Origin: Octopus bimaculoides
Taxonomy: Eukaryota
DNA length: 64,000 nt
Direction: 5' to 3'
Assembly (NCBI RefSeq): GCF_001194135.2
Contig: NC_068989.1
Span: 56,254,518 to 56,318,517, forward strand
Shown: positions 1 through 64,000 of the stretch, piece after piece
How positions within the stretch are numbered: position 1 is the first letter of the stretch
Layout: each line of letters begins with the position of its first letter
Translations under genes and position numbers: made by a program
The notes under the pieces: model-generated
What the model was told of the DNA's origin: nothing
Seen by the model: the letters and a program-made list of their open reading frames with translations, nothing else
The model's database searches: none

Positions 1-12600: not shown

Positions 12601-13962
12601 TAATTTATCACAGATAGTCTTGTGTCTAACCATTCATCATCTGACACAAGATCACCTCCTCCAGTGCCCCCCTCCTCTCTCAAAGCTTCCTTGTCTTGCA
12701 AAGCTACTTGGTGACCCTGCCAGTGATGGTACCACTTAAAAAGCATCCAGTCCACACTGTAAAGTGGTAGGCATTTGGAAGGGCATCAAGCTGTAAAAAC
12801 TATTCCAAAACTGACTTCACCTGTGTTAGTGCCATGTAAAAAGTACTCAGTCCATGGAGTGGTTGGTGTTAGGAAGGGCAGCTAACCGAAATATCATGCC
12901 AAAACAAAGATGTACAGTGCAGGCTTCTGTCTGGTCAACTCCTGTCAAACTATCCAACCCATGTCAGCATGGAAGGAGGATGTTAAATGATGATGAAGAT
13001 GATAGCATTCCCAAAATGATCTGGTTGCTACTTTCAACAAGCTAAGTCGGTTGAACTGAGGTGATGTAAAATAATGTGGATAGAAACATAACATTATGCC
13101 GACTGCAAATTCCAAGCAAAATAATATTTTCCAATTTCTACACATTTTTCAGGGAAGACTGGAAACAAACAACACTGCTTATGTAACAGTGATGCTCATT
13201 TACAATCATCACATCAAAACAAGGGTACACACATAATAGATGCACACACACACAATGAAATTCATTCTGTTTCTGTCTACCAAATCCATTCACAAGACTA
13301 TAGTAGAAAAAAGACACTCGCCCAAGGTGCTGCGCATGTAAGGGACTGGACCCAAGACAGCGTGGTTGAGAAACAACATTTTGTAAGTATTATTTCCATC
13401 CAGACACTATGCCCAAACAGAATGAACTCCACTTCCACAAACACAAAAATATAACAATTGATTCTCACCTGTACGTAAAATGACAGCTTGGACTCTTTGA
13501 TTCTCATAATACCTGGTCTGTATGACCCTCGTACCACAGAATAACACATGGCGAGAGTGATCGTCCATCTTAAACTTTTCGTTAGTATTATGGGTTTGGG
13601 TTGGATATGGAAGAGGAGTCTTTAAGACAGGCACACTTTCACCTGAGAAGAAATAAAAAAAAATATGTATACATATATAAATAACAATTATAAAGCTGCA
13701 GAGTATAATCGGGAATATTAAATATATTTTTCGTTAAAAGTGTTGGAAATTAATACGTGTGTGTTACAGGAGCAGGCATGGCTGTGTGGTTAAGAGGTCC
13801 ATTTCCCAACCATGTGACTTCAGGATCAGTTCTATCATACAGTACTGGGTAAGTGTTTTCCACTACAGATCCATAGCCTGACTCTGACTAAAGCCTTGTG
13901 AGTAGATTTGGAAGACAAAAACTGAAAGAAACTCACTGTATGTATGAATATATACACATTTA

Positions 13963-14043
<81 letters not shown>

Positions 14044-17000
14044 TATATATTTATTGATTGATACAGCTACAGAGACTTACATACAGAACTTTGAGTTTCT
14101 GCATCAGTGATACAAGGATCATTGCACTTCCTCAGCTGTTGCAAGTCTGGTGCTTTTAGCACCATCAATTACAAATTCATGATTACAATTGATGATGCTA
14201 AGAGCACTGAACTTGACCATGACCATGACCACCATCAGTGGACCAGTTCAATCCATGGCATGGGTAAGATGGGTTGGCACAGTAAGACTCAATACATATC
14301 CAGGAAAGTGATGGTGGGGGTTACTGCTCAATGTCCAGTAAGTTCACTGTCATCGATTCACTACAGGGAAAGTTCACCGTCATCAATTCACCAATTTTTT
14401 TTTCTCAATAAAATAGTTTTTAACTATTATTGGTGAGATACTATGGATATATTTTCTCAGTAAACTTTCCTCATAGTGAACTTTCTTCACAGTGAATTGA
14501 TGGTGAATTTACCTGTATTCTACTGCTTACCTAGACAAGCTGAAGGACTACATCTCACTTGTGTGTTTCATTTTTTTTACATGGTTTCTACTGCCTGATG
14601 TCCTTAACACCAACAACTTTACTGAGTGCATATGTGGTTTTTTTTTTTTTTTCGAGCCACCAGCACTAGGGAGATGTCATACCTCCACAAGATTAAGGCT
14701 CTAGAACAGCCTTACACTTTACAGATTATACTAGCAGCATCAGCACTAGAGTGGTAGATTGTCCCTGACATAACAATGAGGTCATGGCTACCACTTTGGT
14801 GCAAGTGCCACAGTTATCTCACCCAGTACCATCATATTCTATTCCAGAGTTCCATGTCACAATGTTCACGAGCAATGATTCTTCAGTACTAGCTAGGAAC
14901 TTCTTTCCATAATTCTACATTTGGAAAAATTAGNNNNNNNNNNNNNNNNNNNNNNNNNNNNNNNNNNNNNNNNTATATATATACATATACATATATATAC
15001 ATATACATATCTATATATATTTGTATATAATAAAAGAGCATACCTGTTAACACACTTTCATTAACAATGCAGTTGCCGCTGATTAATACTGCATCACACT
15101 GCATTAAACAGCCGGATCGAGGCACTTCAATCAAGTCGCCAGGGACAAGGTCTTCTGACTGGATATCTATGAAGTCTGTAGAAAACATATCTTGCAAGTA
15201 ACAACACATTATAGTCATATATGGATGGAGTGGAGTGGAGTAGATAGGAAAAGCGAGTGTGAGAGAGAGAGAGAGAGAGAGAAAAGGAGGAGAGAATTGA
15301 TACAAAGAACAGCCAGCCATTACTCGTGAGTGAGTATGACTTGGCAGCACATACCATGCTTTCACTAATTGTCTTTTAGGTGTCTATGGCTCTGTGAGAA
15401 GACAAAGACACCTGCTCATTCCCCTCACTCTTGCCCCAGTGAAACATTCTGGAAGTGAAAGGAGGGGGGGGGGAGAAAGAGCAGCTCCAACACCCAGCTG
15501 GTATTCGTGACAGCTGGTAAACTGGAGCAACATGAAACACAAGGCTCTCCTTCAATAACACAACATGTCTCCTTATCTAGGAATTGAACTCAGAACCTTG
15601 TGATCATAAGCCAAATACCCTAACCACTAGGATTCACACCTTCACAGATTAATACAACAACAATAACAACTGTTACACAATTAAACCCAAAACAATAAAA
15701 CATCAACAACTAAATGTTTAATAAAAATGAACACAGAAAATGTCATGTAAACTTTGAAAATTTGTCTGCAAGAAAACAAAACATTGAAACATTTCATTTT
15801 ATATTTAGTAACAGAATTAATAGACATATCTTTCAAGCATTTAGACATATATATTTGCACAGAGAGTTATGTACTTGTTATTGGTACAGATTTAGTTCTT
15901 TTGTAACACTAGAACTCTTTACTGTATTATCACTCTTGTAGTTCTACAGCTCATGTCTTCTAGTGATTGATTTTAACATTTCATCTTTTTGGAGCTGGCA
16001 AAGTAAGTATCATTAATAGGTGTGAACAGGCACCATGATGGCATAGCATCCAATCCAGGAGTTCGGTGGGCTTCTCATCTGATCATTGCTGTGGATGTAA
16101 GTTATAAAGTCTAGTGTTTATCAGTCTTTGTGGTTCAGGATGTTCATTGATGTTTAGTTGTCTTTTACAATGTTGTTACAGCTGGATTTGTATTGTTGTT
16201 GATATTGTTGCTGTTGTTGTCACTGATTTGTTCCATGTCAGCTTTGATCAAAACTCATAGTCAAAGTATTCCATTTTGCATTTCAGAAATCATGGATCAA
16301 GAATCATATTATCCTGTGCTATGATATATTACAGACTGTGTCTGTAGATTTTCTTTTCATCAGTAATTTATATAGTATCCGGTGTCTTTCCAATAAGATG
16401 GTGGAGAGTTTATTACTATTTCTGCAATGAAATCATTATTACCACTTCCTGTCCAGATAGCATTAGATATACTTTGATTGAAAACTGGAAGCCAGCCATT
16501 TACAATAAAAATGGACACATTCCCATTTATATTTCAAATACTGAATTTGAACATTTTAGCAAAAATTAAATTAATCTTAGTAACTGCTTTGCAAGAATTT
16601 ATTTAGCTAGAACTTGGAAAAAAACAATGAAAATGAAATAAAGTTTTCTTTCGCATTACTGTGACAGGGGCACTTCCTGAGATACAAGCACAGCGTGGAT
16701 GCACTGAAAAATTACATTCTTAAGATTTGTTGTTAAATTTCAAGATTCAACTAAACAAAGATTCACTTCATTTCCAGCTGCAGTCTTCAGCCAGACTGCA
16801 TCAACAATAATATTGCAATGGCTACTTTTCATTGTATCTTCATTAAAAAACAAACTGTAACTTGTTGAGTAGGGAAAGAACATTCAGGTAAAGATATTGA
16901 ATCTAATGTCACAATTCTACACAGCCTTGTTGGACATTGTGAATTCTGGGCTGTAACGGTTGATGTATCATGTAAAAAAAGCACTAGAGAGTCATAGATT

Positions 17001-20000
17001 TCCATTTTCATCTGACCATATTTGGCAAAAAGTCTTTGAGGTTTCTTCGTTGAATTTGTAACAGGTAATACACAAGCTCATTCTCTGGAAGCTGCTAAAA
17101 TAGATGCAGAGGCTTACCAGTAATCTTCCCTTCTCCATGCCTTATCTGGAACTGTTGTTCAACTTGTTTCTATGTTGATGATAGTTTCTTGTCTTTTTCC
17201 CCACTTATACAATGATTTGAAACCAATTAATCCTAAACGATTTCTTGAAGATGGTATTATGAATCCCCAGTTTTTCTCTTTGGTGAACACAACAGTAGTA
17301 GTAAAAAACAGTAATAAATAATGCCCTGCTATTGACTACTCACAAATGATAAATTGTTACTACTTTCTAATGCTTACTAATTTGCTAAAATTGAAGCTCC
17401 TGTACATTTAATTTCCTACAATAAATTCTATAAACTGTATCTGAAAGCTGCAGACCATCACATCCTAATTCTCAATGACAGTAAGAACACACATTTCAAA
17501 CTGATGGACCCTTATTTCAGTCACCATAGTTACCCTTTAGTGTGATTAATACCGTAAATGCTTTGCTTTTCAAAGTGATGGATAATGCTATTGTTGACAA
17601 GGATATCAAATGAGTTCATGTTTATCCTAACATTCATTACTTTAGATACAAAATTAAAAAACAAAATAATCCCCGGCAACATGATGTAGAAAGATTGAAA
17701 CCTTCAGTTATCATACGTCTAGTTATACTAAACATCTTTGACTAACTCCTCCTCTAAATAGATGTTCCATTTCTTGGAATTAATTCAACACCAACCAAAT
17801 ACTATTTTTTCCCATTGCCAAAAAAAAGACACCCAGTTAATGTTCCTCTACTTAAAATATCAACAGCTAATGCATCTCTCTGTATGTCTCTCACCTATCT
17901 TACCTGACATTCCACTATATGTCAGGTCTGATGCTTCTGCAACTACAATTTTGTGTGCTCTTTCACAGTGCCATAAACTTGTTGCTTTCTTCTTTATAAT
18001 ACTCTCTGACCCTGAACAAAATCTCTCATCAATTGAAAAGGAAGCTACAGCTATCCTAGAAAGTGCAAGGAAATGGCAATCTTTTTCACTTCAAAGCTAT
18101 TTCTCATTACTCACTGATTGACAGGCCATCTTATTCACAAAAGCAGAAAAAAGTTGAAGAATGACAAGACCTCCTCCATTGGTGCATGGAATTAATGTTC
18201 TACAATTATGATATCCAACACATACCTGGTAAAGATAACAGCTACTGATGTGCTTACCAGATGCTCTTCTATAATATCGTCTCCTAGAATCATAAATTTA
18301 CATAAAATTTTGAAACTTGAAGACAGCACTATGTCAGGTCTAAGAACTTGCCATTTTCTTTGGAAGATGTCAAAAAAAATTAAGAAACTTCATGAATATA
18401 TCAAAATTAAAACACTTATTGTATCCACACAGCCATTTGAGCATTTCACTTCAAAGGTTCTCTACCATCTTCTAACTCTTACCACTTTTTGTTGGCTGAA
18501 AGCTTCCCTTTGTGTTTTCATGTTCAAATATAATAACTCTTGCTGTAATTCACTGTCCTTAAAATATGTTCTTTGTGTTTAGTGTTCTTATTTCAATTCA
18601 CTAAGAACAAGGATCCTAGTTTTATTTCAAAATGTTGGTACATTTTGTGGAGAACAATAATACTGTTTAAACTGAAACAATTTCATACCATCCTGAAGGA
18701 AATAGTCAAGTAGAACTGTTAAATGGAACTATGGAGAATAATAACTCGTACACTTCATTGAAGAAAGCTGCCAGAAAAATGATGTAATAATTTAAGGGAA
18801 CCAATCCTTGTAATTAGGCATGGAATGATTTGTCTAAAATTCTCATTTGCACAGTGACAAACCTGGTGCCTCAATGCTTCATGAAAGATTATTTGTCTTT
18901 CACATCACTTACCAGTGAAGGTTTTTACCAAGGTTGCTTTCTGATACCAGAGAGGTTTTGGTTAGATGGTTTAATTGTGGTGATAAATATGAGACTAAAG
19001 TTGATAAGGTTAAACCAATAGATGCTATTCCTCCTTATGTTCACATTAGATATCCAGATGATCAAAATGGCTCTGTCTAGCCAAAGGATACAACTTCATC
19101 AGGAAGATCAAGCATCATTAGAAATCAATCAAATTCAAGATCCACTGAAGAGAATTCCATTGGTAATTGTTGCTGTGTTGACTTGTTGAAGATTCTGGAC
19201 TTAACAAACATTGAGACCACTAATGAACATTCCACTGATTATTACCAGATGTCATTCTGAGTAATCTACTTGACAAGTATGCGGGTTTACATTAGTCTAT
19301 TGTCAATCTAATTAATGAAAATTAAATGATGACCCCCCACTATTCAAATGACCTACTTGAACAACAAGGATCAAGAAAGAGCTAGAAAGATTAAACCTTT
19401 GAAGTGTCAGTGAATGCTATGAAATTATTCTTGCTATTTCTAGTCCTGTAGAGTTAGCATTGAAAGCTATAGAGTTATTAATGTACCAGGGTGGGACAGT
19501 AAAGAGTAACAGAAGGTGGGAGTGGCTATTATGGAAATAAATAATAATGACAAGAGTTAGTGACAGAGATGTAATGATGGCAACAACCAGTTTGGTGTTA
19601 AGGGTTTATTGATTGGTTGATAGTTGTAAGGATGGGCAATGGTAAGTGAAGAGTGATGTATGTCGACCATAAGTAACCTAGGGGTGGCGAAGAGGGAGTC
19701 ATAGCTAACAGAAATGTGACAGTAAGGAGACGCATCCTACTTTTCTCAAAGCACTGTAACGAAAGAGAGGAAAATATAGATAAGGATGGTTGGGAGGGAA
19801 CGGTGAATATGACAGCATGAGTGATGATAAGAAAAAGATGAGAGGGTGACAAGGAGGTAGAGGAAAGGCGAGTGAAAGAAAGTCAGTAGAGTGCCATGGA
19901 GGTGGCAGGAGAGAGGTGGAGGGGAGTGGTGTGAAGGCCTCTTAGCCTCCATCCTTAACCCTAGTTTAACATTTTCTGCATCATGCTTGCAAGGGAGAGC

Positions 20001-23000
20001 AAATCTTATCTAGCAGAGCATGTTTCTTTTTGAAGCTCTCTGTCATCTCTTTCAGTGTAAACATCATTCTTCACTATTTCATCGCACATCTTCTGAGGTT
20101 TCTCTCCTCCACAAGTTTCATCCACTTTGATGGAACAGCACATTTTGTACCTCTGTTTTAATCCATGCACATCAAATGCATTGTCTTCGCTCATGTGCAC
20201 TACACTTTTTTTTTTGTCTCTCACATATGCACACACACATATATGCACATTAACAATTACATTGAAAATAGCAAATTAATAATAACACTGAGAAAAATAC
20301 ACATATAAACAAACAGGTACACAAGCACACACACACACATACATATGCTAAAACCACACACATCTACAAACATAATGTAAGCACAGTTACACTGTCTATT
20401 GATCTTCCATGTATGAAACCTTGTTCAATCCACATCACTGCCAGTCATTCAACCTACCCCATTTTCAGCACGACAAAGAAAATCACATATTTCACCATGA
20501 CATTCGAGTTTTTGGGTCTTTTTTTTTCTCATTTTTCTTCTACATTTTACTTACTTCTTATGATCTCTCTTACTGAACATGTGCTTAAGCAAGATATGCC
20601 TAACACATTTCCATTTTCTTAATCTCTCCTGGTGTTCCAAACTAATAATCATATCTTGCTTTCGCATGATTATTCTCAACATTATATATTGATATATAGA
20701 CTAAGAAGTTCGCTTCACAACCACATGGTTTCAGGTTCAATTCCACTACATGGCTTCTAGGGGAAGTATCTTTTACTATAGCACCAGGCCAACCTTGTGC
20801 ATGGATTTGGTGGACAGAAATTGAAAGAAGCCCACATATGCATGTGTCTCTTTGTCTTAACATCATGTGATGGTTGTAAGTAAATGTCACTGCACTACAA
20901 ATGATGTTGTTTCTTATCTTCCATGAAAGTATGTACAGCCAATGCGAAATATTACCTTAAATAGGAAAAAAAATTTTGTCTGTCCCATTCAAACATTGAA
21001 AAGAGAATGCCAAAATGATGATAATGACTATATTTCTCATGTGTTCTTAGAATTTATTTCTCCTGAACATCTGCCACATACAAAGCTTACTTTCTCTGTT
21101 AACCTTCCAGTGGTTCCTTGGCACTCCTTTTGTGTCCATATTTTTTACTGACCACATGGAGTTTTAACTTATACTTTTTTTACATGCTACTCAGGGCCAT
21201 TTTCCTGAAATGGGTAGAGTCCAGTCTGTTTTCCTGCTTTTGGTCATTGCAAAGTTAAGTTTAAAGCTCTGTGGTTCCAGGTTTTGCTTCCACACCTGAA
21301 AATTCTTTTCTCATTCTATTACAAATTTAGATTTAACAATTGATGCCACAAGCAAAAAAGGAGCTCTCATAGGCAACTGGTCTAAAACTCCTCAGTTGTG
21401 GCCTGGAGGACTGGGAGGAACAGAAGAGGACCAAGAACCAAGTCCCGGTGAGCTCTTACCTATACACTAAATTTGTTGCTGTACTTGTGGCTAACATTCA
21501 TCTTGCTGACAACAACTCTGTGCATGGCTTGTATGGTTCTCACAAGCTAATTGTCTACTCTCTAGTGCTTATTTCATAAGGAAGATAGCATCACTGTTAC
21601 ACAGGTCTGGCATAAATCATAACTGAATTTCACCTAAACAGATTCTCTTCCTAATCAATTATGCTAAAATTATTATTTCCATAGCTTGGTTCATTACTTT
21701 GATACCATTCTAAATAATTCTATCTCAGGCAATCGTAATGGTTATGATTATCCTTTTATGCCAATCATTGGGTATGGCACCTAGCCTGCATTACTTGGCT
21801 AACTATGTGAGTGACTAGCTTCAGACCTACTTTGCCACATATTTTCAGTACCCCAAAAACTCTACCTGATGGCCTATCTGCCTTCATACAGCTGTCTATC
21901 ACAATAGCTGTTCCTCTGTTGGGTATATTTATGGTAGTTTAGTTGTTCTTTTTTTCAATCATGTCCCATATTCAGCAGCCTTTTGTAGTAACTTTTTCCA
22001 AGCTTCTTCCTTCACAGCATCAATGAGAATAAGCGAACCACTGTCATTTCAAATGCACCATTCCTTAACAATCTCGCTATTCACCTTAGCACACTACTTT
22101 GCAATCCAACATACCTCATACAGTTGATCATTTCAAGACAAAACACTAGCAAACCTCCTGTTTCAGTTTTTCACCTCATGATATAAACTTATAACCTAGC
22201 TTCCTTTCTAGCTCTGCTTTTTACTTCCTACTTTCTCACTTTCTTACCAGGTCAGCTTTTTAGTTTTTATGGCTCTATCTACAGCAATACTTCACCATAT
22301 TGTTTCATCTAGGTGAAACTTTGCTCCAGTCATAGTTCTAATCTATAGCTTCTTGGTTATCTCACGGAAAATTGCTGTCTTCTTCTTCTGTACTAGTAGC
22401 TACCACTGCCTCTCCTCAGCTCACTTATTGCTGACATCTACACTCTCCTACCACAAACAATTTCTACACCTATCCATTGCTTATACTTTCCTTTACCTAC
22501 AAATAACATCAGTAATAACTCTTCATTATGCAAAACCGAACTGTATCTCATCTAATTTTTTTCTCTTCCCAGTTAATTAAGGTACAATCTTTTCCATAAT
22601 TTTCATAACTTGGTCCAAGAATTTGATGCCTACAATAGTTTCTGTTCAAATTTTTCTCTCAAAATTTAAACAAATTCAAAAAACATAATTTTTCCATCAA
22701 GGTGAATAACTCTTTTACAACATAAGTGAATTATCGCCCTTTGACCGACACTTTTTATTCTGGACAAGAGAAAGTAATGCATGAATATTGTCGATAATAA
22801 AGAGTTCTAAGTGAAGGAAAGGGCATGAGAATAATATAGATGAGGTGGTAGATGTTAAAAAGAAAATTTAATAACCTAGACCTGTGGTTCTAAGAGACCC
22901 TAAGCTGATCTATGCTGTGGTTTACTGTCAATAAATAAACACTACATGTTACTGTGCTTTGCCCAGGAAATTATAATGCTAAGATAGTCTTGATCTAGTT

Positions 23001-26000
23001 AGAGACAGAAAGAATTTATAAGAGGGGATAAGGTACAAATATAATAGTTTAAAGCTGCGGTCCTGAACAGCAACTCCCAGGGCCTCATGCGGCCCTCAAG
23101 CATCCTTCCAACAGCTCTTGAAGGTCTTCCCTCAATAAATTTTCATTTTGCTTCAGTTTTGGTGCAGTCCCCTAAAAAAATCCAGGTTTGTGATTTGGCC
23201 CAGATATTAAAAAGGTTAAAAACCAATGGTCTAAAGTGAAGTAAAGGGAAGAAAAATTCAGCTGGAGAGATGAGAAATGAAGGAGTGATGATGAGGATAA
23301 AGTGTAAAGAAAAAAGAAAGAATCTAAATCTGTGACTTTGAGCTTTGTTCTGCACCTTCTTCAATTCCCTCTAAACATGTGACCTTAGATTTTATGACCC
23401 TATCTATCACATCATACTAAACTCCATCATGTCTGGTTGAAACATTACAACATCCACAGACCTACTGGCAGGGCCAGATTTATGTAGGGACCAATATGGG
23501 CCACAGCTCAGGAACCCCCAAGCTTGATGGGGACACCCTTAAACTGAGAGAAGCATAAAGCTTGGACCTAAAAATTATTTAAAATATATTTACAGCAATC
23601 AAATAAATAATTCATAATTATTTTATTTGTTTAAAGTTTTGAAATCCAATAGAGTTTTAAAATGACTGAGCTCTATTAATTTACTGGGCCCTTTTAAATT
23701 AAAAAAATATATAAATTTAACTGAGTCTTTCTCTATCTATCAAGGTCCTTTTTAAGTTTTGGGGCTCCTTGATTTAATAGGTTCTCTTTATTATTTTATA
23801 ATGTTTAGAATTAGCAAAATCATAGCTTCACATATCTACTGCAACCCCCACCCCACGAACCTCCCTGCCTAATGATCTGTGGCTTACTGTAGGTGTTCCC
23901 CCCCCCAAAAAAAAAAACTCCCAGTTGTCTATAAGATATGTTATAGGTCTCTATCCAATCATTTTTTAAACATCACTGTTACCTACAACTTTCCTTTCAC
24001 ACTTTCTTTACCATCCATCTTTAGATGGTTTAGCTTTAACCTGTTTGTAACCAACCAGCCTAAGATCACCCTTGGTTCTATGATACAAACTTCATATTTT
24101 AAAGTGTCAATCTATTCCATTTCCTGGTGAGTATGAAGAGTATTTGGCATGTATGTTCACCTGCATGGGTTTCAAAATCCTACCTCTATTTTATACCTAC
24201 AACTTTCTATGGTACACTTTATTATTAACTTCTCTCAGTATAGACTCAACTCAAGGCTTCTACCCAATAATTTTGCCACTTTCACACTGCTCTTTATTTT
24301 CATAATTCTTGTGACTTCATTCTTTACATTTAATTGCAGATTCCATCCACTTGGATAGCACACCAATTCCCTACCTAATTAACATCCTTCAAACATTATA
24401 CATATGCACCAATGCATTCTCTTCTCTTGCACTCTACATACAATTCTTCTTAGATCCAGTTTTATACTCTCAACTCATATGCACACTAACACTACACATC
24501 CATTCCTTCATGCACACTAACACTACACATCCAAAAGACTATGCACACTTCAGTTCTTCTCACCTTGTGCATATCCTTGTGCATCTTCATTACCATAAAA
24601 TATAATCAAACATCACACTTCATACACAGGCATCATACAATCTACTCTTCATTGCAAGAAAAAGAGATAATCTTTTAGTTCCTAGTAGATGTAATAAGCT
24701 TTCTGAATGTTTCTCACCCACTTCTTACTCTAGCTTCTGAGCTTTCAGATCATCGCCCCAAATACTATTAAGGGTTTAGCCTAGGTAACAGAGGCAGTCA
24801 GCTACAACAGTTAATCCTTCCCAACATTTGAAGTAATTCATCTCATAGGTGCTCTTACTGTTAATGACTCCTATGCATCTGCTGCTCATGAAGTCCTTCT
24901 CTGTCAGCATGAGTGTGGTACCACTAGCATAAACCACTTTGCTCCTCTTTGTTTTCACTAGATACTTACATAATAGGAGTTAATGGAGTTTTTTTTTTAA
25001 TGAAAGGAAGGTCAACTAGTACAACTAGTGAAAGTACAGAATTGGTCATACGACGAAAAATGTATTTACTTTAAGCTAGATGTATGAATATTTGTTCAAA
25101 CAAATATATAAAAGTACACACATTCATATATGTGCACATGGCACCACCAAAGGTTACTCCCAAGAATAAAATGTATGTGAAATAAGCTGCAGTCAAGAAT
25201 TTGAGTTATGAAGGACATCTTGACAACATGTTCTAAATATTGGCACAAAGCCACAAATTTTTGAGAAGGGGTTACTCAAATCACTCCTAATATATGACTG
25301 GTACTTGATTTTATAATCCCTAGAAAAGTGAAATGTAAAGTTGACCTTGGCAAGATTTGAACTCGTCATATGGCGCCATAACTGAACACTGCCAGTCATT
25401 TTGTCTGATGCTCTACCAATTCTGCTGCCCCATATCCTAAGTATTATTCTAGATCTAACATAAACAGGATTCATTTTGGTTTACAAAGAAAGGAAGATTA
25501 ATTTCTTTGAAATTTTTACAATTTATATATCTTTCTATTTTCGGAGTTCATGCCTCACATTTACATATACAGGTATGGCTATGTGGTTAAGAAACTTGCT
25601 TCCCAGCCATGTTGTCACGGGATCAGTTCCACAGCTTAGCTGGCCAAAGCCTTGTGAGTGGAGAGACAGAAATTGGAAGAAGCTTATGATGTGTGTGTGT
25701 GTGTGTGTGTCTCCATCTTTGTCTTGACATCATGTGAGGGTTGTAAATAAGCATAACTATCATACAAGACATGTTTGTTTTGAAGCCTTCCACGAAACAT
25801 ATGTCTGGTCATGGAAAACATTACCTTGCTTAGAAACGAGGGTCAGTGATGGGAAAAGCATCTAACCACAAAAAATCAATGAATTCCATCTGACTCATGC
25901 AAGCATGAAAAATTGGATATTTCCTCTTTATAGAAGGGGAAAATAAACTGTAATGTTGGAAACTTTTCCAATGGCATTCATAAGCTAAGTTCCCACTGGT

Positions 26001-26070
26001 AAATTTGGATTTTGTTTCGCAAAGGAATTCCCACTGTTCCATCCACAACAATGAATACACACACACATGC

Positions 26071-26107
<37 letters not shown>

Positions 26108-28577
26108 TGCATACATACACACAGACACATACACTGATCAAAAGTACATGCTAGTGATGCAAAAAGCATAAAGCATGCTTATTGAAGAAATGTGGTGAAT
26201 AACTAGAAAACTAGAGGAGGGTACCTTGGATGATATCATGGATAGACAGAGAACTGGTTTTTCTCAAAGCATGACATGTCAAGTTACTGCCAGGAAATCT
26301 AATTGCCTGAAGTGGGAGAAAATTTTAAATGGAACTAAAAAGTGAGGAAGACAGGAAACTAAAGTTTTTAAAAAAGAAAATAGAAGTGTGAAGATTGTGT
26401 CTATGATGTCACAGAGCCCTGTCTCTTTCTTATTGTGCCACACCAAAACTAAACATAGAAAAATGTTTACATTCAATGGGAGTGATTGTTCTACTTCTAA
26501 GCATCTAACATTTTCCTCCCACCAAGACGGTGTACTGATGGACATAGTGATAATGATGATGATGATGAGAAAGATGCTGATAATGATGCAAACAAGGAAA
26601 ACATAACTAATTATTAATGCACTATACACTTTGATCTCTCTGCAGACGGAATATAGGTATTCTTTCCCTGATGACAGTCTAAAAGACTAGAAACTAGTTA
26701 GACCGAGCCCATATTTTCTGCTCATGGAAAGATTAAGTCTTGTGATGTAACAATTTGTTTTACTTTTTAGAGAGAGATTAAAATTGTATATTTACCAAAA
26801 AAGAAAATATCTTATATTAAAATTGCAATTATCCAAAAACACTTTATAGTGCATAATTAAATAATTAATTAGAGTAACTTTTTTTCGTGGGATTTTTGTT
26901 TTTGTCTTGTTTTTTGTTTTTCCAATAATTTCTAAAAAAGATGAGATAGTACTATACATGATTACCACTAACTAGAAATTTATAAGAACTTTATCATAGT
27001 TTTAGGGGGGAAAAAATTAAATTATATATATTTATATATGTGAACCCTTTGTATCCTTTTCATACTCTTAAGATTTTGCATTCAAATTTCTAATCCCACC
27101 TCACACTGTGAGAAAACAGTTACCTCCCATCGTATTAAATGCCATCCAGAGAGTATCACTCATGTATGATAAAAATAATTCTCAGTTAATATTCAAGTGT
27201 TACAATGGATAATCTGATGAGCAGTTGGTTTCTCAACTGAAGTGTCTTGTGACTTTCTACCATCTCCACCCATTAGGTTTCTGCTTCTGCTGTTGACTGT
27301 CGATGATGACAACGACGACGACAATGATGATGACGATGACAGTGAAGACATTGCTGTGTCTTTGATAATAAACATGCAACACAATCTCTTATCTCATTAC
27401 TTACCTGACAATGCAACAGGCAAGAAAAGGAGAGAACAACTTGAAAACAAAAAAACAAAATAACTGAAGACTCACAGGAAATAGAAAACATTTCCTAATT
27501 TTCTGAGGAACCATTTCAGGAAGAAAGTGGACAAAATGGTTTCAGTGAGTCATTGATTTATAAGATTACCAAATAGTAATTTTTGTATATTGTATTAATA
27601 TTACATATGAATATCTATATGTACATATGTATAAATATTTGTATTTGTGTGTATGTTCATATCCATTCAATGGTGCATATTTAACTGATGATATATTTGT
27701 TGGTGGTAGGGGAAAGAAGATAAAATGCAGTTCTGGAGATGCATTCTTGAGTTAAAACTGTGATGTTAGGGTTTTCAATGTATGTGTCTTGGGTGTAGCC
27801 AGAGCTATAGAATAAAATGTCTCATAAGTTCAAAATATATGTATGTGTTACTATATTTGAACAGGTAATGATGAGAATTAAGAAATAAGGAGAGAAGAAT
27901 CCTCTTCATATACTCCTTAAATTCTTTAAAGTGTTTCAGTTTTAAAGCTGCGGTCATGCTGGGGCACTACTGTTGGCTGGGCTACACCATTATTTGAAAA
28001 TGCCTCTGATATGTGGCATTTGATGAATGAGGGAGTTTGATGATGCTGCCCTCATTTGTGCTTCCTGCCGTGAAGTAGGCTCATCCGGAAACTTGACAGG
28101 AGGAGATCCAGTTTTGTTTGGAAGACACCTACATCCACACCATGCAAATCGCTCAGGCATTTTGAAAGGATATTGAAGAGCTGTATGCCCTTGAAACCCA
28201 AGGTGTTGCAGTATCTGCTCTGTATTTTGATGGTGACGCTGGAATCTTTGGCACTATACATGTGTGAGTGAACTTGTGTGTGAGTCTGTGTGCATGCATG
28301 CATGTGTGTGTGTGTGTGTGTGTGTGTATTTACACTGAATAATATTTTAACTATTAATTTCTCCTTTCAGTTTTTAAGGATTCAATGAGTTCTCGATATT
28401 ATTGCTTCTACAAAAGAGTGTGTGTGGGTGTGTGGGTGTGTGAATGCATGTGGTTCATATGCATATAAATACATGTATATCTTACATGATACATTTTCAA
28501 AGCCATGCTACAGCACAGCCACAGTCCACTGGCTTGAACATATATAAAGAGTATGTACATACACACATAAACAAATA

Positions 28578-28657
<80 letters not shown>

Positions 28658-41675: not shown

Positions 41676-44600
41676 ATGTTTGTGCGTAAATATGTATTGG
41701 GCACTTTTTTGAATTCCATATGTCTTAACAATCGTAGACATGCTTACAGAATCCAAAAAAACAACACAGCACCCATGACTTTCGAAAACATTTTTTTCAC
41801 ACCTGGAATTGCTGAAGCATGGAATAAACTACCTGCATCAGTTGTTAACTGTCAGAACACTACATCCTTCAAAACCTTCACGCTTTTTGAAATTTGCTAA
41901 CAGTATACCTGATGCTCCACCCCAACCCCCATCTTTATAATTTTTTTTTTTAAACAATTCATTCACTGTTCACTTCCTGTGCATTATTCTATGTAGTGTT
42001 CATGTAGTTTTGACTACTTTTTTCTGATGAGTTGTTGCATACCTGAGCATTGTATACAATAAGTTTATTATATTATTATTTATTATCCTTCACTGATGCT
42101 TAAATCTTTTGTCAATCTCTATATCTTTCATTGAAGGTTATATTTTTTCCAAAGTATAGATCCTTCACAAGTATGTTTATATATTTTTTCTTATTGTGAA
42201 AGACGTTTTGCTTAAGTCCTTAAAATAAATAGCGATTTTACGAAGGGAGGTAACATTTCCCACCTCACATAAAATATAAAGGGAGATAATATTTAAAAGA
42301 AATTTATTTTTAAAAATTCTTTAAAAAAAATTAATAAATTTAGTAAAGTGTTTAGCAGAGTGGAAAGTCAACTATTAAAATTATTTTAATACAGTTCTAT
42401 ATTTAAGAGATGAGGAATTATGTACATTATTTACAATTGACGGATATTTATCCTCATCTTGTTTGTTGTTGACACAACGTTTCAGCTAATATACCGTCCA
42501 GCCTTCATCAGGTGTTTTGGGGAAATTTTGAACCTGGGTTCTCATTCTTAAGGTATTTTTCGATGTTATTATTATTATTATTATTATTCAGGTCACTGCC
42601 TGGAATTGAACTTGGAATCTTGGGGTTAGTAGCTCGTGCTCTTAACCACTATACCATATGCCCACAAGCATATGGCATAGTTTTCTATAGTTAGCTAATT
42701 CTGAGTCCCAAATGTATTTTAACTTTTTAATTATAAAAAAATGGACTGATTGAATGTGCTGCAAAACAAAACAAGAAAACAATAATTAAATAAACTTATA
42801 AAAAGAAAGAAGAAAACACTGAAAAAATACCATTTAAAATTGGCCCAGGGAAAAAAATGTATTTAAACTGTATTAGAGAAATAGATTTCTGCTATTTGCC
42901 CCAAGGACATAAAAGAAAAACAGTATAAACACTTACACACACTTACACAAACATGGTAGGATAATTACATGAAATATAAATACGGAAATATAAATAAAAT
43001 TCCTTTCTGGAATGGTAGATCTTGAAGCAGACAAAATTATAAATAATAGCATGAACGTATTGGGTTAAAAAATCCTTTGGATAAAAATGTTGAAGGCTGC
43101 ATGAAGTTTCTAAATTCTTATGGCAACAACATAAAAATCTTGCTGGTAAGAATGAAGCTTCTAAAATTATTTTGTTTTGAATTAACTGAAATCCTCCAAT
43201 ACATTAAATTGTACACGATATTAAATGAAGAACGAAGCACAAAAATCAATAATGGCAGTTAATATATATCCAGAGATTCAAACAATATCCAAAGTTTGTT
43301 CCATCTTTAATGGAGAATGGATCCTCATCATCATTATCATTTAACGTCCATTGTCCATACTGGCATGGGTTGGACGGTTTGACCAGGGCTGGTAAGCTGA
43401 GAGGCCGCACCAGACTTTAGTCTGATTCGGCATGGTTTCTACAACTGGATGCCCTTCCTAACGCCAATCACTCCAAGAGTATATATAAAAAGGTAAACGA
43501 TTTTAAGAAAACAAAAAGGAACTCCAAAATTTTCTACCTTAGAATTTAGTTTTTGATTGCGAATACAAGCAGCCAAAATGAGGTTCCTCTGAAGGGTCTC
43601 CAGAGTATGTAGCCTGGAGATCAGGAAGCCTCTCCAGACTAAGCTGCTACTTCTCTGCATTGAGATCACAGCTCTTGTATTACAGACATATAATTAGAAT
43701 GTTTCAGGAAAGAATCTCATGACAGGTTTTTCAAGCTGAGCTAACTGGCAGGAGACTTAGGGATAGACCACAAACGAGATGGTTGGATAACATCCATAAT
43801 CTCAGTTGGTTATGCTTTGGAATCCAGCCAGAAAGTCTAATGGGGACTGCTTCAGGCAGGACCATATTGAAGAGGTGCCTGGAGACTCTAATCCCATGAC
43901 TGTCCCAAGAATAGTAGATGGATGGATGGATTATTAATATGTATTTGGGGAGAAAATGTCAGTTTTGAAAAGTTCAGAATATCAAGACATGAAGTTGGAG
44001 TTTTTCAAAAATAGAATGTTCTTGCAAAATCTCAATTGAAAGAATGGTAAAAAAGGAAGAATTTTTGAAAATGCTGAACTGAAAGAATGGTAAAAAAAGG
44101 AAGAATTTTTGAAAATGCTGAACTGAAAGAATAGTAAAAAGGAAGAATTTTTTAAAAATCTGAACTGAAAGAGTGGTAAAAAAAAAGGAGGAATTTTTAC
44201 TTACCGTTGAATGACCTCATCTGATGTAAGACCTTTGCAATCATGGAAGAATATCAAAGATGTATCTTCTTCCAATCCTCTGAGAAATAAAATGAGAAGT
44301 GAGAAATATATGTTACATAAAATCCTGTTTTCTTAGACAACACTAAAACTCCCGCCAACATTAACTATGCTTTTAATACAGTATGCCCATAATTGACGTT
44401 ATCTCGGGACAAATATTGCAATAAGCTGGCCTATCAATGGTGTATCCATGTAGTGTATATACATTACACTACATGGATGGATATTATAACTAGTGCACTT
44501 TTCCTGAATGGTAAGTTTTACTATGAAAGGACACTACAATTGATGTTTCAATGAACCGTTTCTTCTCGAATAGTGTACTACAAGATGACAAAACGCAAAA

Positions 44601-47600
44601 ATATTTTCTTCCTATTTGGTGTTTGGGAAGTGACAAGACTGACTGATGCAAAGAAAAACTGATGCTGAAATAATAGTAAAAAGGGTATTCCAGATAACCC
44701 ACAATAATTAAAGTGGATTTTATGATGGCACTGGAACTAGAAAAGTTAAACCCACTACTACAGCTACACTAAAGGATCCACTTTCCTCTGTGTCCTCCCT
44801 GCTTTATTGTTCATCATTTTACTGGTGCATTTTGTCACGGCACAACAATAGTAACGTTTCTTTCTGCACTGTATAATTTAAACCGTATCCAACTGCCCAA
44901 TACAACATGACTGAGAGGGTAAATTCAATGTAGGATTTGAAATCAAGACCATCATTCTGGCAATGTGATACTATATCTTGACATGTTACTTTGTGAACAA
45001 GTTTTGATTGTAAACTATTACATTGTAAGGGAAAAAAAGAGAAAAAAAGGGGCAGAAATAAAGCATCATCACCAAAAATATCTCAGAATCTTACCTTAGT
45101 TTTCTATAGTTACCTAATTCTGAGTCCCAAATGTATTTTAACTTTTTAATTACAATAAACTGGACTGATTGAATGTGCTGCAAAACAAAACAAAGAAAAC
45201 AATAATGAAATAAACTAATTAAAAGAAAGAAGAAAATACTGAAAAAATACCATTTAAAATTGGCCCAAGGAAAAAAGTGTATTTAAACTGTATTAGAGAA
45301 ATAGATTTCTACAATTTGCCCCAAGGACATAAAAGAATAACAGTATAAACACTTACACACACTTACACAAACATGGTAGGATAATTACATTAAATATAGA
45401 TACGGAAATATAAATAAAATTCCTTTCCGGAATGGTAGATCTTGAAGCAGGCAAAACTATAAATAATAGCATGAACGTATTGGGTTAAAAAATCCTTTGG
45501 ATAAAAATGTTGAAGGCTGCCTGGAGTTTCTAAATTCTTATGGCAACAACATAAAAATCTTGCTGGCAAGAATGAAGTTTCTACAGTGGAGAAATTCAAA
45601 GGATTGCTTTGGGCCATTGGTACAACAGCCGTCATGTCTAGAGGAGATGTGGGTGCAAATCCCACAAGCAGCCTTTGACTTTTTCTATCAAAAGAGGATT
45701 TTTTAACCAAATATTTACATATTATTTATTTATAGCTTTGTCTGCTTCAAGATCCACCACTCAAAAATAGAATTATTTAATGTTCTCTCAAAGTTTATCA
45801 ATTTTTATGACATCAACTATACATAAAAATATAATCCAAAATAAAAAAAATTAGTATATGTGTGACATGTGAGATACCAATTGCAATACCTATACATATA
45901 GATATATAACCTGGATAATTGTATAATCAATGCTTATATTTCTGCTATTAGTTTCACCATAATTTGGTTCTTCACATAACACTTTGTAATCTGCCTAATT
46001 AAAATGAACAATGCAAATAGAAGGTGGATTATGAAGCATTGCCTGAAGAACAAAAGTGTGGTGAAACTAACAATAGTAATATTTAAAGAAAAAAAACCTG
46101 GCACTCCATCGGTTACAACAGGGGTTCCATTTCATCTGATCAATGGAACAGCCTTCTCGTGAAATTAACATGCAAGTGGTTAAACACTCCACGAACATAT
46201 GTACACTAAACATAGTTCTCAAGGAGATTCAGCATGACACAGAATGTGACAAAGCTGGGCCCTTTGAAATACAGGTACTACTCATTTTTACCAGCTGAGT
46301 GGACTGGAGCAATGTGAAATAAAGTGTCTTGCTCAAGGATGAAATGCACTGCCAGGAATTGAACACACAGCCTTACAATAGCGAGTCAAATACCCTTACC
46401 ACTAAGACACGTGCTTTCACTAGGTAATGTAACAAAGGATTATCCAACAAATAGGAGAGAGAGAGAGCAAGAGAAAGAAGGGGAGAGAAAAGGGAGAGGT
46501 GGACAGACAGATGGATGGACCAACAGACAGACAGGTAGGCAGGCATGCAGACAGGCAGACAGACAGACATGGAGAGATACATGAAATGCTCAGGTTGTGT
46601 ACGCATACCGATTGTTCCATGGCTGTATCTTGTAAATATGCAGCAGTGGAAAGTTTGCCTTTATAAATGGAAAAAGATGCATCTGCAAGTTTGATAAGTT
46701 GGGTGCTGTGAAGGAAAGAGAAAAAGAAATGAGGTAATTTCAATAAACACAACAGATTTAAAGAGTCAAGTTTTAATACAATTTAACAAGTTATTATAGC
46801 AGTATTTCCATTTGTGTGCCATAAAGGGAGACAGGTGTAGGGGTGATATTTTTCTCAAAGAAATTAGAAATGTGTTGTTGCCCTGTCAGAAGATTTTCCA
46901 CTAAAGCCCATATATCAATAGTATAAACTACAGAAATTCAAATGAAATTTCATATTATCACAGAAAAAGCAAGATTTTTGGTTTTCATTTTACAATAAAT
47001 TATTTACTATTGAACACTGGTATTTATTGTTTACTAGCAGAAATACCCGGCGTTGCCCGGGTTAAAGAGAATAATGAAATCTAAAAACGCCGTCTAGACT
47101 ACGCATCATCTTTATATATAGAGATGTATATACACACACGCACCCAAACACACGTATATATATGTATATCAATATAAATATATGAAAGTCAATGAAGTTT
47201 CGTAAAAGAAGGTGATCATGTACATACTTTCTTGCTGTTGTGATTATAACACCTCATTGTAAACTATGTTCCTTGTTTTCCCTTGTGGAGCATATACAAA
47301 TAGGTTTTTTGTTGCTGCCCACTCTTGAGCAGCCAACATNNNNNNNNNNNNNNNNNNNNNNNNNNNNNNNNNNNNNNNNNNNNNNNNNNNNNNNNNNNNN
47401 NNNNNNNNNNNNNNNNNNNNNNNNNNNNNNNNNNNNNNNNNNNNNNNNNNNNNNNNNNNNNNNNNNNNNNNNNNNNNNNNNNNNNNNNNNNNNNNNNNNN
47501 NNNNNNNNNNNNNNNNNNNNNNNNNNNNNNNNNNNNNNNNNNNNNNNNNNNNNNNNNNNNNNNNNNNNNNNNNNNNNNNNNNNNNNNNNNNNNNNNNNNN

Positions 47601-48423
47601 NNNNNNNNNNNNNNNNNNNNNNNNNNNNNNNNNNNNNNNNNNNNNNNNNNNNNNNNNNNNNNNNNNNNNNNNNNNNNNNNNNNNNNNNNNNNNNNNNNNN
47701 NNNNNNNNNNNNNNNNNNNNNNNNNNNNNNNNNNNNNNNNNNNNNNNNNNNNNNNNNNNNNNNNNNNNNNNNNNNNNNNNNNNNNNNNNNNNNNNNNNNN
47801 NNNNNNNNNNNNNNNNNNNNNNNNNNNNNNNNNNNNNNNNNNNNNNNNNNNNNNNNNNNNNNNNNNNNNNNNNNNNNNNNNNNNNNNNNNNNNNNNNNNN
47901 NNNNNNNNNNNNNNNNNNNNNNNNNNNNNNNNNNNNNNNNNNNNNNNNNNNNNNNNNNNNNNNNNNNNNNNNNNNNNNNNNNNNNNNNNNNNNNNNNNNN
48001 NNNNNNNNNNNNNNNNNNNNNNNNNNNNNNNNNNNNNNNNNNNNNNNNNNNNNNNNNNNNNNNNNNNNNNNNNNNNNNNNNNNNNNNNNNNNNNNNNNNN
48101 NNNNNNNNNNNNNNNNNNNNNNNNNNNNNNNNNNNNNNNNNNNNNNNNNNNNNAAAGTATCTGTCACTACAGTATCGAAATGTGATTGTTTCAGTTAGTG
48201 GAATAGTTTCATTTTTAAAGTGAAAGTATTTGACATGAGTGTTTTTGTTTCACTTTTGACACGTAATACTTAAATAGTGGAGGAGATATTATGTTGCCGT
48301 GTGCTCGAACTCTGCAAGAAGTTAATAATTTTTTTTGACTAAAACACAACTGGAACCCTAAGTAAGGCATGTGTAAAATTTGAATGAAATTGGTTGCGTA
48401 GTTCTCGAGTTTTAGGGATTCAC

Positions 48424-48454
<31 letters not shown>

Positions 48455-49102
48455 CACATTCTCATTTTTATATATATAGATAAACAGGAAAGTAGCAGAT
48501 AAACAAACCTGACTCCATCTGTGGCTATTATGTGAACATCTGCCACAAACCATTGCTTGTATTGGTCCTTAAAAAGAAATAAAAGATATGTTAATCATAC
48601 ATACATACATACACATACACACACACACATACATGTATAGATATATATACACACAGATAGAGACTTTTGGAAATGACAAATTCACAGGAATGTAGTGATA
48701 CCATTTAGAATAAAGAACTCAAAGCCAGTGGCCAGGGTGTCAATAAGTTTAAATTCATAACTGTGAGTCTGACAAAATATAATTTGTCAGACTCATTTTT
48801 ATGGATTAAACACACGCATACAGAGGCATGCACGGACGGACGGACGTATGTATGTATGTATGCAACAATGTGACCGAGCAGGACATCAGATGTTGTTACA
48901 CACTGCTGGCCACAATGTGCTTTTGCATTGATTTAGCCTTCAAATGATGCCACCTTGCTGGCTAGGCAAGCAGCCAACATTCCTCCACTGATCAAATGGG
49001 GAAACTGGAGCAACACAAAATGAACTGTTTTGCTCAAGAACACAAAATGCTACCCAGTCAGGCAACTGAACCCACAATCTGTCAATCATGAGTGAAACAC
49101 AT

Positions 49103-49139
<37 letters not shown>

Positions 49140-52100
49140 GATTAATTATAAGAATCATTAGAATCTAGGCACATCAACATGTAGGATGCCAGAAATGGCA
49201 ATGTGCAATAACATAAGATTCACAGTGAGGTAAAACAACCATGAAGGCATTGCATTTGTAGGGTACTGTAGATATGTAAGTAACAAATCCAGTTTAAACT
49301 GTAGATCTGACACAAAATTGATTCTAGGTGCAGCATAGCTAAAAAAACAGAAGAGCACAAATGGGATTTAAAATTTACAACAGCTGTTTCGGTAGAAGTA
49401 TTTTGACGTATTCATAGATTACATCATAGCATAAACCAACCATCTTCAAGTAAAATTTTAAACAGGTGTAAACAGGAAAGGTAAAGCCTAGTTGGTGACA
49501 TATCCAACAACATATTGGATAAACGGTATTTTAAAAGAGAACATTCAAATTAAAAGATAAGTCAGAAGTATAATGGGCATGCAAGAAGTAAAGCGATCAA
49601 ACAACTCGATTATTTCGAACAGTTATCTTTATTGGTTTATAGCCATAACTTGCTATGGGGAAAGTGGGAAAAAAAACATAGACAAACTGTAGCCAAGGTC
49701 ATCAAAATCAGAAAGATATCTTGTTGGTTAAGTGAGATAAAAGACAGCAGGCCTCAGGGCAGCAGCAAGTCATAAAACTGCCATCGCCTTTTCAAACTTA
49801 TACACACACAGACACTCACATTCATACACATTTATACATATATATATATAAACGTATGTGTCTGATGGTGTACTTGCTTTTAATGAGTCTGCAAAGAAAG
49901 AAAGAGGCTTGGAGATGCCATTATGAAAGACTGCTGAACATGGAGAATGAATGGGAGGAGGAGAGTCTGCTAAATGTTGACTTAATTGAGGGACCAGCTA
50001 CCCGAATCGAATCGACAGAACCCTGGTAGTTAAAGTAATTAAGGATATGATGAAGACAGGGAAAGCCTCCAAGCCCATCAGGAATCACTGCTGAGATGCT
50101 TAAAATATTTGGCGGTGTGGGTTATGGCCTAATCACCTGTATTGTAAATCAGGTGGTTCATGAATGAGTCATACACAATGACTGGTATTGCAGCACCATA
50201 GTCATCTGCTACAAAAGTAAAGGTGATGCCTTAGACAGAAATGATTACAGAGGCATCAAATTGTTGATCAGGTGATGAAAGTTACGGAGAGTGTCATAAC
50301 TCAGCTAATTAGAGAGAGAGTTAGTCTAGATGAGATGCAGTTTGGTTTTGTGCCAGGCAGAAGGACCACTGATGCTATATTTCTGGTAAGGAGAAATACC
50401 TAGCTAAAGATAAATCTCTGTACTTAGCTTTTGTTGACTTGGAGAAAGCTTTTGACAGAGTTCCTCATCCCTTATCTGGTGGTCAATGCAGAAACTAGGG
50501 ATAGACGAGTGATTGGTGAGAGCCGTACAAGCCTTGACAGGGATGCTACCAGTAAGGTGAGAGTAAGCAACAAGTACAGTGAAGAATTCAGAGTACAAGT
50601 AGGGATTCACCAAGGATCAATGTTCAGCCCCTTCTTGTTCATCGTAGTTCTCTAGGCAATAACAGAGGAATTCAAGACAGGCTGCTCCTGGGAGCTCCTC
50701 TATGCTGGTGACCTTGCTCTTATAGCTGAATCATTACTTGAACTAGAGAAGAAATTCTAGGTATGGAAGCAAAGTCTAGAATCAAAGGGCCTTAGAGTTA
50801 ACCTAGCAAAAACCAAAGTCATAGTAAGAAGGAAAGCAGACAAACCACAAATCCCTTCAGGTAGAAAAGGTGTAGGTAGAAATTCCATAAGATGCACCCA
50901 GTGTACACATAAAAGGAGCAGCAACATCAGAGGAAGGTTAACAAAGAAACTAACTTTTGTATGTAGAAGGTGCACAGGTACAATAAATGCTGAAAATGCA
51001 CAGAAAATAGACTCCCTGCAACTGCCAGTGGGAGGCAAGCTAGAGGTAGTAGAAAGCTTCTCTTATCTAAGTGACCAAGTTAGTAGTGGAGGTGGATGCT
51101 CCAAGAGTGTAGCTGTGAGAATAAGATTAGGCTGGGCAAAGTTCAGAGAGCTCCTACCCCTGCTGGCAACAAAGGGCCTCTCTCTCAGAGTGAAAGGCAG
51201 TGAAACATTGGCTGTGACAGCCGGCGACATGTGTAGGCTTGAAAGAAATGAAGCCAGTATACTTCGCGGGATGTGCAATGTCAGTGTGCATGTTTGACAG
51301 AGTGTTAGCATCTTGAGAGAAAAGTTAGGAATAAGATATGGTGTGCAAGAGAGATGACTGTGCTGGTATGGTCATGTGATGTGTATGGATGAGGACAGTT
51401 GTGTAAAGAAGTGCCGATCTCTAACTGTGGAGGGAATCGGTGATAGAGGAAGACATGGGACAAGGTGGTGAAGCATGATCTTCAAACTTTGAGCCTCACA
51501 GAGGCAATGACTGGTGACCGAGACCTTTGACGAAGTGCTGTGCTTGAGAGGGCCTATCAAACCAACCACACCTGTGCTGGTGGCACATAAAGAACATCCT
51601 TTGAACGTTGGGCCTCACAGAGGCAAAGTGGCTGAGTTCCTTTCGAGTGTTGGACCTCACAGAGGCAAGGTGACGGAGTTCCTTTCTAGTGTTGGGCCTG
51701 ACGGAGGCAATGACCAAGTCTTTTGGCATTATGTCGAACTTGAGAAGAACACCCATCAAGCCAAGCAAAATCGCAGTTGTGACAGATACTGGTGTCATGC
51801 AAATTGGCACCCGTGCTGGTGGCATGTAATTGCACCCCAGGGTTACGCAAATGTACTGGTGACACATAAAAGCACCCATTACACTCTTGGAGTGGTTGGC
51901 ATTAGGAAGGGCATTCAGCTGTAGAAAACCATGCCAAATCAGACTGAAGTCTGGTGCAGCCTTCCAGCGTGCCAGCCCAGTCAAACCGTCCAACCCATGC
52001 CAGCATGGACAATGGACGTTAAATGATGATGATGATGATGATACACAAACACAATATATATATAAACACACATACATATACACATGTTTATGTGATGATG

Positions 52101-52454
52101 CAATACATATATACACATATACATATATGCATTCTTGTGCATACACACACACACACACAGAGCACTATATTCATATACTTATATAAAATACTGAGATATA
52201 AACCAAACAATATATCATAAAGATAGAAGCATAAGGTCATCGGCCTTCTGGTTATGTAATCTTATTATATTTGTTTGCAGCCTCCAAATTCTTTAAATAG
52301 TGAAATATTTGATAATCAGGTTTATGACCTTCTAGCTCTCTGTCAATGAGTGCTTATATATCTTTCTTATAATTCTTTGTTTATATTAAATTACTTGCTT
52401 TATATCTCTATATTCTACATAAGTATAAAAATATAGGGCTATGTATGTGTGCCA

Positions 52455-52533
<79 letters not shown>

Positions 52534-53086
52534 AATACAAATGGTATTTTTATAAGCTTAAAGCTTATAGTGATCACCGTGTAAATGATTAAGGAAAATA
52601 GTCTAATAATGGGGCATATAAGCCTTCAGCAGAAAAAAGTAGGCTTTCCTGTATGCATGGGACTCGAACCTACATATCTTTGTTAACATGACTAAGTGTA
52701 TTACCGATTACACCAGCGAACCAGCCTGCTCCTTTCTGTCAAATAGCAGGCTGATTCGCTGGTGTAATCAGTAACACACTTAGTCGCATTAACAAAGGGA
52801 TGTGCGTTTGAGTCCCACGCGTACAGGAAAGCCTACTTAAGCTTATAAAAAATACCATTATTATTATTTACTGAATTGTAAAACTTGACACCGCTTAACA
52901 AAACCATTCATATATATACATACACATACACGTATGTATGCATGCACAAGCATGTGCTTGTATACATATGAGCATGCTTGTATATATGTGTGGGTGTGTA
53001 TGTATGTATATGCATGCATGTAAATATATATGTATATACATGTATGTATAAATACGTGTATATACATGTATGCATGTGTATACATA

Positions 53087-53122
<36 letters not shown>

Positions 53123-55483
53123 CATATATATTCATCATCACTATCCTCATTGTTTAACATCCATTCCTCAAAAACCGTGTGGTTAGCAAGAGAAATGTGA
53201 TCCAGCTGTAAAACTAAATGTTCTGGTGACAACCAACAGTGTTCCATACTAACATGGAGGTTAAAAAAAAGAGTTACAATACAGTTTATTAAAAAAAAGA
53301 AAAAAGAAATACATAGAATATAATTTACCTGGAGTAGAACGCTTTCAGCCTCCTCTAATGAACAACTGTCACATGTTAAATAAAGATAATAGCGAGGCAA
53401 CCAGTAGCAGAAAAGGTGCAGAAATCCTAGAGAAAGCACTGTCAGAATCCAGTAGAAAAACTTCTTTGTTTTGTTAAGGCGGTACCCAATAATTTCCTGA
53501 AATAAATATAGTACTGGAATGAAAAATTCTGAAAAAGTAGCAATAGATGAAATTAACAACTGAGATTTTACTATAAATCATCGTAGATATTACAAACACC
53601 AGTTTGAGAGAGAAAAAAGAGAGCAGTTCATGAATGGGACTCAAACTACATGTGAATTATATGCTGAGTGACCATGTTCTTGATTATGTTGTAGAGGGTT
53701 AAGTGGCTGATGAATTATCTGGAGAAGATAATGAAGAACAAATTAAAGATAGAAAGGAGAGAAGAGTGTTCTCTGTTATGTTTTCAGTAATGCGGTCTGC
53801 TAGCAAAAGATAGGTACATCACTTGAATAAGGTCAGTAAGTGGTAGTACCCAATGACCAAAACAAACTGCAAATATAGCTGTGACCAAAGAATGCAACCA
53901 GACTCACTCATAGTTCATTCTGTCTCCTCGTGTTCTGTCTTCGACCAGCCTAACTCTGGTCTCTCTCTCTCTCTCTCTCACACTCTCAGTTTCTTTAACC
54001 ACTTGCTTCTCCTAACACTTTACCTCCACTCCTTCCACCCCACCCTATATAAACTAGCTCATTCAGATTCCTCTACCTTGTATTTTAATACCCCACCACA
54101 TGGAATAGAAACCAGAAGATGTTCAGATAAGCAACTTGTTTTCCAACCTAGCACACATCTAAAACCTCTTTTCAGGTAGCAAAAGCCAAAGTCTTAATAA
54201 GTAGGAAGGCAGACAAATCACAAATCCCTTCAAGTAGATGGCCCTGCTTGATCTGTAGAAAAGGCGTAGGTAGAAACTCCATAAGATGTACCTGGTGTAA
54301 GCTATGGACACATAAGAGGTGCAGCAATATCAAAGGAAGGCTAACTGGGAGGATAGTTTTTGTGTGTGGCAAATGCTCAGAGGCAATAAACACTGAAAAT
54401 GTGCAGAAAACAGTTTCCGTCACATGCCACGGGGAAAAACTAGTACTAGTTGATAGCTTCTGTTACCTAGGTGACCAAGTCAGTAGCGGGGTTGGATGCT
54501 TTGAGAGTGCAGCTGCTAAAATAAGAATAGCCTGGGCAAAGTTCAGAGAGCTCCTATCTCTGCTGGTGATAAAGGGCCTCTCGCTCAGAGTAAAAGGTAG
54601 ACTGTATGACACATGTGTGTGAACAACCATGCTACATGGCAGTGTAACATGGGCCGTGACTGCTGGGGACATGCTCGCAAAGAATGAAGCTAGTATGCTC
54701 TACTGGATATGTAATGTCAGTATGTATACACGACAGAGTGTAAGTGCCCTGAGAGAAAAGTTGGACTTAAGAAGCATCAGATGTGTGCAAGAGAGATGAC
54801 TGCACTGGTATGGTCATGTGTTGCATATGGATGAGGACAGCTGCGTGAAAAAGTGTCACACCTTAGCAGTAGAGGGAACCTGTAGAAGAGGTAGACCCAG
54901 GAAGACCTGGGATGAGGTGGTTGAAGCACCACCTTCGAACGTTGGGCCTCACTGAGGCAATGACAAGTGACTGAGACCTTTGGAGATATGTTGTGCTTGA
55001 GAAGACCTGGCAAGCCAAGTGAGACCATAACTGTGGCCTATACCAGTGCAGCATAACCGGCCCATCTAAGATTACTCTTCAATCATTGGGCAATAAACTG
55101 TGCTTGTGAAGACCGGTTGAGTCAAGTGAAGCCATTGGTGTGGCCAATGACAGTACCACCTGATTGGCACCCATGCCAGTGGCACGTAAAAAGCACCATT
55201 TGAGCGTGGTTGTTGCCAGTGCCGCCTGACTGGCTCCCATGCCGGTGGCACATAAAAAGCACCATTCAAGCGTGGTTGATGCCAGTACCACCTCACTGGG
55301 CCTCATGCCCGTAGCACGTAAAAAGCACCCACTACACTCCCGGAGTGGTTGGCATTAGGAAGGGCATCCAGCTGTAGAAACTCTGCCAGATGAGATTGGA
55401 GCCCAGTGCAGCCTTCTGGCTTGCCAGCCCTCAGTCAAACTGTCCAACCCATGCCAGCATGGAAAACAGACGTTAAACGACGA

Positions 55484-55525
<42 letters not shown>

Positions 55526-56265
55526 GGATATAGCTGTGTGGTTGAGAAGCTTGCTTTCCAACCATGTAGTTTCAGGTTCAGTCCCACTGTGTGGCACCTT
55601 GGGCAAGTGTCTTCTGCTATAACCTCAAACCAACCAGTGCTTTGTGAGTGAATTTGGAAGACAAACTTAAAGAAGACCATCATGTGCATGTGTGTACCTG
55701 TGTTTGTCCCCTCCACCATCACTTGACAACTGATATTGGTGTGTTTATGTCCTTGTAACTTAGCAATTCAGCAAAAGAGAGTGATAGCATAAGAACTACG
55801 CTTGCAAAAAATAAGTCCTGCAGTTGATTTCTTCGATTAAAACTCTTTAAGGCAGTGCTCCAGCATGGCCACAGTCTAATGACTGAAACAAGTAACAAAA
55901 TATAACCATTGCATTTGACAGAGTAATTTGAATGCCAAATGGTTAACACACCTAATATGTCTTGTTCTGCACAATGGAGTAAAATATCAAAATAATACCT
56001 AATTCAAAATTATCACATATCTTCGTGTTCAAAAAGACAATTCATATTTCAATATCCATCAGCCTTGTATTCACAATAAACACATAGTATTCATCATCAT
56101 AATCATCATTTAACATCCTCTTTTCCCATGCTTGCATGGGTCAGACAGAATTTGCTGAGGCAGATTTCTAACAGCTGGATGCCCTTCCTGTTGCCTACCT
56201 TCATCTGTTTCCAAGCATATATCCATGTGTATATACATATATATATATTCCAAGCTATATCCATG

Positions 56266-56302
<37 letters not shown>

Positions 56303-56349
56303 NNNNNNNNNNNNNNNNNNNNNNNNNNNNNNNNNNNNNNNNNNNNNNN

Positions 56350-56386
<37 letters not shown>

Positions 56387-59300
56387 TTTTTTCCCCCATA
56401 GCTAGACATGTTTTTCACAAAACAACCTTGCTTGTATGGTAATGATGCTCATTTACTACCATTCATCATGTAGTGCATAGGAAAGGGCACACACAAACAC
56501 ACATATACATATGTGCATGTATGCAAGTGTGTGTGTATATGTGCGTGCGTATGTGTGCACGAGCACACATGCACCAAATCCACTCACAAGACTTTGGTCA
56601 TCCTGAGACTATAGCAGAAGTCACTTACCCAAAGTACCATGCAGTGGGACTGAACTCAAGACCACAAGATTTGGAAGCAAGCTTCTTAACCACATAGCCA
56701 TGCCTGCACCTAATACTATGTATTAATATTAGTTTCCATTTAATCAAATTTATATATTTGTTGGTGTGTGTGTATAAGGGGTGGGGGTCACCTATGTTAG
56801 TAAGATTACAGACAGATGATTAATGTTTCAGTAGTTATAATCAGTGTGGAAAGCCTGTCGTTTTATATTATTTAAAATCAATATCATTTAAAAATCAATA
56901 TTTGTCTCACTAAGACAAAACATTAAGTTTCCGGCAAATCTAGTCTATAACCTAGTTTCAAATCATAGTTGAGAGCAAGACATAATGAAACATAGCGATC
57001 TTGTTCCTGAAGATGATATAGAGTTATGCAATATTGTAGACACAAGATCTGTCCTCCACAACAGAATTGTTAATGCCGCTCCCCGCCACTAAAGGTGATT
57101 GGTCTGTGAGAGCCCTGCGTTGGTGCCACATAAAAAGTACCCATGCTGGCACCAAGTAAAAGCACCCAACACACCCTGTAAAGTGGTCGGTGTTAGGAAG
57201 AGCGTCTGGCAGTAGAAACCAAGCCAAATCAAACTGGAACCTGATATAGCTTGCTGGCTCTGGTCTTGCTTGCTGGTTCTGGTCAAACAGTCCAACCCAT
57301 GCCAGCATGTAAAATGGACATTAATTGATGATGATGATGATGATAGTGAGAAATCATGCAACATATCAAGGACATGTAAACAAATAACACCCTTCTGAGA
57401 AGCCATTGTTTACATACAGCCAACACACACAAAGAGTAGGGAAAATATGAACTTACACTTGTTATAGATATAGCTGTCGTGCTTTATAGTATATAATGTT
57501 GTATAGTTAAACACACATGTTGTAGTCATGTATATTTATATATACGAATTGTATTGTTATGTTACCAGTTATATATTTAAATTGATACAAGGTACATACT
57601 ATATGCATAGAAATATTTTGTTAACTCTCGGAGTGGTTGGCGTTAGGAAGGGCATCCAGCTGTAGAAACTCTGCCAAATTAGATTGGAGCCTGGTGTTGC
57701 CATCCGGTCTCACCAGTCCTCAGTCAAATTGTCCAACCCATGCCAGCATGGAAAGCGGACGTTAAACGATGATGATGATGATGATGATACTAGTTGCGCA
57801 CATATACATATACCAAAATATTGCTTTATAATTTTATACATGTTACAAAATTCACTTTGGAAATACATAGTAAAGGGTTTGCTCCTACTGCAAGAATATT
57901 GTTAGGTGCAGGAGTGTGCTTACCAACCACATGGTTCCGGGTTCAGCCCCACTGTGTGGCACCTTGGGCAAGTGTCTTCTACTATAGCCTCGGGCTGACC
58001 AAAGCCTTGTGAGTGGATTTGATAGGCGGAAACTGAAAGAAGCCCATCGTGTATTTAAATATATGTATGTATATGTTTGTACGTCTGTGTTTGTTCCCCC
58101 ACCATCGCTTGACAACCGATGCTGGTGTGTTTACATCCCCATAACTTAGCAGTTCGGCAAAAGAGACTGATAGAATAAGTACTAGGCTTAAAAAGAATAA
58201 GCCCTGGGGTTTGATTTGTTTGACTAAAGGTGGTGCTCCAGTATGGCCACAGTCAAATGACTGAGGCAACTAAAAGAATACTATACTATATATAGTATAC
58301 TATATATAGTATAGTATAGCCATGGGTTGAGCAATACCTTCTGAGTGAAATTGGTAGACAGATATATATCTACATCAAACATGGTCATCATCATTTTATG
58401 ACTGCTTTCCATGCTGGTGTGGGCTGGACAGTTCAACAGAGAAATAGCAAGCTGCAAGGCTTTTTTGAGCTCCAATGTCATCTGTCTGTTTGTCTACCTC
58501 TCTCTCTCTCTCTCCATACATTGAAAATTATAAACTTAAGCTTATAAGCATTCACTGTATATTGGTTATAGAAAATAGTTTAATATTGGGACATATAAAC
58601 CCTTGACAAAAAAAAAATGGATATTAATACTTGTGGGAATCGAACCAGCACTTATGAAAATAAGAGGTGTGGGTTCAATTCCAACATGTACTAATAACCT
58701 TTTTTTTTCTGTCAAGAGCTTATATGACCTAATATTAAACTATTTTCTATAGCCAATACATGGTGAATGCTTATAAGCGTAAGCTTATAATTATATTTAC
58801 AGAATTTTCATTCATAACCATTTCTCAACTTATATAGAACACACACATACATATATATTATACATGAATGTATGTATATGTGTCTTGCATGCATACATTT
58901 CTGTGAATGAGTTCATATTTTTTGCTTTGTTATTATGTGCATTTGCTGTTTGTAAACAAAACAACAGCCTCACTACCTATACAGGCCATGTTGTATGCTT
59001 GCAGTCAACCATGAAAGCACAACTGGGTTTCTTACACTGAACTGACATGTTGCATGATCTTTCTAAACAAAAGGGTTTGTAACTGTAGTAACGCCGTGCG
59101 CATGCGTAGTCTCACGCATGCGTAGAATTAAACAACCAAGCGTTCCCGCTCAATTCATTCTCTTTCTTGCTGGCCAGCGATTGAGCATGGACGTGTTTTT
59201 GCTGTCTCTCACCATCTTTCGGACTTACACTCGACAGCTCGCTTACACCTACATAACAACGTCCCAACAACTATGCTCACACAATCAGAAGCTGTAACAA

Positions 59301-59737
59301 CAAGAGCTAAAGATGTATATATTTACCAACTGAATAAATGTTGTTTAAGTTGATAGTCTGGAGTTCAGCGTTCCGTTTATATTCTTAATTTTATATAGGA
59401 AAGTCAGGTATACATCTAATGATGTATAACCAACTTTCCTATATAACTATGCTCAAATCATTCACTTTTTGACTGACTTGCCTGGAAACGGGTGAGGGTT
59501 AGTGGCAAGAAGGACATCTGGCCATAGAAAAATCTGTCTTGACAAATTCCATGTCTTATGTGAGCATAGGAAAGTGAATGTTAAAACCGATAAATCATCA
59601 TCATCATTTGTTCATGCTGGTATGGGTTGGACCATTTGACCAGAGTTGGCAAACCAGAGAGCTGCACCAGACTCCAGTCTGATTTAGCATGATTTCTATG
59701 GTTGGATGTCCTTTCTAATGGACATATATATGCTCCA

Positions 59738-59781
<44 letters not shown>

Positions 59782-62700
59782 TGTTGTAGACATAGCTATG
59801 TCATGTTTTAGTCATACCATGTTGTATAGTTATATACACAAATTCCAACAGCCCTATGCAAGCGTGGAAAAGTAAATGTTAAAACAATGGTGACAGTATA
59901 GACTTTGTTAAGCAAAACATTAAAATTAATCACAAATGAGAATGTATTAAAGTGTTGTTTATTCTGTGTTAATCATCTACAATGTGAGAGAGGACTTCAT
60001 CTGCCATTCAATCCTAGGCGTTGTTTGTCACCTAACTGGAAGTCCCTTTTCTGCTGACCTGTTCAATAACTAGTCTGTAGTAAAGGTCCTCCTCAGCTAC
60101 AGTCCGTCTCTTATGAGTTCATAGGCAATGAACTACAATAGTTATATGTACCTGTTGTAGACATAGCTATGTCATGTTTTACAGTTATATAACATTGTAA
60201 AGATATATATACACACACACACACACACACTTTATGGATATAATGTTGTGACATTATATGTACCTACATATTGTAGACCAGGATATGTCAAGTTATACTG
60301 TAAGGTTATATAGCATATATTTAACTGGATACTAATCTTAATAATGAAATTCTTGACAACCAAAGCCATTTTGACACTGAAGAGTTCTAAAGAAGAACAA
60401 TAATACAAGGAAGGAGTTGAACAAAAAAGAAATATTTTATTGAAGTCGTCCTAGAGTTTTGGTCATAAAATGTGTGTGTTTATTCACCGCCCTATTGACT
60501 AGTACAATGATTGAATAGAGTGGTATGTGACTAATGAACACAGAATTAGCCAGTCTCATACACAAACAGATAATAACAGTAATTAATCTGTCAGTAAATG
60601 AACAGCTGCTCTGGGTTTCTCGTTAATAACATTTGTTGAACTTTTTAAATAAATATATCGTGAAGATGATGATGATGATGAACTAACAACAATAAAAAGT
60701 GCAAATATTCTGTAATAGAGAGGAAAGGTTTTAATGTGTCTACAACATGGTACAAGGGCTTATTTTGCAGCCTTTAATACATTATCAGAAGGGAGATTTT
60801 TAGTTAGAATATCTTCTCAAATAAAATGTTGGATAAAACGACTTGCAGTATTTGATCTGGAGCTTTGCATTATGAGTTCAAATCCCAGCAAGTTAAACTT
60901 TGCTTAACTGGTACTTATTTTATCAACCCCACCAAAAGGATGAAAGGCAAAGCTGAACTCAGTGGAATCTAAATTCAGAATATAAAGATGGACAAAATGC
61001 CACTAAGCATTCTGCCTGGCGTGCCAACAATCCTGTTAACTTGCCCACCTTGGAGATCCCATAATATTGATTTCAAATTTTGGCACAAAGCAAGTTCAAG
61101 AAAGGGGTTAAGTCAATTACATCGATCCCAGTATTTCACTGGTACTTATTTTATTAAACCCAAATGGATGAAAGGCAAAGCTGACCTCAGTGGAATTTGA
61201 ACTCAGAATATAAAGATGGACGAAATGCCACTAAGCATTTTGCCCAGCATGCTAATGATTCTGCCAGCTTGCTGCCTTAGTGATTTCATATTATTAATGT
61301 GACATGATAATACATATGTGACTTTTTCTGTTCAGGTTTTCGATATTTTATTCATAGTGAAATTTTATTCATAGTGAAATTTTATTCATAAAAATGCAAA
61401 AGTATTAAAACTGAAGAATAATTAAAACCGTAGATTACAAAAGCCAAAGATTAAGATTGTTGGGCACAGCAATTTCTTTGTGTTCTTTACTAGGTTAAGA
61501 TGTTGTACTTCTGCCATACCTAAGAGAAAGATAAGTACCACTTATAGTCTAGATGTTTGTGTGTTAAAAATAGCATTTGAGCTCCCTTGTTTGTTACAAA
61601 CTCAAACATTTCTAGAACTCTTCATGACAAATGTAAGATCGCTAAACAAATAAACATTTTTATATAATATTGTAGGAGATAAGTAATTCATTATCATGAG
61701 AGAGAAGGGTGGGGGCAGGGGTAAATACTGGTATAGTAAACAGCTTCTCTTAGAGTTGTCTTGACACATTACAATCCTGCTCCATAGTTTGGTTAGAGGC
61801 AGGGGTGGGAGGAGATATTTAAAGATTTACTTGAGTCATATGAACTTCTATTGTTTCAACTAATGAATAAAAACCTTAACTTGGGGACGTCTCAACTATA
61901 TTTTTTTTTATCTATAAACCCCTTTGATCACTATTTTATTCAGGTGGACCACCATAGCTGTTTTTTGCTTCAAAACTAGTTTTATAGAAACTTCTTTCAA
62001 ACTTCCTATTTTGTTTTTCACTCATTAACTTGTTTAAGTTGAACTAAGCAAAACTCAACAAAGAAACCTAGCTGTTTCTTGCAATATATACTGATACATA
62101 CATCTAAAGCAAAATATTTTCAGGGCCCTTAGAGTATTATTGTGGATCCCTAATTTTACTATTTTGTCGAGTGGACTCCACAAAAATCTTATATGAACTC
62201 TCTGGAGCCATATGGGCTTTGATTAGCAACCCAGCTAAGACCATTCCTGGTTCTATGATACAAACTAACAGTTTTAGTGATCTAAATTGGAACTTTCTGT
62301 CAAAATCACATGTTATTTTATGTTCTAAACAAACAGCAACTTAATAGTGACAAAGCTATTTTACTAAATTCTTTATTATTTGCAAAATTAATTAAAACAA
62401 AGGCAGTACATTTCAACAGAAATATGGTAATTGATCTAACTACTCCTGGCTATGAATATAAAAACTATATCCCTCTGCCAAACCATGTTGAGCCAGTGTG
62501 ACAGTGTAGGCTCATCAAACCAATATAATCTCAAGCTCAAATTTTCAGTCTCCACATGGTTAGTGGAGAGAACATGCTGAGGCCCTCGTCCTGCACATGG
62601 ACAATCAAATCCTAAAGCATCAGTATATGGTGTTCATATTTCCAAGAGATATTAAAAATATGGTGTTTCTAACAAAAGTCACCAGGGATAGTAAAATCTA

Positions 62701-63497
62701 CCTTTTACTTGTTTCAGTCAATAGACTCTGGCCATGCTGGGGCATCACCTTGAAGAACTTTCAGTCAAATGAATCAATCCCAGTATTTTTAAGAAGCCTG
62801 GTACTTATTCTATCAGTGTCTTTTGCCAAACTGCTAAGTTACAGGGACGTAAGCACACCAACACCAGTCGTCAAGCAGTGGTAGGGGACAAACACAGACA
62901 CAATGACACACACTCCACACCAGAAATGTTGAGCCCGATCCTTCTGGTGGTGTAAAGCACTTGTGGTGGTGCCACATAAAAGCATCCAGCGCACTCTGTA
63001 AAATGGTTGGTTAGGAAGGGTGTCCACCCATAGAAATCATGCCAAATCAGACTGGAGTTTGGTGCAGGCCTCCAACTTGCCAGTTCTGGTCCAACCGTCA
63101 AACCCATGCCCACATGGACAATGGACATTAAATGATGATGATGATGACATATGTAATGGGCTTCTTTTAGTTTCTATCTACCAAATCCACTTACAAGAAC
63201 TTTGGTCGGCCCAAGGCTATAGTAGAAGACACTTGCAAAGGTTTCACACAGTGGGACTGAACCTGGAACCATATGGTTAGGAGGCAAGGAAATTCTAAGG
63301 ACTACAATAATTTATTTTTCTCTTTTTTTAAATTTTTATTTAAAGCAAACAACTGAAAATTTGTCAAAGCTAAACAAGGAATAGTCATAGACTAATGATT
63401 GAAATACAAACCATCTGGTCTTCCTCATTGCCATTGATATAGTCCCTATCGGGCAGCATTGGGGGCAGCCCAAATATAGCTTGATTAATCTTGACAT
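3329..63497 (-). CDS. ATP13A3: P5B-type ATPase gene (ATP13A2/ATP13A3-like), 15 exons, 3' part lies outside the window
   Basis: 15 GT-AG exons join in frame without stops (553 codons from ATG 63459). Motifs: N-terminal YINxxEEDQM|[27 protein letters not shown]|ES, PPALP (P5B TM4 signature), FDK|[18 protein letters not shown]. Orthology among ATP13A2-5 cannot be resolved from sequence alone. Confidence 0.95.
4601..4912 (+). mobile_element. tRNA-derived SINE family D, full length
   Basis: GTGTGGCTTAGTGGTTAGGG (A box), GAGTTCAATTCC (B box), GTGTCCTTGA..AAGACACTTTATTTCA; inverse copy at 46100-46413. Confidence 0.85.
6092..6153 (-). CDS. ATP13A3: P5B ATPase exon 14 ([20 protein letters not shown])
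   Basis: 62 nt, TTTCAG|ACT ... GT|GTAAGC. Confidence 0.96.
7025..7616. mobile_element. piggyBac-type MITE with a nested TIR element
   Basis: TTAA at 7021-7024 and 7617-7620; termini (C)CCTTTAGTATT / AATGATATAGGG; the uninterrupted left part recurs at 40807-40915. Confidence 0.75.
7052..7418. mobile_element. Non-autonomous TIR element nested in the piggyBac MITE
   Basis: ~45-bp imperfect TIRs each containing three GACAATT subrepeats; flanked by a TGTCA duplication (7047-7051, 7419-7423) that restores the host MITE when removed. Confidence 0.75.
7873..8073 (-). CDS. ATP13A3: P5B ATPase exon 13 ([67 protein letters not shown])
   Basis: 201 nt, TTAAAG|GTT ... AAG|GTAAGA; PPALP and the phospho-Asp of DKTGT. 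Confidence 0.98.
8290..8620 (-). mobile_element. SINE with a family D head and middle but a different 3' domain
   Basis: Shares CTGAGTGAACTGGAGCAACGTGAAATAAAGTGTCTTGCTCAAG with 46300-46340, then diverges. Confidence 0.75.
9079..9585. other. Assembly gap; other gaps at 14934-14973, 30986-31168, 34567-34664, 47340-48153 and 56303-56349
   Basis: N runs, five of six abutting (AT)n tracts. No exon appears to be missing in them because all exon phases join. Confidence 0.98.
9735..10225. mobile_element. Two family A SINEs tail-to-tail (9735-9940 +, 9962-10225 -)
   Basis: ..CAAATGACTGAAACAAGTAAA / TTTTACTTGTTTCAGTCATTTG..; ~200-bp inverted arms. Confidence 0.85.
10372..10517 (-). CDS. ATP13A3: P5B ATPase exon 12 ([49 protein letters not shown]; TM3)
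   Basis: 146 nt, CTCCAG|GG ... ATG|GTAAGT. Confidence 0.96.
11836..12400 (+). mobile_element. RTE-type LINE C-terminal fragment (different family)
   Basis: [25 protein letters not shown] / [23 protein letters not shown], typical RTE post-RT motifs. Confidence 0.8.
13261..13375 (-). mobile_element. Family A SINE head fragment
   Basis: CTACCAAATCCATTCACAAG..GACACTCGCCCAAGGTGC. Confidence 0.7.
13469..13642 (-). CDS. ATP13A3: P5B ATPase exon 11 ([12 protein letters not shown]...[28 protein letters not shown])
   Basis: 174 nt, TCTCAG|GT ... G|GTGAGA; completes TGES. Confidence 0.97.
13769..13935 (+). mobile_element. Family A SINE head fragment
   Basis: GGCATGGCTGTGTGGTTAAGA..CCCAACCATGTG..AAAGCCTTGTGAGTAGATTTGG. 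Confidence 0.75.
14361..14517. mobile_element. Short TIR element with AAGTTCAC subterminal repeats
   Basis: TACAGG.AAA(G)TTCACC..ATCAATTCAC on the left and its reverse complement on the right. Confidence 0.5.
15044..15175 (-). CDS. ATP13A3: P5B ATPase exon 10 ([45 protein letters not shown]; actuator domain)
   Basis: 132 nt, CTACAG|AC ... G|GTATGC; LVPGD and NES-LTG motifs. Confidence 0.97.
17220..19120 (+). mobile_element. Decayed Ty3/Gypsy LTR retrotransposon pol (RT, RNase H, integrase); may extend upstream to ~16.3 kb
   Basis: RT: [38 protein letters not shown]. RNase H: [38 protein letters not shown]. Integrase: [36 protein letters not shown] order. No LTRs identified. Confidence 0.85.
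21030..22560 (-). mobile_element. Third, older copy of the same RTE-clade LINE
   Basis: The reverse complement of 21030-21440 aligns with the PHD/RT region ([23 protein letters not shown]). 21900-22400 gives the APE-RT linker (..[27 protein letters not shown]). Confidence 0.75.
28050..28250 (-). mobile_element. CR1/Jockey-group LINE C-terminal fragment
   Basis: [41 protein letters not shown] (G..LFN.LP..IR.......FK..LD..L motif). Confidence 0.6.
29548..29970 (-). mobile_element. Two family C SINE copies around a (CAG)n(TAG)n tract
   Basis: AAAGGTAAAGTCAACCTTGACAGAATTTGAACTCAGAA..TGCCAGCTCGCCACC. Confidence 0.8.
31332..31410 (-). tRNA. tRNA-like pseudogene or SINE head (possible Thr-CGT ancestry)
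   Basis: Acceptor stem GGCAGTT/GGCTGCC, D stem GCTT/GAGC, T arm GTGAG-TTCGAGT-CTCAT. The anticodon stem is mismatched, position 33 is G, and 4 extra nt precede the acceptor 3' strand. Followed by a T8 terminator. Confidence 0.5.
32230..33270 (-). mobile_element. Cluster of three family C SINEs in opposite orientation, interleaved with (AAT)n and a family D fragment
   Basis: Reverse-complement copies at ~32230-32420, 32433-32648 and 33072-33270. Confidence 0.85.
34900..35350. repeat. Degenerate ~35-bp minisatellite (about 12 units; about 3 more at 34215-34330)
   Basis: Recurring ATGATACTC(C/T)TATATGACTG(A/T)(T/A)GAGTAGTAAAT. Confidence 0.75.
35385..35580. repeat. ~195-bp segment repeated directly at 36671-36977 (that copy carries the 108-bp MITE)
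   Basis: GT.(A/G)AGGAAGTTAGAT..AACTGCTTTGTTTATTTAATT..TTTGACAGATCCTATTATAATAGACAT..CAAAATACAGAAGGG in both copies. Confidence 0.9.
36151..36214 (-). CDS. ATP13A3: P5B ATPase exon 9 ([21 protein letters not shown])
   Basis: 64 nt, ATACAG|ATG ... A|GTAAGT; V-x-V-C-R motif; followed by a 20,975-nt intron. Confidence 0.92.
36385..36600 (+). mobile_element. Family C SINE in intron 8; other + copies at 8860-9005 and 40095-40310
   Basis: GCGGTGAGCTGGCAGAATTGTTAGCATGC.. through GGCAAAATTTGAAACC. Confidence 0.85.
36758..36865. mobile_element. 108-bp piggyBac-type MITE
   Basis: TTAA TSDs (36754-36757, 36866-36869); TIRs CCTTTAGCACAC / GTGTGTTAAAGG; empty site visible in the paralogous segment at 35468-35471. 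Confidence 0.85.
38411..38545 (-). CDS. ATP13A3: P5B ATPase exon 8 ([45 protein letters not shown]; TM1-TM2)
   Basis: 135 nt, TTTGTAG|ATC ... AAA|GTAAAT. The W-x-x-D-x-Y-x-x-Y pattern of the ATP13A2 luminal polyamine pocket is retained. Confidence 0.96.
38670..39770 (+). mobile_element. Head-to-tail array of five family C SINEs separated by (ATT)n
   Basis: Units start AAGG(C/T)G(A/G)TGAGCTGGCAGAAT at ~38670, 38897, 39104, 39345 and 39612; shared GAGTTCAAATT..GACTTTGCCTTTCATCCTTT.GGGGTCGATAAA.TAAGTACCAG body. Confidence 0.88.
40807..40915. mobile_element. Left half of the same piggyBac-type MITE, truncated at a (GGAA)n tract
   Basis: TTAA|CCCTTAAGCATTCTGATTACTC.. matches 7025 onward without the nested insert. 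Confidence 0.7.
40921..41070. repeat. Compound purine microsatellite (GGAA)n(GGTA)n(GATA)n
   Basis: Direct reading. Confidence 0.95.
41502..41571 (-). CDS. ATP13A3: P5B ATPase exon 7 ([24 protein letters not shown])
   Basis: 70 nt, CTTCCAG|T ... GAG|GTATCT; LYGxNxI motif. Confidence 0.93.
41770..42080 (+). mobile_element. CR1/L2-group LINE 3' end
   Basis: [30 protein letters not shown] (FF..R...WN.LP..VV....FK motif), then a 3' UTR and (ATT)n tail. Confidence 0.75.
42407..42675 (-). mobile_element. tRNA-headed element: tRNA-like head + (AAT)n + Penelope-type hammerhead segment
   Basis: Minus strand GGGCATATGGTATAGTGGTTAAGAGC (A box) .. AGTTCAATTCC (B box) .. (AAT)n .. CTGATGAAGGCTG..TAGCTGAAACGTTGTGT. 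Confidence 0.75.
42472..42515 (-). ncRNA. Minimal type I hammerhead ribozyme (Penelope-like)
   Basis: ACAC-CUGAUGA-A-GGCUG/UAGCU (stem II)-GAAAC-GUU-GUGU. Stem I 4 bp; stem III is the palindrome AACGUU. Predicted cleavage between 42476 and 42475. Confidence 0.7.
42678..42758 (-). pseudogene. Duplicated copy of exon 5 ([27 protein letters not shown]), acceptor intact, native donor lost
   Basis: Aligns ungapped to 45097-45177 with 4 substitutions, all nonsynonymous (Q>H, I>F, V>I, G>A). Part of a ~486-bp duplicated block. Confidence 0.9.
42678..43163. repeat. ~486-bp direct duplication of 45097-45583 (exon 5 plus upstream intron)
   Basis: Near-colinear high-identity match, offset ~2420 bp. 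Confidence 0.95.
43565..43930 (+). mobile_element. RTE-type LINE 3' end fragment with (ATGG)n tail
   Basis: [30 protein letters not shown], the G-R-P-x-x-R-W C-terminal RTE motif. Confidence 0.7.
44033..44200. repeat. ~43-bp minisatellite, 4 units, abutting the exon 6 donor
   Basis: (C/T)TGAAAG starts at 44036, 44079, 44123 and 44165. Confidence 0.9.
44205..44279 (-). CDS. ATP13A3: P5B ATPase exon 6 ([25 protein letters not shown])
   Basis: 75 nt, TTCTCAG|A ... CG|GTAAGT; GL(D/E)...GLT motif. Confidence 0.92.
45095..45177 (-). CDS. ATP13A3: P5B ATPase exon 5 ([27 protein letters not shown])
   Basis: 83 nt, TTTTGCAG|CAC ... AG|GTAAGA; KYIWD motif (KYFWN / RYIWI in vertebrate P5B). Confidence 0.9.
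46100..46413 (-). mobile_element. Family D SINE, full length
   Basis: Reverse complement of 4601-4912. Confidence 0.85.
46609..46705 (-). CDS. ATP13A3: P5B ATPase exon 4 ([33 protein letters not shown])
   Basis: 97 nt, strong polypyrimidine tract TTCACAG, donor TCG|GTATGC. Phase 2 to 0 exactly bridges exons 3 and 5. Falls in the poorly conserved N-terminal loop. Confidence 0.75.
47034..48481 (+). mobile_element. Helentron/DINE-like non-autonomous element pieces on either side of a gap (47034-47115, 48155-48481)
   Basis: 5' ACTAGCAG..CCCGGCGTTGCCCGGG hairpin; 3' AAATTTGAATGAAATTGG..GTAGTT.TCGAG..(CAGA)n..TTTATATATATAGAT. Family assignment is from recalled motif pattern only. Confidence 0.45.
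48509..48567 (-). CDS. ATP13A3: P5B ATPase exon 3 ([19 protein letters not shown])
   Basis: 59 nt, TTTTAAG|GAC ... AG|GTTTGT; D-x-x-K-x-W-F motif; phase 0 to 2. Confidence 0.88.
49367..49462 (-). ncRNA. Second hammerhead-like motif (C3U core variant)
   Basis: UUUAAAAUUUUAC-UUGAAGA-U-GGU..45 nt..ACC-GAAA-CAGCUG-UU-GUAAAUUUUAAA. Stem I 12 bp with one bulge; palindromic stem III ACAGCUGU. Confidence 0.55.
49908..52041 (+). mobile_element. RTE-clade LINE, 5'-truncated and decayed (RT, PHD insert, 3' UTR, (GAT)n tail)
   Basis: Translates to [50 protein letters not shown] (50701, YADD decayed)..KTKV..FSYL.D..; contains stops and frameshifts; ends in ATGATGATG tail. Confidence 0.93.
51607..51720 (+). 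repeat. 42-bp tandem repeat x3 in the LINE 3' region
   Basis: GTTGG(G/A)CCT.AC.GAGGCAA at 51607, 51649 and 51691. Confidence 0.9.
52540..52859. mobile_element. Foldback element with inverted tRNA-like cores
   Basis: Outer TIR AATGGTATTTTTATAAGCTTA (52540-52560 / 52838-52859); inner 94-bp arms 52637-52730 / 52745-52838 with a 14-nt loop; arms carry A-box-like and B-box-like motifs. Confidence 0.8.
53329..53496 (-). CDS. ATP13A3: P5B ATPase exon 2 ([56 protein letters not shown])
   Basis: 168 nt, TTTCAG|GAA ... CAG|GTAAAT; P5B N-terminal membrane-associated domain. Confidence 0.95.
54176..55485 (+). mobile_element. Second copy of the same RTE-clade LINE (3' 1.3 kb) with intact PHD finger at 54245-54376
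   Basis: [87 protein letters not shown]; colinear with 50800-52040. Confidence 0.93.
55141..55338 (+). repeat. 66-bp tandem repeat x3 in the LINE 3' UTR
   Basis: AAAAAGCACC at 55188, 55254 and 55320. Confidence 0.9.
55525..55895 (+). mobile_element. Family A SINE directly after the RTE tail and (AT)n
   Basis: Head GCTGTGTGGTTGAGAAGC..GGTTCAGTCCC..GGCACCTTGGGCAAGTGTC, through tail ..ATGACTGAAACAAGTAA. Confidence 0.85.
57905..58275 (+). mobile_element. Family A SINE (reference copy); further partial copies near 20700-20845(-), 25575-25800(+), 36975-37105(-), 56575-56710(-), 63815-63965(+)
   Basis: B box GGTTCAGCCCC, CORE-like GCACCTTGGGCAAGTGTCTT, internal (TA/TG) microsatellite, conserved 3' domain. 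Confidence 0.85.
58526..58792. mobile_element. Second foldback element of the same family
   Basis: ~130-bp arms around the centre CTTAT-GAAA-ATAAG (58651-58664); the left arm is colinear with 52550-52670 (TATAAGCTT..GAAAATAGT.TAATA.TGGG.CATATAA..GGGA.TCGAACC). Confidence 0.8.
59090..59240. promoter_or_regulatory. CpG-rich patch with two CGCATGCG (NRF1/Ewg-like) motifs
   Basis: TGCGCATGCGT at 59097-59107 and ACGCATGCGT at 59114-59123; about a dozen CpGs in 150 bp of otherwise CpG-poor DNA. Confidence 0.4.
60905..61278 (-). mobile_element. Two tandem family C SINEs
   Basis: GGATGAAAGGCAAAGCTGA..TTTGAACTCAGAA..TGCCAGCTTGCTGCCTT, twice. Confidence 0.8.
62700..63290 (-). mobile_element. Family A SINE interrupted by a + strand RTE 3'-tail insertion (~62915-63146)
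   Basis: The tail half (62700-62905) and head half (63155-63290) flank the RTE tail sequence. Confidence 0.8.
63412..63497 (-). CDS. ATP13A3: P5B ATPase exon 1 in window (..[28 protein letters not shown]); candidate start ATG at 63459
   Basis: Acceptor TTTCATTACAG, donor ATG|[16 protein letters not shown] matches the human ATP13A3 TINQGQEDEM|EIYGY junction. Phase 0 into exon 2. May also be coding from an upstream exon. Confidence 0.8.
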
Positions 63498-63965
63498 CTG
63501 TAATGAAATAAAAAACAAACATGAAACAAACTAGACATAAAAAGAAACAAAGGAAATCATTATAAAACATTGTGCTGTAGCTTGGCCATCACTTGCAAGT
63601 GAGTATGACTTAATAGCTCATACTGCACTTTTGCTTGTTGTTTTAGGTACCTATGTAGTCACGAACAGATATAGACACACCCTGTCGTGTGCTCCAACCC
63701 TTGACTCAGAAGAATATGCAAAATATGACTGCTAGAAGAGGGGAGACAGACAGACAGAGACAAAGAAACACAGAGAGATAGAGAGTAGAACTTTACCAGC
63801 AAAAATAAAAATGAGATGGCTGTGTGGTCAAGAAGCTTCTTTCAGAACCATGTGGTCTTAGGGTCACCCTCTGCATAGTACCTTGAGCAGGTATCTTCTA
63901 CTATAGCTCCAGACTGACAAAAGCCTTGAGAATGGATTTATCAGAGAGAAACCGAAAGAAGCATG

Positions 63966-64000
<35 letters not shown>

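Follow-up and report, generated by a model that had tools for sequence, protein, structure and literature searches.

A duplicated exon joined to a SINE-like element in a P5B-type ATPase gene of Octopus bimaculoides, and its possible origin by chimeric retro-insertion

Host gene and duplicated block

The window analysed here is a 64,000-nt stretch of the Octopus bimaculoides genome (GCF_001194135.2, NC_068989.1:56,254,518-56,318,517, forward strand), and all coordinates are positions within this 64-kb window. Its minus strand carries a gene for a P5B-type ATPase (ATP13A2/3-like; polyamine pump), identified by homology across exons 4-8, exon 5 included. Exon numbers are those of an earlier sequence-only reading of the same DNA; our own exon mapping starts at 46705 and goes downstream (Table 1). 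The product of exons 4-8 matched the P5B-ATPase in PDB 7op5 with an E value of 4e-17 and human ATP13A2 (7m5v) with an E value of 6e-15 over query residues 32-153. Pfam Cation_ATPase_N was detected in the gene at 21.9 bits (cut-off 20.4), and the segment encoded by exon 6 matches this domain. The host gene itself looks intact.

Using blastn, we found that 42678-43163 and 45097-45583 are identical at 464 of 487 columns (95.3%, 1 gap), in the same orientation and with an offset of 2419-2420 bp. They form the most similar long repeat pair of the window, the other pairs of at least 120 nt showing 75-93% identity, and this top rank at 95.3% points to a recent duplication and not to a copy of a TE family. 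The duplicated block (486 bp) comprises the last 405 nt of intron 4 and 81 nt of exon 5, and the copy sits in intron 6, about 2.4 kb downstream of its source. This agrees with the sequence-only reading, which had described a ~486-bp block with exon 5 and its acceptor, copied 2.4 kb away between exons 6 and 7. The acceptor of the copy is retained (TTTTGCAG followed by CAC). In the blastn comparison within the window, no homology was found beyond 43163/45583; a longer copy split by a later insertion in the source was rejected because no homology resumes past these points.

At the other end, unbroken homology stops at ...AAAACTA, 2 nt short of the end of exon 5. The next two bases (42677-42676) match the final two of exon 5 at 1 of 2 positions, the copy reading TG and not AG, and if one mismatch is allowed (CTAAG vs CTATG) the homology extends to 42676, the last base of exon 5. 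The breakpoint had been placed exactly at the splice donor; it is indeed near the donor, but the exactness has to be relaxed to 0-2 nt from the exon end. By our estimate, a random breakpoint would fall at most 2 nt from any of the 3 donors in the 3.5 kb upstream in about 0.4% of cases. The exon-5 copy has thus kept its acceptor and lost its own donor.

Table 1. Features of the locus in gene order (positions in the 64-kb window; slashes in sequences mark splice sites or the predicted cleavage site)
Feature	Position	Strand	Remarks
Exon 4	46609..46705	-	97 nt; donor TCG/GTATGC
Source block	45097..45583	-	3' end of intron 4 and exon 5 (blastn)
Authentic exon 5	45095..45177	-	83 nt; donor AAG/GTAAGA
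Exon 6	44205..44279	-	75 nt
Putative 5' target-site duplication copy	43164..43173	-	AAAATAATTT (gene sense); abuts first base of duplicated block
Intron-4 copy	42759..43163	-	last 405 nt, including polypyrimidine tract and AG acceptor; 19 differences, one a gap
Exon-5 copy	42676..42758	-	81 nt certain (42678-42758); 27 residues encoded
Hypothetical pseudo-exon	42655..42758	-	104 nt, phase 0 to 2; donor ATG/GTATAG in A box of element
Inverted arm	42669..42681	-	ACTATGCCATATG (gene sense); reverse complement of element nt ~3-15, 12/13
Loop/filler	42661..42668	-	CTTGTGGG; 8 nt
tRNA-type SINE head	42590..42663	-	A box 42656-42646, B box 42612-42602
(TAA)7 internal microsatellite	42566..42588	-	
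Minimal hammerhead-like motif	42472..42515	-	ACAC-CUGAUGA-A-GGCUGG...UUAGCU-GAAA-CG-U-U/GUGU
3'-proximal stem-loop	42409..42458	-	8-bp stem GATGAGGA...TCCTCATC
Putative element 3' end	42388..42408	-	...CTCTTAAATATAGAACTGTATT; without poly(A)
Putative 3' target-site duplication copy	42378..42387	-	AAAATAATTT
Exon 7	41502..41571	-	70 nt
Exon 8	38411..38545	-	135 nt; encodes P5B hallmark segment

The adjoining element and the boundaries of a proposed insertion

Immediately 3' of the copy and in the same orientation lies a SINE-like element of ~290 nt, proposed to span GGGCATATGG... to ...GAACTGTATT. Its A box (TGGTATAGTGG) and B box (AGTTCAATTCC) are 44 nt apart, a tRNA-like pol III spacing. Two other SINE heads of the window can be aligned with this one, and its B-box region is identical at 17 of 18 positions to another SINE family there; neither Rfam nor ARAGORN matched a tRNA at the head. 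Searches of the 64-kb window with blastn and nhmmer found the element only once, recovering besides it just the microsatellite and the 18-nt B-box match. The ~290 nt contain no RT or GIY-YIG ORF, no pseudo-LTR pair and no ORF at all. Within the window, no reverse transcriptase or GIY-YIG gene is tied to the element.

The element also carries a motif resembling a minimal hammerhead, judged here by the Penelope-like element architecture of Cervera & de la Pena 2014 (PMC4209133). This architecture has a core of CUGANGA and GAAA boxes with U16.1 and an H17 other than G, unpaired nt between A9 and 10.1, a helix II of 6-8 bp, a helix I of 4-5 bp, no helix III, palindromic positions 15.2/16.2 and a highly conserved G10.1-C11.1 pair (PMC4209133, which lists SINE among its keywords). 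At 42515-42472 we found the catalytic boxes (CUGAUGA ... GAAA-CG-U-U at 42511-42476), one unpaired A, a helix II of 6 bp (3 of them G-U), CG at 15.2/16.2 and a 4-bp helix I (ACAC/GUGU), with cleavage predicted between 42476 and 42475. The conserved pair is G10.1-U11.1 here; U11.1 possibly derives from C>T decay, as C11.1-G12 would be a CpG. The full descriptor, which was written after the site was seen, has a single match in the window against ~0.007 expected under a second-order Markov model. The looser core CTGANGA...GAAAC has 5 matches vs 0.77 expected, and only the one at 42511 satisfies the full descriptor. The Rfam hammerhead models (type I/II/III, HH9, HH10) gave no match in the window at the gathering score, nor at E<=10 in 41500-43300 or at E<=5 window-wide, and after three Rfam scans without a hammerhead match we dropped the reading as a canonical ribozyme and kept the minimal motif alone. 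The earlier name 'ribozyme element' holds in part: the motif agrees with the minimal architecture, fails all Rfam models and lacks the G10.1-C11.1 pair. The motif would link the element to the Penelope-like group.

Where copy and element meet, the arm at 42669-42681 can pair with that at 42648-42660 at 12 of 13 positions around a loop of 8 nt, and RNAfold draws them as an 11-bp hairpin; hairpins of this type occur at only 8 loci in the 64 kb. The copy thus joins the fold-back end of the element, as had been claimed. The TAG microhomology reported at this junction is present too, at a length of 4 nt rather than 3: it reads ACTA in gene sense (TAGT on the + strand), the first 4 nt of the inverted arm, which are common to exon 5. 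GGG in the loop (42661-42668) probably represents the start of the element.

Copy and element lie as a unit (43163 down to 42388, 776 nt) between the two exact copies of a 10-nt direct repeat, AAAATAATTT, and the match grows to 12 nt if TA at 43162-43163 is counted. This repeat was absent from the earlier reading. AAAATAATTT recurs once in the 1.6 kb downstream; at that distance range, AT-only non-simple words recur in 1.2% of cases for 10-mers and 0.3% for 12-mers. The repeat is short and AT-only, with a chance expectation near 1%; we read it as the mark of one target-primed insertion of the whole composite. An insertion ending at (TAA)7 was rejected, as only a displaced 6-nt match follows it, and the exact 10-mer at 42378-42387 was preferred. 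Capture by a Helitron or TIR transposon was also rejected: the insertion ends without terminal inverted repeats or 5'-TC...CTRR-3'.

Origin of the composite and related systems

The duplication, the same-sense order of copy and element, the fold-back, the microhomologies and the flanking direct repeat are all observed at this locus; that the second template was RNA, and which enzyme copied it, we infer. Our preferred source for everything between the AAAATAATTT repeats, at about even odds, is a chimeric retro-insertion with a template switch onto host pre-mRNA. Template switching by a retroelement had been suggested before, and the shared orientation, the position of the captured piece 5' of the element, the fold-back, the microhomology and the 10-nt target-site duplication support it. 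Traits of target-primed chimeras (duplication around the composite, one sense, element 3') are present, as are traits of Penelope-like insertions (10-nt duplication, 13-nt fold-back, 486 nt of host sequence).

In such an insertion, an endonuclease would have nicked the + strand of intron 6 after ...ATTATTTT, and a reverse transcriptase would have started at the 3' end of the ~290-nt SINE-like RNA and copied it through to the 5' end, this template bearing the tRNA-type head, (TAA)7 and the Penelope-type minimal hammerhead motif. At the 5' end of the RNA, the cDNA would have folded back on a CATATG palindrome for ~13 nt and then jumped, via the 4-nt ACTA/TAGT microhomology, to the 3' end of exon 5 in an unspliced host transcript, from which 486 nt would have been copied back into intron 4. 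Finally, the cDNA end would have joined the upstream target via a 2-nt microhomology (TA). The predicted empty site is ...CAAAACAAAATAATTTTAATAGTTG... with a single AAAATAATTT, also given as ...TTCAAAACAAAATAATTTTAATAGTTGAC.... The best candidate for the second template would be the free exon-5 intermediate left on the nascent transcript after the first step of intron-5 splicing, which would account for a breakpoint at the donor as well as for a landing site so close by; such a transcript would lie ~1-2 kb behind the polymerase, at the integration site of the element. Free 5' exons are short-lived and held by the spliceosome, which makes free exon 5 an unlikely template a priori. That a reverse transcriptase caught this spliceosomal intermediate (free exon 5 with unspliced intron 4 on the nascent transcript) is accordingly a tentative and somewhat doubtful proposal.

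A DNA template copied in repair would yield an identical sequence, as RNA and DNA templates cannot be told apart in the product. The block may hence have been duplicated at the DNA level, by microhomology-mediated template switching (FoSTeS/MMBIR-type) or by capture of filler DNA at the break made by the element, with the local source (2.4 kb), the kept intron and the microhomology at both junctions (4 nt and 2 nt) in its favour. We consider this unlikely: the breakpoint 0-2 nt from the exon end (the above 0.4% estimate) would be a coincidence, the common orientation of copy and element (50% chance) is left unexplained, and replicative template switching alone makes no flanking direct repeat, although capture at the element's own integration break could give one. 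A different account of the donor breakpoint is that a chimeric RNA was spliced first, in cis or trans, from the exon-5 donor to a cryptic acceptor upstream of a sense copy of the element, and then retrotransposed as one template that kept part of intron 4. SVA exon trapping follows this path, as do human mRNA/LINE-1 5' chimeras; in these chimeras, 6 of the 17 exons captured stop precisely at a donor (10.1101/2025.02.02.635956). A target-site duplication round the whole composite fits it equally well, but processed RNA should land genome-wide and not 2.4 kb away in the same gene and sense, the 64 kb hold no source copy of the element even with ~41 kb of the gene downstream covered, the copy ends in TG and not in AG, and splicing does not predict a junction fold-back with 4-nt microhomology, so we regard prior splicing as quite unlikely. 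Complex inverted or tandem PLE structures are known to cause misassemblies (PMC8557442), and two alleles of one region might have been set in series. Such an assembly or haplotype artefact is extremely improbable here, since 23 of 487 columns differ between the copies, both of them are flanked by unique sequence on either side, a structured retroelement junction forms one end and the target-site duplication abuts the other, and the stretch read contains no Ns.

In its layout the octopus insertion resembles template-switch chimeric retrocopies (U6/LINE-1, bi-/tripartite), in which another RNA lies 5' and the retroelement 3' in the same sense, with a target-site duplication round the composite and microhomology or filler at the inner junction (10.1101/2025.02.02.635956; PMC2104539). 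It differs from them in that the second template would be an unspliced piece of the gene that was hit and not an abundant small RNA or mRNA, in having no poly(A), and in using a mollusc SINE-like unit with a hammerhead motif. SVA exon trapping and the human mRNA/LINE-1 5' chimeras likewise have a captured exon that stops at its donor and continues into the element's 5' end; in some of the mRNA/LINE-1 chimeras, the exon meets the first 10 bp of the element without a visible acceptor (10.1101/2025.02.02.635956). Those cases involve spliced first exons that landed elsewhere in the genome, whereas the octopus copy has an internal exon with 405 nt of retained upstream intron, 2.4 kb off in the same gene.

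Penelope-like insertions have target-site duplications of 8-10 bp, 5' palindromes read as self-priming and 5' junctions with microhomology, and these elements have captured intron-containing host genes, including in Adineta vaga (PMC3846280; PMC8557442). The octopus insertion shares the short duplication, inverted 5' piece, microhomology, intron-bearing host sequence and hammerhead motif (PMC8557442; PMC4209133; PMC3846280). Unlike Penelope-like insertions, it shows no pseudo-LTR pair, RT/GIY-YIG ORF or 30-40 bp tail, its inverted piece is 13 nt and not a long 5'-truncated copy, and the host fragment lies upstream of the element and not between two repeats. The schistosome Sm-alpha SINE-like element joins a pol III A/B-box head to a canonical, active type I hammerhead. 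If the octopus unit is read as a single element, it likewise combines an A/B-box head and a hammerhead motif in a short non-autonomous unit, but its predicted motif is minimal and has G10.1-U11.1.

The history proposed for this single locus is coherent but unproven. Exon duplication is usually ascribed to DNA-level tandem duplication. If the chimeric retro-insertion is true, a retroelement is able, on inserting, to take an exon nearby together with its intron and acceptor from unspliced host RNA and to place the duplicate in a downstream intron. Cephalopod genomes, and others rich in introns and retroelements, would in this way be supplied with decoy or alternative exons. The donor breakpoint would then be one of the rare records, in sequence, of either a splicing intermediate or a splice into a retroelement. 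If the template was a spliceosomal intermediate, the locus would preserve an encounter between retrotransposition and co-transcriptional splicing, and would demonstrate an RNA-mediated path to exon duplication within a gene.

Splicing potential of the exon copy

The sequence-only reading had also proposed a 104-nt exon of phase 0 to 2, running from the acceptor at 42758 to a donor at 42655 inside the element, and recomputation gave the same result. Splicing of exon 4 to the copy and on to exon 7 preserves the frame, with 18 codons fewer than exons 5+6 (158 nt) would provide, and inclusion after exon 6 causes a frameshift, with a stop 13 codons past the junction; both outcomes had been predicted correctly. 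The 4 exonic changes (Q6H, I8F, V9I and G22A) are, as stated earlier, all nonsynonymous, but the argument drawn from this for neutral drift is weightless: the chance under neutrality is 0.39, and we discarded the nonsynonymous/synonymous comparison as having no power at this P. The exon and intron parts of the copy have diverged at equal rates (4/81 vs 19/405). Because it diverged at the rate of the surrounding intron, we consider the copy most likely to be a pseudo-exon that is silent or, on occasion, harmful.

Resemblance to tandem duplications with mutually exclusive exons lies in the second exon copy with its acceptor inside the same gene; unlike these, the copy is dispersed, follows exon 6, has no donor of its own and bears no sign of constraint. 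Read as a functional alternative exon, the copy would be spliced between exons 4 and 7 and give an in-frame isoform with 18 residues fewer. The polypyrimidine tract and acceptor are intact, 34 codons are open and re-enter exon 7 in frame, and by consensus count the donor in the element is not worse than that of exon 4. Nevertheless, a functional role of this kind appears very unlikely. The equal divergence of exon and intron parts, with synonymous changes at 0/4, gives no sign of constraint, and two constitutive exons would have to be skipped. The isoform would lose the conserved exon-6 segment of Cation_ATPase_N and gain CHMLVGIC from the element. In its predicted product, the alignment with ATP13A2 shrinks from query residues 32-153 to 68-135, losing the part upstream of exon 7 and falling from 58.9 to 49.6 bits.

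Duplication of exon 5 in a P5B-type ATPase gene

The host gene exons numbered 4 to 8 (listed in the table) splice to an open frame with AG/GT borders; the label "exon 5" follows an earlier sequence-only reading, and the exon mapping here starts at 46705. Comparison of the 153-residue exon peptide with PDB identified P5B-type ATPases (7op5 at E 4e-17), and the alignment with human ATP13A2 (7m5v, E 6e-15) extends over residues 32-153, which include all of exon 5. On this alignment exon 5 is a genuine conserved coding exon. Exons 6-7 score above the Pfam cut-off for Cation_ATPase_N.

Host gene exons and the hammerhead-like motif, in window coordinates
Feature	Position	Strand	Length	Sequence
Exon 4	46609-46705	-	97 nt	
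Exon 5	45095-45177	-	83 nt	
Exon 6	44205-44279	-	75 nt	
Exon 7	41502-41571	-	70 nt	
Exon 8	38411-38545	-	135 nt	
Minimal hammerhead-like motif	42515-42472	-		ACAC-CUGAUGA-A-GGCUGG(ACGGUAUA)UUAGCU-GAAA-CG-U-U|GUGU

The duplication of exon 5 and its acceptor, noticed in the sequence-only reading, was borne out by blastn of 42600-43300 against 45020-45720. The sole alignment pairs a copy in intron 6 (42678-43163) with its source (45097-45583) on the same strand at an offset of 2419-2420 bp, with 464 of 487 columns identical and one gap, and homology does not resume past either end. When the whole window was compared with itself, no other long repeat pair was as close: all remaining pairs of at least 120 nt show 75-93% identity and each lies within a dispersed repeat family; on this evidence the block is a recent local duplication, and a reading as two transposon copies was rejected. 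The copy comprises 405 nt of the intron 4 3' end, the acceptor TTTTGCAG|CAC (identical in copy and source) and exon 5, and no intron 5 sequence is present in it. It had been described as ending exactly at the donor. Unbroken homology stops at ...AGAAAACTA, 2 bases before the exon-5 end, where the next two bases are TG in the copy vs AG in exon 5; allowing this one mismatch, the copy does reach the last exon-5 base, 42676. The 3.5 kb upstream contain three donors, and we estimate roughly that ~0.4% of random breakpoints would lie no more than 2 nt from one of these.

Second in similarity to the exon-5 block is another local direct duplication of 123 nt, whose copies, 35468-35590 and 36866-36988, lie 1.4 kb from each other and are 92.7% identical. 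A fold-back is present in intron 4 (45418-45774); its arms, at ~45433-45525 and ~45665-45759, are ~81% complementary, and its loop of ~140 nt includes a tRNA T-arm-like stretch, GTGGGTGCAAATCCCAC. The copied block extends through one arm (43013-43103) and ends within the loop. In intron 6, four tandem 43-44 nt units (AAAAAGGAAGAATTTTTGAAAATGCTGAACTGAAAGAATGGT, 85-94% alike) occupy 44007-44198, a few bases from the exon-6 donor, and two fragments antisense to the gene, at 41631-41900 (+) and 43560-43930 (+), resemble by eye the 3' ends of non-LTR retrotransposon ORFs.

Junctions and the adjoining SINE-like element

In gene sense, the junction of the copy with the adjoining SINE-like element reads ...AGAAA-ACTA-TGCCATATG-CTTGTGGG-CATATGGTATAGT-GG...; ACTATGCCATATG repeats CATATGGTATAGT in inverted orientation, matching it at 12 of 13 positions across a loop of 8 nt. 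RNAfold predicts an 11-bp hairpin here; since such a hairpin occurs at only 8 loci in the window, its location exactly at the junction is, on this count, not due to chance. ACTA, the first four bases of ACTATGCCATATG, also closes the exon-5 homology, so the microhomology measures 4 nt, one more than previously counted. The CATATG palindrome would favour snap-back.

The copy is immediately preceded on its 5' side by the 10 bases AAAATAATTT (43173-43164). Within the following 1.6 kb these are found one more time, at 42387-42378, where they abut the ...GAACTGTATT that terminates the element. This direct repeat, which becomes 12 nt when the TA following on both sides is counted, encloses copy and element jointly (776 nt). 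Among AT-only sequences of the window that are not simple repeats, recurrence at matching distances is 1.2% for 10-mers and 0.3% for 12-mers. An alternative element boundary at the end of (TAA)7 lacks a comparable flanking repeat and was rejected. We infer that the first nick fell after ...ATTATTTT on the + strand, which would leave a T-rich primer end as in target-primed reverse transcription.

The element consists of a tRNA-type SINE head (A box TGGTATAGTGG and B box AGTTCAATTCC, spaced 44 nt), (TAA)7 and a tail of ~178 nt with an 8-bp stem-loop close to its end. These may all belong to a single element, or an additional template jump may have linked two separate RNAs, as happens in tripartite chimeras (PMC2104539); no further copy of the element was found within the window. 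Two further SINE copies in the window have heads that align with this one, the B-box region being identical at 17 of 18 positions. Because the other heads start near the position of GGGCATATGG, the inverted arm may be foreign to the native head, though weakly so suggested, as the compared copies come from different families.

Other SINE-like sequences also occur in the window. A repeat of ~165 nt (...CATACTGGCATGGGTTGGACGGTTTGACC...) at 43321-43490 is found again at 8 or more further sites (76-89% identity), one copy lying 150 nt 5' of the insertion site. Intron 7 contains a head-to-tail pile of 4-6 tRNA-like SINE units (38600-40330), spaced at 207-268 nt except for the last, which follows after 482-750 nt. 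The units terminate in (ATT)n, which looks like the result of copies inserting into one another's microsatellite tails. A tRNA-like sequence at 31335-31410 (-), scoring 29.8 against the Rfam tRNA gathering score of 29 bits and not called by ARAGORN, is probably a degenerate tRNA or a further SINE head.

The element had been labelled a ribozyme. Rfam hammerhead models have no match anywhere in the window, and the label holds only in the sense of a minimal motif (see table). In minimal hammerheads of Penelope-like elements helix III is absent, A9 is followed by an unpaired base, helix II is long, helix I measures 4-5 bp and 15.2/16.2 is palindromic (PMC4209133); the motif shares this architecture. 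A descriptor composed after the site was seen matched once in the window and once in 150 second-order Markov simulations of it (mean 0.007). The conserved G10.1-C11.1 pair is G-U in our motif, possibly through CpG decay. Motifs of this kind are mostly solitary, and they are probably a sign of truncated Penelope-like elements (PMC4209133). Hammerhead core boxes also flank a 5-bp hairpin at 26668-26694 (+) (CTGATGACAGTCTAAAAGACTAGAAAC), a site that fails both the descriptor and all Rfam models.

Origin of the composite insertion

The target-site duplication round the composite, the shared sense of copy and element, the 3' position of the element, the fold-back with microhomology at the inner junction and the microhomology at the outer 5' junction together form what we regard, with moderate confidence, as the signature of a single target-primed insertion during which the reverse transcriptase switched templates. 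Retroelement template switching had already been proposed from sequence, and the flanking duplication strengthens the proposal. The layout is like that of known template-switch chimeras (10.1101/2025.02.02.635956), and its details agree with published insertions of Penelope-like elements, which show 8-10 bp duplications, 5' palindromes read as self-priming, microhomology joins and intron-containing host genes carried along (PMC3846280, PMC8557442). The breakpoint at an exon end and the retention of intron 4 suggest that the second template was host pre-mRNA, and the proximity of source and target suggests a nascent transcript. Its end may have been the free exon 5 released by the first step of intron-5 splicing, an intermediate that would yield exactly the observed end. 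We read the locus as a chimeric retro-insertion, an already known kind of event; it is unusual because its own host gene supplied the captured RNA, in unspliced form, and because an exon was thereby duplicated within the gene.

The exon end would also be accounted for if the exon-5 donor had been spliced into an element copy before reverse transcription, similar to SVA exon trapping and to human mRNA/LINE-1 chimeras, where a donor forms the end of 6 of the 17 captured exons (10.1101/2025.02.02.635956). We consider this order quite improbable, since it leaves unexplained the landing 2.4 kb away, the missing source copy of the element and the fold-back. DNA-level microhomology-mediated copying during repair, which we regard as doubtful, would yield an identical sequence, with the exon-end breakpoint and the shared orientation becoming matters of chance. 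An assembly or haplotype artefact is unlikely given the 4.7% divergence, unique flanks and structured junctions.

Coding potential of the copy

The sequence-only reading had proposed an isoform joining exon 4 to a 104-nt pseudo-exon (42758-42655) and exon 7. Its arithmetic is correct: the pseudo-exon (phase 0 to 2) is in frame between exons 4 and 7 and 18 codons shorter than exons 5+6. By a simple consensus count its donor, ATG|GTATAG, scores at least as well as the native exon-4 donor, TCG|GTATGC. The isoform itself is unsupported. In it, the conserved exon-6 segment would be swapped for eight element-derived residues; it aligns with ATP13A2 from exon 7 onwards, at 49.6 bits instead of 58.9. 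Splicing after exon 6 would, as predicted, shift the frame, with a stop 13 codons past the junction. Copy and source have diverged to the same extent in the exon (4/81) and intron (19/405) parts. All four exonic changes are indeed nonsynonymous, which had been taken to fit neutral drift; the neutral probability of this outcome is 0.39. The copy is most likely a neutral pseudo-exon and at worst an occasional frame-shifting decoy.
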